From Gammaproteobacteria bacterium (GTDB lineage Bacteria; Pseudomonadota; Gammaproteobacteria; GCA-001735895): a stretch of 58,386 bases of DNA. Location of the stretch: assembly GCA_050298595.1 (NCBI GenBank), contig JBNKUM010000047.1, forward strand, positions 1 to 58,386. The letters are read 5' to 3'. The position numbers and the translations under genes were made by a program. Of this stretch, positions 1-58,386 are shown piece by piece. Every line of letters starts with the position of its first letter. The stretch's first letter is position 1. The notes beneath the pieces are model-generated. The model made no database searches. It was not told the DNA's origin and saw only the letters and a list, made by a program, of their open reading frames with translations.

Positions 1-1178
<1,178 letters not shown>

Positions 1179-1382
1179 ACAATGTTTCTACTTATACAGA
1201 ATGCGCACTCAAATAAAACATACTCATCCAGCCTGGATTTTTTATCACAACATCAATTTTCGATGCTATAGAATATTCCGCATGACATCCTTATTAAAGA
1301 GTATAGCAATTCAAAATAAACTAATTATTCAGAAATATAAGCCTGCATTGACTATGACCCTTTTAAACTTAAACCCGTATCT

Positions 1383-2030
1383 GTGATGAATTTATATAAC
1401 TTGAATCAGGGGCTATATATAACCCCAACTCCAGCTGGGGCTTATTATAGTGTATCAGGTATTGAGCAAACGCCTTACCGACGCTTCCTTCATATATTAC
1501 TAAGTCAGAAAAATACCCCGCTGTTAACAATGGACCGACTAAGACAGTGGCAACAAACTGAAGATGAAGACAAGGCGTTAGAGATACTTTATCAGATTCA
1601 GAGTTTAGGCTGGGTTGCTGGTATGGATACTAAAAACATTGCCCCACAAGGTATACTGGAAGATATTCTACCTGCTTTGTTAGCAGATCTATCTGATACC
1701 AAAAAAGCTTTACTGGCTGACGCACAGGGGTTTTATATCTGCTCGCAGGGATTCCCTCACGAAACAGCAGAAGAATTATCAGCATTAAGTGCTGACATTG
1801 CTTCCATGCATAATCGACATCAGCATGTAATACAGCATAATCTTGGATTGAGTACCAGCGCATGGTCTTTGGTAGATGCTGCTGGAAATAGCCAGGTTGG
1901 ATTCTGGCCCATGTATATAGGTGATCACAGATTCGTTCTGGTAATCAGTGGTCTTCCCTATCTTAACCAGCCCAGCCTAACAAATTTGATATGGGCTTTA
2001 CATAACCGCTATGGAAGTTTATTTAGTTAA
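1383..2030 (+). CDS. Roadblock-like domain protein (N-terminal helical region plus C-terminal LC7/roadblock-like fold)
   Basis: C-terminal half KALLADAQGFYICSQGFPHETAEELSALSADIASM resembles a roadblock/LC7 pattern; lies next to a canonical roadblock gene. Confidence 0.65.
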   Translation: MMNLYNLNQGLYITPTPAGAYYSVSGIEQTPYRRFLHILLSQKNTPLLTMDRLRQWQQTEDEDKALEILYQIQSLGWVAGMDTKNIAPQGILEDILPALLADLSDTKKALLADAQGFYICSQGFPHETAEELSALSADIASMHNRHQHVIQHNLGLSTSAWSLVDAAGNSQVGFWPMYIGDHRFVLVISGLPYLNQPSLTNLIWALHNRYGSLFS

Positions 2031-2092
2031 TGAATAACTTTCCACAGCTTAGTAAGCATAAATTACATTTAATATAAACAGGAGATTTAAAG

Positions 2093-2455
2093 ATGCGTTC
2101 AGATATGATTAATTCAGTACTAAGTGAATTAAATGGTACTTCTGCAGATATTGAGGCTGCAGCTGTAATTTCTGTCGATGGATTGATGATGGCCTCACAA
2201 TTGCCCGCAGGCATGGATGAAGATCGGGTAGGTGCCATGAGTGCTGCTATGTTATCACTTGGTGACCGTACTGCACATGAGCTTGGTCGTGGTACACTGG
2301 AACAGGTTTTGATTAAAGGCGCTACTGGATACGTTCTGATGACATCTGCCGGTAGTGAAGCGGTGTTAACAGTCCTGGCTAAACCAAATGCAAAATTGGG
2401 GCTTATATTTCTCGATGTAAAACGAGCTGCCACCGATATTGCCAAATTGATATGA
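2093..2455 (+). CDS. Roadblock/LC7 (MglB-like) protein
   Basis: AAAVISVDGLMMASQLP...DEDRVGAMSAAMLSLG...LEQVLIKG...AKLGLIFLDVKRAA is the typical MglB/roadblock signature; SD AGGAG upstream. Confidence 0.92.
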   Translation: MRSDMINSVLSELNGTSADIEAAAVISVDGLMMASQLPAGMDEDRVGAMSAAMLSLGDRTAHELGRGTLEQVLIKGATGYVLMTSAGSEAVLTVLAKPNAKLGLIFLDVKRAATDIAKLI

Positions 2456-2491
2456 CCCGGCAACTTTCCGGACATATCTGAAAATTGATCA

Positions 2492-2524
2492 AAAAACTCA
2501 ACATCAAATGACTGTTGAGTTTTT
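2492..2524. terminator. Bidirectional intrinsic terminator between convergent roadblock and hemerythrin genes
   Basis: AAAAACTCAACA-9nt-TGTTGAGTTTTT inverted repeat with A/T runs on both sides. Confidence 0.7.
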
Positions 2525-2533
2525 CAGATCAGC

Positions 2534-2977
2534 TTACGGCTGATTATTCATTTCAGCCGCAGGCACATTCTTGTGAGAATTAATAAAATCAGCGTTTATT
2601 TTATCAATTTTCATAATGTGATTAACCAGCCAGTCCGTCAGTTTTTCATAAGATGAGATTGCTAAATCTTCTGAAGTTCCAGACTCACGAATTTGTAGCA
2701 ACAAGGCATCAATCGTTTCCATATATTGCTTATGTGCATCGATATTCTGCCCAGCCAATGGACAGTCACAGCAGGCAACGCTATCCTCCTCCTTACCAAA
2801 GTGCCACTCACCATAATATTTCAAAAAAACAAGGGCTTTTCTGAGCTCATCAGCCCCTCTTCCTTGTTCCAAAGCCTCCGCAAAATCATATAACACAGCA
2901 AAGAATTGCTTATGTTGCAAATCAATTATTGCGTTACCAGTCGCAATGGAGTCACTCCAGGAGTATTTTGTAACCAT
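2534..2977 (-). CDS. Single-domain bacteriohemerythrin
   Basis: WSDSIATGNAIIDLQHKQ, WHFGKEE, AHKQY and WLVNHIMKID motifs. Confidence 0.9.
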   Translation of the reverse strand: MVTKYSWSDSIATGNAIIDLQHKQFFAVLYDFAEALEQGRGADELRKALVFLKYYGEWHFGKEEDSVACCDCPLAGQNIDAHKQYMETIDALLLQIRESGTSEDLAISSYEKLTDWLVNHIMKIDKINADFINSHKNVPAAEMNNQP

Positions 2978-3200
2978 AATTTTTTAATCCTTTTTAAAGG
3001 GCCGCGCTGCATTGCCGCGATCTAATTAAGTGTAACTTGCATGTTCTGCAGAATCTATATTAGGTTTGTTATGTTATATGAAATTCTTAAATAGTTCTAG
3101 TTAGTACAAAACATAGCACAAATCACGGATTATTTCTGGGACAGAGTGAAAACCCTGACCTGTGATAACAGATACTTATACCCCATTGAACACCCCCTGC

Positions 3201-3400
3201 TTAAACATGGATTCCGCAGTTGATTGCACGTTTGAGGCGGCGTATCTCTGCGTTACTTATAAGGACACAGGTAAGGGGCATGAGCAGGACACATCAGCTT
3301 TGCAACTCTTTGGAATAGCCCGCTATTCCGCGTTGTCACGCCTTTATTTACACCACCGCAAACGCACTACAATTCGTCCAACTGCAGATTCCAGGTTAAA
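3201..3400. mobile_element. 200-bp MITE-like element with 22-bp imperfect terminal inverted repeats
   Basis: TTAAACATGGATTCCGCAGTTG (3201-3222) matches the reverse complement of 3379-3400 at 18/22; internal palindrome GGAATAGC-cc-GCTATTCC (3312-3329); a related end occurs at 39253-39274. Confidence 0.65.
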
Positions 3401-3527
3401 GAAAACTTTTAATCTAACAGACATATCTCTCAGCGGATTAACGCATAAGCTATCTGTGTTGTTTCACAATGCTGCGATGAAGGTTGGCAATATAAAAGGC
3501 TCCGGCAACATATACAGAATATCTCAA

Positions 3528-3601
3528 ACCACGAAGCACACCAGGTTCATGAAGATAAATCCATATACAAATTCTTCCTGTGCTCTGTGTGCTTCGTGGC
3601 T
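3528..3601. repeat. REP-like palindrome built from 9-bp CACGAAG-type units
   Basis: CCACGAAGCACAC (3529-3541) and GTGTGCTTCGTGG (3587-3599) form a perfect 13-bp inverted repeat; a half copy AACCACGAAGCGCACGAAG is at 52921. Confidence 0.7.
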
Positions 3602-3647
3602 AACACTTCTATCCTGATCAAGGTTCAGTCAAGCATGAGCCTTTGCA

Positions 3648-4208
3648 CTATTCATATGGCTCAACCTTGCTTGCGCTAATTGTGTAACCTGCATCTGCCA
3701 GATCGGTGGTTTGCTTGCTGGTAGTTATTACTCCAGTCACCCAGACCACATCGTATAATTTACGAATTGCCGCACCTTTCTTATCCTGCGTTGTTACAAA
3801 CACAGTCTGATTGGCTGGCGGCGGTGGCACATGGATACAGGCACCGAAATAAGGTACCAGCAAAAATTCTGGCGTTTTCTGACCATCGGTTTCCAACGGA
3901 ATAACATAGCCAGGGAGTTTAATAAGCTTGCCATTCAACTCGGTATTTAGCGGTGAGCTTTTCAACATCGCATCCATCTTTTTCATCATTTCCCTTACTA
4001 CTGGATCATCGTCAGACAGATCTGCGATATTATATTTTTTCTGATACTCCTCCACCAGATCATCTGGGTTATAACCCTTTGGCATCAGGTCAGTCCATTC
4101 CAGCTCCTGAGCTGTTTCTGCTGCTTCAGCAGCATTCACCATCAGACCCAGCACTAAAACCATAGTCAGTGCAAAAACAAATACACTTATATTTTTCATC
4201 ATTTTCAC
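3648..4208 (-). CDS. DUF3299 family exported protein (zrg-type operon)
   Basis: Signal peptide; LEWTDLMP and EFLLVPYFGACIHVPPPPANQ motifs. Confidence 0.88.
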   Translation of the reverse strand: MKMMKNISVFVFALTMVLVLGLMVNAAEAAETAQELEWTDLMPKGYNPDDLVEEYQKKYNIADLSDDDPVVREMMKKMDAMLKSSPLNTELNGKLIKLPGYVIPLETDGQKTPEFLLVPYFGACIHVPPPPANQTVFVTTQDKKGAAIRKLYDVVWVTGVITTSKQTTDLADAGYTISASKVEPYE

Positions 4209-4213
4209 CTGAA

Positions 4214-5473
4214 TTAAATCCTGATGGTCATGCCATCAGCCAGTGAGTATCGATATGCCCGATAGGCTGGAATCAAGCCAACAAGCAAACCCGCACAAAT
4301 TGCTGCCACCAGTAACATCAGCTCGTGCGCTGTCGGGGGATGGATGGGCAAATAAAGTCCCAGCTGTGATTGAATAATGGGCTGGGCTATCAACTGAATA
4401 GCATACAGCGCTGCAACCCCGAGCACTGAGGCAATCATCATAACAGCACCTGCTTCGCCGACAAATAATACAAATATGTGCCAGGGCCGTGCTCCTACTG
4501 ATCGTAACACCGCCATCTCTCGACGACGTTCATTCAGGCTGGTGAGTATCGCGGTTGCCATTCCGCTAATTCCTACCAGAACCACCAGTACCGAGATAGC
4601 AAGCAAGGCTTGCTGGGCTATCGCCATGGTGTCCCACAATTCCTGCAATGCTACGCCGGGCAAGGTCGCCAATAGCGGCTCCTCTGGGTACTCATTGATA
4701 AATCGCTGCACACGAAAAGCCGCTATACGTGATTTTAACCCCACCAATACCGCAGTAATAGTTTTGGGTTGCAGATCCATCTGGCGTGCTTTTTCGGCAT
4801 CGATATTGCGGCCAGGCTTAGGCGCACCGTTTTCCCATCCAGCATGGATTGCTTCTATAGCCTGCAGGCTAACATGCACCGTTCGGTCAAACGGAGTGCC
4901 AGACTTTTTCAGGATACCAACCACTGTAAATGGTTTGTCTTTATGCTCCACAAAACTGACCTCTCCAGTCCCATGAGCCAGTACAATTTTTTCGCCCGTT
5001 TTGTAACCCAGTTCTTTGGCAACATCTGCTCCAATGACAGCATCGTAAACATCGTCAAACGGCACACCATCAGAAAACTCAATAGCCTTGTCACCTGCAT
5101 AATGATAGCGCTTAAAATAATCTGTCGTTGTGCCCAACACACGAAATCCATGGTGCGAATCACCCAACGACAGAGGTACCGTCCAGGCAACTAATTTTTG
5201 TTTTTTAATGTCCTGATAACTTTCCCAGGACACATTATTGGTTGGATTACCTATGCGGAAAATAGAATACAGTAACAACTGTACCGGACCGCTACGTGCG
5301 CCGACAATCAGGTCGGTTCCAGAAATGGTGTTGGTAAAACTCTCGCGCGCATCATTACGCAGTCGTTCTACACCGAGCAGTAGCATAATGCTTAATGCAA
5401 TAGAAAATATCGTTAGTGCAATAGTGAATTTGCGATTCAAAATACTTTTAAGGGCCAGAGTGAGTATATACAT
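4214..5473 (-). CDS. ABC transporter permease, MacB/FtsX type (zrg-type operon)
   Basis: N-terminal TM, large periplasmic domain, GTDLIVGARSG, LNERRREMAVLRSVGA and three C-terminal TMs. Confidence 0.92.
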   Translation of the reverse strand: MYILTLALKSILNRKFTIALTIFSIALSIMLLLGVERLRNDARESFTNTISGTDLIVGARSGPVQLLLYSIFRIGNPTNNVSWESYQDIKKQKLVAWTVPLSLGDSHHGFRVLGTTTDYFKRYHYAGDKAIEFSDGVPFDDVYDAVIGADVAKELGYKTGEKIVLAHGTGEVSFVEHKDKPFTVVGILKKSGTPFDRTVHVSLQAIEAIHAGWENGAPKPGRNIDAEKARQMDLQPKTITAVLVGLKSRIAAFRVQRFINEYPEEPLLATLPGVALQELWDTMAIAQQALLAISVLVVLVGISGMATAILTSLNERRREMAVLRSVGARPWHIFVLFVGEAGAVMMIASVLGVAALYAIQLIAQPIIQSQLGLYLPIHPPTAHELMLLVAAICAGLLVGLIPAYRAYRYSLADGMTIRI

Positions 5474-5478
5474 ATTAC

Positions 5479-6189
5479 CTATTCTCCTTTTACGGCCTGA
5501 TTGATTTCAGCTAGCTGCAGGCTGCGGTCAAATTGAGCCTCTAGCGATGAATCGTGACTGACGAATACCAGTGTGGTTTTCTGCTCAGTGCACTCCTTAA
5601 TCAATAATTTCAGAAAACTACTGCGTCGGTCAGCATCCAGAGCCGAAGTTGGCTCATCGGCAATTACCAGTTCCGGACTACCGATCAGCGCCCGCGCTGC
5701 TGCCACCCGCTGCTGTTGACCGACACTCAACTCGGTAACCGGACGTTGTAACACCCCAGCAGGTAGATCGAGATGCTCCAGCAGCCGTACCGCTTCATCC
5801 CGGTGACTACTACCGCGCTGCTCGATATTACTTTTACGTCGCTGCGAAAAATGGCAGGGTAAAAGCACATTGTCCTGTACTGATAGATAGGGAATAAGAT
5901 TGAACATCTGAAAGATAAATCCAATATGTTCTGCTCGAAATCGGTCACGTTTCGCCCCACTCAAATCACTCAACTGCTGACCCAGTACGGAAACGGTACC
6001 CTGTAATGGTAACAGTACGCCACCGATCAAACTGAGCAGGGTACTTTTACCACTACCACTGGATCCTTTGATAAAAACGCGTTCACCTCTGGCGATACGC
6101 AGCTCTGGCAAGGTCAGTATGGCTGGTCCATCCTGTCGCCAACGAAAGCTAAGATTCTGTATATTGATAGCGTCTGCCTGCAACGTCAT
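5479..6189 (-). CDS. ABC transporter ATP-binding protein
   Basis: Walker A GSSGSGKS, signature LSVGQQQRV, Walker B VIADEPT, H-loop VSHD. Confidence 0.95.
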   Translation of the reverse strand: MTLQADAINIQNLSFRWRQDGPAILTLPELRIARGERVFIKGSSGSGKSTLLSLIGGVLLPLQGTVSVLGQQLSDLSGAKRDRFRAEHIGFIFQMFNLIPYLSVQDNVLLPCHFSQRRKSNIEQRGSSHRDEAVRLLEHLDLPAGVLQRPVTELSVGQQQRVAAARALIGSPELVIADEPTSALDADRRSSFLKLLIKECTEQKTTLVFVSHDSSLEAQFDRSLQLAEINQAVKGE

Positions 6190-6242
6190 CTGGCAACTCC
6201 AGGTTAAAGGGACGGCTTTTGAGCCGCCCCTGGTTTTAATAG

Positions 6243-6803
6243 CTACTTAAGCTTAATGATGTTGTCATCTACAGTAAGTTCAGCAGCACTTTGCCCCGCT
6301 CCTGTAATTACCTGTGCACGAAGGTGCTGAGTACCGGCAAAGCGCTCAAATAAAGACAGTGTTAATGTCTTCAGCTGCGCTGGCTGCGCGCAATCAAACT
6401 CATAGCTAGCATCGAAATCGGCATGCTCATTTTCGTGCTCATCGACGTGCTCTTCTGCATGTTGATCCGCGCTGTCGGTAATTAGTGCAGATTCCACCTG
6501 GGCATCCACCAGCACACATTTTGCAGCCGCACTAGGAGAGAATAGCAGCATACCATCGCTAAGCAATTCGGCTGCATGAGTGACCTGATCTCGCTCAGCC
6601 TGGTTATTTGCAGGATGTTCAAAACCAACCACATTCATCGCCGGTAATGACAGCTCAAGCATCATTTGATTTTTTTCAATCGCCACATTGAGCTGACCAC
6701 CACCATGTTCATGGGCTCCATGCTGACGGTGTTCTTCTGCGAATGCGACTGATGCCACAGCACAGTTCATCAACATCAATAAAGTAATTTTGGAATAACG
6801 CAT
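6243..6803 (-). CDS. zrgA: ZrgA/DUF2796 family periplasmic zinc-binding protein
   Basis: Signal peptide; HGAHEHG, PAMNVVGFEH, His/Glu-rich loop, HADFDASYEFDC. Confidence 0.88.
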   Translation of the reverse strand: MRYSKITLLMLMNCAVASVAFAEEHRQHGAHEHGGGQLNVAIEKNQMMLELSLPAMNVVGFEHPANNQAERDQVTHAAELLSDGMLLFSPSAAAKCVLVDAQVESALITDSADQHAEEHVDEHENEHADFDASYEFDCAQPAQLKTLTLSLFERFAGTQHLRAQVITGAGQSAAELTVDDNIIKLK

Positions 6804-6891
6804 TTAGTATCTCCGAATAGTAACGGCCACCTGTATCCGAAATTATAAGGATCAGGAGTGCCGAAATTTAAAAAAGTTAGATAAATAAAAC

Positions 6892-7209
6892 TTAGGAGAT
6901 ATCTGGTGGTGCGCGCGCCTCTTGTACACATACCTGAGTGGGAATATATATTATTTGAGGCAGGATTTCAGAAACTGGGACAACAGACACAACTGCAGGC
7001 AGATGATTGCCCGTTTCCGGTACCGATGAGCTGCTGAAAGCACCATACAGGCAAATCTGGCATTCACTATCCTCACCCGGCAATTCATCATGATGATGGG
7101 TATGCAGTGCAAATACCATAGCCCCCCATAGCAACAAAAAGACGAGCGATGGGCTTAACCAACGATATCGTCTGATCATTTGAGCAGTACTAAATAAGGG
7201 TATTTGCAT
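6892..7209 (-). CDS. DUF2946-like leader protein with His cluster, CxxC and C-terminal RAPP motif (putative arrest peptide)
   Basis: Hydrophobic N-terminus (start may be Met11 at 7179), then HTHHHD, CQIC and ...ARAPPDIS-stop, directly upstream of zrgA. Confidence 0.75.
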   Translation of the reverse strand: MQIPLFSTAQMIRRYRWLSPSLVFLLLWGAMVFALHTHHHDELPGEDSECQICLYGAFSSSSVPETGNHLPAVVSVVPVSEILPQIIYIPTQVCVQEARAPPDIS

Positions 7210-7518
7210 TGAATAGTGCTATTGAATTAAAGCCTTAACTTTTCGATTACCTGGTACGATGATGACTCGGGACTATAACATGACAAAGTCAATAAAAGTG
7301 AATGATAAAATTTCAACCAAACACAAAAAATACAGTACCGTCCGGATTATATCCCTCACTCTGAGATAACATTCTTAGCATTTGGTTCATAGCTTGAGTC
7401 GATTAAAACTGGGTTTCCATTGTGAAAACCGTTCAGCCTTTTTTGTTAAAATGTTTAGTACAGGCTAGCTAGTGGAGAATAACTCGGGGTATGGCAGGGT
7501 CTATAGATATAAAATTAA

Positions 7519-7548
7519 AGTCAGCCCTTTCAATTTAAAGGGCTGACT
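7519..7548 (-). terminator. Intrinsic terminator of the kinase operon
   Basis: AGTCAGCCCTTT/AAAGGGCTGACT 12-bp stem followed on the minus strand by a T-rich tract. Confidence 0.8.
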
Positions 7549-7560
7549 GTACAAATCGTA

Positions 7561-8154
7561 TTAATCGGGTATCGAAGTGGTAATAGTCACGGTTCCTGTC
7601 GGAGTATCTCCACCACCTCCGCCACCACCTCCGCCGCCTCCAGCAAGAGCAAGTACGCCAACGCCAATCAAGATCATGGTTATGGTACTCATTCCTTCTT
7701 TCTCAGGTTCCGGTGCTGCAGTTACAGAAGCCGTGCTCACATCCTTCGGAACAACCTCGTAGGCATAAGGAGAAAATTTCTGGCCCTCAAATACGCTGTT
7801 ACCTGAAACATCCTCCGCGCGAATATAAAATTCAATTTTTTTTGAAATTACAGGATCTACACTCAGTTCTGTAGAGTATGTATTGGTACCGGTTTTGAGC
7901 ATAGGCTTGGGGATATAGCCAATATCATTGGCATTCTTATAGTAAAGAGTAACATTCGCTACACCCTTATTATCGATAACCTCTACGCTAAAGGTCTTTA
8001 CGCCTTCGCTAATCTCTGACTTCCCAACGTCAAAACTAATAACTGGGGGTTCGATATCCGGAGCCTGTAAACTCAGGGCTTCCGCATAGGCAGCCGGGGT
8101 GGTAATCTGCAGAAAAAATATCAAGGCTAGCAGACGTGATAAGAATATTTTCAT
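7561..8154 (-). CDS. Exported protein with a beta-rich domain, C-terminal TM helix and poly-Gly tail
   Basis: Signal peptide ending AYA; TMILIGVGVLALA-G11-DTPTGTVTITTSIPD. Confidence 0.8.
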   Translation of the reverse strand: MKIFLSRLLALIFFLQITTPAAYAEALSLQAPDIEPPVISFDVGKSEISEGVKTFSVEVIDNKGVANVTLYYKNANDIGYIPKPMLKTGTNTYSTELSVDPVISKKIEFYIRAEDVSGNSVFEGQKFSPYAYEVVPKDVSTASVTAAPEPEKEGMSTITMILIGVGVLALAGGGGGGGGGGGDTPTGTVTITTSIPD

Positions 8155-8224
8155 AATCGACTCCTTCCTTTATTCAATTTATCTTTTGCGTTTCTAATCA
8201 TAACATATCAACCTTTAATTGATA

Positions 8225-10837
8225 TTAGTAATTCTCGATCTTAACCTTCAGCCAGGAACCTTTTTCCTTTCGAATAGCCAGACTGAGCTTTGTCCAGCTC
8301 GCGCTAGTAGTAACTGTGCGACCATTTTTATCAATCAGATCAGATATCTGAAACCTGGCCGCTGCCAGCCCATCAGTCCTGTTAATAGTGAAAGATTGTG
8401 CAACCAGTTTTAAATCCAGGGACTGATAAAGATTAAACAGGCTGGTATACAGGTTCTCCTGATCCCTGGTTAATTTTGCCACCTGTTTTAACTGTCGGAT
8501 ATTTCGATTTTTAAAATACTGTACAAACTTGCCTACAATATCCTCAACAACTACTGCATCATCCCGTTGTTGATTGACACCAACCGGCAGGTCGAGGGGT
8601 TTTGCAGGTGTAGATTTTAATTTTCTCAGATCAGCTTCCAGGTCACGAATACCTGCATAGCTGGGAAAATGTTCTTGCAAAATATTTAAATTATATTCTG
8701 CAGTTTTAGTTTTTTTTGCCTGGACAGCATTGCGTGCGACTCTCGCATATCTGTCAGCTATATTTTTCAGGCGTAATTTTGCATGTTCGTTATCTGGAGA
8801 TTGGGCCAGGATTTCTCTGTACAGACTAACTGCGCTACCATCACTCGGCGTGGTATAGCGTTGCTGATTATAGGCTCTGTCTGCATCGGCAATAAGTTGA
8901 TTTAGACGGCTGTTTTTTAACAGCCCTTTTTTGATCTCTGCCAGATCCGGGCTGCCTGGATTAATCTGCTCCAGTATCAACACGAGCTTGTTCGCCAGGG
9001 TATATTGCTCACTACCCAATGCTTTTCGAGCATCCTTCAAAACCGTATCAGAGATTTGATTCAAACTCCGCCTGGCTGTAACGTTATCCGGGTCGAAACT
9101 CAACACAGAACGATAGATTTCCAGGGCGCTGTTTTCTAATGGGGCATAAATATGCCCAGTACTCATTGCCTGATGCGCCCGATCTAGCAGCGTTTCTAAT
9201 TGCTTATTTTTCTTCGCAACCTGGACGGCCCCCAGGAGCGCTTTCTGCAGGCTATTCAGCCCCGGAAAGGCAGGGTCTACCAATGCCACCGCTTCCAGCC
9301 TGATACCGGCCTGTTCAAAATTATTTGATTTGATTAATTTATCCGCTTCCCCAAGCAAACTCTCTGCAATTTTTTTCAATCTGATATTTGCATCTTTATT
9401 CTGCTTATCCATCGAGCGGATCTGAAGGTAGCGATCTAGCGCATGATCCTTTTGCGCATTAAAGTAATTGCCAGCAAGATAAAATTGATCGGCCTGCGCC
9501 AATAGCTTACTGATCTTCTGCTGCCGCTTATCCTGAGATGTAGCTGTAACTGCTGGATTAACGCCAGTTGTATCTGTTGTGGTTTTTTTACTGGCTCCTG
9601 GCCAGAATACAACCGCAACGGTTAGAATAATAATCACGCCGGTTACAGCCGCCAGGATTGCTCCCCTTTTTTTTACCCCACTTACTCTGGGTCTATCAGA
9701 AACCGGTTTATCAGGAACTGATACAACGGTAGTCTGCTGCGAATAGGCAGTGTCTAAGGTGGGCGGTATCGACTCTTCACCAGATCTTTGCTGTTCCTGT
9801 TTCTGGCTACTTTTACTCCCCCCTTTAAATACTTTCTTAAGTGGGCGAATGACAGTTTTGTCAAAGTTAATTGGCCGGACTGGTTCTGGCCTGGGTGGTA
9901 AATCCTCCAGCTCGATCTCACCCTTGAGCATGCCCATTAACAGCTCCAGTGACTGGGGCCTGTCATGAACCTGTATCATCAGGCCCTGATCTATGCCTCT
10001 GAGAAATGCATGCTGGTATCCCACAATACTGGTCAGGGACAGTGGAATACAGGGGTCAACCTCATCATGTAATAGCGCCATACCTCGCATTGAAGACTCA
10101 ACAGGCTTGAACCCCTTAACACCCTGATACAGGCATGCGCATATGGAATAGATATCGGTCCAGGGTCCCTGTTTTCCGGAGCCTTCGTTATACTGTTCAA
10201 AGGGTGCATAACCGACTGTTAACATTGCGGTCAGAGCATGGGTTTGCGAACCTAACGCGTGGCGGGCAGCACCAAAATCGAGCAATACCGGTGAACCGTC
10301 ATCACGGATGTAGATATTAGCGGGTTTAATATCTCGGTGGATAAAGCCCTGCTTGTGCACTGCCGCCAGACCATCGATGATAGGATAATAAATATCTTCC
10401 AGTTCCTTTTGGGGAAGTACTACTTTTTCCTTGTATACCTCGTTCAGTGGGCGGCCATGCTCGTATTCCATGACCATATAACCGGTATTGTTATGCTTGA
10501 AGACACTTTGTACACGGACGATGTTCGGATGCCTGAATTTGGCCAGGGTTTGCGCCTCGCTCATAAAACGGTCCAGGCCCCAGCTGAACATATCCTCCTC
10601 TTTTTTGGAGACAGGCTGAACCGTACTGTCACCACTACGTGTGGCAAAGTCGCGCGGCAGGTATTCCTTGATAGCAACTAACTGATTCAGGTTGGTATCA
10701 GTAGCGAGATAGGTAATGCCAAAGCCACCGCGTCCGAGTACAGAATCTATCCTGTACCACAGAATTTCAAATCCGCTTTCGAGGTCGCTGGCTAGAGCAT
10801 TCAAAGTTTTTTGATCACTGTCTTTCATGCTGTGCAC
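8225..10837 (-). CDS. Hanks-type Ser/Thr protein kinase, single TM, periplasmic TPR-like repeats
   Basis: LGRGGFG, VAIKE, HRDIKPAN, DFG and GYAPFEQ motifs; TM AILAAVTGVIIILTVAVVFW; repeated Y..P...A...Y...L...PDN..A helical units. Confidence 0.93.
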   Translation of the reverse strand: MHSMKDSDQKTLNALASDLESGFEILWYRIDSVLGRGGFGITYLATDTNLNQLVAIKEYLPRDFATRSGDSTVQPVSKKEEDMFSWGLDRFMSEAQTLAKFRHPNIVRVQSVFKHNNTGYMVMEYEHGRPLNEVYKEKVVLPQKELEDIYYPIIDGLAAVHKQGFIHRDIKPANIYIRDDGSPVLLDFGAARHALGSQTHALTAMLTVGYAPFEQYNEGSGKQGPWTDIYSICACLYQGVKGFKPVESSMRGMALLHDEVDPCIPLSLTSIVGYQHAFLRGIDQGLMIQVHDRPQSLELLMGMLKGEIELEDLPPRPEPVRPINFDKTVIRPLKKVFKGGSKSSQKQEQQRSGEESIPPTLDTAYSQQTTVVSVPDKPVSDRPRVSGVKKRGAILAAVTGVIIILTVAVVFWPGASKKTTTDTTGVNPAVTATSQDKRQQKISKLLAQADQFYLAGNYFNAQKDHALDRYLQIRSMDKQNKDANIRLKKIAESLLGEADKLIKSNNFEQAGIRLEAVALVDPAFPGLNSLQKALLGAVQVAKKNKQLETLLDRAHQAMSTGHIYAPLENSALEIYRSVLSFDPDNVTARRSLNQISDTVLKDARKALGSEQYTLANKLVLILEQINPGSPDLAEIKKGLLKNSRLNQLIADADRAYNQQRYTTPSDGSAVSLYREILAQSPDNEHAKLRLKNIADRYARVARNAVQAKKTKTAEYNLNILQEHFPSYAGIRDLEADLRKLKSTPAKPLDLPVGVNQQRDDAVVVEDIVGKFVQYFKNRNIRQLKQVAKLTRDQENLYTSLFNLYQSLDLKLVAQSFTINRTDGLAAARFQISDLIDKNGRTVTTSASWTKLSLAIRKEKGSWLKVKIENY

Positions 10838-10876
10838 AGCTGTTGAAGCAGAGATTCAACAGCTGTATCAACAGGA

Positions 10877-13800
10877 TTAAAATAAAATCTTGGCCCATGG
10901 AAAACGCACAGCAGGGTCGCCTGTTGGCTCCGGTTGCGTCCAGGCGCCCAGATAACCATCTGCAGTACCTTTCAGATTCAGCTCAAACGCGCTGTTACTG
11001 TCATCCTCGTCCAGTAACGACTCTCCACCCCAGCCCGGAGTGGCCGGGTTGTAACGGTTTGACACAATATCGAACAGGCCAGTGCCATCATCCTGCTGCC
11101 AGGCGGCCAGGTAGCCATCACCATTGCTGGCGATCTGGATATTATTGACGCTTTCAGCGCCTGTTTCCAGGGCTGCCGCCACAGACCAGTCTGTACCATC
11201 AAACAGACTCGCATAGGCATCGTAAGCGGTACCGTTATATCGTCGCCAGACCAATGCATAACCACTGCCATTGCTGCTTAACACGTTATAGTAATAAGAA
11301 TCGAGAACACCATTCCCCGCAGCACCATCATCCAGAGAGGTGGGTGCCACCCAGGTCGTGCCATCATAGGTGGTCACCATGATTTCATAAGCACTACCAT
11401 TGTATTCCTGCCATGCAGCCGCATACTGATTTCCGCTTGAGTGAACTGCGGCGGGGTATGAGTAAACCTGATGGCCGGCCGTACCACTATCCAGCGCGCT
11501 TGTAGGAGACCAGCTTCCTCCAGTAGTGTAAAAGCTGGCGTAGCTACGGTATTGCGTCCCATCTTTTTGACTCCACACAGCCAGATAATCCGTTCCATTG
11601 GTTGTTAAGCGTCTTGGATATCCATAAAAACTATTGCCCGAGTTCTCAAGCAATTGCGCGGTTCCCCAATTACTACCATCAAATTCATTGCTATAGACTC
11701 TGTGAGCAGTTCCATCATACTGGTTCCACATGGCGAGATATTCCGTGCCATTCGTTTCAATAATAGGACTGTAAGCTGACTGATTAATCGAAGCATCGTC
11801 AAGAACCTGAGGACTGCCCCAACTGGAGCCATCAAATTGCACGGCATAGATATTGTCATAATCACTGCCATCGTACTGCCGATAGACCAGCATGTAGTCG
11901 GTTCCATTTGAAACTAGTGATTTTTCCTCACCACTTGCATTACTAAATAAATATGCTGAACCGTTGATACTGCTATCATCCACCTCCTGCTTGGTCGACC
12001 AGCCAGAACCGTCAAAAACACTGGCATATATAGAGTTATAGGTTCCATCATACTCCAACCAGACTACAACAAACCCATCGCCATCTGTAGCGGCATCCAT
12101 ATAGCTCGATGACACGCTGCCAGTAGTTAGCACCTCAGGAGCAGTCCCCCAACTACCATTCTCATGGATATTGGCGTAGAGGTTGTAATTACTACCGGAA
12201 TACTGGCGCCAGATGGCCAGGGTACGGCCATTGCCATTGCTTGTCAGTCTTGGGGAATAACTGCTGCCACCAAAAGCCGTAGTGGTCAATGCCGTCTGGG
12301 TCGACCAACTGCTGTCATCGTATACATTGGTAAAAACCCCGGCACCGGTCTCACTCCAGGTTACGACGATTTCATTAACATTCGGGTTGAGTTCGATCTC
12401 AGGAATACTGGTGGAGCTGGTAGCGCTATCGAGCTGTTCCACAGTAGGTGACCAGCCATTATCGTAAACATTTGCATATATGTGGTTAAGGCTGCTTACC
12501 TGCTGTATCCAGCTAGCGACATATTTTGAGCCTATTGAATCGAGCTTGAAATAGCCTGAGTAAATCGGAGTACTGCCTGCTTCTATGGCGGCACCTCCGC
12601 TCCAGCTAGTGCCATTGTAGACGCTTGAAAACAGGTCGTAAGTAGAGGAACCATCATACTGCGACCAAAGTGAGGCGTAGCCACTACCGTTTGAGCTAAT
12701 TATGGGGCTTCCGCTTACTGATCCAGCTGCGGATTCGAGTGCAGCAGCTGTGCCCCAAGTGTTATCGCCAGCCGCATTGATAACAGCAAAAACATCGTAG
12801 ACTGTACCGTTATAACGACGAAAAGTCACTGCATAACCGGTACCATTCGATGATATGGAGTTCTCAGCACCCATATATGCTGAATTGGTACTGCCATCGA
12901 TATCAGTGCGAGCACTCCAACTATAACCACTCGAATTGTAGTATGTACGATTGTATACGTTATAACGGGCGCCATCATATTTATACCAGATCACCGAATA
13001 CCCGTCGCCATTAGATACAATCTGATGACCGCCCGCAGAATAAATAGTGGCAGTATCCAACAGTGCCGCAGTGCCGAAGCTCCATGATCCAGTGTACACA
13101 TTGACACCTAGTCGCTGCGGTGAGTCCTGTATCCAGATTACGGCATAATCATTTCCATTAGAGGCAATGCGTGGTGAATAGGCATTAGAGGAAGAATTAT
13201 CGATCACCACGGCGGCACCCCAGGTACTAGAGATACTAGGGTCTGCGCATATTCTTGCATAGATCCTGCTCTGACTGGAGCTATTTTCCTGCTGATACCA
13301 GGTGACCGCATATCCAGTACCGTTGGTGGCCAGCTTTGGCTCATAAACCGATGCATCCTGAGTATCAATAGCTGCCGCTGTTGACCAACTGCTACCATCG
13401 TAAAAGCTGGCCATTAACTGATACGCCGTGCCATCGTATGCTGTCCACACCAGGGCAAATCCGCTGCCGTTACTGACCAGTTGCGGGTTCATCGAAGCAT
13501 TATTGGATATAGAGTCGAGCACTGCTTCGCTAGACCAATCTGTGCCATCATAAAAAGAATACACCAGCGAGCGGCCTATGTTGCTGACCTCCCACACTGC
13601 CATACCTTCTCCTGCCGCGTTATATTCCAGTATCGGTGTTGTCGTTGCGCCCGATGTTTGCACACTACTGATTTGCTGCACAGGAGGCTCCTGGATGGTA
13701 AAGCTCCAGCTCTCCGTTGCAGCCAGAGCCAGACTGGCGGTATTTTGAGCACCAGTTGAAACTGAGGCCGTATAAACCTCATAGGCTCGCAGCACCTGGC

Positions 13801-14461
13801 TGGGAGTAAAACTCGCGGTATTCGTAGTAGTGTTCAGGGTCACCGTACCTGTGACTGCGCCAACATTATTACCACTAAGCGTGAAACTGCTTTGTAAGGT
13901 ACTGAGTATCATAGGGTCATCAAAGGTGATGTCGATAGTGGTAGTGGCCGCGATATCGGTAGCACCATCTGCTGGCGTAGTGGCTGTGACTTCAGGCGCA
14001 GTGGTACCACTTTGCATTTCTGACAGATTGCTTATGCCATCACTATCATCATCATATGCAGTGAAATCAAAATCGCTATCGGTATAATTAAGCGGTGTAC
14101 TTGAGGAAGCGGTAACGGTTACAGACTTGGTGGTACTTTCGGCAAGCGTGACGGGATTGCTGGGGTCAGAAGTAAGCACATATTCAAGGATAATCTTGAC
14201 ACTGTGACTGCCCTCGGTCAGTGTCAGACTTAAAGTGGCTGATGACCCGCTAATCGTCATCTCACTTCTTGTCCCACCATCGACCTGTACATAGGCATGA
14301 ACGGCACCGTTATCCTGCAATCTTAACTGGACGATTTCATCCGGTAATTGAATAGCTGCCGCAGGAGTAGTGTCAGACGAAGGATTAGGTCCACAACCAG
14401 AAACTAATAATGCTAATAGGATAATTGCCCATTCGCCGGTCCTGTTAATTATTGACGACAT
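10877..14461 (-). CDS. Large lipoprotein: Ca-binding DxDxDG motif, Big_5 Ig-like domain, many ~48-aa beta-propeller-like repeats
   Basis: Lipobox LVSGC; DDDSDGISNLSE; PEVTATTPADGATDIA...FDDPM; repeats of SNGxGYAVxWxQxDG...YASxYDGxxW. Confidence 0.85.
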   Translation of the reverse strand: MSSIINRTGEWAIILLALLVSGCGPNPSSDTTPAAAIQLPDEIVQLRLQDNGAVHAYVQVDGGTRSEMTISGSSATLSLTLTEGSHSVKIILEYVLTSDPSNPVTLAESTTKSVTVTASSSTPLNYTDSDFDFTAYDDDSDGISNLSEMQSGTTAPEVTATTPADGATDIAATTTIDITFDDPMILSTLQSSFTLSGNNVGAVTGTVTLNTTTNTASFTPSQVLRAYEVYTASVSTGAQNTASLALAATESWSFTIQEPPVQQISSVQTSGATTTPILEYNAAGEGMAVWEVSNIGRSLVYSFYDGTDWSSEAVLDSISNNASMNPQLVSNGSGFALVWTAYDGTAYQLMASFYDGSSWSTAAAIDTQDASVYEPKLATNGTGYAVTWYQQENSSSQSRIYARICADPSISSTWGAAVVIDNSSSNAYSPRIASNGNDYAVIWIQDSPQRLGVNVYTGSWSFGTAALLDTATIYSAGGHQIVSNGDGYSVIWYKYDGARYNVYNRTYYNSSGYSWSARTDIDGSTNSAYMGAENSISSNGTGYAVTFRRYNGTVYDVFAVINAAGDNTWGTAAALESAAGSVSGSPIISSNGSGYASLWSQYDGSSTYDLFSSVYNGTSWSGGAAIEAGSTPIYSGYFKLDSIGSKYVASWIQQVSSLNHIYANVYDNGWSPTVEQLDSATSSTSIPEIELNPNVNEIVVTWSETGAGVFTNVYDDSSWSTQTALTTTAFGGSSYSPRLTSNGNGRTLAIWRQYSGSNYNLYANIHENGSWGTAPEVLTTGSVSSSYMDAATDGDGFVVVWLEYDGTYNSIYASVFDGSGWSTKQEVDDSSINGSAYLFSNASGEEKSLVSNGTDYMLVYRQYDGSDYDNIYAVQFDGSSWGSPQVLDDASINQSAYSPIIETNGTEYLAMWNQYDGTAHRVYSNEFDGSNWGTAQLLENSGNSFYGYPRRLTTNGTDYLAVWSQKDGTQYRSYASFYTTGGSWSPTSALDSGTAGHQVYSYPAAVHSSGNQYAAAWQEYNGSAYEIMVTTYDGTTWVAPTSLDDGAAGNGVLDSYYYNVLSSNGSGYALVWRRYNGTAYDAYASLFDGTDWSVAAALETGAESVNNIQIASNGDGYLAAWQQDDGTGLFDIVSNRYNPATPGWGGESLLDEDDSNSAFELNLKGTADGYLGAWTQPEPTGDPAVRFPWAKILF

Positions 14462-14668
14462 TTTCTTCTGCTCCGTTAATGTTAATGTTAACTATGGAAC
14501 CTGAATAATTAATGCTTTCAGTAATTCATGACTCGTATAACTTCTGAGTTTATAGTAATAAATAGGTATACACATGATCTAATGGGCCACATTGGCTTGC
14601 AGCGGCACCATTAACTCTCATTACAAATAACAATACTCTCAGGCATTAAACTTGTAAAGGTAGATACC

Positions 14669-17260
14669 TTGAACCACCACTCATATTTAACCCTAAGGCC
14701 TACTGACTTGACCTACATCCACCTCCCCGTAGAAGAAATCCTTGATTTGCTAAAGCAAAGCCTTTCAGAATCTAATGAAGTAGTGCTTGAAGCACCACCC
14801 GGAGCAGGTAAAACCACTCTGGTTCCACTGGCATTGATGGATGAGCCCTGGCTTGCTGGGCGAAAGATCGTGATGCTGGAACCTCGCCGTATCGCTACTA
14901 AAAGCGCGGCCTATCGGATGTCTAGCCTGATCAACGAAAAGCCTGGTCAGCGTGTGGGATACCGCATGCGACTTGACACCCAAATAGGTAAGCAAACCCA
15001 GATTGAAGTCATCACCGAAGGTATTCTGACTCGCATGTTGCAGGATGAGCCGACACTGGAAGACGTAGGGCTGGTCATCTTCGATGAGTTTCATGAACGC
15101 AATCTGGATTCTGATCTGGCACTCGCACTATGCCTTAAGGGTCAGCAATTATTTAACAGCGACTCAGGCAGTCAACGTTTAAGAATTCTGGTGATGTCAG
15201 CCACTCTGGATAGTATTGCGATTTCAAAAATGCTGAACAATGCACCTATCGTGAAAAGCGAAGGTAGAACTTACCCAGTGGATATCATCTATAGCCGATC
15301 AAGAAAAGCAGATGATAACATCGTAGAGCGCATGGTTTCCACCATCAAACAGGCTTTAGTGGATAATCCTGATAGCAGCGTGCTGGCATTTCTGCCGGGG
15401 CAGGGTGAAATCCATCGTTGTGCCGATGCGCTTTCAGACTGGTTACTGGATAGTAAAATCAGCGGCATACACCTGCGCCCCCTGTACGGCAATCTATCAA
15501 TTGATCAGCAACAGGAAGCCATCGCGCCCTTGTCAGGAAAACATGCTCACGAGCAGAAAGTGGTGCTGGCGACCAATATCGCAGAAACCAGTCTCACTAT
15601 CGAGGGTATAGATATCGTTGTCGATTCGGGTCTGGCGCGAGAGTCCCGCTTTAATCCGGCCACCGGTATGTCTGGTTTGCATACAGTGAAGATTTCAAGA
15701 GCCTCTGCTGAACAACGTGCTGGACGAGCTGGACGACTACGCGCTGGTAAATGCTACCGACTGTGGTCAGCCGAGCAGCAAAATCAGCTCGCCGCACATA
15801 GCAGCCCGGAGATCTTAAATTCCGACCTTGCCCCCTTTGCCCTGCAGCTACTGCAATGGGGAATAGATGATCCAGATGAACTCAGCTGGATGGACCCGCC
15901 ACCCAAAGGTCCGTGGCAACAGGCTATCGATTTACTGCAGTCTCTTGGCGCGCTTGAGATCAAAAACCACAGTCATGTACTCACTGCACATGGACAGTCC
16001 ATGGCAACTTTGCCGGTACACCCGAGGCTGGCTCATTTACTTATCCGTGGTGCGCAGATCGGTTGTGCTAAAAAGGCCAGCCTGCTAGCCAGCCTGTTAT
16101 CTGATCGCGATCCATTTAGCCGAGAGAATCCCGACATCAGTCATCGCATCGATATATTATCTGGCGAATCAAAATGTCCTGCACAACATCAGGGCTGGCT
16201 CAGGCGCACCCAACAACTGGCCCAGCAGCTTGAACAACAGTTACTCAAGCTCAACATCAGTAACGGGCAAGCCTATTTACTGACTCCAAAACAGATTGCG
16301 GGTTTCTTACTCGCCTGTGCTTACCCGGACCGAATTGCACGATGCAGGCATGCGGGTGGCTTCCAGCTTGCCAATGGGCGTAGCGCTAACCTGCCAGGGC
16401 AGCATTATCTGGCGAAGAGTCACTGGCTGGCCGTGGCGGAAGTAAGCAACATAGCGGGGGGTCAGGGCGATGTGATTCGCTCAGCCACAGCATTAGATGA
16501 AGCATTATTCGATGGCATCATGAGTGATTTTATCAGCACTCAAACTGTTGCAGAATGGGATAAAAAAACAGGTCGTTTTATCGCTGAGCAACAACAGAAA
16601 ATCGGCGCACTGATTTTAAATAAAAAAACTCTGGACAGGGTTCCGACACAAATCAAAACAGCAGCGTTGATCCAGATCATTCAGCAACAGGGCCTGCAAT
16701 TATTAACATGGAACAATGCTCTTCAGCAATGGTGCGCGAGGGTCAATCTATTACGCACTGTTGAAGGAAATCAACACTGGCCCGATTTAACCGCTGAGGC
16801 TCTGCTCAAAACAGTCGACGACTGGCTAGCCCCCTATCTTGACCAGGTCAACTCGTTGCAGGATTTTAAAAAGCTGGATTTAACCAGCATTTTGCAAGCC
16901 TTACTACCCTGGGATAAACAACAGAAATTGAATGAACTTGCTCCGCCACGTTTTACCGTACCTTCCGGTTCATCTATTGCCATTAACTACAATGAATCGC
17001 CTCCGGTACTGGCAGTGAAGCTTCAGGAAATGTTTGGCTGTGAACAAACACCAACCATAGCCAAAGGCAAAGTAGCATTACTAGTACATTTATTAAGCCC
17101 CGCAGGCAGGCCGCTACAAATCACTCAGGATCTCGCAGGTTTCTGGCGTAGCTCCTACCACGATGTCAAAAAAGACATGAAAGGACGCTACCCCAAACAC
17201 CCCTGGCCAGATGATCCATTAGTTGCTATCGCGACCCGGAAAACCAAAGCAAGAAGTTAG
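14669..17260 (+). CDS. hrpB: ATP-dependent RNA helicase HrpB
   Basis: GAGKTT, DEFH, SAT, QRAGRAGR and C-terminal GRYPKHPWP; start may be TTG at 14708. Confidence 0.96.
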   Translation: MNHHSYLTLRPTDLTYIHLPVEEILDLLKQSLSESNEVVLEAPPGAGKTTLVPLALMDEPWLAGRKIVMLEPRRIATKSAAYRMSSLINEKPGQRVGYRMRLDTQIGKQTQIEVITEGILTRMLQDEPTLEDVGLVIFDEFHERNLDSDLALALCLKGQQLFNSDSGSQRLRILVMSATLDSIAISKMLNNAPIVKSEGRTYPVDIIYSRSRKADDNIVERMVSTIKQALVDNPDSSVLAFLPGQGEIHRCADALSDWLLDSKISGIHLRPLYGNLSIDQQQEAIAPLSGKHAHEQKVVLATNIAETSLTIEGIDIVVDSGLARESRFNPATGMSGLHTVKISRASAEQRAGRAGRLRAGKCYRLWSAEQQNQLAAHSSPEILNSDLAPFALQLLQWGIDDPDELSWMDPPPKGPWQQAIDLLQSLGALEIKNHSHVLTAHGQSMATLPVHPRLAHLLIRGAQIGCAKKASLLASLLSDRDPFSRENPDISHRIDILSGESKCPAQHQGWLRRTQQLAQQLEQQLLKLNISNGQAYLLTPKQIAGFLLACAYPDRIARCRHAGGFQLANGRSANLPGQHYLAKSHWLAVAEVSNIAGGQGDVIRSATALDEALFDGIMSDFISTQTVAEWDKKTGRFIAEQQQKIGALILNKKTLDRVPTQIKTAALIQIIQQQGLQLLTWNNALQQWCARVNLLRTVEGNQHWPDLTAEALLKTVDDWLAPYLDQVNSLQDFKKLDLTSILQALLPWDKQQKLNELAPPRFTVPSGSSIAINYNESPPVLAVKLQEMFGCEQTPTIAKGKVALLVHLLSPAGRPLQITQDLAGFWRSSYHDVKKDMKGRYPKHPWPDDPLVAIATRKTKARS

Positions 17261-17943
17261 TCTTCTTCAGTATTCACTGCAGCAAGAAAGTCATCCAGTG
17301 TACGCCCAGCCTCGTGCACAAAATACTCTCCACTTTCCAGCAGGCTGCTCATGCGGTCAACACGGAAATGTCGAAATTCATCTCTCAACTCGCACCAGGC
17401 AACTAGGGTCCAGGTTCTTCCCCAGTAAGCGAGCCCCAGAGGACGCACGTTACGTACAGACTTTTCACCATCGGCTCGCTGGTAGTGAAACTTAACCTTA
17501 CTCTGATTACGCACCGCCTGACGTAACAGATTAAGCGAATCACTAACTTCGGCTTCCGGGCCAAAAGGTGCCACCAGAATAGTTTTGCGAGACAGCTCGG
17601 GTAACAGGCGCTCCGGTAATACAGCTTCAATTCTCGCGACTGCACGTTCAGCAGCATTCGCCAGCACCGGATCACTCCACACACCCACCATGCGAACACC
17701 GAGCAAAAGCGCCTCCAACTCTTCCTCATCAAACATCAATGGAGGCAGGCGAAAGCCCTGCATCAGACGGTATCCCTGGCCTGCTTCAGCTATAATCGGG
17801 ATCCCCGATACAGATAGATCCTGAATATCTCGATAGATAGTACGTTCAGACACCTCGAGTAAATCAGCCAGAGTATGTGCAGTGCACCAGCGATCACTGC
17901 GTAACTCCTGAGTTATACGAAATAGTCGGTCAGCACGGCGCAT
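17257..17943 (-). CDS. YafY-family HTH-WYL transcriptional regulator
   Basis: MRRADRLF...LEVSERTIYRDI winged HTH; WTLVAWCELRDEFRHFRVDRM WYL domain. Confidence 0.95.
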   Translation of the reverse strand: MRRADRLFRITQELRSDRWCTAHTLADLLEVSERTIYRDIQDLSVSGIPIIAEAGQGYRLMQGFRLPPLMFDEEELEALLLGVRMVGVWSDPVLANAAERAVARIEAVLPERLLPELSRKTILVAPFGPEAEVSDSLNLLRQAVRNQSKVKFHYQRADGEKSVRNVRPLGLAYWGRTWTLVAWCELRDEFRHFRVDRMSSLLESGEYFVHEAGRTLDDFLAAVNTEED

Positions 17944-18018
17944 GAGTAGTTAAGATCTCAATTGATATCAAAAAAAGCAGTGTACACGGAAATTCTGAAA
18001 AAATAATCGCTCTGTTTT

Positions 18019-18058
18019 ACCTACTGACAGTACGTTGTCAGTAGGTTGTCAGTAAGAT
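18019..18058. promoter_or_regulatory. Putative WYL-regulator operator/promoter
   Basis: Perfect palindrome ACCTACTGACA-N6-TGTCAGTAGGT (18019-18046), an extra TGTCAGTA half-site (18047-18054) and TAAGAT (18053-18058) as a -10-like hexamer. Confidence 0.75.
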
Positions 18059-18086
18059 AGCGGCAATTACTCAAAAGGAGATCGCC

Positions 18087-18512
18087 ATGACTACAACATT
18101 TACCCCTAACCTGATGACTAAAGACGTCAACGCTTCTGTAAAATTCTATAGCGAGTATCTTGGATTCCAGATAATGATGGGGCTTCCCTTTAATACACAA
18201 ACCCCTGTTCAAACATTAACTGAGGATAATCCATTACAGTATGCTATGTTGAATAAAGATGGAGCCATGATTATGTTCCAGCATCAGCAGTCACTCGCCG
18301 AAGAATGCGAGCAATTTACCGATATGCCAGTAGCCGCCAGCGCTACTTTTTATCTGGAAGTTGAAAACCTTGACGAGCTACTGGCGGGTTTAGCCGACGA
18401 TATTGATATCGCCTTACCCGAACGCGTGACCTTTTACGGTATGCGCGAACTATGGATAAAAGACAACAATGGTTACGTCATCACTCTGGCACAAAAACAC
18501 GCTGACAAATGA
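18087..18512 (+). CDS. VOC (glyoxalase/bleomycin resistance) family protein
   Basis: PNLMTKDVNASVKFY...LGF and TFYGMRELWIKDNNGYVI; SD AAGGAG. Confidence 0.88.
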   Translation: MTTTFTPNLMTKDVNASVKFYSEYLGFQIMMGLPFNTQTPVQTLTEDNPLQYAMLNKDGAMIMFQHQQSLAEECEQFTDMPVAASATFYLEVENLDELLAGLADDIDIALPERVTFYGMRELWIKDNNGYVITLAQKHADK

Positions 18513-18979
18513 TTAATCCACTCAATAATCCACCGACCCGATACTGGGTCGGTGTCGCCTCACACAATCATGTTCTAAAAGGCGTAGCTGGCGGTTTCGC
18601 ACAGCTGTGCCACGGCAAGCAACACGCATTAAAGCGCATGAGCAAAGGCGACTGGATCATCTATTACTCGCCACAGAAAATCTTCGGAGAAAAATCGCCC
18701 TGCCAGCGATTTACAGCTATCGGCGAAGTCATCAGCGACAATGTCTATCAGGTTGAGATGGCGCCCGGCTTCACCCCCTTCCGCCGCGATATTCAATTTT
18801 TACCCAAGCAGGATTGTGCTATTCAGCCGCTGCTCAATCGACTATCCTTTATCAAGGATAAAAAGCACTGGGGTTACGTATTCCGCTTCGGTCATCTACA
18901 GATACCCGAAGCAGATTTTCAACTCATCCAACAAGCCATGACAGGTTTAAACAAAGAGGACACTAATCATGATAATTGA
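18509..18979 (+). CDS. EVE domain protein
   Basis: YWVGVAS..HV..GV.GGFAQLCHGK, GDWIIYYSP, FTAIGEV and WGYVFRFG..I.EADF motifs; ATGA overlap with the upstream gene. Confidence 0.9.
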   Translation: MINPLNNPPTRYWVGVASHNHVLKGVAGGFAQLCHGKQHALKRMSKGDWIIYYSPQKIFGEKSPCQRFTAIGEVISDNVYQVEMAPGFTPFRRDIQFLPKQDCAIQPLLNRLSFIKDKKHWGYVFRFGHLQIPEADFQLIQQAMTGLNKEDTNHDN

Positions 18980-19337
18980 CCACCTGGGAATATCGGTATC
19001 AGACTATCCGACCAGTAAGAAATTTTACTCACAATGCCTTACACCATTAAGTATACAACTCGTGATGGAAGTTCAGGGCTGGGGAGGTTATGGCAAGGAT
19101 GGTAAACCTGAGTTCTGGTTTGGTGTTGGCGATCAGTCTCAGACACCCATGCATATTGCTTTTTCAGCATCAAGCAGAGAAGAAGTAGACCATTTTTATC
19201 AAGCCGCCCTTGATGCCGGTGCAACCGACAATGGCGCACCAGGGCTTCGACCTGAGTATCACCCTCATTATTACGGTGCTTTTGTTTTTGATCCCGACGG
19301 ACATAATATCGAAGCTGTGTGTCACAAGCCCGAATAA
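18969..19337 (+). CDS. VOC family protein
   Basis: IIDHLGISVSDY, HIAFSA, GAPGLRPEYHPHYYGAFVFDPDGHNIEAVCH. Confidence 0.92.
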   Translation: MIIDHLGISVSDYPTSKKFYSQCLTPLSIQLVMEVQGWGGYGKDGKPEFWFGVGDQSQTPMHIAFSASSREEVDHFYQAALDAGATDNGAPGLRPEYHPHYYGAFVFDPDGHNIEAVCHKPE

Positions 19338-19353
19338 TCTGGATTGACGCATA

Positions 19354-19920
19354 ATGACTGATAAAACCCGCTGTGCATGGGTCGGAAACGAACCACTCTA
19401 CCTTAGCTATCACGATGAAGAATGGGGCGTACCCTGCTACGATGATCGTGCTCTATTCGAACTGCTGATTCTCGAAGGAGCACAGGCAGGGTTATCCTGG
19501 ATTACCATCCTGAAAAAACGCGAAAACTACCGTCGTCTGTTCGACAACTTCGATGCAGGTAAGATTGCCCGCTATACGCCAAACAAGATCGAAAAACTGT
19601 TGTTAGATCCGGGTATTGTGCGTAATCGTCTTAAGGTAGAGGCAAGCGTTATCAATGCCCGTGCTTTTTTAGAGTTACAGAAAGAACCTGGCGGGTTTAG
19701 CGGCTTTATCTGGAGTTTTGTGGATGGTAAACCTGTCAAAAACAACCCGCATACCCTAAAAGATGTTCCGGTTAAAACAGCAGAATCTGATGCTTTATCT
19801 AAAGCGCTCAAAAAACGAGGCTTCAAGTTTATCGGGAGTACAATATGCTACGCATTTATGCAGGCAGCTGGGCTGGTAAATGACCATACAGTTGATTGCT
19901 TTTGCCATAACAAAGAATAA
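19354..19920 (+). CDS. tag: DNA-3-methyladenine glycosylase I
   Basis: RCAW, YHDEEWG, LEGAQAGLSWITIL, VRNRLK and NDHTVDC motifs. Confidence 0.96.
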   Translation: MTDKTRCAWVGNEPLYLSYHDEEWGVPCYDDRALFELLILEGAQAGLSWITILKKRENYRRLFDNFDAGKIARYTPNKIEKLLLDPGIVRNRLKVEASVINARAFLELQKEPGGFSGFIWSFVDGKPVKNNPHTLKDVPVKTAESDALSKALKKRGFKFIGSTICYAFMQAAGLVNDHTVDCFCHNKE

Positions 19921-19956
19921 GTTGGACTTGGTTTTTCTTTTATTAAAACAATCATC

Positions 19957-20487
19957 ATGAAAACCACAGCTCTGCTACTCCCTGGCATTTGTAATTCCGA
20001 CTCAGAGCACTGGCAAAGCCATTGGGAAAAGATGAATCCCTCTTTCGTTCGTATTCAGCAGAGAGACTGGGAAAACCCTGTTTGTAAAGAATGGGCAGAG
20101 GTTCTGGAAGCCACCCTGGCTGCACTTGATTCTAGTGTGGTTTTGGTTGCACATAGCCTTTCCTGCGTTCTCCTGCCACACTGGGCAGAAACTTCAAAAC
20201 TTAAAATTCGTGGTGCACTATTAGTTGCTCCACCGAACCCAGAAGGCCCTAACTTTCCAGTGCAAGCACTTGGGTTTTCTCCCCTGCCTATGAATCCTCT
20301 TCCTTTCCCGAGTATTGTTGTGGCAAGTACAAACGACCCTTATGCTAGCCTTGAGTTCGCAAAATCTTGTGCACATGCCTGGGGTAGTGAATTTATCAAT
20401 ATTGGCCCTGCTGGGCATATCAACTCAAGCAGTGGCCTGGGAGAATGGCATGAGGGCTTTTCTTTTTTAAAACAGCTTATCGCATGA
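19957..20487 (+). CDS. RBBP9/YdeN family alpha/beta hydrolase
   Basis: HWQSHW, VAHSLSC, ASTNDPY and AGHIN motifs. Confidence 0.9.
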   Translation: MKTTALLLPGICNSDSEHWQSHWEKMNPSFVRIQQRDWENPVCKEWAEVLEATLAALDSSVVLVAHSLSCVLLPHWAETSKLKIRGALLVAPPNPEGPNFPVQALGFSPLPMNPLPFPSIVVASTNDPYASLEFAKSCAHAWGSEFINIGPAGHINSSSGLGEWHEGFSFLKQLIA

Positions 20488-20542
20488 CCTTTGATTTTCT
20501 GAATCTGCGGCTAACATCAACAGCAGCAAGAACCTAAGAATC

Positions 20543-21127
20543 TCAATTGAGCACATGAAATGCTTTAGATAACTCATCATCGAAACTTTTTACCCGTTTC
20601 CATAAATCCACAATATATTTCTGATTCGAAGTCTCCAGATTCAATTGTCCACAGCTAACGACATTTATAAAATCAATCATCAGCGGTATGCCCTCATTGA
20701 TGCTTTTATACTGTCTCTCTATCCCGCAAATGGGGGCGCTGAATTTCGATTTATTAATAAGATCTAAATAACCACCGCCTTTTAAGTTGACCAGGTTGTA
20801 ATAACCAAAGCGAACATCGAAATCCCTACCCGCTAATGTCTGCTTATCAGAACCCAATACTCTAAATCTATTTTCAAAACCATCCAGTAACGACAATCCA
20901 TTCTCATCAGGATTTTCATTAACAATAAGAAAATATTCCGGCACCCATGGCCACTTTTCCTTAACAAATATACGAATACCTGCACTTCCAGATGAGATTT
21001 CTTTATATTCTAAAGATACTGAAACCTTTTCTGCTACTACCGGCAACTGCTTTGTAGTCCCTTTAGCAGCAAACAAGCTAAAACTAGAAAAAGAAGCCAA
21101 TAAAAAAATAGCCCAGAGTTTTAACAT
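20543..21127 (-). CDS. Hypothetical exported protein
   Basis: 194-aa ORF with a signal-peptide-like N-terminus; AT-rich; no recognised domain. Confidence 0.7.
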   Translation of the reverse strand: MLKLWAIFLLASFSSFSLFAAKGTTKQLPVVAEKVSVSLEYKEISSGSAGIRIFVKEKWPWVPEYFLIVNENPDENGLSLLDGFENRFRVLGSDKQTLAGRDFDVRFGYYNLVNLKGGGYLDLINKSKFSAPICGIERQYKSINEGIPLMIDFINVVSCGQLNLETSNQKYIVDLWKRVKSFDDELSKAFHVLN

Positions 21128-21162
21128 CCTAAAATCACTATCAAAGAGTAAAGCTTATCGAT

Positions 21163-21762
21163 TTAACCTTCGCTCCATTTTCTGGTTTCTGGATCATAAG
21201 TTCTAATTTTTTTCACTTTCATTTGTGATAAAACACTATCTTTTATTGCTCCCATACACTTTTCGCTGGGCACTAAAAAATTCATTTTTTTCCTTGTTTC
21301 CGTACTACTATCACCGGTTGACACATAGTAAGCATGACGACCAATATCCTTTGAATCAAAATCATATTTTGTTATCCACATCGAAGCAGGCAACTCACAT
21401 TTCAGAAAAAACACATTAGCCACATTATCGATTGAACACTTGCCATCATAACGATCAAGAATGTCGAAATATGACTCATTGTTGAAATAATACCCACTAT
21501 TTAAAGTGGCTATAGAGATATCGAGCTTGTTACAAACAGGATCAGTAGATTTATAAACCTGGGTTTCAACTCTGGCAGCACTTCTATCACCCACTCGTTT
21601 AATGTCAGATCTGTGGTAAGTGATATTCTCCAAAGAAAATTTACCCAGGTTTAAAATTTTTGATTCTTCATTATATTTGGGCGACAGATCATAATTGCTC
21701 GCGCAGGAGATCACTTGTGTTGATACCAGAAAAATAATCAGTAGTTTGAATTTTGAATACAT
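21163..21762 (-). CDS. Hypothetical lipoprotein
   Basis: Lipobox-like QVISC, further Cys residues, SD AAAGGA; AT-rich. Confidence 0.72.
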   Translation of the reverse strand: MYSKFKLLIIFLVSTQVISCASNYDLSPKYNEESKILNLGKFSLENITYHRSDIKRVGDRSAARVETQVYKSTDPVCNKLDISIATLNSGYYFNNESYFDILDRYDGKCSIDNVANVFFLKCELPASMWITKYDFDSKDIGRHAYYVSTGDSSTETRKKMNFLVPSEKCMGAIKDSVLSQMKVKKIRTYDPETRKWSEG

Positions 21763-22280
21763 CTTGAATTTCCTTTATGTTTAATACTCGGTTTTTTGTT
21801 CCTCAACATGAAAATATTGCCCGGGTCTGAACCTTCATTACATTCTTTCTCTGGCAACATCAATGTTGTATGAAATATACTATATCAGGTTGCCTGGTTT
21901 GAACACCTCTGCGAGCTACTTCTTTGACAAGACAAGATTTAAGTGGGAGCTAATTGAGTACTCTACTGACAAAGCTGATGAACAATTTCTGTATGAGTAA
22001 TACTCAATCAATCCTGATCATATCTGGCAGGCTTAGCCTGCTATTTACTATGTATTTAAAATCACAGAAACATTGATTTGCCCTGGATTTACGTGATTCT
22101 TTTGTCTTATCAGCCTATACTCATCTTTGTCCCGCAGGTGAATTACATGCAGCCAGGGTTGCGGACTTTCTTCAACTTACCTGTAAGCTGCTCGAGACCA
22201 AATTGTTAATGATTCAACAACTCTACCTATTTCTAAAAACTGTAAATCCCAATGGCTCAGGCTATTTTTTTAAAAGTTAA

Positions 22281-23474
22281 TTGATGAGCAATATGCTTTA
22301 CAAGGTGATGCTGGTCGATGATTCTGCTGTGATTCGCGGTCTTTTCAGCCGCTGGTTAGAAGCAGATGGCGCCATTCAGGTTGTGGCTTATGCAGCCAAC
22401 GGGGTTCAGGCACTTAAAGAACTCAGTCGACACGAAATTGATGTGATTGTACTGGATATCGAGATGCCTGAAATGGATGGCATGCAAACTCTACCCAGAA
22501 TTTTACAGGCCAGACCAGATATAAAAGTCATCATGGCCTGCACTCCATCTCATCAACAGGCAGAGATTAGCTTAAAAGCACTGGAGTCGGGTGCTGCCGA
22601 CTACATACTCAAACCAGCCAGTAGTAAAGAGTTGCAGAACGATCTGCTATTCCGTCGCGAATTGATCGAAAAGATAAAGGCATTGGCAGCAGCTCGACGA
22701 CGCAAGCAGGGTATTGCATCTGCACACAAATCTTTTCCATCTTCAAGCACTGAAAAGCAGACGAGGAGTAGCCGCGCGAGCCGAATATCCGAAATACAAA
22801 GAAGCCATACATCCACGACACAAAGTGGTCCAGCAGCCAGCGACAGGCTATATTCGAATAAGCCGATAACGCTGCGAACGCCAGCTAAGGAACGTCCGGA
22901 AATCCTGGCAGTGGGGAGCTCAACTGGAGGTCCCCAGGCCCTGTTCACGCTGTTTAGTGCTTTGCAGGGACATTTGTCTGTGCCCGTAGTCATTACACAG
23001 CATATGCCCGCAGACTTTACCTCCATCCTCACTGAGCATCTGTCCCGTGTAACCAGGGGCATTTGCAAGGAAGGAGAAGATGGAGAAGAACTGGTTGCAG
23101 GTAACATCTACCTGGCTCCTGGGGATCATCACATGCTGGTAACCCGACGCGGCCCCAGGGTGGTAATCAAAATAACCCGAGATCCCCCTGAAAACTTCTG
23201 TCGACCCGCGGTGGATCCCATGATGCGCTCACTTAAAGCAGCATACAACGACCGTGTACTGGCAGTCATTCTGACGGGCATGGGTCAGGATGGGCTAAAG
23301 GGATGTCAAGTACTGGCTGATGCAGGTTGCACCATCCTGGCTCAGGATGAAGCGTCATCTGTGGTTTGGGGTATGCCTGGTGCAGTCGCCACCAATGGTC
23401 TGTGTTCCGCCATCTTGCCGCTTGAAAAAATTGGCCCGGTAATTGCGAAAATACTTGATGGAGGGCACTTATGA
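22281..23474 (+). CDS. cheB: Chemotaxis methylesterase CheB (receiver + esterase)
   Basis: LVDDS and LDIEMPEMDG receiver; catalytic GSSTGGP, QHMP and TGMGQDG. Confidence 0.96.
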   Translation: MMSNMLYKVMLVDDSAVIRGLFSRWLEADGAIQVVAYAANGVQALKELSRHEIDVIVLDIEMPEMDGMQTLPRILQARPDIKVIMACTPSHQQAEISLKALESGAADYILKPASSKELQNDLLFRRELIEKIKALAAARRRKQGIASAHKSFPSSSTEKQTRSSRASRISEIQRSHTSTTQSGPAASDRLYSNKPITLRTPAKERPEILAVGSSTGGPQALFTLFSALQGHLSVPVVITQHMPADFTSILTEHLSRVTRGICKEGEDGEELVAGNIYLAPGDHHMLVTRRGPRVVIKITRDPPENFCRPAVDPMMRSLKAAYNDRVLAVILTGMGQDGLKGCQVLADAGCTILAQDEASSVVWGMPGAVATNGLCSAILPLEKIGPVIAKILDGGHL

Positions 23475-24286
23475 AACCCGATGAATTTGACTTTATAGTC
23501 CAGCTTTTGAAAAAACGCTCCGGTCTGGTGGTTTCTAAAGACAAACTCTATTTATTAGAGAGCCGCCTGCTGCCTGTAGCTCGTAAACGCGGCATTCAAA
23601 ATATGGCTGAACTGGTTGCCAGCATTCGCCGCTTCCCTGACGAGACCTTGCTGAGGGATATTACCGAAGCCATGACAACCAATGAGTCCTTCTTCTTCCG
23701 CGACACTCACCCATTTGACCAGTTCCGTCAGCTCACATTACCAGCCCTACTTAAATCCAGGGCTGACCAAAAGCGTATTCGGATTTGGTGTGCTGCGGCC
23801 TCTACTGGTCAGGAGCCCTATTCACTCGCTATGATTCTAAAGGAAGAAGCCGCCAAGCTTATGGGCTGGCGAGTAGAAATCCTGGCAACCGATCTATCGC
23901 GTGAAGTTCTGGAGCGAGCCCGGCAGGGAATCTATAACCCCTTTGAAGTACAGCGGGGTCTACCCCCGACCCTGTTAACTAAATACTTTAAGAAGGTGGA
24001 TGATAACTGGCAGATCAATCCAGAAATTCGTTCTATGGTGACCTACCAGGAGTTCAACCTGCTTAACAACATGACAGGACTGGGAAAATTCGACGTAATC
24101 TTTTGTCGTAATGTGTTGATCTATTTTGATCAGGAAACCAAAGGCACAGTTCTGAACAATCTTGCGAAACTGCTACCTCAGGATGGCTATCTTTATCTAG
24201 GAGGCACTGAAACCATCCTTGGTGTTAGCGACGCTTTCAAACAACCACCCGGGCAACGCGGTATCTATCATCCTACCGCTAAATAG
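23471..24286 (+). CDS. cheR: Chemotaxis methyltransferase CheR
   Basis: TTNESFFFRD, IWCAAASTGQEPYS and FCRNVLIYFD; 4-nt overlap with cheB. Confidence 0.96.
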   Translation: MKPDEFDFIVQLLKKRSGLVVSKDKLYLLESRLLPVARKRGIQNMAELVASIRRFPDETLLRDITEAMTTNESFFFRDTHPFDQFRQLTLPALLKSRADQKRIRIWCAAASTGQEPYSLAMILKEEAAKLMGWRVEILATDLSREVLERARQGIYNPFEVQRGLPPTLLTKYFKKVDDNWQINPEIRSMVTYQEFNLLNNMTGLGKFDVIFCRNVLIYFDQETKGTVLNNLAKLLPQDGYLYLGGTETILGVSDAFKQPPGQRGIYHPTAK

Positions 24287-24310
24287 GGAAAATTGACTGG
24301 AAAGAAATTA

Positions 24311-24353
24311 AAAAGAACCGCAGCCTTCAATGATTAGTTAGCTGCGGTTTTTT
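24311..24353. terminator. Bidirectional terminator between cheR and the MCP gene
   Basis: AACCGCAGC...GCTGCGGTT stem flanked by A and T runs. Confidence 0.7.
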
Positions 24354-24361
24354 AATCCGGT

Positions 24362-26017
24362 TTAAACCTTAAACTGACTGACTAGCTGCTTAAGTTCTTC
24401 CGCCAACCTGGACAGATCATCACTTGCTATAGCAGCCTGCTTGGCACCTTCTGAGGTTTGCTCAGCCACTTCATTAATATTCACAATATTTCGGTTGATT
24501 TCTTCCGTAACCGTACTTTGCTCCTCGGCTGCGCTGGCAATCTGAGTGTTCATAGTGTTAATACGATCAACAGCCTGATTAATAGTATTTAAAGCCTCGC
24601 CAGCTGCAGAGGCCTGTTCCACACCATGCAAGCTTTTTTGCTTACCAACTTCCATCACCTGCACTGCTTTATTGGCACCAGACTGCAGGCGATTAATCAT
24701 TTCTTCAATTTCCTGGGTAGATTGCTGGGTACGCCCTGCGAGTGTTCTAACCTCATCAGCTACCACCGCAAATCCACGTCCCTGCTCACCTGCCCTGGCG
24801 GCTTCGATAGCTGCATTTAATGCCAGCAAATTGGTTTGCTCGGCTATCCCCTTGATCACATCAAGAACCGAACCTATGCTTTCGCTCTCATTTTCCAGTT
24901 CGCGAATCACCAGAGAGGATTGTTCAACCTCATTAGCCAGCTCGGTGATCGCATTGATAATCTTATCAACCACCTGCTTGCCTTCCTCGAAGGTAATATC
25001 TGCTTCCTTGGCTGCCTCCGCCGCAGCCACCGCACTACGCGCTACCTCATGGACCGTGGCATTCATTTCAGTAATCGCAGTGGCGACCTGGCTGGTCTCC
25101 ATCTGCTGTTGATTAATACCCGAAGTGGTCTGGGCATTCACTACTGAGGTTTCTTCAGCCGCTGCAGCAAGCTGCGAAACGGCTTCCTTGACCTGACTGA
25201 TTGCAGTGCTAAATTTATCAGCCATACGGTTAAATGCCGTGGCTATATGCCCAATCTCATCTTTACTTTTGTAATCCACACGCCCGGTTAAATCACCCTC
25301 TGCCAGGCTGTCGGCTACTGTTTCTACACTTGTTACACCCTTGGAGATACCTGAGATTATTACCCACGCCAGTAGAACACCGATCAAGATACCAACCACT
25401 AGCAGAGTACTCACTAGTGTAACCTCCTTCTTATATTCCTCTTCAATGGCATGAAATGAGGCCGCCGATTCGGTATCTTCCGCCTGTGACAATGCATCCA
25501 GTGCCTTCTGTGCCTTGCTGAATGCGGGGTTAATGGTTGTCAACAATATCAAGTTCGCCGCTCTATATTCTCCAGACTCAATTTTTCCTATCGCAGGTAT
25601 AAAACCTTTATTTCTTAACACATCCAACTGATTGGTAAAGATGTCGACCTGGGGCTGAACCTCTTCTGGAACCGGAGCACTCAGGTATTCCTTCCAGTAA
25701 TCTTCAATCTTTTTCAGATTTTCACGCATGAGATCCAGATGAAGAGAGACAGGATGGTTATGCATAGTGGCGAATTCAGTGCTGGGGTCGTGCTGCAGGG
25801 AAAGTAGAAGCAAGGTTCTCAACTCTTGATTATGATCAGCTATCCCCCCCAGAACGCGGGTATGATGCAGATTAACATTATACATCTCATCCAGGCCCGC
25901 ATCAGCCTCATGCATACCTGATAACCCCATTATGCCAACAATAATGCCCGTCAACGCCAAAACACAGACAAGAATGGTTAAACGGATTTTTATTGGAAGA
26001 TTATTTAAAATACTCAT
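24362..26017 (-). CDS. Methyl-accepting chemotaxis protein (4-helix-bundle sensor, HAMP)
   Basis: Two TMs, [15 protein letters not shown], signalling [34 protein letters not shown]. Confidence 0.96.
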
Positions 26018-26208
26018 TGCTCACCCCGGTGGCAAAGTTACCATTAAATGGAAAAGGCCTGGTTAAAGTTCTCTTTCTACTGCACTGAGTACTGAATACT
26101 ACTTTGAGTATAGAAGCGATAACTGGTATTACAAGCCAGCATGCTTAATAAACCTGTGCCTCATATCTCTGTATATATAAGGGTTTAACGGACGCTGTGT
26201 CGCTTTCT

Positions 26209-27624
26209 TTAATTCTTTTCGGAATTATTCTCAGACTTTTTGCTATGCGAAAAATAAGCCGCCGCTAAAGCAAATAGAAGTGACAGGCTCAGGGTCCAGC
26301 GCAGCACCATGAACAGCGACTGAAATTGCTCAGGACTTATCTTCGTTTTACCGATAAACAATGAAATCAGTAAGGTAATGATAGCCATCCCCATCATCTG
26401 CCCCATCATCCGCGCCAGATTGAGCAGTGCAGATACTATACCCAGTCTGGTTTCTGCGACGGAACCAAAAATAGAATTACTATTAGGTGTGGAGAAAAAA
26501 CCAAAGCCGAGACCAAGCATCATCAGCGCACTGCCGATATAAATGAGAGATCGGTCCTGATCAACAAATAACAGCATGAAGGTACCAAACGCTGCGAACA
26601 GGCAACCACTGGTGGCTAAATTTCTGGGCGGGTAGCGGTCAGATAATCGTCCGGCAACTGGTGCAACTACTGCCATCACAATGGCCTGCAACATCAGCAT
26701 CTTTCCCGCGTCAGAGGGGGACAGGCCACGATTGTATTGCAGGTAGAGACCCAGCAGAAACATCAGGCCATAGTTGGCACTGTACATAAAAACTGCCGCG
26801 AGCAAAGAGCGGCTCAAGCTATGGTTTTGCCATACCAGCTTTAGCCTGATGACAGGGTTAGCCGAAACACTGGAATGCCGGATAAATAGTATTAAGAAGG
26901 TGATCGCAATAAGCAGATAGACGAACGCTGATTGCTGCGGCAGTGTTGTCATCCCTGCAAACAGGCTCAAAACCCATACCGCTAATAACAGTGAGCCCCA
27001 CCAGTCCAGCTTGACCGCATCATGATTACGCCATTCGCCTTTCATATGAAATACGGACAGAAAAATGGTCAGGACAGATAAAGGCACCTGAAACAGGAAT
27101 ACACTATGCCAGCCAAAGTGCTCGGTTAACCAGCCCCCCAATAAAGGACCGCAGGTCAATCCGGTGTACACTGAGGCAACCATCCAGCCCAGCGCGGCTC
27201 CGCGACCATTGCCGTTATACACACTGCCCACTATGGCCATACTGGTACTAAAAAACATCGCCGCACCTGCACCCTGAAACACTCGAAAAAGCAGCAACGC
27301 TTCAATGCTATTGGCTATGCCAGCAAGTATGCTACTAAGCAGGAAGACCGACGTTCCAAGGATGTAAAAAAGCTTTCGCCCATAACTGTCGGATAACCGC
27401 CCGGCGGGTAATAAAGCGATGAGATTACTGAGTAAAAAAGCAGTAGGAATCCAGCTGGCATACACTGCATTAGCATGCAAACCATGAGCAATCGCTGGAA
27501 CTGCAACCAGCGTCGCTGATAAGGATAATGGCGCCAGAAACCCGCCAATACAGATATTGATTAATACCAGTAATCGAGCGGCTGGGTTGTTCTGATAATA
27601 ATGGGCTGTTTGCTGATTATCCAT
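26209..27624 (-). CDS. MFS transporter (14-TMS, DHA2-like)
   Basis: GRLSDSYGRK and GRLSDRYPPR motif A copies; many TM segments. Confidence 0.92.
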   Translation of the reverse strand: MDNQQTAHYYQNNPAARLLVLINICIGGFLAPLSLSATLVAVPAIAHGLHANAVYASWIPTAFLLSNLIALLPAGRLSDSYGRKLFYILGTSVFLLSSILAGIANSIEALLLFRVFQGAGAAMFFSTSMAIVGSVYNGNGRGAALGWMVASVYTGLTCGPLLGGWLTEHFGWHSVFLFQVPLSVLTIFLSVFHMKGEWRNHDAVKLDWWGSLLLAVWVLSLFAGMTTLPQQSAFVYLLIAITFLILFIRHSSVSANPVIRLKLVWQNHSLSRSLLAAVFMYSANYGLMFLLGLYLQYNRGLSPSDAGKMLMLQAIVMAVVAPVAGRLSDRYPPRNLATSGCLFAAFGTFMLLFVDQDRSLIYIGSALMMLGLGFGFFSTPNSNSIFGSVAETRLGIVSALLNLARMMGQMMGMAIITLLISLFIGKTKISPEQFQSLFMVLRWTLSLSLLFALAAAYFSHSKKSENNSEKN

Positions 27625-27651
27625 AAAGCATTGTAATCTTTGAGGGATTAA

Positions 27652-28569
27652 TTATCTGCTTCTGGAGTCCCGCATGCGCAGCTTAAACTTCCCCGGTGGT
27701 TCATTACAGTGCTTGGTAAAAAAACGTGAAAAATAGGCAGGATCTTTAAAGCCCAGATCATAGGCCACTTCATTCATCGATGCATCGGCATAAATCAGTT
27801 TACGCTTTGCTTCAGAAATCAGGTATCCATGAATAATTTGCATGGCATTTTGCCCAGTATAGCGTTGACATAAACGGTTCAAACGTCCCGTGGTCATACC
27901 TAGCTCTTTTGCATACTCACTAACCGGCCAGTGTTGGGTGAAATTTTCTTCCATTAACTTAACAAAGGCTTCATAAATTTTAATGCGCGCATCAGACTGA
28001 CTTCCAGCATGCGGTGTTTGACTGGATAAACGTCCCAGTAAAACAAAAATGATTTTCAGATAGGCACCAATAACGCAGGCTTGACCCGGTTTCTGATTGC
28101 GATACTCTTCTACTACACGTAGCATCAACATTTCAAAATCCCAGGAAACTTTTTTATCCGGGTCCAGCCTGATCACTAGCGCTTCATTAAATAGATTAGG
28201 AAATTTTTGCCTTTCGGTTTCGGCAAATACACCGTGCAGAAACGACTCTAAGATGGTGATGATATAACCCCTGACTCCGGGCTGATGCACAAAGCCATGA
28301 ACCTCTTTGGGCGGAATGGATAAAATGCACGGACCGACTTCTTCACTACTGTAATCACGCATCTGAACCAGTACAGATCCCTGCTCAACCACCAGCAACT
28401 GATGCAGGTTGTCATGCCGATGCGGGTGAATTTCCCAGTTATGTTTTGGCAACGATTCTTCCAGTGAAGCGATATAGATATAATCCAGCGCATCCGATGG
28501 TGCGGTTTCGCCATATAAAAAATAATGCGGAATATCTATCAATGTCTTGCCCATGCATTCATTAGGCAA
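27652..28569 (-). CDS. AraC-family regulator (PobR/HpaA-like, cupin + HTH)
   Basis: IPHYFLYGE, WEIHPHRHDNLHQ, VHGF and LGFKDPAYFSRFF. Confidence 0.92.
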   Translation of the reverse strand: MPNECMGKTLIDIPHYFLYGETAPSDALDYIYIASLEESLPKHNWEIHPHRHDNLHQLLVVEQGSVLVQMRDYSSEEVGPCILSIPPKEVHGFVHQPGVRGYIITILESFLHGVFAETERQKFPNLFNEALVIRLDPDKKVSWDFEMLMLRVVEEYRNQKPGQACVIGAYLKIIFVLLGRLSSQTPHAGSQSDARIKIYEAFVKLMEENFTQHWPVSEYAKELGMTTGRLNRLCQRYTGQNAMQIIHGYLISEAKRKLIYADASMNEVAYDLGFKDPAYFSRFFTKHCNEPPGKFKLRMRDSRSR

Positions 28570-28571
28570 TA

Positions 28572-29060
28572 TTAAAGCGGATAAACCATTACCGGCACCT
28601 TGCTATGGTGAATGATTTTATTTGCGACTGAGCCGAGAAAAAACTGCCCTATCTCACTATGGGTACGGGTACCCATAATAATTAAATCGACTTCATGTTT
28701 TTTAGCTTGCTTCAGGATCACTTTACTCGGATCGCCTTCCTCCACCACTGTCACGGGTTCGCCACCGGGAAAACTGTGATCATCATTTGGACATTCTTCT
28801 GCACAGAAATCATCCAGTCTTTGCTGAAGTTCAGCTTTCAGATGATCATAACCTCTGGTTTTAAATTCAGCGAGTTCTTCATCCGACATCGAATTACTTA
28901 ATATACCTAACATGGCTGAGCTGAGCGACTCCATCACGTGTATTACTACCAATTGGGCATCATGACTCAGCGCCATTGATACCGCCATGCGAAACGCTTC
29001 TTTACTGCCATGCTCCTTTAAATCGGTGGCGTAAAGAATTTTTTTTATCTGTGGAAGCAT
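28572..29060 (-). CDS. Universal stress protein
   Basis: KKILYATD, GDPSKVIL, DLIIMGT and FLGSVANKII. Confidence 0.93.
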   Translation of the reverse strand: MLPQIKKILYATDLKEHGSKEAFRMAVSMALSHDAQLVVIHVMESLSSAMLGILSNSMSDEELAEFKTRGYDHLKAELQQRLDDFCAEECPNDDHSFPGGEPVTVVEEGDPSKVILKQAKKHEVDLIIMGTRTHSEIGQFFLGSVANKIIHHSKVPVMVYPL

Positions 29061-29127
29061 TGGTTTACTCCTGGTTTTGATTGACTGATATCATCAGTAG
29101 ATTCGTTCTGTTTTCGAGCATTTATTT

Positions 29128-30156
29128 TTACGCAAACTCTTCGGTATCAATCTCAAGCTGCGTAGTCGCGTTATAACGCGTGCCCTGTACGGTTTTCTGG
29201 TTGATAGCTTCATCCATTAGCTGAATAGTTTCAGCATCCAGCGAGAGCTCGGCAGCGGCTGCATTTTCAAGCATATGTTCGATACGGGTAGTACCCGGAA
29301 TAGGAATAATATGCTTAGCTTTTGCCAGCAGCCATGCCAGTGATAATTGTCCTAAAGTACATTCATATTTATCTGCAAGTGGCTTCAAGCGCTCAAGTAA
29401 TGCCAGGTTAGCGGCATAGTTTTCTGCATCAAAACGTGGCATGTTACGTCGTAGATCTCCGGCTTCCAGTGTAGCCACATCGGTTAAGGCGCCGGTTAAA
29501 AATCCACGTCCCACGGGGCTGAATGCAACAAAGGCTATACCCAGTTCACGACAGGCCTGCAGTACTTTAATTTCCGGGTTGCGTGTCCATAGTGAATATT
29601 CGGTCTGCAGTGCAGCGATAGGGTGTTCCTGGTGAGCTTTTTGCAGCGTTTCTGCTGAAACCTCCGATAACCCCAGTGTGCGCACCTTGCCCTCTTCAAC
29701 CAGTCGCGCCATTTCACCGACCGGCTCTTCGACAGCTATTGCCTTATCCCAGCGATGCAGGTAATACAGATCAATCACATCGGTACCGAGTCGCTGCAGG
29801 CTATCTTCACAATGTTTGCGAATAACCTCAGGCCGGTTATTGATTGCGCGCTTGCCTTCAGCATCTTTGAACATGCCACATTTGCTGGCCAGTACAAATT
29901 CATTGCGCCTATGCATTACAGATTTCCCCAGCAGACTTTCATTGGCACCAAAGCCATATAAGGCGGCCGTATCCAGCATGTTATAGCCGGCATCCAGTGC
30001 CTGATTTAACAGCCTGCTTGAATACTCATGCTCAGGTGGTTTGGCATAGGCATGCGACAGGTTCATACAGCCGAGACTGATTTCGGATACTGAAAAGGGT
30101 CCTAACTGTCGTTGTTGCATCATTATTCTGCTCCGAGTTATGCTTTTTCCAGACAC
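29128..30156 (-). CDS. Aldo/keto reductase
   Basis: LGCMNLS, LDTAALYG, SKCG, DLYYLHR and IPIPGT; likely start about 30123. Confidence 0.93.
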   Translation of the reverse strand: MSGKSITRSRIMMQQRQLGPFSVSEISLGCMNLSHAYAKPPEHEYSSRLLNQALDAGYNMLDTAALYGFGANESLLGKSVMHRRNEFVLASKCGMFKDAEGKRAINNRPEVIRKHCEDSLQRLGTDVIDLYYLHRWDKAIAVEEPVGEMARLVEEGKVRTLGLSEVSAETLQKAHQEHPIAALQTEYSLWTRNPEIKVLQACRELGIAFVAFSPVGRGFLTGALTDVATLEAGDLRRNMPRFDAENYAANLALLERLKPLADKYECTLGQLSLAWLLAKAKHIIPIPGTTRIEHMLENAAAAELSLDAETIQLMDEAINQKTVQGTRYNATTQLEIDTEEFA

Positions 30157-31085
30157 TGCTCAAGTTGATCCAGTACCTGCATGGCGGCTAGCGCCTGATG
30201 CACGCTGGCATTGGGTTCACGACCTTCTTTAATAGCAGCAATAAATTCACGATCCTGTAACTCAATGCCATTCATGGATACGTCTACCTTACTCACATCA
30301 ATCTGTTCTTCCTTACCATTAAACAGATCATCGTAACGAGCAATAAAGGTGCCATTGTCACAGATATAACGGAAGAACGATCCCAGAGGACCATCATTAT
30401 TAAACGAAAGCGACAGGGTACAGATCGCACCCGACTCACTCTTCAGGCCAATACTCATATCCATCGCAATACCCAGCTCAGGATGCTTAGGACCTTCCAT
30501 CGCCTGTACCTGCACAATCTTCTCACCCGTTTGATAAGCAAACAGATCCACCGTATGACAGGCATGGTGCCAGAGTAAATGATCGGTCCAGGAACGAGCC
30601 TGTCCCAATGCATTCAGGTTTTTGCGGCGGAAGAAATAGGTTTGTACATCCATCTGCTGAATCTTGATTTCACCAGCAGTAATCTTGTTATGTACATATT
30701 GATGACTGGGGTTAAAACGACGTGTATGTCCTGCCATGGCGACCAGACCGGTTTCACTTTGAACATCACAGATTGCCTGCGCGTCTGCTAATGTATCTGC
30801 CATTGGTATCTCGATCATCACATGCTTACCTGCACGCATGACTTCAATCGCCTGCTTCGCATGAATAGGGGTAGGAGAAGTAATAATCGCCGCTTCAACT
30901 CCGGGTTGAGCCAGGCCTTCTGCCAGATCAGTAGTATAGTGAGGAATGCCATATTTCTCAGCAACTGCTTTAGTACTTTCTTCACTGCCACCGACGATAC
31001 TAACGACTTCAACGCCATCGATATTCTGTAAGGCATCCAGATGTTTACAGCCAAAAGCACCCTGACCGATCATTAATATTTTCAT
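30138..31085 (-). CDS. ligC: 4-carboxy-2-hydroxymuconate-6-semialdehyde dehydrogenase
   Basis: GQGAFG, GHTRRFNPSHQ and RSWTDHLLWHHACHTVDLF; follows ligAB. Confidence 0.92.
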   Translation of the reverse strand: MKILMIGQGAFGCKHLDALQNIDGVEVVSIVGGSEESTKAVAEKYGIPHYTTDLAEGLAQPGVEAAIITSPTPIHAKQAIEVMRAGKHVMIEIPMADTLADAQAICDVQSETGLVAMAGHTRRFNPSHQYVHNKITAGEIKIQQMDVQTYFFRRKNLNALGQARSWTDHLLWHHACHTVDLFAYQTGEKIVQVQAMEGPKHPELGIAMDMSIGLKSESGAICTLSLSFNNDGPLGSFFRYICDNGTFIARYDDLFNGKEEQIDVSKVDVSMNGIELQDREFIAAIKEGREPNASVHQALAAMQVLDQLEQCLEKA

Positions 31086-31113
31086 TGTATAGCTCCTGTT
31101 ATTTCTAATTTAT

Positions 31114-32341
<1,228 letters not shown>

Positions 32342-32345
<4 letters not shown>

Positions 32346-33388
32346 AACAGTCCGACTTCTTTTAAACGTGCATCCAGACGGCTAAACACCTGTCGCGTAT
32401 TGCCTGAGAATATTTGCTGTTTCTTTTCATCACTTAACTTACAGCCATCGATATAGCGCTTGGTATCGTCAAAATAGAAACCGGTTTGCGGGTCGATACC
32501 ACGCACCGCGCCTACCATCTCGGAGGCAAACAGAATGTTTTCCGTTGGCACAACATCAACCAGTAAATCGATACCTTCCTGATGATATACACAGGTATCA
32601 AAGTAAATATTGTTTTCAATAAAATCATTCAGCGGTTGCAGCTTCATCATATCGGATAGACCACGGAAACGGCCCCAGTGATAAGGCACGGCACCACCAC
32701 CATGCGGGATAATAAATTTCAGATCAGGGAAATCCTTAAACAGGGTTTCCGCCATCATTAATTGCTGGAATGCGGTGGTATCTGCACCCAGATAGTGTGA
32801 ACCTGTCGTGTGAAAACAGCGATGACAGCTACCGCTGACGTGGATCATTGCGGGAACATCGAGCTCAGACATTTTTTCGTAAATTGGATACCAGTAACGA
32901 TCATCCAGCGGAGGAGACTTCCAGTGACCGCCAGAAGGATCGGGACTCAGATTGCAGCCCACAAAACCCAGTTCGTTAACACAGCGCTCCAGCTCTTGCG
33001 CGCTGGCTTCCAGACCCGATTCGGGTGACTGCGGTAACTGTGCCGCACCGATGAAATTCTTTGGGTAGAGCTGAGTAATGCGATAGATTAAATCATTGCA
33101 ATGCTCGGTCCAGGTAGTACTGGTGGATTGATTACCGATATGGTGACCCATCCAGCTTGCGCGTGGTGAAAAGATAGTCACATCGCTGCCGCGTTCATTC
33201 TGTAATTTCAGCTGTGCGCCTTCCAGACTGTCACGAATCTGATCGTCGGAGATATTGATCACACCTTTTTCGTGCTGAAAAAGTGGGTCAGTCGCCAGAT
33301 CTTTTTTCTGCTGTTCACGATATGCACCCAGTTCATCCGGCGCTGTGGTGTAGTGACCATGACAATCGATAATTAATCCTTCGCTCAT
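32342..33388 (-). CDS. ligJ: 4-oxalomesaconate hydratase
   Basis: [29 protein letters not shown] and [14 protein letters not shown]. Confidence 0.93.
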
Positions 33389-34095
33389 TTCAAATCCTCC
33401 AATGTATCTACATACTTAAACCCTGCCGCTTCCAGACCGGGGCGCATCTTGTAATAATCCAGACCCAGAACACCACTGGTAAATATCTCTCGTTTACCAT
33501 CTTCATTGGCTTCGCGGGCCAGAGCCGCTTCAAGTGTTTTTTCTGCGTTGGCGCGTGGTACTACGCACACACCATCATCATCGGCAACAACCACATCGCC
33601 CGGTACTATATGCTGCCCGGCACATTGAATAGGCACATTCACCGAACCCAGCGTATTTTTGACCGTACCTCTGATGGAAACCGCCTTAGACCAGACAGGA
33701 AAACCCATTTCTTTCAGGTCACGGGTATCACGCACACCACCATCGATAATCAGCCCTTTTACACCATGAGCCAGGGCTGAAGCTGCCAGCAAATCACCAA
33801 AAAAGCCATCCGTACAGGGAGTGATTGTAGCAACAATCAGGACATCACCCGGTTGAACCAGCTCCATAGCAACATGCAACATCCAGTTATCTCCTGGCTG
33901 CGCAAGCACCGTAACTGCACTACCGGCAATACGCGCACCGGAATAAATGGGTCGCAGATAGGGCTCAAGGTTACCAATGCGCCCCTGTGCCTCATGTACC
34001 GTGGCAGAACCCAGTCGTCCAAGCTCCTCTACCACTTCATTATCGGCACGCTCGATATTTTTAACGGCCACGCCCAGAACTGTATGTGTAATCAT
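33385..34095 (-). CDS. ligK: 4-carboxy-4-hydroxy-2-oxoadipate aldolase
   Basis: [28 protein letters not shown] and GVRD. Confidence 0.93.
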
Positions 34096-34105
34096 TTTTT
34101 AAACC

Positions 34106-34978
34106 TCAATCATCAAAGCCGTACAGGCGTGCAGGGTTATCCACCAGAATCTTCTTTTGTAGCGCTTCATCGCGCGCAATCAAAGGCACCAGATCCAGCA
34201 GATCGGCATCGTTAGGCATATGTTTCTTAATATTGGGATGCGGGTAATCGGTGCCCCACAGGATTCTGTCTGGAGCAATCTCTACCAGACCCTGAGCATA
34301 AGGAATCGCATCGTAGAAGGGAGGTGCAATAGCAATACGTTCCGAACCACAAACCTTTACCCACCAGTTTTCACGCTGCATAAAATCACACAGGATCTGG
34401 TAAGCCTTCTGGCCAACACCCTCAGAGGTAGGTACACGCCCCATATGATCAACTACGATCTGCATATCGATCTGGTTAAAGAATTCTTCGTATTGAATGA
34501 TGTCTTCGGCATTTACATGGATCACCAGATGCCAGCCTAAGGGCTTCACTCGATCCAGCACAGTTTGCATCATTTCAAGATTTGGCGCACCACCCAGATG
34601 CGTTACAAAGTTAAAACGCACACCGCGTACACCGCCATCATGCAGGTCCTGAAAATCATTTTCTGAGAAGGTATCATTTGCAATACACACACCACGATAT
34701 GCACCGTTACTGCTTTTGATCGCATCCATCATGCCTCGGTTATCGATACCATGACAGCTTGCCTGAACCAGTACCGCACGTTCGATGCCTAATTTATCGT
34801 GCAGGCGTTTTAGAGCATGCTTATCTGCATCGGGTGGCCAGTAGGTCGCCTTCTCAGAATAAGGGAAGGTTTCGTGTGGCCCAAAAACGTGACAATGTGC
34901 ATCACAGGCTTTAGCTGGCGCTTTGTAGCGTGGGGTACGGGTATTGTTATCGGGTGCCATGCAACTTGGCTTACTCAT
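34106..34978 (-). CDS. ligI: 2-pyrone-4,6-dicarboxylate hydrolase
   Basis: ACDAHCHVFGP, VQASCHG, GVRFNFV, DHMGR and WGTDYPHPN. Confidence 0.88.
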   Translation of the reverse strand: MSKPSCMAPDNNTRTPRYKAPAKACDAHCHVFGPHETFPYSEKATYWPPDADKHALKRLHDKLGIERAVLVQASCHGIDNRGMMDAIKSSNGAYRGVCIANDTFSENDFQDLHDGGVRGVRFNFVTHLGGAPNLEMMQTVLDRVKPLGWHLVIHVNAEDIIQYEEFFNQIDMQIVVDHMGRVPTSEGVGQKAYQILCDFMQRENWWVKVCGSERIAIAPPFYDAIPYAQGLVEIAPDRILWGTDYPHPNIKKHMPNDADLLDLVPLIARDEALQKKILVDNPARLYGFDD

Positions 34979-36072
34979 TTTTTATTCTCCGGTATATAAA
35001 GCTCGCCTTTACTTAACAGTCTTGTTGTTCTTAACAAACCTGCCTTGACCACATCTCCCTGATCATCCAGTGTCAACTCAACAGAAAACTCTCCTGAAGG
35101 ATGTTCAACGGACATCTTTTTATTGCGGCCCTCGGGAATACTGGCGATACCACTGGCGACCGAGTCCTGCAAAATACAGGCGGTTGCAACGGATACCGCT
35201 CCTAGCACACCTATGGCAGCATGACAGACATGTGGAATAAAGGTTCTGGTACAGACATGTCCTCCCGCTCTGGGAGGACTGATTAAACTCATCTTGGGCA
35301 CGACCTTTTTGGTCACATCCCCTAGATTCATTAATTTCCCCGCCTGCAGGCGAATCGCCTCCAGACGAGCACGGAAATCTTCATCCGCAGATAATTCTTC
35401 GCAACTTTCATAGCCGGTCTTGCCCATATCAGCGGCATTAATTACCACCACCGGCATGCCATTATCGATACAGGTTACAGGCACACCATTGATCACATCG
35501 CGGTTATTGCCAGTGGGTAGTAATGATCCGCAGGCTGACCCTGCCACATCCAGATAATTGCAGATTACGGGGGCCGCAGTGCCTGGCACACCGTCAATAC
35601 GTACATCCCCCTGATACTCAACTTTTCCATTGGGGGTTTCGATGATTTGCTCGCACAGGTTGCCGCTATTCACCATATAGATTTGAAAGCTAGTGGTATC
35701 ACCCTGTGCGGGCAGCAGTCCGCTTTCAATCGCAAACGCTCCAACCCCGGCCAGAATATTGCCGCAGTTGGGTGAGCTATCAACGCGATCCTCTCCCACC
35801 ACGACCTGAACAAACAGATAGTCCAGATCCGCATCATCACGCTCAGAAACACTGACGATGCCGACCTTGCTGGTTAAGGGGTTGGCCCCACCCAGACCGT
35901 CTATCTGACGCGCGTCTCGACCCAGCGCGTCAAGTAACACCTGATCACGTTCGGCTTCATCCTGTGGCAGGTCACTAGCGCGGAAGTAAACGCCTTTTGA
36001 GCTTCCGCCACGGATTTGCATAAAGGGTATAGAGGTTTGCATTGAACGCTCAACTTTGAGAGAAAGTATCAT
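34975..36072 (-). CDS. ligU: 4-oxalomesaconate tautomerase (PrpF family, LigU/GalD)
   Basis: RGGSSKG, RQIDGLGG, NCGNILAGVG, FIPHVCH and EHPSG; likely start 36042. Confidence 0.9.
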   Translation of the reverse strand: MILSLKVERSMQTSIPFMQIRGGSSKGVYFRASDLPQDEAERDQVLLDALGRDARQIDGLGGANPLTSKVGIVSVSERDDADLDYLFVQVVVGEDRVDSSPNCGNILAGVGAFAIESGLLPAQGDTTSFQIYMVNSGNLCEQIIETPNGKVEYQGDVRIDGVPGTAAPVICNYLDVAGSACGSLLPTGNNRDVINGVPVTCIDNGMPVVVINAADMGKTGYESCEELSADEDFRARLEAIRLQAGKLMNLGDVTKKVVPKMSLISPPRAGGHVCTRTFIPHVCHAAIGVLGAVSVATACILQDSVASGIASIPEGRNKKMSVEHPSGEFSVELTLDDQGDVVKAGLLRTTRLLSKGELYIPENKK

Positions 36073-36096
36073 TTTATAGCCAGTCCATTAAACTAT

Positions 36097-36130
36097 ATAT
36101 GCAAATTAAGGTGTTATTATTGTACTTTTA
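36097..36130 (-). promoter_or_regulatory. Putative AraC (PobR-type) site upstream of ligU
   Basis: ATATGCAA-N11-ATTATTGTACTTTTA, with identical boxes and spacing at 39127-39160. Confidence 0.65.
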
Positions 36131-36187
36131 AATCACAATTTAAAAGATTTTCTGATTTTTTCGCAAACTCCGTGCAAAAACAGGCTT

Positions 36188-37486
36188 TTAGGCAGCACTT
36201 CCTATTAGACCTAAAGACAGTACCGGGAACGCGATTAACAGGCCAAGACGTACTATGTCAGATAACACAAAAGGAAAAACCCCTTTAAAAATATCCTTAA
36301 TTGAAATATCAGGCGCTACCGATTTTATGACAAAAACATTCATTCCTATTGGCGGCGTTATCAGACCCAGCTCAACTGTAATCACGGTTAAGATACCGAA
36401 CCAGATCGGATCTATGCCTGCAGCCTGTATCAATGGGTAAACCACTGGTACCGTCAGCAACAGCATTGCAATACTATCCATCACACAGCCCAGCAATATG
36501 TACAGAATCAGTACACAAAACAGGACTGCCAAAGGTGCCAGCCCCAAACTGTCCACCCATTCAACCAGTGCAAAAGAGATACGTGAAACCGACAGGAAAT
36601 AGCCGAATATCTCTGCACCGATAATCATGAAGAAAATCATCGCACTGAGGAACAGGGTTTCCTGTACAGCATCTTTGAAATGATGAAAATCCATACCCCG
36701 AAACAATGCGATCACCAGTGCACCAAACGCTCCAACCGCAGCTGCCTCAGTTGGCGTAAAGATACCCATATATATTCCGCCAATGATCAGGGCAAAAATA
36801 AATGCAAACGGCAAAACCCCTTTGAGACCAATTATCTTTTCTTTAAATGAGGTTTTTTCACTGGACTGCGCCAGATTCGGAAAAAGCCAGACAGATACCG
36901 CTATAGCCACGCAATACAGCGCAAGCCCCATCAGGCCAGGAATGATACCTGCCACGAACATCGCGCCCACCGATTGCTCAGTAATCAGTGCATATAGCAA
37001 CAACGCTATAGAAGGTGGAATCATAATGCCCAACGTACCACCGGCTGCCAGAGTGCCTGCCGCTAACGAATTAGCATAACCATTCTTGCGCATTTCGGGT
37101 AAAGCAACTTTTGACATACTGGCAGCAGTTGCCAACGATGAGCCTGAAATTGCTGCAAAAATACCGCATGAGGTGACCGCCGCCAGCGCCATACCACCAC
37201 GCCACCCGCCAAACAATGTTTTCGCGCCATTGAACAACTCACTCGACATCTTTGCTTTGGAGGCAAACACGCCCATCAATATAAACATCGGTATCGGACT
37301 GAAACTGTAATTAGATAATGTTTCAAAGGGGCCGCTTTCCAGGATTGAGATAGCAGGTTCAAAAGCCACGATGGCGCCAAAACCGACGAATCCGGCCAGT
37401 GCCATGGCCAGCGCTATCGGGCATCGCAAAGCAATTAATATAAGCATGCCCGCAAGGCATATAAATCCAATTAAAGCAGAACTCAC
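36188..37486 (-). CDS. dctM: TRAP transporter large permease
   Basis: AISGSSLATA, GGTLGIMIPPS, GIFTPTEAA and LGLITPPIG. Confidence 0.95.
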   Translation of the reverse strand: MSSALIGFICLAGMLILIALRCPIALAMALAGFVGFGAIVAFEPAISILESGPFETLSNYSFSPIPMFILMGVFASKAKMSSELFNGAKTLFGGWRGGMALAAVTSCGIFAAISGSSLATAASMSKVALPEMRKNGYANSLAAGTLAAGGTLGIMIPPSIALLLYALITEQSVGAMFVAGIIPGLMGLALYCVAIAVSVWLFPNLAQSSEKTSFKEKIIGLKGVLPFAFIFALIIGGIYMGIFTPTEAAAVGAFGALVIALFRGMDFHHFKDAVQETLFLSAMIFFMIIGAEIFGYFLSVSRISFALVEWVDSLGLAPLAVLFCVLILYILLGCVMDSIAMLLLTVPVVYPLIQAAGIDPIWFGILTVITVELGLITPPIGMNVFVIKSVAPDISIKDIFKGVFPFVLSDIVRLGLLIAFPVLSLGLIGSAA

Positions 37487-37992
37487 TACAAACTCCTGCT
37501 TTTTGCTATACGTTCAAATGAAACAAGAAAACCACGTACAGCAAGCATGGCTGCAGGGATAATAGCCAGACCATAGATATAAGACATGGGTATCAGTAAG
37601 TCCTGTGAAGTTTCACCGTTTTCAGCCACACGCTGCATCGACTCGTATAAACCATAGGTCATACCAAGCCCGAGCAGACCAAAACCAAAAGTATAAAAAC
37701 CGAGTAGAAACTCCTTCAGACGATCGCTCATTCCTTCAGTAAACAAATCGACAATGACCTGTCCACGACTCACTGAATAAGGCAGAGAAAAAAGCACCAT
37801 AAACAACAGGCTATAACTAATCAGCTCGATGCCACCTAAAAAGGTGACATCGACTGATCCATCTGTTCCATTAAAAATCATTCGAGAAAAGATATCTGCC
37901 ATTGTAATTAGCATCATCGATATCAATAGAATTCCCGACAGGATATGCATCAGGTGTGACACTTTTTTTACTATATCGTGAATGAAGCTCAT
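37486..37992 (-). CDS. dctQ: TRAP transporter small permease
   Basis: Four TM segments; located between dctP and dctM. Confidence 0.88.
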   Translation of the reverse strand: MSFIHDIVKKVSHLMHILSGILLISMMLITMADIFSRMIFNGTDGSVDVTFLGGIELISYSLLFMVLFSLPYSVSRGQVIVDLFTEGMSDRLKEFLLGFYTFGFGLLGLGMTYGLYESMQRVAENGETSQDLLIPMSYIYGLAIIPAAMLAVRGFLVSFERIAKSRSL

Positions 37993-38025
37993 GTTTTAAA
38001 CCTTCATCGGTGCACAGATGTAAAT

Positions 38026-39051
38026 CTATTTACAGCTAACAGCCAGTTCCTGAGCACGCTTATAAACTTTACGCGCAGGCAGACCTTTCTCTTCCAGTTC
38101 AGATAAATATGACTCAGTAGCTGCATCCAGGATAGGCTTCCATGCAGGATTATTTTCACCACCTTCGATAGTTACTATATTGTGACCCGCTGCTACCGCC
38201 TGAGCACGACCTTTCACATCACTCGCGTCAAACACAACACCAGCCTTCTTAGCCCAGGTAAGGCCAGAATTTTTATCAATAACCTTCTTCTGAGCAGCAG
38301 TTAATCCATCATAAACCGACTTATTCATAGTGACGATAAATGACAGAGAGTAAAGACCGATTTCTGTATGCTGCTTTGCCAGTTCATTAAGCCTGAAAGA
38401 CAAGGCACCTTCCCAGGGTAAGGCAACACCATCAATAACACCGCGCTGCATAGACTGATATGACTGAGGAGCAGGCATACCAACAGGCTTGGCACCCAGA
38501 CCTTCCAGAATCTTGCTCACTACCGTTGTAGGACGTCTAATCTTCAGCCCGGCAAAATCTTCTGGCTTTTTGATTTCTTTATCTCGGGTATGTATATGGC
38601 CGGGGCCATGGGTAAACATAAAGACAGGCCTGGTATCTTCATACTCGGATGCGATCAATCCTTCATCATAAAGAGTCTGTATAATACATGAACCATGTTC
38701 TGCATTTTTAACAATGCCAGGTAACTCGACTACCTGGGTTAATGGGAAACGATTGGCGCTGTATCCCTGCACAGTAGCCGTCATATCTGCGATACGACTT
38801 TTAACGGCTTCATACTGAGCAGGCGGTTTTGCCAGAGTTCCTGATGGATAGACCTCAACCTTGATGCTGCCATTTGATTCTTTTTCTACCGTATCAGCCC
38901 ATACCTGCATGAGATTTTTATGTGCTCCAGATACAGGAGGCCATAGATGTGCAAATCTCAGGGTCACATCTGACGCAAACACACTTGTGGAAGATGAAAT
39001 AATTGTTGCGCCCAGCAACAGGCTCTGAATGATTTTCTTTATGAAGTTCAT
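38026..39051 (-). CDS. dctP: TRAP substrate-binding protein (probably aromatic acid)
   Basis: Signal peptide; LRFAHLWP, VEVYPSGTL, GLKIRRP and MQRGVIDG. Confidence 0.92.
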   Translation of the reverse strand: MNFIKKIIQSLLLGATIISSSTSVFASDVTLRFAHLWPPVSGAHKNLMQVWADTVEKESNGSIKVEVYPSGTLAKPPAQYEAVKSRIADMTATVQGYSANRFPLTQVVELPGIVKNAEHGSCIIQTLYDEGLIASEYEDTRPVFMFTHGPGHIHTRDKEIKKPEDFAGLKIRRPTTVVSKILEGLGAKPVGMPAPQSYQSMQRGVIDGVALPWEGALSFRLNELAKQHTEIGLYSLSFIVTMNKSVYDGLTAAQKKVIDKNSGLTWAKKAGVVFDASDVKGRAQAVAAGHNIVTIEGGENNPAWKPILDAATESYLSELEEKGLPARKVYKRAQELAVSCK

Positions 39052-39126
39052 GATTTCCTCGACAATTGCTAATATTTAGAATTTATATTCGTGCCATTGA
39101 ATTATATTGAGAGGGAAAACAAAATA

Positions 39127-39160
39127 ATATGCAACTAATAAGTAGATTATTGTACTTTTA
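39127..39160 (-). promoter_or_regulatory. Putative AraC (PobR-type) site upstream of dctP
   Basis: Second copy of ATATGCAA-N11-ATTATTGTACTTTTA. Confidence 0.65.
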
Positions 39161-39216
39161 TTGCATATTGAAACAGCAAGCCTTACATAATTTCCAAAAC
39201 CTGTACTATTTGAAGC

Positions 39217-39245
39217 AAAAAACACCGTCGATTACTCGAAGGTGC
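39217..39245 (-). terminator. Terminator of the pobA-P450-ferredoxin-reductase unit
   Basis: Minus strand GCACCTTCGA-gtaa-TCGACGGTGT followed by a T run. Confidence 0.65.
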
Positions 39246-39350
39246 TTTAGCTTTAAACCTGGATTCCGTAGTTGACCGCTCGCACTAGAAGGTAACCCGC
39301 TGTTTCATAAACCATTAGAGTAGATTTATCTTTTCATCCAGCAGCTTGCA

Positions 39351-40568
39351 TTAAATTACAGCCTGTTTCAGGTCAAAACTGACATCAGCCGCCTGTTTAA
39401 CCGTCAGGTTATTTTGACCGTTTAGCAATTTCCTTCCCGCCATATGATCCGCCGGGCTATTGATACTATCGATAGCAATTAAATTCCCCTTCCTGAAGTA
39501 GAACCAGGAAAAGCTATCACTTTCTCCATCACCTCTCATAACTGCCTCGTCATAACCGCTAGATAATCCGACCATCTGTAATTTAACGTGATATTGATCA
39601 GACCAGAACCAGGGCGCAGCTTCAAACGGCTTAGCCTGACCCATAATACTGGCTGCTACCGATTTGGCCATTTCGACGGCATTCTGCACCGATTCCAGCC
39701 GACGCAGACTGCCATTTGGCATTTTTTGAGCCGTACAGTCTCCCAGCGCATAGACATCTGGATCACTGCTACAGCCAGAACTATCGATAATGACACCACC
39801 GTCGCATTCAATGCCGGCGCTTTGTGCAAGCTCCTGATTAGGCAACACACCCACCCCAAGAACCACCATATCTGCTGCCAGTTGCTTTCCATTACTCAGC
39901 TTTACAGCCGTCACCTGGCCAGATTCGGTGACTACTTCACTGACAGCAGCATTGAGTAGAATCTCGCAACCCTGCTTTTCATGCAGGGTTTTGAAATACT
40001 CTGAAATCATCGGTGACACCACGCGAGACATCAGTCGATCAGCAAATTCAACGACCGTTACTTTCTTGCCCAGCTTGATCGCAACTGCCGCCATTTCCAG
40101 ACCAATAAACCCGCCACCAACCACGACCAGATTGTTTACAGAGCCTATTTGTGCGGCAATTGCCAGCGTGTCATCCAGGCTGCGCAGGCTATGTACGCCT
40201 TTCGCATTAACCTGCTCGACAGGCGGTATGCGAGCGCGCGAACCGGTAGCCAGGATCAACTTGCTATAGCTGATGATGTCACCATTATCCAGCGTTACCG
40301 TCTTGCTGGACGCGTCTATAGCCGTGACCTGCACGCCTGTTCTGAGCTGAATATGCTTTTTTTCAAACACAGCTGGCTGTCGAATAATCAACTGCTCCTG
40401 GGTATACTCACCCAGCAAAAACGCCTTACTCAAAGGTGGTCGATTATAGGGCGCATGAGACTCATCACCGAGCATCAATATCGGACCTTCGTATTTACCA
40501 CTGCGCAGGCTTTCAGCTGCCTGTAAACCGCCCTGTCCGGCACCTACAATCACCACCGGCGCCGTCAT
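39351..40568 (-). CDS. FAD-dependent ferredoxin reductase (putidaredoxin-reductase type)
   Basis: GAGQGG, YNRPPLSK, GGGFIGLE, RLESVQNA and PWFWSDQY. Confidence 0.95.
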   Translation of the reverse strand: MTAPVVIVGAGQGGLQAAESLRSGKYEGPILMLGDESHAPYNRPPLSKAFLLGEYTQEQLIIRQPAVFEKKHIQLRTGVQVTAIDASSKTVTLDNGDIISYSKLILATGSRARIPPVEQVNAKGVHSLRSLDDTLAIAAQIGSVNNLVVVGGGFIGLEMAAVAIKLGKKVTVVEFADRLMSRVVSPMISEYFKTLHEKQGCEILLNAAVSEVVTESGQVTAVKLSNGKQLAADMVVLGVGVLPNQELAQSAGIECDGGVIIDSSGCSSDPDVYALGDCTAQKMPNGSLRRLESVQNAVEMAKSVAASIMGQAKPFEAAPWFWSDQYHVKLQMVGLSSGYDEAVMRGDGESDSFSWFYFRKGNLIAIDSINSPADHMAGRKLLNGQNNLTVKQAADVSFDLKQAVI

Positions 40569-40891
40569 TAGCTTTGCGCCTCAGGTAGACGAACCACCAT
40601 GCCATCCAAATCAGCAGTAACCTTTACCTGACAGGCCAGACGGCTGTTGGGCTTACGCTCAGCCACCACTTCTTCCAGCATTTCCAGTTCGGTTTCATTA
40701 GCATCCGGTAGCTTATGGGCGAATTCATCATCGATATAACAATGGCAGGTAGCGCAGCAGCAGGAACCACCACACTCAGCCTCGATACCATCCACACCAT
40801 TTGCCACTGCCGCCTGCATCAGCGTCCAACCTTCCTGAACCTCCATTTCGGTTGCTTCGCCATCGGCTTCTATATAGGTCACTGTTACCAT
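40568..40891 (-). CDS. [2Fe-2S] ferredoxin (putidaredoxin type)
   Basis: CGGSCCCATCH and SRLACQ. Confidence 0.95.
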   Translation of the reverse strand: MVTVTYIEADGEATEMEVQEGWTLMQAAVANGVDGIEAECGGSCCCATCHCYIDDEFAHKLPDANETELEMLEEVVAERKPNSRLACQVKVTADLDGMVVRLPEAQS

Positions 40892-40934
40892 GTTTTAATA
40901 CTCACTGTTTGTTAATCTATCTTTGTTAAGCTAT

Positions 40935-42116
40935 TTATGCACGGGTCATCAACAATTTCTTCGGACTACGGAAATTAGATGAGGCCAGCCATTCTAGCTT
41001 ATCATCAGTTTCGACCATTGAGAATTCTGGAATGGCTTCAAGGAAAACTTCCATAGAAGTTTTAATCGCCAGCCGCGCAATCGAGTTACCCAGACACAGA
41101 TGCACTCCGCCCCCCATACCGAGATGAGCCTTGGCCTTACGCGTTACATCATAGCTATCCGGTTCAGGGAATTTACGTTCATCACGATTGGCTGACCCAT
41201 AGGCCAGTATAACAAAGTCACCTGCTTTCATCGTTTGACCATGCAGGGTAACATCTTTGGTCAGGCAACGACGGAAGCGTTGTGCAGAACTGTTAAAACG
41301 CATGGATTCTTCTATCGCGTTCGGTAATAGAGACATATCCTCCACCACTTTTTTGCGCTGCTCAGGGAATTCAGCCAGGTTCTTGCCAAACATCTTGAGG
41401 AATCCTGAAAGGGACTCTATACCCGCCATGATTAAGGTGGTCACTGTGGTCTGTACCTGAATCAGATCCAGTTTGTAGCCTTCAACCTCAGCAGTAATCA
41501 GCTGACTGATCAGATCATCGCCTGGGTTTGCTGCGCGCGCTGAAATCACTTCCTGCGAATAACTCTGCATCCATTCAAAAGCTGCCAGGTGCTCTGCGCC
41601 TTTCTGTTTGGTTTTGGGATCAGTTTGCACCATCAACAGTGCGTTACGTTTTACTTCTTCAGGATTATCAGTTGGCAGGCCCAGTAACGCTACCAGTACA
41701 TTAAAGGTAATCTCTGAAGCAAAATCATCTGCAAAATCAAAAGTCTTTTTATCACCTATGTTGGCAATTGCCTGTTTGGCAATCTGCTGAATCGGCTCAA
41801 CCAGATGATTCAGGTTGCGTTTGGCGAATACAGACTGCACAACAGATCTTAACTGATCATGCTTTGGAGGATCCATAGAACCAAGGGTATTACCTGCACG
41901 ACCCGGAAATTCATCCACCAGATTACCTTTGGCTGACGAATAGGTTTGCCAGTCATTCAATGCATTAAACACATCATCATAACGGGTCAGCACCCATTTT
42001 TGCGCTTCCTCACTCCAGTAGCAGGGATGGTTATCGCGCAAATCCTTATAACTGTCAAAAGGGTTGGCATCAAACTCAGGTGAGTACAGGTTAAAACTCG
42101 TCATAATATTCTCCAA
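40935..42116 (-). CDS. Cytochrome P450, CYP203A-like
   Basis: ExxR (EESMR), heme motif MGGGVHLCLG, I-helix LIMAGIES; SSAKGNL..E.PGRAG.TLG and SAQRF.RCL match my recollection of CYP203A1. Confidence 0.9.
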   Translation of the reverse strand: MENIMTSFNLYSPEFDANPFDSYKDLRDNHPCYWSEEAQKWVLTRYDDVFNALNDWQTYSSAKGNLVDEFPGRAGNTLGSMDPPKHDQLRSVVQSVFAKRNLNHLVEPIQQIAKQAIANIGDKKTFDFADDFASEITFNVLVALLGLPTDNPEEVKRNALLMVQTDPKTKQKGAEHLAAFEWMQSYSQEVISARAANPGDDLISQLITAEVEGYKLDLIQVQTTVTTLIMAGIESLSGFLKMFGKNLAEFPEQRKKVVEDMSLLPNAIEESMRFNSSAQRFRRCLTKDVTLHGQTMKAGDFVILAYGSANRDERKFPEPDSYDVTRKAKAHLGMGGGVHLCLGNSIARLAIKTSMEVFLEAIPEFSMVETDDKLEWLASSNFRSPKKLLMTRA

Positions 42117-42138
42117 AGTATTTTATTGTTAAAAAGAA

Positions 42139-43362
<1,224 letters not shown>

Positions 43363-43502
43363 TTATGGTTAATTTAGTTTTTTATTATTATTCCTCGGCA
43401 TAACACCAGGATTAACTCCATAATGCGCTGAAAAAAGTACAAAAAAAATTCACTTATCCCGCACTTACTGGTACTTTTTAATCAAGCACTCAAATATAAC
43501 CT

Positions 43503-44411
43503 ATGAATTCAGACGACCAATACGCCATTCCCAGATTTGCTTTGTATGGTGATGAGAACCATCAGCTACAGCCCGAATTTGTCCATATAGAAGATATTGC
43601 CGATCGTAGCGAGAGACATGACTGGCATATAAAACCACATCGACATGGCAAACTATTCCAGCTGCTATTCCTTGACAATGGCTCGGCCGAGGTCTGTTTA
43701 GATGAGAAAAATCATAAGCTTAGCGGCTACTGGATCATTACCATCCCACCTGGAGCGGTGCATGGATTCTGTTTTCCGGCAGACACTCAGGGTAAGGTTT
43801 TGACCATGGTGGACTCTTTACTGGAAGGCCATGAACCACAGATTCAGGGCTATTTTAACCAGCTTTTAGAACAGCCCTTGCGTATTCAGTTTAACCCTGC
43901 AGATGTACTTTTTAAGCAACTGGTACAAACATTCGACAACATCAGCCAGGAAATCAGAGCATCGCAGCATAGCCAGAACCAGATGCTCAACTGTCTGGCA
44001 AAGATGTTATTGATCACAATCACACGCCAGCTTGAAAATCACCCTCAGCCAGGGCAGGAGCATAACAACGCCCGTAAGCTGCTGATCAACCGGTTCAAAC
44101 AGTTACTCGAAGAACACTACCAGCAGCACTGGAGCGTACAGCAGTATGCACAGTTGCTGAATACCTCAACCTCCAGCCTCAACCGCCTATGCAGTGAGAT
44201 GACAGGAGTGACTGCCAAGGAAATCATCCAGCATCGATTATTGATAGAAATTAAACGGCGCCTTATCTACACTCGCCTGCCACTGGACAGCATAGCCTAC
44301 GCACTGGGCTACAAGGATCCCTCCTATTTCTCTCGCTTTTTTAAGAAACGCGAAGGCATTTCGCCTGGGAACTACAGGCGGCAAAAATACAATGAGACCG
44401 AAACCTCATGA
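43503..44411 (+). CDS. pobR: AraC-family regulator, PobR type, divergent from pobA
   Basis: IPRFALYGD, WHIKPHRH and LGYKDPSYFSRFF; divergent position from pobA. Confidence 0.85.
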   Translation: MNSDDQYAIPRFALYGDENHQLQPEFVHIEDIADRSERHDWHIKPHRHGKLFQLLFLDNGSAEVCLDEKNHKLSGYWIITIPPGAVHGFCFPADTQGKVLTMVDSLLEGHEPQIQGYFNQLLEQPLRIQFNPADVLFKQLVQTFDNISQEIRASQHSQNQMLNCLAKMLLITITRQLENHPQPGQEHNNARKLLINRFKQLLEEHYQQHWSVQQYAQLLNTSTSSLNRLCSEMTGVTAKEIIQHRLLIEIKRRLIYTRLPLDSIAYALGYKDPSYFSRFFKKREGISPGNYRRQKYNETETS

Positions 44412-45217
44412 TGCAAGCCGCTAATTTTTCTTTGTCCGACTATCTTAAAAGGATTGGCTATCAGGGTGCCTGTCACGCCGACATAGATACCGTTCAAGCG
44501 CTGATGACGCATCAGTTAATGCATATTCCTTTTGAAAATATCGACGTTTTGAAGCGGATTGAAATCTCCATGCAGCCCGAAAAAATCGTCGACAAACTTA
44601 TCTATCAACAACGTGGTGGATACTGCTTTGAATTAAATGGGCTTTTCACGCAAGTATTACAGGCATTAAACATCCCTTACCAACTGATAGGCGCTCGCCC
44701 TTTTGTGCCTGGCGAGAAGAAGCCCAGAACCCATCTGGCACTGGCGGTGCATCTGAATGATGAAACATGGCTATGCGACCTGGGCTTTGGACGTTACGGC
44801 ATTCGGAGGCCTATCAATCTAGAGCAGATAAATCAGATGATTGCGCAGGGCGATGACCGCTTTATGCTGACACTGGATGAATCTGGAAATTATATCCTTA
44901 AAACGCTGATCAAAGGTGGATGGGCCGAGCAATATGAGTTTGATTTAATCGCCCAGCAATGGATAGACTTTATTCCTGCCAATCATTTCACCTCAACACA
45001 TCCTGACTCACTCTTTGTGAATAATCTGGTGCTGGTGCTGTATACGGAAACAGGACGTAAAATCATGAACAATTATGTATTAAAGTTGATCAATGCTGGC
45101 CAACAGGAGACGCAGGTCATCAGCCCACCCGATATGTCCAGGGTAATTCAAGACGAATTCAAACTTCCCTTTGGAAACATGGATTTTAGTTCTGGGCACA
45201 AAATGCATCACCAATAA
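44408..45217 (+). CDS. Arylamine N-acetyltransferase family protein
   Basis: IPFENID, RGGYCFELN (Cys), RTHLAL (His) and CDLGFG (Asp); ATGA overlap with pobR. Confidence 0.93.
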   Translation: MMQAANFSLSDYLKRIGYQGACHADIDTVQALMTHQLMHIPFENIDVLKRIEISMQPEKIVDKLIYQQRGGYCFELNGLFTQVLQALNIPYQLIGARPFVPGEKKPRTHLALAVHLNDETWLCDLGFGRYGIRRPINLEQINQMIAQGDDRFMLTLDESGNYILKTLIKGGWAEQYEFDLIAQQWIDFIPANHFTSTHPDSLFVNNLVLVLYTETGRKIMNNYVLKLINAGQQETQVISPPDMSRVIQDEFKLPFGNMDFSSGHKMHHQ

Positions 45218-46277
45218 GACTGCGCGGATTTTCTACCCAGTCATTAAAACAGTGCAGGCGTTGTTGGCGGGGGAGCTCAGATAGTCGTAACACCTGCTTA
45301 TAGAATGCCGCAAAATCTCCCTGCTGCTGAAGCAGGATTTGCTCAAACACAGGCACCCAGTCGTTATAGGTTGAAACGGAAACCAGCTTTGCATTATTTA
45401 ATTCCCCGTCAAACCAGCGCTGGAATCCATCGCTATGCTGTATAGCTTCAGAAAAGGCTTGATAGCGTTGCTTTAAATCCTGTAGATATTCGAGCTTCAG
45501 CCTTCTTTTTTCTTCATCGGCAATATCGCGTTGATACAGCGCCTGTAAATCAACACGCGCCTGTTTGATCAAATCGAACACCTTCTGCCGATTAGCCCTG
45601 CGCTGACGATAGCGCTCAAGCCGCTGTTCAAGCCCCTGTTGCTGTAACCATTTTTCCACTCCGGCATGCTGTACGGCTGTAGCAAAGGATTCATTAAAAC
45701 GAGTATCGCCATCCACATACAGCTGCTGGTGAGCTAGCTCATGGAATATCAGTCCCGCCAATAGCTCATCCGGCCAGTTAATAAAGGTATTCAGCACCGG
45801 GTCATCAAACCAGCCAAGCGTGGAATAGGCGGAGACATTCGCCACATAAACATCATAGTGCTGCTCGCGCAATTCACTGACAAACGCCTCCAGCCTTTGC
45901 TGATCAAAAAAGCCTCGATAACCGGCACAGCCGACTACTGGATAACACCATTGTTTCGCTTTAACCGAAAATTCTTCTGCCGCAAACAGGTTCTGCAAAG
46001 CATAGCTGCGCCCTAAATCCGCAAACTCTGTATAACTATCCGACTCAGGCAGTTTCAATTCGGCGAATGCAAAGCTGCGTATATCCTGTACCCGACGCAG
46101 GCGTTGTTTTAACTGGTCAGGAATAGCCTCATCCTGCAGGATTTCATCCATATTCCGCTTTTGCTGGATAATGTTGAAATGCCCCTCAACTGAGTGCAGG
46201 TAGTAACCTATATCTGCACAGGCTGCAAGCCCAGCCATACTCAACAGAACAATAGACAAACGGATTTTAGCCAACAT
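45186..46277 (-). CDS. Putative zinc aminopeptidase lipoprotein (DUF2265-like)
   Basis: Lipobox LAAC; AYSTLGWFDDP, IFHELAHQ and FNESFA. Confidence 0.88.
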   Translation of the reverse strand: MLAKIRLSIVLLSMAGLAACADIGYYLHSVEGHFNIIQQKRNMDEILQDEAIPDQLKQRLRRVQDIRSFAFAELKLPESDSYTEFADLGRSYALQNLFAAEEFSVKAKQWCYPVVGCAGYRGFFDQQRLEAFVSELREQHYDVYVANVSAYSTLGWFDDPVLNTFINWPDELLAGLIFHELAHQQLYVDGDTRFNESFATAVQHAGVEKWLQQQGLEQRLERYRQRRANRQKVFDLIKQARVDLQALYQRDIADEEKRRLKLEYLQDLKQRYQAFSEAIQHSDGFQRWFDGELNNAKLVSVSTYNDWVPVFEQILLQQQGDFAAFYKQVLRLSELPRQQRLHCFNDWVENPRSLIGDAFCAQN

Positions 46278-46346
46278 AACGTTGATTTTTTTCTATATTA
46301 AGTGATAAGACCATGACAGAATTGTCGAAGTAGTTTTTAGCATGTT

Positions 46347-47096
46347 ATGGTATTCGGCCATCATCGACAAACTATGATGCCTCTAATCCCGCTTTCGAAA
46401 GATAATATTATGGAAGAAATCAATCTTAACACTGATGACGAAATCACCCCGTTTTCCGATGAAGAGCAGGCCAGGGTTAAAAAGATAAATCAGGAATTCA
46501 CTCAACAGAGTCATCTAAAAGGGCTGCTTTTCCACTTCACCATATTCAATGACATTCAATGCTACCAGCGTATTGAACGTAAACATGGCGGCAAACAACA
46601 ATTCCGCATCAACCTGACCTATCTGGACCCCAGGCCTGTACGTCGATCTAAATTAGCTGAAAGCTGGCTTATCAGTTCGGCTATCTTTGCCATCATTAGT
46701 CTGATGCTGATTTATATCAACTGGTTTAAGGACACAACAGGCAATTCGTCACTAGCCATTCCACTGACCATATTGGCAATGACTTTATGCCTGATCAGTT
46801 TTCTATTCGGCCTGTTTAAAGCCGAAGACAGGGTATATTTTTATACTCAATACGGACGTGCCGCTATCCTCGAATTAATGAATAAAAACCCTGATAAGAC
46901 ATCATTTGACGACTTTCTTCAAAGCTTGTCCAGCCACATCATTAGCGCTCAACAGAATGCTAGACTGGATAATACTCAGCGATTAACTCAGGAATTAAAA
47001 GAGTTACGCCGACTGAAGGATGAAACTGTGATCAGCGAACAAAAATACGAGCAGGCTAAACAGCGTATCTTTCGCAATAAAGCATTCAAAAGCTGA
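46347..47096 (+). CDS. Hypothetical 2-TM membrane protein with SHOCT-like tail
   Basis: Two TMs; ELKELRRLKDETVISEQKYEQAKQRI; start may be about 46410. Confidence 0.75.
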   Translation: MVFGHHRQTMMPLIPLSKDNIMEEINLNTDDEITPFSDEEQARVKKINQEFTQQSHLKGLLFHFTIFNDIQCYQRIERKHGGKQQFRINLTYLDPRPVRRSKLAESWLISSAIFAIISLMLIYINWFKDTTGNSSLAIPLTILAMTLCLISFLFGLFKAEDRVYFYTQYGRAAILELMNKNPDKTSFDDFLQSLSSHIISAQQNARLDNTQRLTQELKELRRLKDETVISEQKYEQAKQRIFRNKAFKS

Positions 47097-47171
47097 AACA
47101 AAAAGGGCTCTGCCTTTAGCTGGCTGGCATGATACTCTTGACAGCCATTTGAAAACGACAGGAGTTCTCAC

Positions 47172-48920
47172 GTGCAATCATTTACTTCCTTTTTCCTGCG
47201 CCTTTTCAACCCTGTTGTCCTGGCTTTCACACTGCTACCTTTTGCAACCTTACAGGCCAGCCCACCTATCCTCAACTATGCCAGTCTGGCCCAACCGGTA
47301 TGGGCTGAACATGGCATGGTGGCATCACAGCAAGGCATCGCTACACAGGTAGGTGTCGAAATCCTGCAACAGGGAGGTAATGCCGTCGACGCTGCGGTCG
47401 CTGTTGGATTTGCACTGGCCGTGACCCTGCCTCGAGCTGGTAATCTGGGCGGTGGCGGGTTCATGCTGGTACACCGAGCCGATAAAAATGAAACTGTGGC
47501 TATAGATTATCGTGAGATGGCTCCCAGCGCTGCACATCGCGATATTTATCTTGATGACAGGGGTGAGGTTGTAAAAAACCGTTCACGCTTCCACGGCCTG
47601 GCGGTAGGCGTACCCGGTACAGTAAAAGGCCTGACCCAGGCTTTATCAGACTATGGCACATTTACTTTAAAGCAGGTATTAAAACCTGCAATCAGATTGG
47701 CTAGCCGGGGTTTTATGGTTGACCACGACTTATCGGTATCTCTATCTAAAGCAGCCGACAGACTAAAAAAAGATTCAGCATCTGCTAATGTTTTTTATCA
47801 TGACGATGGCAGTGCTTATCAAGCTGGCGAGACACTCACGCAACCCGATCTTGCGCGCACGTTACGCCTGATCGCAAACAAAGGAAGCGCAGGTTTTTAT
47901 CAGGGTGAAGTTGCCAAAAGCATCATCAAAGCCGTTGAGCAGGCCGATGGCAATATGAGCCTGCAGGACCTGGCAGACTACCAGGTTAAGATTCGCACAC
48001 CCATCTGGGGCAGCTATCGTGGCTATCGTATTGCATCTATGCCACCACCCTCATCCGGCGGTACACATATTGTTCAAATCCTGAATATGATGGAGCACTA
48101 CGACCTGACCAGCAGCGGTCACAACAGCGCTCAAACCATACACCTGATGGCCGAAGCCATGAAACGGGCTTATGCAGATCGAAGTGAATATCTTGGCGAC
48201 CCTGATTTCAACAAGGTGCCAGTGGCTGAGCTCACCGATAAGGAATATGCAACAAAGCTGGTTAAACAAATCAATCCCGACAAGGCCAGTATCAGCCAGC
48301 ACATTAAACCCGGTCTTGGACCTTTATACGAATCACCTCAAACCACGCATTTTTCTGTGGTCGACCGCTGGGGCAATGCGGCATCCAATACCTACACCCT
48401 CAATTTCAGTTATGGCTCCGGCATCATGGCCGCAGGCAGCGGGGTTTTGCTCAACAATGAAATGGATGACTTTAGCGCCAAACCCGGCGTACCCAATGCC
48501 TATGGACTGATTGGAGGCGAGGCCAATTCAGTAGCCGCGCGCAAACGCCCGCTAAGCTCGATGAGTCCAACCATTGTATTTGATAAAGATAAGCCGGATG
48601 TGTTTCTGGTAACCGGCAGCCCCGGTGGCTCACGCATTATTACCACTACCTTACAGATCATCAGTAATGTGATTGATCACAAAATGAATATTGCTGAAGC
48701 CACACAGTCTGCACGTTTTCATCATCAGTGGTTACCGGATAAACTGACACTGGAAAAAGGCTTCAGTCTGGATACCATCAAACTTCTTGAGCAAAAAGGC
48801 CATGTGATAGACGCCAGCCGCTGGGCCATGGGTAGCACCCAATCTATCATGAAGGTTGAAGGTGGCTGGAATGGCGCATCGGATACCCGTCAGGCGGGTA
48901 CACTGAGTGCAGGATATTGA
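47172..48920 (+). CDS. ggt: Gamma-glutamyltransferase
   Basis: GGNAVDAA, IDYRE, autocleavage site QTTHFS, LNNEMDDF, RPLSSMSP and GSPGGSRI. Confidence 0.97.
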   Translation: MQSFTSFFLRLFNPVVLAFTLLPFATLQASPPILNYASLAQPVWAEHGMVASQQGIATQVGVEILQQGGNAVDAAVAVGFALAVTLPRAGNLGGGGFMLVHRADKNETVAIDYREMAPSAAHRDIYLDDRGEVVKNRSRFHGLAVGVPGTVKGLTQALSDYGTFTLKQVLKPAIRLASRGFMVDHDLSVSLSKAADRLKKDSASANVFYHDDGSAYQAGETLTQPDLARTLRLIANKGSAGFYQGEVAKSIIKAVEQADGNMSLQDLADYQVKIRTPIWGSYRGYRIASMPPPSSGGTHIVQILNMMEHYDLTSSGHNSAQTIHLMAEAMKRAYADRSEYLGDPDFNKVPVAELTDKEYATKLVKQINPDKASISQHIKPGLGPLYESPQTTHFSVVDRWGNAASNTYTLNFSYGSGIMAAGSGVLLNNEMDDFSAKPGVPNAYGLIGGEANSVAARKRPLSSMSPTIVFDKDKPDVFLVTGSPGGSRIITTTLQIISNVIDHKMNIAEATQSARFHHQWLPDKLTLEKGFSLDTIKLLEQKGHVIDASRWAMGSTQSIMKVEGGWNGASDTRQAGTLSAGY

Positions 48921-48980
48921 TTATTTACAATCGCGCACCATCTATTCGAGACAATTAAAAAACACCATGAGACTTACCCT

Positions 48981-49643
48981 ATGAAACCCAAACTAATCAG
49001 CTTCAAACTTTGCCCTTATGTTCAGAAAGCAGTATTAACCTTACTGCACAAAGGCATCGATTTTGATATCGAATACATTGACCTGATGGACCCTCCCGAG
49101 TGGTTTAAGGAAATCTCCCCCCTGGGCAAGGTCCCGGTGGTGCAGGTAGGTGAGCAGATTATCTTTGAATCCTCGGTTATTATTGAATATCTCGACGAAG
49201 CTTATGGAGAGCCACTACACCCTGCGGATCTGGTGCTTAAGGCTCAAAACCGCAGCTGGATGGAGTTTGGTAATGAATGCCTGATGAATGGTTTTAACCT
49301 GATAGTGATACCTGACGAGGATGGCTTTAATGAACTGGTAGAAGCCATGCTGAGCAAACTGGATCGAATCGAAAACACCCTCAGCGGCAAACCATTTTTT
49401 AATGGCGATTCCGTCTCTCTGGTTGATCTGAGTTTTGCACCATTATTTCAGCGTCTTAGTTTTCTGGAGTCCTATATCCCGCAATTGAAGGATGCCAGTC
49501 GCCACCCCAAAGTGACAAGCTGGGCTGAGAACTTAATGCAGCTACCTATTATGCCGGACTCCGCAGTGCCCGAACTTGAACAGCTCTACGATGGCATGAT
49601 GAAAAAGCGTGGCGGATATATCGCAAGCTTAAAGGCCGCATGA
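48981..49643 (+). CDS. Glutathione S-transferase family protein
   Basis: LCPYVQK, SPLGKVP, FESSVI.EYLDE and SLVDLSFAP. Confidence 0.93.
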   Translation: MKPKLISFKLCPYVQKAVLTLLHKGIDFDIEYIDLMDPPEWFKEISPLGKVPVVQVGEQIIFESSVIIEYLDEAYGEPLHPADLVLKAQNRSWMEFGNECLMNGFNLIVIPDEDGFNELVEAMLSKLDRIENTLSGKPFFNGDSVSLVDLSFAPLFQRLSFLESYIPQLKDASRHPKVTSWAENLMQLPIMPDSAVPELEQLYDGMMKKRGGYIASLKAA

Positions 49644-50554
49644 ATATACGTGACCTGAAATATCTGATTGCGCTCGCCGAGACCCAGCATTTCGGCAAAG
49701 CCGCTCAGCGCTGTTTCGTCAGTCAACCCACTTTAAGTGGACAGATTAAAAAACTGGAAGATGAACTGGGCGTCACTATCTTTGAACGCACTAACCGTAG
49801 CGTTAAAATCACCCCCGCCGGACAGGATATATTGCAGCATGCCCACCTCATCCTTGAACAGGTAGACGTCATCCAGCAACTGGCACAATCCTATCAGGAT
49901 CCAGTTGCAGGACCTTTGCGCATCGGCGCTATTCCCACCATCAGCCCTTACCTGATGCCATTGATCCTGAAACCCCTGCAGCAGGATTACCCGAAATTAA
50001 AGCTGGTGCTTTCCGAAGAGGCTACCGATGTACTGTTGCAGCGTCTGGCCAATCATGAGATCGACGCAGCCATTCTGGCCACCGATCATCCAGAAACCGA
50101 TTTCCAATCTATACCTCTATTCAGGGAACCCTTCTGGCTGGCACACCCTCTGAATCATCCCTTATATACCAGGGATGAAATCACACAACAGGATCTGGAA
50201 GGGCTGGACATCTTACTGTTACCCGACAACTACTGCCTGGCTCAACAGGCCATGGAGGTGTGTCATTTAGCAGAGCGCCAGCAACAGGGCGAGATGGCTA
50301 ATCTGCGTGCCTCCAGTCTGGAAACCCTGTTGCAGCTGGTCAGCGCCGGTTATGGCTGCACGTTAGTTCCTGCTTTGGCCATGTCTGGTTCATGGACAAC
50401 AGGCCGAGGTATCGCAACCCATGAGTTACATCTGGACAACAGCTGGCGCAAGATCTCTCTATTCTATCGTAGTAGCTATCCCCGTTTTCAGGCCTTGCAG
50501 GCCTTAATCACCACCATCCTTAATCATCTGCCCAATACGGTTAAGCCCTATTAA
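49640..50554 (+). CDS. oxyR: OxyR-type LysR regulator
   Basis: MNIRDLKY...HFGKAA..CFVSQPTLS, GAIPTISPYL and C-x8-C (CLAQQAMEVC). Confidence 0.88.
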   Translation: MNIRDLKYLIALAETQHFGKAAQRCFVSQPTLSGQIKKLEDELGVTIFERTNRSVKITPAGQDILQHAHLILEQVDVIQQLAQSYQDPVAGPLRIGAIPTISPYLMPLILKPLQQDYPKLKLVLSEEATDVLLQRLANHEIDAAILATDHPETDFQSIPLFREPFWLAHPLNHPLYTRDEITQQDLEGLDILLLPDNYCLAQQAMEVCHLAERQQQGEMANLRASSLETLLQLVSAGYGCTLVPALAMSGSWTTGRGIATHELHLDNSWRKISLFYRSSYPRFQALQALITTILNHLPNTVKPY

Positions 50555-50590
50555 TCGGAAATACCTATTATTTCGATCAAAACAAACGAT
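50554..50590 (+). promoter_or_regulatory. OxyR binding site upstream of the Prx-Grx gene
   Basis: ATCG-N7-CTAT-N7-ATCA-N7-CGAT matches the ATAG-N7-CTAT-N7-ATAG-N7-CTAT spacing exactly. Confidence 0.75.
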
Positions 50591-50674
50591 TTTACTGATT
50601 CACCGAACTCCCTGATAATTCTCCCAAGTTACAAACAACTCACCCAAAACCCTTTTATCATCTGGAGACATAAC

Positions 50675-51424
50675 ATGTTAGAAAATAAAGAAGGTCAATC
50701 AGTACCCCAGGTCACTTTTCGTACACGTCAGGATCACGAGTGGATAGACGTCAACAGTGTTGAGGTTTTCAAAGGCAAAACTGTAGTGGTTTTTTCACTA
50801 CCCGGCGCTTTCACCCCAACCTGTTCATCAACCCATGTACCGCGCTATAACCAGTTAGCGACTGCGTTGAAGCAAAACGGTGTGGATGAGATCGTGTGTA
50901 TTTCAGTTAACGATGCATTTGTCATGAATGAATGGAAAGCAAGCCAGGAAGCCGACAATATTACCTTCCTGCCCGATGGCAACGGTGATTTCACCAAAGG
51001 TATGGGCATGCTGGTATCCAAGAACGATATTGGATTTGGTGATCGTTCATGGCGTTATTCCATGCTGGTGAAAGACGGTGTGGTAGACAAGATGTTCATC
51101 GAGCCTGATGTACCTGGCGACCCTTTTGAAGTTTCCGACGCGGACACTATGCTGAGCTATATCGCTCCCGGTACAAGAGCACCCAAAAGCGTCACGGTAT
51201 TCACTCGCGAAGGTTGCCCATTCTGTGTACGTGCCAAAGGCATGCTGCGCGATGCAGGTATAAACTTTGACGAGCTGATACTGAATCGCGACTTCCGTGA
51301 ATCAACCATTCGTGCAATCTCTGGTACTTCATCCGTACCTCAAATCTTCATCGATGGCGATTTGATCGGAGGATCGGATCAGCTGGAAAAATATCTGGCT
51401 GAAGATGCTAGTATTGCAGCCTAG
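50675..51424 (+). CDS. garA: Hybrid peroxiredoxin-glutaredoxin (glutathione-amide-dependent peroxidase type)
   Basis: [17 protein letters not shown] and C-terminal CPFC glutaredoxin; adjacent to a GAR-like reductase. Confidence 0.85.
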
Positions 51425-51441
51425 GTTGAATTGTTAACACC

Positions 51442-51473
51442 GATACCGGTCTCAATGACCGGTATCTTTATTT
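51442..51473 (+). terminator. Stem-loop between the Prx-Grx and reductase genes
   Basis: GATACCGGTC-5nt-GACCGGTATC followed by TTTATTT. Confidence 0.6.
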
Positions 51474-52905
51474 GTGGAATTCTATTATGAGCGAAAATGT
51501 TTTTGATTTATTAGTCATTGGTGGCGGAAGCGGTGGCCTTGCCGTGGCAGAAAAGGCTGCCCAGTTCGGAAAAAAAGTAGCCATAGTAGAATCTTCCAAA
51601 CTTGGCGGCACCTGTGTCAATCAGGGCTGTGTGCCGAAAAAAATCATGTGGTATGCCGCCAATCTGGCGCATGCGGTGGATGATGCATCAAGCTTTGGCA
51701 TCCCCGCACAACGCGGCACTACCGACTGGCAAAAACTGGTTACGGGTCGTGAGCAGTATATCGCCAACATCAATAACTTCTGGGATGGCTATGTGACTGA
51801 TCTGAACATCACGCACATCCCCGGCCATGCTAAATTCGTTGATCAAAACACCTTAAGCGTTGATGGCAGAAAATACTCTGCTAAACATATCGTCATTGCT
51901 ACTGGCGGCAGGCCGTTTGTACCTGATGTACCGGGTGCTGAACTCGGTATTACATCAGATGGGTTCTTTCTGTTAGAACAAATGCCTGAAAAAGTAGCTG
52001 TCATCGGCGGTGGATATATTGGCATTGAACTAGGTGGCGTTTTACGAGCACTGGGTGCCGATGTCACCGTACTCGCACCGAGCGAACGCATCCTGAAAAA
52101 CTTCGACAGCCTGATCAGCGACACATTAGCTGAAGAGATGCGCAAGCAGGGTATCCAGCTGTATAACAGTTTTCGCGTCACCAGTCTTTCACGCAATGAT
52201 CAGGGCCTGATGGTTCACAGCGCTGAACAACAACTTCAAGGTTTTGATCAGGTGATCTGGGCCACTGGACGCTTACCCAATACCGACACCCTCAACCTGG
52301 ACGCCGCCGGTGTTGAAATGTTGCCCAATGGCGTGATACCTGTGGATGAATACGAGGAAACCAATATCGAAGGCATCTATGCTCTGGGCGATATCATCGG
52401 TAAGCAACAATTAACCCCCGTAGCCATAGCCGCAGGGCGCAGACTGGCCGAACGCCTGTACAACGGTAAGCCCGAAATGAAGATGGATTACAGGAATGTC
52501 CCCAGTGTGGTATTCAGTCACCCCCCTATTGCAACCGTTGGCCTGACGGAGCTTGAGGCCATCCAGACTAAAGAACAGGTGAATATCTACCAGAGCGACT
52601 TCACCCCAATGCGATACGCCCTGGCCGACCATGGCAGTACCACTGCAATGAAACTGGTGTGCTGCGGCAAGCATGAAAAGGTTGTTGGCATACACGTGAT
52701 CGGAGATGGTGCGGATGAAATGATGCAGGGTTTTGCAGTAGCAGTAAAAATGGGCGCAACCAAGGCAGATTTCGACAATACCGTGGCGATTCATCCAGGC
52801 AGCGCAGAAGAACTGGTTACCATGAAAACACCTTTACGCAATCACCCCAGTCATGAAGTAGATGCGGGTAATGAGTGGAAAGAGGTTGAAGATAAGTCGG
52901 CTTGA
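51472..52905 (+). CDS. garB: Glutathione amide reductase-like disulfide reductase (Gor family, NADH-type fingerprint)
   Basis: CVNQGC redox centre; [19 protein letters not shown], GxGxxG (GGGYIG) without the NADPH-type Arg, and HPGSAEE resemble Marichromatium GAR as recalled; start probably ATG 51487. Confidence 0.8.
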
Positions 52906-53540
52906 TTTGAAACATAATTTAACCACGAAGCGCACGAAGATTGTTAGGGCCGGTTAATGCTGGAAGGCGTCGTTCCTCCTTTTCCATATACAACCTAGAA
53001 CTCTGACGTTCACGATTCTATTGGTTTAGCGTTTATTGAGCCTAAGTTGCCATTTGGGTAACATGAAAGCGAATTGTAATACTCGATATATGCTTGACTC
53101 ACGCCCAGAGTCAATCACTAGTAGCCGAAAGGTTTCTTCAGCATTGAATATCTAAGCAACAGCAGGCGCTGGCTCTATTGCGCTCGCGCTCTTCGCCTTC
53201 TTCTGAAACATTTCATCTCACCACTTACTCAATCCTGAACTACGACCTTAAGGTTCCTCATAAAAAAAACTAAAGGAAACTATACTCAAGTCGATAGAAT
53301 AATTTCAAGGTGATTGTTAATAGGTATTCACATGTAAGAGCGCCTGCAATGGCGCTACCTTAAAATCAGATAAATACCCATACTGACGTAGAGTAGGTTG
53401 AAAAGCAGAATGTAGTACAGGCATTATTTTTCGGGAGTGAGGCCCTGATAAACCTCTGATCTACATCAGCAAGACAACCCTATCTACCGGGGCCTGATAT
53501 GACCGATAGTATTTATTCTACCCGGCAATGACAGGTTCCT

Positions 53541-53667
53541 GCGGCACAGTGTTGTGCCGCCAAAATCAATGACTGCAAGTCTTTGATTTTGAGAGAAAAG
53601 CGAAAATCGCATTTTTCGTTTTTCTCGCTCTGAGAATTCATGGATGAATTATTCAGATCTTCCCTAG
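53541..53667. mobile_element. Four abutting hairpins ending in an IS5-like terminal repeat (MITE remnant)
   Basis: Hairpins at 53541-60, 53561-91, 53593-626 and 53635-50, then TTATTCAGATCTTCC followed by CTAG. Confidence 0.6.
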
Positions 53668-53777
53668 ATAGAACAGTTTGAAAGTGTTACCCGGTGATAC
53701 CTTCTCTATTTACAAATGAAGTGCACTCAACTTCTGTGGTTTGTACATAACTAATCAAAATATAAAAAGGTAATAAA

Positions 53778-55754
53778 ATGAAATCAGTTTTTCGCATCTT
53801 TAACAACTTGAGCATTAGCGTTAAAGCGATGATTGCCCCTGTATTGATAATGGTATTGCTGGTCCTGATTGGCGGTATTGCTTATATAAACCTTAGCGAG
53901 ATGGAATTAGAGGTTGAGACGATTACCCAGGATCTTGCGCCAGATGCGGGTACCGCAGCTGATCTCATGCAACAATTGTATCTTAAGCGCTTACATGTAA
54001 AAGACTACATCAAAACCAGCAGCAGCCAATCGGTGGAACAATTCAAAACTGCAGAAAAAACTTTTCAGGAAATCATGCAGACTGCTCGAAACAATATCCA
54101 TAATCCCGATCATGTGAATTTGCTAGATGAAATCGATGCCCTGAATAATCAATATACCAATGAGTTCTTTGATGTGGTTGTTGCTAATATGGAGAAGAGC
54201 AACAAGATTGTAAAAGAGGAACTGGATGTTAAGGGCACTTTGATTGAAGAAAGCCTTTCACATGTAATGCAGTCTGCATATCGCGCTAAAGATAATGAGG
54301 CAGCCTACATTGGCGGTAAAACTATACAACATTTGATGTTGGCCCGTTTGTACGTATTCCATTTTCTCGTTGAGAATGATGAGGCATCTGAGAAACGTGT
54401 CCAGGTCGAGTTTGCTGAGACAAAAAATCTTTTTAAAGATTTATTGAGCAAATTAGGTCACCCGCTACGTCGACAAGCAGCTATTGATGCGCAGCAAACT
54501 TTCAATGAATATCGTAAGGTCTTCGATGCAGTCGTCACTGCAATCAGAGAGCGAAACAATGGTATAAGGGATGTTCTCAATGCCAAAGGCCCCATCATGG
54601 CAAGTAAATCGCAAGACCTACGTAATAGTGTTTTCGATTTATTGCAAGAACTGTCGGTAGTGGTGGAAAACGAAGTTAAACAAACGACAACAACCATCGC
54701 TCTCGTTACACTTATTGCCATGATTGCCGGTCTGCTGATTGCCTACCTGGTCATGCGCGGTATTGTGAAACCGATAAAAGAAACTAACTCAATGCTTGAG
54801 GACATTGCTCAGGGTGACGGTGACCTTACAAAACGCATTCTGGTTGAGAGTAATGATGAAATCGGGATGCTGGGTAATAATTTCAATAGTTTTGTCGAAA
54901 AACTTCAGCGCATTATTACTCAGATTATGAACGCAACCGGACAGCTAGCAACAGCTGCAGAAGAGGTTGCGACTATTACCGAGCAAACCAGCTCTAACAT
55001 CAATCAACAAAAGCTGGAAACCTCACAGGTAGCGACCGCTATGAACGAGATGACAGCAACGGTTCAATCAGTCTCTCAAGATGCTTTAGCTGCTTCTGAT
55101 GCTGCTGGTGCAGCAAATAAAGAGGCGAATAATGGTAATCAGGTCGTATCCAGTACTATCGAAGCTATCAATAATCTGGCAAGGGAAGTGGAAGCATCCG
55201 CATCGACAATTGAAGAACTCCAGAGCAACAGTGTCGATATCGGCTCCATTCTGGATGTAATCAAAAATATTGCTGATCAGACTAATTTATTGGCGTTAAA
55301 TGCTGCGATTGAAGCAGCTCGTGCAGGAGAAATGGGGCGCGGTTTTGCTGTTGTTGCTGATGAGGTTCGGACCCTTGCACAGAGAACCCAGACATCAACT
55401 GCAGAAATTGAAAGTCTTATCACTGTATTACAGGATGGTTCAAAACAGGCCGTTAGCAGGATCACCCAAAATCGAGATCTTGCCGTTTCAACCGTCGAAC
55501 AGGCGGCCAGTGCAGGTGAATCACTTCGTTCAATCACCAGTGCAGTGTCAACAATCATGCAAATGAATACTCAGATAGCTGCCGCAGCTGAAGAGCAGGC
55601 GGTCGTAGCTGAAGAAATCAACAGAAATATAGTGAGTATCGAATCGGTATCAGAGCAAACGGCAACAGGAGCTAAACAAACATCAAGTGCCAGTTTAGAA
55701 CTGGCAAATTTAAGTGAGCAACTTAAGGGCTTAGTCGGGCAGTTCAAGGTTTAA
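53778..55754 (+). CDS. Methyl-accepting chemotaxis protein with a large helical (HBM-like) periplasmic sensor
   Basis: Two TMs around a ~270-aa helical domain, [25 protein letters not shown]. Confidence 0.95.
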
Positions 55755-56159
55755 TTTAAGGCATCTCTGATCAATTATGTTATGTCTCTGCGGGACCTGA
55801 AGCCCAGGTCTTGCATTTGACATTCAGGTAAATTCTTAAAATCAGGGACTTTTAAGAAGAAAGCTTCTTTCTGTTTACCACGTATTCTTTCAAAACATGA
55901 AACCCTTCCTGTGATTTAGCCATAGGGAACAGGGATAATTGTGATGCGAGTGTTCTACCATCTTGCTTACAGCTGTGGACAAGCCGGTTAAAAAGTTACG
56001 AACCTGGACAGACGACAGATCCTGTTTCTGTTGTTGACCGACCGAATGCAGCCTAAATCAGGGCGACTCATGTCCTCGATCCTGATTTAGGACGATTTTC
56101 TTCTCCTGATTCATCATATTGCCTCCACTTACATTTATATTGAACAGAGGAATGATGCG

Positions 56160-56770
56160 ATGAAGATGCTCACAGGCTTAACTCTTTTAGCTGTATGCTG
56201 GATTTCGGATGTCACGGCTGATGCTGCCGTGGGTTTTGAACAAATAGTTTTATATACAGACAGTGAAAAGCCTTTAAAATCTCAAATCTGGTACCCTGCG
56301 AAGGCCTCTTTACCAGTGACAAGAATTGCTGAAAATGCAGCCTTTTCTGGTACCGATGTAGTCAGGGAAGCAATAACTTTGACTGGACAGTTTCCTCTGG
56401 TAATCATTTCTCACGGCTATCGTGGTAACTGGCGCAACAAGGCTATATCGTTGCTGCAATTGATCACCCCGGCACTAGCAGTTTTGACCATTCAGCCCAA
56501 TCAGCAGCCAAATGGTGGGAGCGCCCAGCGGACCTGTCTCGTTTACTTGACTGGCTGTTACAGGAATCGAATATGAGGCCCTTTATCAATAAGGCCAGCA
56601 TTACCGCGATAGGTCATTCTCTCGGCGGCTGGACGGTTATAGCATTGGCAGGGGCACAGTTTGATCGTGAGCAACTGAAACTGGAATGTACGCTCAAACA
56701 AAACCCGCGGGCGTATGGTCTGATGCCAGAGCTGGGTTTAGACATGGAGTGCTTTCAGCACGGCGAATAA
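56160..56770 (+). pseudogene. Frameshifted, 3'-truncated secreted alpha/beta hydrolase (PAF-AH/dienelactone-hydrolase-like)
   Basis: IWYP and PLVIISHG in one frame; GYIVAAIDHPG, ERPADLS and IGHSLGG in another; ends prematurely. Confidence 0.85.
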
Positions 56771-56834
56771 ACAGCATCACCGCCAATATGGATAACAACA
56801 GGGCTGTCACAAAAGGTAAAGGAATAGCGATCAT
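56694..56834 (-). pseudogene. 5' remnant of a membrane-anchored (probably AraC-family) gene
   Basis: Minus strand reads MIAIPLPFVTALLLSILAVMLFIRR and then runs into antisense hydrolase sequence. Confidence 0.5.
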
Positions 56835-57156
56835 CGGGGTTCCGTATAGCCTGAATATTTCGGCTCAAGTAGCATCATTATGCCCCTCATCAGAATCAGG
56901 AATTTCAGAACATACCGCCAGAAGGCAAAGAACTGTATAGGCAGGTATTTCGCTGTGTCGCTCCTTATACCTTAAAACTCAAACAAAAAAATGAACTGGA
57001 TCAAGGACACCAGCTCTGAAGTATCTATTCAACAAACTCCTATTAATATGCAACCCAGCGCACGCCTGTCACTACTAACACACCGTTTATTTTAAAAACA
57101 GTGAACTACGTCGCATTTTTTAGCTTGCTCTTAAAAATAGTCTATATTTATTTCAT

Positions 57157-57240
57157 CTGAAAAAGGCAAACCAGTTGAAAGACTGGGACGCAATACCACG
57201 GGTCTAAAGTGAATTTCACTAAGACAGCCGGGTTACCAGA
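57157..57240 (+). ncRNA. c-di-GMP-I (GEMM) riboswitch
   Basis: GGCAAACCAGTT-GAAA-GACTGGGACGCAA...GGTCTAAAG...GACAGCCGGGTTACC follows the GEMM consensus (GAAA tetraloop, receptor, G20/A47/C92 equivalents). Confidence 0.9.
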
Positions 57241-57462
57241 AATCATAGTAAAACAGTACTAGTTGGAATTAAGTCGTATCACTATTCTACTGGTAATGCC
57301 TGAAGGGATTTAATTGGCACCCTCTGTTTGTATTTCTTTTTTGGTAGCCGTTCTGGCTTCTTATCCCTGTTATTCCTGCCTAAAAGTTCAGATTTTTATT
57401 AACAATTTTGAGCGGATATTCATTTTTTGAGTTCGACTCAATCACAGGTCAGGTACAGAGTG

Positions 57463-58386
57463 ATGAAATATTCAAGTTTTAAATTTCTACTTTTTTCTAT
57501 CGTGTTTTCGTGGATTATAACTGGTTGTGGCAGTGAAGTAACGACTACAGTAAAGGAAGATACTGAATTCGTTAGTGCCAAAGTCTCACTTGATAGTAAT
57601 CAAACCAATATCCGTGAAAATAAGAGCGTCAAATCAAATGGGTCGGACCATGATACTTCTAATTGCGTGTCTAATGGGGTCGGGTCAGTGAAGAAGCCGA
57701 AGTGTACGAGCGAAACTCCGCCAGTGTTACCAACCCTCACATTTTCAGCTTCGTCAAGCTCGGTTAATATGAATGCTTCAACCACACTGAGCTGGTCCAC
57801 CACCGATGCTACCGAGTGTACAGCTTCAGGAGACTGGTCAGGCAGCAAAGCTGCTTCAGGTTCAGAAGTGATCTACTCCATAGTCAATGACAATACTTTT
57901 AATCTTTCCTGCTCAGGTCCGGGAGGTGTCGTTAATGATTCGGTTAGCGTCACTGTGATAGCAGATACAACCCCAACTTTAAACCTGACAGCAAGTCCTT
58001 TGAGTGTAGAGTACAACGGCGACACAATATTAACCTGGAGCAGTACGAATGTCAGCAGTTGTAGCGCTGCGGGCGACTGGTCAGGATCAAAAGCAACTAC
58101 AGGCAGTGAGACTTTCAATGCCTTAACTGCAAATCAGGTTTTCACTCTTTACTGTATCGGTAATGGTGGAAGCGCATCTGAGTCAGTAAGTGTAACCGTT
58201 CAACCTGCTCCTGCACCCACAATGTCTCTTTCAGCGTCTTCTACAAATGTGTCTCAGGGTGATTCAACCACATTAAACTGGAGCAGCACTAATGCAACTA
58301 GTTGTACAGCATCTGGTGACTGGTCAGGAACAAAAGCTACTTCAGGCAGTGAGACTTTCAATGCCTTAACTGAAGACCAGGTTTTC
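57463..58386 (+). CDS. Lipoprotein with tandem 81-aa Ig-like repeats, 3'-truncated (absent from the ORF track)
   Basis: MKYSSFKFLLFSIVFSWIITGC lipobox; frame open to the window end; L.WSSTN..SC.A.GDWSG.KA..GSE repeated at 243-nt spacing (57832, 58075, 58318). Confidence 0.9.
   Translation, partial: MKYSSFKFLLFSIVFSWIITGCGSEVTTTVKEDTEFVSAKVSLDSNQTNIRENKSVKSNGSDHDTSNCVSNGVGSVKKPKCTSETPPVLPTLTFSASSSSVNMNASTTLSWSTTDATECTASGDWSGSKAASGSEVIYSIVNDNTFNLSCSGPGGVVNDSVSVTVIADTTPTLNLTASPLSVEYNGDTILTWSSTNVSSCSAAGDWSGSKATTGSETFNALTANQVFTLYCIGNGGSASESVSVTVQPAPAPTMSLSASSTNVSQGDSTTLNWSSTNATSCTASGDWSGTKATSGSETFNALTEDQVF

Follow-up and report, generated by a model that had tools for sequence, protein, structure and literature searches.

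A candidate CruR/CutF-like arrest leader with a predicted ribosome-binding-site switch ahead of a ZrgA-type zinc importer operon

Here, we describe a 105-codon open reading frame (ORF) that lies directly ahead of zrgA, in the operon of a zinc-type ABC importer from a gammaproteobacterium, and that we read as a cis-acting arrest leader of the CruR/CutF (DUF2946-like) kind. In this reading, which we consider probable, a ribosome stalled near the end of the leader would unmask zrgA's Shine–Dalgarno (SD) sequence, much as in SecM and CutF. This kind of switch has already been demonstrated for copper genes; what is most likely new is its target, a zinc-type importer. The analysis covers a stretch of 58,386 nucleotides (contig JBNKUM010000047.1, assembly GCA_050298595.1), referred to here as the window, and follows up a first-pass annotation that was made from its sequence alone.

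Metal sensing by a nascent DUF2946 peptide has so far been demonstrated only for copper, in CruR and CutF. If our reading is confirmed, this class of regulator would extend to ZrgA-family zinc ABC importers, and about a fifth of the zrgA loci that we sampled in the same bacterial class bear such a leader. Confirmation would also give a testable function to ZrgD, a named gene of uncharacterised role. It would further mean that a masking strand can be encoded in the few codons after an arrest site, and such switches could then be sought with a simple sequence rule. In the laboratory, the zinc-dependent folding of a small domain can reportedly release an arrest peptide, and the leader, if confirmed, would be a natural counterpart of that observation.

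The annotation had not been aware of this leader type being described for zrg operons, and our literature search agrees, having found no paper that ties a RAPP leader to them; supplementary neighbour lists might name DUF2796/ZrgA. Zinc is not mentioned in the available portions of the text of the CruR (PMC9426467), CutF and PMC12992588 papers.

The operon and its leader

The genes following the leader had been called a zinc-uptake ABC operon, and Pfam bears this out. The gene set of a ZrgABC(E)-type zinc ABC importer is complete, with ZrgA, an ATPase, an FtsX/MacB permease and a DUF3299 protein (Table 1), the last of which is equivalent to ZrgE (PMC9817125). The NCBIfam ZrgA equivalog gives the zrgA product 141 bits, under its 185-bit cut-off. 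The studied members of ZrgA systems bind and import zinc and are induced by zinc limitation, according to the available text of PMC9817125 and PMC9820375. The leader is the first gene, on the same strand as zrgA, and a non-overlapping spacer of 88 nt separates the two.

Table 1. Positions of the leader, its motifs, the pairing elements and the operon genes in the window
Feature	Position (strand)	Details
Probable extended -10 element	7272..7280 (-)	TGtTATAGT block; ~60 nt upstream of leader ATG
Leader ORF	6892..7209 (-)	105 codons + TAA (6894-6892, included); divergent DUF2946/CruR/CutF-like arrest-peptide candidate in the ZrgD position
Candidate N-terminal export signal or signal-anchor	7105..7173 (-)	RRYRW + LSPSLVFLLLWGAMVFAL; read by eye; conserved in homologues
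His cluster	7087..7104 (-)	HTHHHD, H36-D41; H36, H38, H39, H40 and D41 invariant in 9/9 homologues
CxxC, candidate metal ligand	7051..7062 (-)	C50-Q-I-C53; invariant in homologues
RAPP, putative arrest motif	6904..6915 (-)	R99-P102, CGC GCA CCA CCA; invariant in homologues
Anti-SD	6895..6901 (-)	UAUCUCC in codons 103-105; +9..+15 from first base of P-site codon, by counting
Imperfect hairpin	6824..6863 (-)	Within the 88-nt spacer; anti-SD:SD helix closes around it; in MFE and consensus fold
zrgA ribosome-binding region	6801..6814 (-)	GGAGAUA 6814-6808, AUG 6803-6801
zrgA, His-rich periplasmic metal-binding ZrgA family	6243..6803 (-)	PF10986, E 7.3e-50
ABC transporter ATPase	5479..6189 (-)	PF00005, E 2e-29
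FtsX/MacB-type permease	4214..5473 (-)	PF02687, E 5e-21; PF12704, E 1e-14
DUF3299 periplasmic protein, ZrgE/PA4066 type	3648..4208 (-)	PF11736, E 4e-43

The signal-like N-terminus, the HTHHHD and CQIC motifs and the RAPP-DIS-stop ending that had been read from the sequence are all present. An n-region, RRYR, and the ~19 hydrophobic residues after it (by eye) together span residues 13-35, and the chain closes with R99APP102 followed by D-I-S and the stop codon, so that RAPP stands three residues before the end and 45 residues after CxxC. The RAPP motif, both cysteines, the His residues and an ARAPPxIS tail are invariant across the nine close homologues. The SD of the leader itself is not obvious on reading the sequence.

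Family relationships of the leader

Kinship with leaders that carry CxxC and a RAPP tail had been proposed, and it holds at the level of two CruR hallmark motifs and their 45-residue spacing: the CruR paper, in the available part of its text (PMC9426467), takes as the mark of DUF2946 a CXXC and a RAPP with 45 residues between them, the RAPP being followed by three more residues before the chain ends. The suggested profile search against DUF2946 (PF11162) was borne out for relatives of the leader but not for the window protein itself, which has no match even at E<=10. Two of nine close homologues match (best E 6.6e-6, threshold E<=0.01), as do 48 of the 142 profile relatives scanned (E<=0.01). 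A genome search with PF11162 recovered none of the eight zrgA-linked leaders, and in the Atlas the second-nearest cluster to the leader carries a DUF2946 label (score 0.95).

A profile built from 13 zrgA-linked leaders collected 652 cluster representatives at E<=1e-3. Among the best 150 of these 652, R[AG]PP lies no more than eight residues from the end in 142, CxxC precedes it by 42-46 residues in 139, and at least two His occur in the 22 residues before CxxC in 138. It was also observed that other leaders precede porin-like outer-membrane proteins, which neither Pfam nor NCBIfam matches.

By position and size, the window ORF corresponds to ZrgD (DUF2607, PF10795) of Vibrio cholerae and V. 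parahaemolyticus. Compared by description, ZrgD resembles the window leader in having ~100 aa and a single transmembrane segment (TM), and it is the first operon gene, with zrgA directly after it; the promoter construct of V. parahaemolyticus extends from VP_RS01475 to VP_RS01455. The window leader differs in that PF10795 does not match it in a search of its own genome at E<=1, and the family is matched by two of the 142 profile relatives scanned. Both of these sequences (L066 and L067) were retrieved, and both have His-rich segments and end in RAPP plus 1-3 residues; a search for homologues of the L066 leader returned none at E<=0.001.

The likeness to ZrgD bears on a different reading, in which the product of the ORF is a genuine accessory protein, small, metal-binding and either exported or anchored in the membrane, and the predicted pairing of the ORF's tail with the zrgA SD reflects ordinary translational coupling with no metal-regulated arrest. 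The available text of PMC9820375 treats ZrgD as a 101-aa single-TM operon protein, although it also reports zrgD knock-outs without a growth phenotype, and the products of CruR and CutF are undetected in vivo. The His cluster and CxxC are indeed conserved at the protein level, and any ribosome reaching the stop codon would open the SD, giving coupling by unmasking without a stall. An accessory protein would not, however, be expected to keep RAPP or RGPP near its stop codon across the relatives counted above, since these motifs are strongly avoided in proteomes (PMC12992588, available text), or to hold CxxC at its fixed distance from them; that fixed distance indicates a constraint on a chain that is still ribosome-bound. 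We consider this reading rather unlikely.

Predicted pairing between the leader tail and the zrgA ribosome-binding region

The codons after RAPP had been said to contain a perfect complement of the zrgA ribosome-binding region, and TATCTCC (6901-6895) does match, as its exact reverse complement, GGAGATA (6814-6808), which sits 4 nt upstream of the zrgA ATG. The Ala100 codon, GCA, also pairs with the UG of the zrgA AUG and the next C. The imperfect hairpin described between the two strands is present as well, and the minus-strand fold that the first-pass annotation had recommended, from 6920 to 6790, combines the 7-bp anti-SD:SD helix and the hairpin in its minimum free energy structure (MFE) of -32.5 kcal/mol, with a z of -3.09 and one of 200 shuffles equally good. 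The zrgA SD is predicted, then, to be sequestered in a helix whose other strand falls under the footprint of a stalled ribosome. When +1..+15 is masked, the mean unpaired probability of the window SD rises moderately, from 0.17 to 0.38.

Proline and serine codons are intrinsically complementary to SD sequences, and tail:SD matches of this type are therefore inflated. Synonymous recodings of the window tail (n=1728) beat the native SD pairing in 4.7% of cases (p = 0.047), and the tail is unsurpassed in SD pairing by any of the 105 other windows from the leader and intergenic region. As a rough background, 284 pairs of same-strand neighbours from the same genome contain 13 (4.6%, the window pair included) that are as strong. 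On its own, the pairing in the window is suggestive but not decisive. This background is also what favours a chance origin, namely an unrelated small ORF whose Pro/Ser-rich end matches the SD. Chance is contradicted by the conservation of the ORF, its motifs and its synteny over six families, and among the 11 frames in the genome that end in R[AG]PP, the window leader is the only one with CxxC 40-50 residues upstream; we regard such an origin as very improbable indeed.

Recurrence at other zrgA loci

The tail:SD pairing becomes convincing because it recurs in other lineages. The 300 genomes that we sampled from the same class held 32 other zrgA loci from 30 genomes; the count leaves out a zrgA fragment lying at the beginning of a contig (G109:C131:2-196) and treats two G147 fragments as one locus. 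A leader with an R[AG]PP tail is found directly upstream in seven of these 32 loci (7/30 genomes, six families). Within the genus of the window, the leader is followed by zrgA in all six loci. A wider locus search returned only four loci, all from same-genus metagenome-assembled genomes (MAGs) already in the set, and an order-level search was positive in 6 of 79 genomes, again all from the same genus. Two weak matches (L007 and L008) contain no RAPP-tailed ORF and were dropped.

The conservation of RAPP (9/9 close homologues) and, in the leader–zrgA intervals, of the pairing was upheld, as the annotation had proposed to check, while covariation within the genus was uninformative because the helix is nearly invariant. 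In the MFE of the same-genus loci, the pairing is kept in five of six (L001-L005) and is missing from L006, which has a 252-nt spacer. The consensus fold of five same-genus sequences keeps all seven helix pairs in 5/5, one of them as G.U, with zero double compensatory changes; in the hairpin, two pairs have changed on both sides among the five sequences. The independent zrgA-linked leaders show pairing between tail and ribosome-binding site (RBS) in 5-6 of 7 cases, with different sequences each time. In the MFE, L021, L023, L024, L031 and L038 show the tail paired with the RBS, and L022, atypically, shows it paired with the start codon; in L036, the pairing is missing. The leaders of L031 and L036 lack the second Cys.

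When eight lineages are combined, the synonymous-recoding test gives a Fisher p of 0.0028, and the tail is the best of ~100 windows in four of the eight. Cognate tails, tested against their own spacer and RBS, reach a mean rank of 6.95 of 22, a value attained by 0 of 20000 permutations; we give this comparison little weight because the GC of the foreign tails acts as a confounder and because the test spans the whole spacer. With +1..+15 masked, the SD has a higher mean unpaired probability in 10 of 13 loci, the gain being at least 0.2 in eight of them, whereas SD accessibility falls in L021 and L022.

The proposed switch

Transcription of the operon would start from a promoter near 7280. Ribosomes translating the leader would then stall with R-A-P101 in the P site; by analogy with the ApdA/ApdP structures and the CruR toeprint, from which the assignment is borrowed, the P site is expected to hold Pro101 (6909-6907) and the A site Pro102 (6906-6904). 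The mRNA channel of the stalled ribosome would cover ~+1..+15, including UAUCUCC at +9..+15. With the anti-SD covered, the zrgA SD and part of its AUG would therefore be free and zrgA would be translated, the ABC importer genes being translated presumably by coupling to zrgA. If the arrest is short, or is released by metal or by pulling force, the ribosome would terminate 7 nt later, the tail would re-pair with the SD across the hairpin-containing 88-nt spacer, and initiation at zrgA would be shut off. What sets the duration of the arrest would be the His cluster together with CxxC, exported and placed 45 residues ahead of RAPP. In a CruR-like logic, the metal-free chain would stall for long and the operon would be ON, and binding of metal would bring release and the OFF state; this sign is likely because the target is an importer.

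The arrest itself has precedents. In CruR, RAPP is required for downstream expression (PMC9426467, available text), and the arrest has been observed in the PURE system. More generally, RAPP/RGPP arrests translation in many contexts, according to the available text of PMC12992588. The closest relative at the motif level is CruR (Bp2923), the upstream ORF of the bfrG operon of Bordetella pertussis. Like the window leader, it opens an operon for metal uptake; it begins with an export-type N-terminus, to which that of the window leader looks similar by eye, it shares with the window leader the series CXXC, 45 residues, RAPP, three residues and stop, and its uptake logic, in which the stall means ON, is expected to be the same for the window leader. 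CruR has 145 aa and is recognised by PF11162, whereas the window leader has 105 aa, is unrecognised and carries the extra His cluster. The CruR target is a TonB-dependent transporter, with copper as the signal, in contrast to the ZrgA ABC importer in the window.

The two also differ in output, since CruR, in the available account, works through Rho-dependent termination over a 162-bp GC-rich spacer, in place of the 88-nt AT-rich spacer and tail:SD helix in the window. A reading modelled on CruR would have the stall block Rho loading or polarity; release would expose the spacer, Rho would terminate before zrgA and the tail:SD helix would be secondary. The Rho mechanism has been demonstrated for this closest motif-level relative (PMC9426467, available text), and since the 5' end of zrgA, if left untranslated, would offer Rho a substrate, the Rho and SD mechanisms could operate together. 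The window spacer does not resemble the long, C-rich and poorly structured rut spacer of the CruR type: its 88 nt compare with 162 bp in B. pertussis, it is AT-rich (GC 34%) with C 16 and G 14 rather than C-rich and G-poor, and it is mostly paired in the MFE. Nor would a pure Rho model predict tail:RBS complementarity that recurs across lineages, and we judge it improbable as the main output.

For the SD-unmasking output that we prefer, the nearest parallel is CutF, the exported DUF2946-family leader of cutFOG in Rhodobacter capsulatus, which acts only in cis. According to published work, ribosomes that stall on the Pro motif at the CutF C-terminus open up an mRNA fold, which otherwise keeps the RBS of the following gene, cutO, inaccessible. 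CutF, which is EF-P-dependent, carries CxxxC and PPP motifs, where the window leader has CxxC and RAPP, and the masking strand in the window, unlike that of CutF, lies in the leader's own last codons. Copper induces the CutF stall and turns a detoxifying oxidase ON; since the window target is an importer, its sign of control is probably the opposite. SecM-secA and ApdA/ApdP resemble the proposal for the window in that an exported leader arrests at R-A-(G/P)-P close to its C-terminus and the RBS of the next gene is exposed, but these peptides monitor the export machinery, regulate sec/yidC genes and lack a metal-ligand motif set at a constant distance from the arrest point.

The signal, Zur and the promoter region

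The metal sensed is most likely zinc. The same switch could instead respond to copper or another thiophilic metal, or the stall could report Sec/SRP export load, and we hold these options together to be unlikely. Both characterised family members sense copper through Cys motifs, CxxC is a classic Cu(I) site and the RAPP arrest peptides ApdA/ApdP monitor export; the genes regulated here, however, encode a ZrgA-type importer, and the studied members of that type bind zinc, import it and respond to its limitation, as noted above from partial sources. The CutF authors, for their part, hold that not all members are copper-specific, and suggest nickel or cobalt for His-only relatives. A His cluster beside CxxC, present in 138 of the best 150 profile relatives, fits a Cys2His2-type zinc site without proving one.

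Vibrio zrg operons have a Zur box, and none was found at the window, in keeping with the earlier remark that no full box was visible upstream. The core of the V. parahaemolyticus Zur site has no match with <=3 mismatches across the whole window, and TGTTATNNTATAACA has no match in 7210-7560; in both cases, a more divergent box is possible. Zur is absent among the two Fur-family genes of the genome (assembly 98.6% complete), which encode one Fur and one Irr/PerR-like protein, and the region upstream of znuA (C85) has no clear Zur box by eye. Palindromes of the form TGTTAT-N3/4/5-ATAACA were considered as Zur boxes in the genome; there are many matches, and their sole cluster, on contig C58, was dropped because its neighbours (TRAP-transporter, enoyl-CoA hydratase, SDR and MarR-like ORFs) are not zinc-related.

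A bolder version of our reading would make the leader a natural zinc-sensing arrest peptide, in which the nascent His/CxxC region binds zinc, frees the RAPP stall and closes the zrgA RBS, and would apply the same to Vibrio zrgD and to the leaders before porin-like outer-membrane proteins, with the leader replacing Zur here. We offer this as a tentative and somewhat doubtful extension.

Upstream of the leader, the TGtTATAGT block is probably, judging from its sequence, the extended -10 promoter element of the operon. It alone is kept in all six same-genus upstream regions, with the invariant pattern T..TC.TG.TAT..T. A terminator-like hairpin follows the gene upstream of the leader, and a consensus scan picks out a weaker promoter-like site at 7286-7259.

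Leader peptide and operon layout

The minus strand of the window carries a five-gene unit that includes the leader ORF upstream of zrgA (see table). Reading this ORF bore out the first-pass annotation, which had listed a signal-like N-terminus, HTHHHD, CQIC and a terminal RAPP-DIS-stop; the order is RRYR and a 19-residue hydrophobic stretch, HTHHHD, C50QIC53, 45 residues, R99APP102 and DIS-stop. Upstream of the leader, the six same-genus loci share just one conserved stretch, TGtTATAGT, which we infer to be an extended -10 element. The gene upstream of the leader, 7561-8154(-), codes for a protein of 197 aa that has a signal peptide and, close to the C-terminus, a run of 11 Gly; its sole domain match, to Big_7, is very weak. 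Two terminator-like hairpins lie between this gene and the leader.

Coordinates of the features discussed (window positions unless a contig or locus is named)
Feature	Position	Strand	Remark
Leader ORF, 105 codons	7209-6892	-	ORF reading
Leader-zrgA spacer, 88 nt	between 6892 and 6803	-	ORF positions
zrgA	6803-6243	-	PF10986, E 7e-50
ABC ATPase	6189-5479	-	gene 3' of zrgA
FtsX/MacB-type permease	5473-4214	-	gene 3' of ABC ATPase
DUF3299 protein	4208-3648	-	last gene of unit
Terminator-like hairpin	7548-7519	-	3' of upstream gene
Second terminator-like hairpin	7430-7412	-	between upstream gene and leader
TGtTATAGT block	7280-7272	-	conserved upstream of leader
Fur-family gene, own genome (G000)	C53:23339-23701	-
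Fur-family gene, own genome (G000)	C83:2946-3377	+
DUF2607-matching leader	L066:1489-1767	-
DUF2607-matching leader	L067:1483-1782	+

Family membership and occurrence

The window leader matches no Pfam or NCBIfam model. It has eight homologues among database proteins (50-99% identity), and in the nine-sequence alignment ARAPP, as had been anticipated for orthologous leaders, is invariant, together with I104, S105, C50, C53 and the His residues. The proposed link to DUF2946 stood in part: the model misses the window protein but matches two of the nine aligned sequences and 48 of 142 scanned profile relatives. The CruR paper defines DUF2946 proteins by CXXC and RAPP set 45 residues apart, RAPP lying three residues short of the C-terminus, together with an export signal and first position in metal operons (PMC9426467). 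The window ORF agrees exactly with the spacing, the RAPP position and the place in the operon, and its N-terminus, read by eye, is of a putative export type.

A profile built from 13 zrgA-linked leaders retrieved 652 cluster representatives at E<=1e-3. Among the best 150 of these, 142 have a terminal R[AG]PP with no more than eight residues after it, 139 have CxxC 42-46 residues before R[AG]PP and 138 have at least two His shortly before CxxC; the Pfam scan, covering 142 of the 150, also found DUF2607 in two. By these motif counts and domain matches, the leader is a member of a His-rich fringe of the DUF2946 superfamily, mostly missed by the Pfam model. A PF11162 search of 300 genomes recovered no zrgA-linked leader.

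The leader occurs in 6/14 genomes of the genus (own genome counted), each time before zrgA; it was not found in other genera of the order, the matches in 6 of 79 order genomes all belonging to this genus. Of 300 genomes drawn from across the class, 31 contain PF10986. When 32 other zrgA loci were fetched and checked for upstream leaders, seven, from seven genomes and six families, had an R[AG]PP-tailed leader whose end lies 53-121 nt upstream of zrgA, with CxxC 42-45 residues before R[AG]PP in five. The leaders of two such loci, L031 and L036, keep RAPP and the first Cys and have lost the second (CELL, CQLD); they are perhaps degenerate sensors, or sensors that employ another ligand set.

Predicted pairing of the leader tail with the zrgA ribosome-binding site

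Both the complementarity and the intervening hairpin noted previously were confirmed: TATCTCC (6901-6895) in the leader tail is perfectly complementary to GGAGATA (6814-6808), the SD 4 nt 5' of the zrgA ATG, and the hairpin spans 6863-6824(-). The MFE structure of 6920-6790(-) (-32.5 kcal/mol, z -3.09) forms the 7-bp tail:SD helix and the hairpin, with a further 3 bp joining the Ala100 codon to U-G-C in the start region.

In the consensus fold from five same-genus sequences, 7/7 tail:SD pairs are kept, one as G.U, and none shows a double compensatory change, so this fold is uninformative on covariation; in the internal hairpin, two pairs changed on both sides. Distant loci provide the informative evidence: in the predicted MFE structures of L021, L023, L024, L031 and L038 the tail pairs with the zrgA RBS through a different sequence each time, for example UCCUGA with UCAGGA, or a 10-bp helix of CUCCUUCAGC with GCUGGAGGAG. 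In L022 the start codon pairs with the last leader codon and stop, and tail:RBS pairing is absent from the MFE structures of L036 and same-genus L006.

The L006 (G010:C59) spacer is 252 nt long, against 84-91 nt in its relatives, and contains several strong hairpins, resembling an inserted structured element; its SD lies in the loop of a local hairpin. Judged by eye, the spacer hairpins in L024 and L031 resemble terminators, with U-rich runs after them, and in some lineages SD masking and transcription attenuation may act together.

Ranked against all synonymous recodings, the native tails of eight lineages scored 0.047, 0.34, 0.59, 0.12, 0.006, 0.12, 0.58 and 0.029 (combined Fisher p = 0.0028), and the tail was the top pairing among ~100 windows in 4/8 lineages. 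Among 284 crude neighbour pairs from the own genome, 13 are as strong as the window pair, which is therefore only suggestive as a single case. Masking +1..+15, the footprint of a RAPP-stalled ribosome, raised the mean unpaired probability of the SD from 0.17 to 0.38 in the window and by at least 0.2 in 8/13 loci, and lowered it in L021 and L022.

The anti-SD lies at +9..+15 when the first base of the Pro101 codon is numbered +1; we take this stretch to fall within the ribosome's mRNA channel, so a stalled ribosome would cover it and free the zrgA SD; termination would allow the helix to re-form. For an importer, a metal-free chain would give a long stall and turn the operon ON. The switch, here predicted from sequence, would follow the SD-unmasking logic reported for CutF-cutO and SecM-secA (bioRxiv 2025.02.05.636593; PMC9973294). 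The leader could instead act purely through a CruR-like Rho mechanism, against which counts the short, AT-rich, not C-rich leader-zrgA spacer.

Probable sensed metal

We infer zinc as the sensed metal because of the ZrgA context, the conserved His cluster beside CxxC and the lack of a Zur box or Zur gene. No match to the V. parahaemolyticus Zur site core within three mismatches was found anywhere in the window, consistent with the earlier failure to see a full Zur box upstream. Only two Fur-family genes were found in the own genome, one for a Fur that passes the equivalog cut-off, the other for an Irr/PerR-like protein and adjoining a cytochrome-c-peroxidase-like ORF; no Zur gene was found in this assembly (98.6% complete), despite the presence of znuABC (C85:112000-114615). 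Copper is still a live alternative to zinc, since both studied relatives of the leader sense Cu.

Three clustered TGTTATA-N3-TATAACA-type palindromes at C58:11792-17570 of the own genome, among TRAP-transporter, enoyl-CoA hydratase, SDR and MarR-like ORFs, were rejected as Zur sites and probably form the operator for some unrelated regulator.

Relation to known leaders and ZrgD

Published texts already describe, as a class, small RAPP/RGPP-tailed ORFs that lie upstream of metal genes, with TonB receptors, PCuAC, PepSY genes, YcnI, RND efflux components and HupE/UreJ as downstream neighbours, and SD unmasking by a stalled DUF2946 leader has been reported. The main texts searched do not mention zinc, ZrgA/DUF2796, DUF3299, DUF2607 or ZrgD in this connection, in agreement with the first pass, which knew of no such description for zrg-type zinc operons. 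The window leader would extend the class to zinc-type ABC importers, to an anti-SD encoded in post-arrest codons and to a functional hypothesis for ZrgD.

The V. parahaemolyticus zrg operon is described as transcribed from VP_RS01475 to VP_RS01455, with zrgD, annotated 'DUF2607 domain-containing protein', as its first gene directly 5' of zrgA (PMC9817125), the same position as that of the window leader. V. cholerae ZrgD is described as a 101-aa, single-TM protein with no assigned function and no knock-out phenotype (PMC9820375). PF10795 matches occurred in only 2 of 301 genomes searched, and each of the two ORFs (L066, 92 aa; L067, 99 aa) contains His-rich segments and closes with RAPP followed by 1-3 residues. 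Position and design thus make the window leader a probable ZrgD equivalent, and Vibrio ZrgD itself may end in RAPP; DUF2607 and DUF2946 appear to be partial views of a single superfamily.

Outside zrg loci, the ORF downstream of most His/CxxC/RAPP leaders encodes an outer-membrane porin-like protein (L050, L054, L055, L057, L058, L059, L062; L066:253-1443(-); L067:1980-3191(+)). No copy, including the sole complete one (396 aa, L066), has a Pfam or NCBIfam match. The proteins share the motifs NPAxSLIL... and GRFxSGIGYLNxxHxHxWDF, some with His-rich inserts, and may represent a metal-related outer-membrane family, as yet uncharacterised, that is controlled by leaders of this kind. Several non-zrg leaders likewise have tails that, by eye, are complementary to the RBS, in L056 and L062, for instance, over 11 bp.
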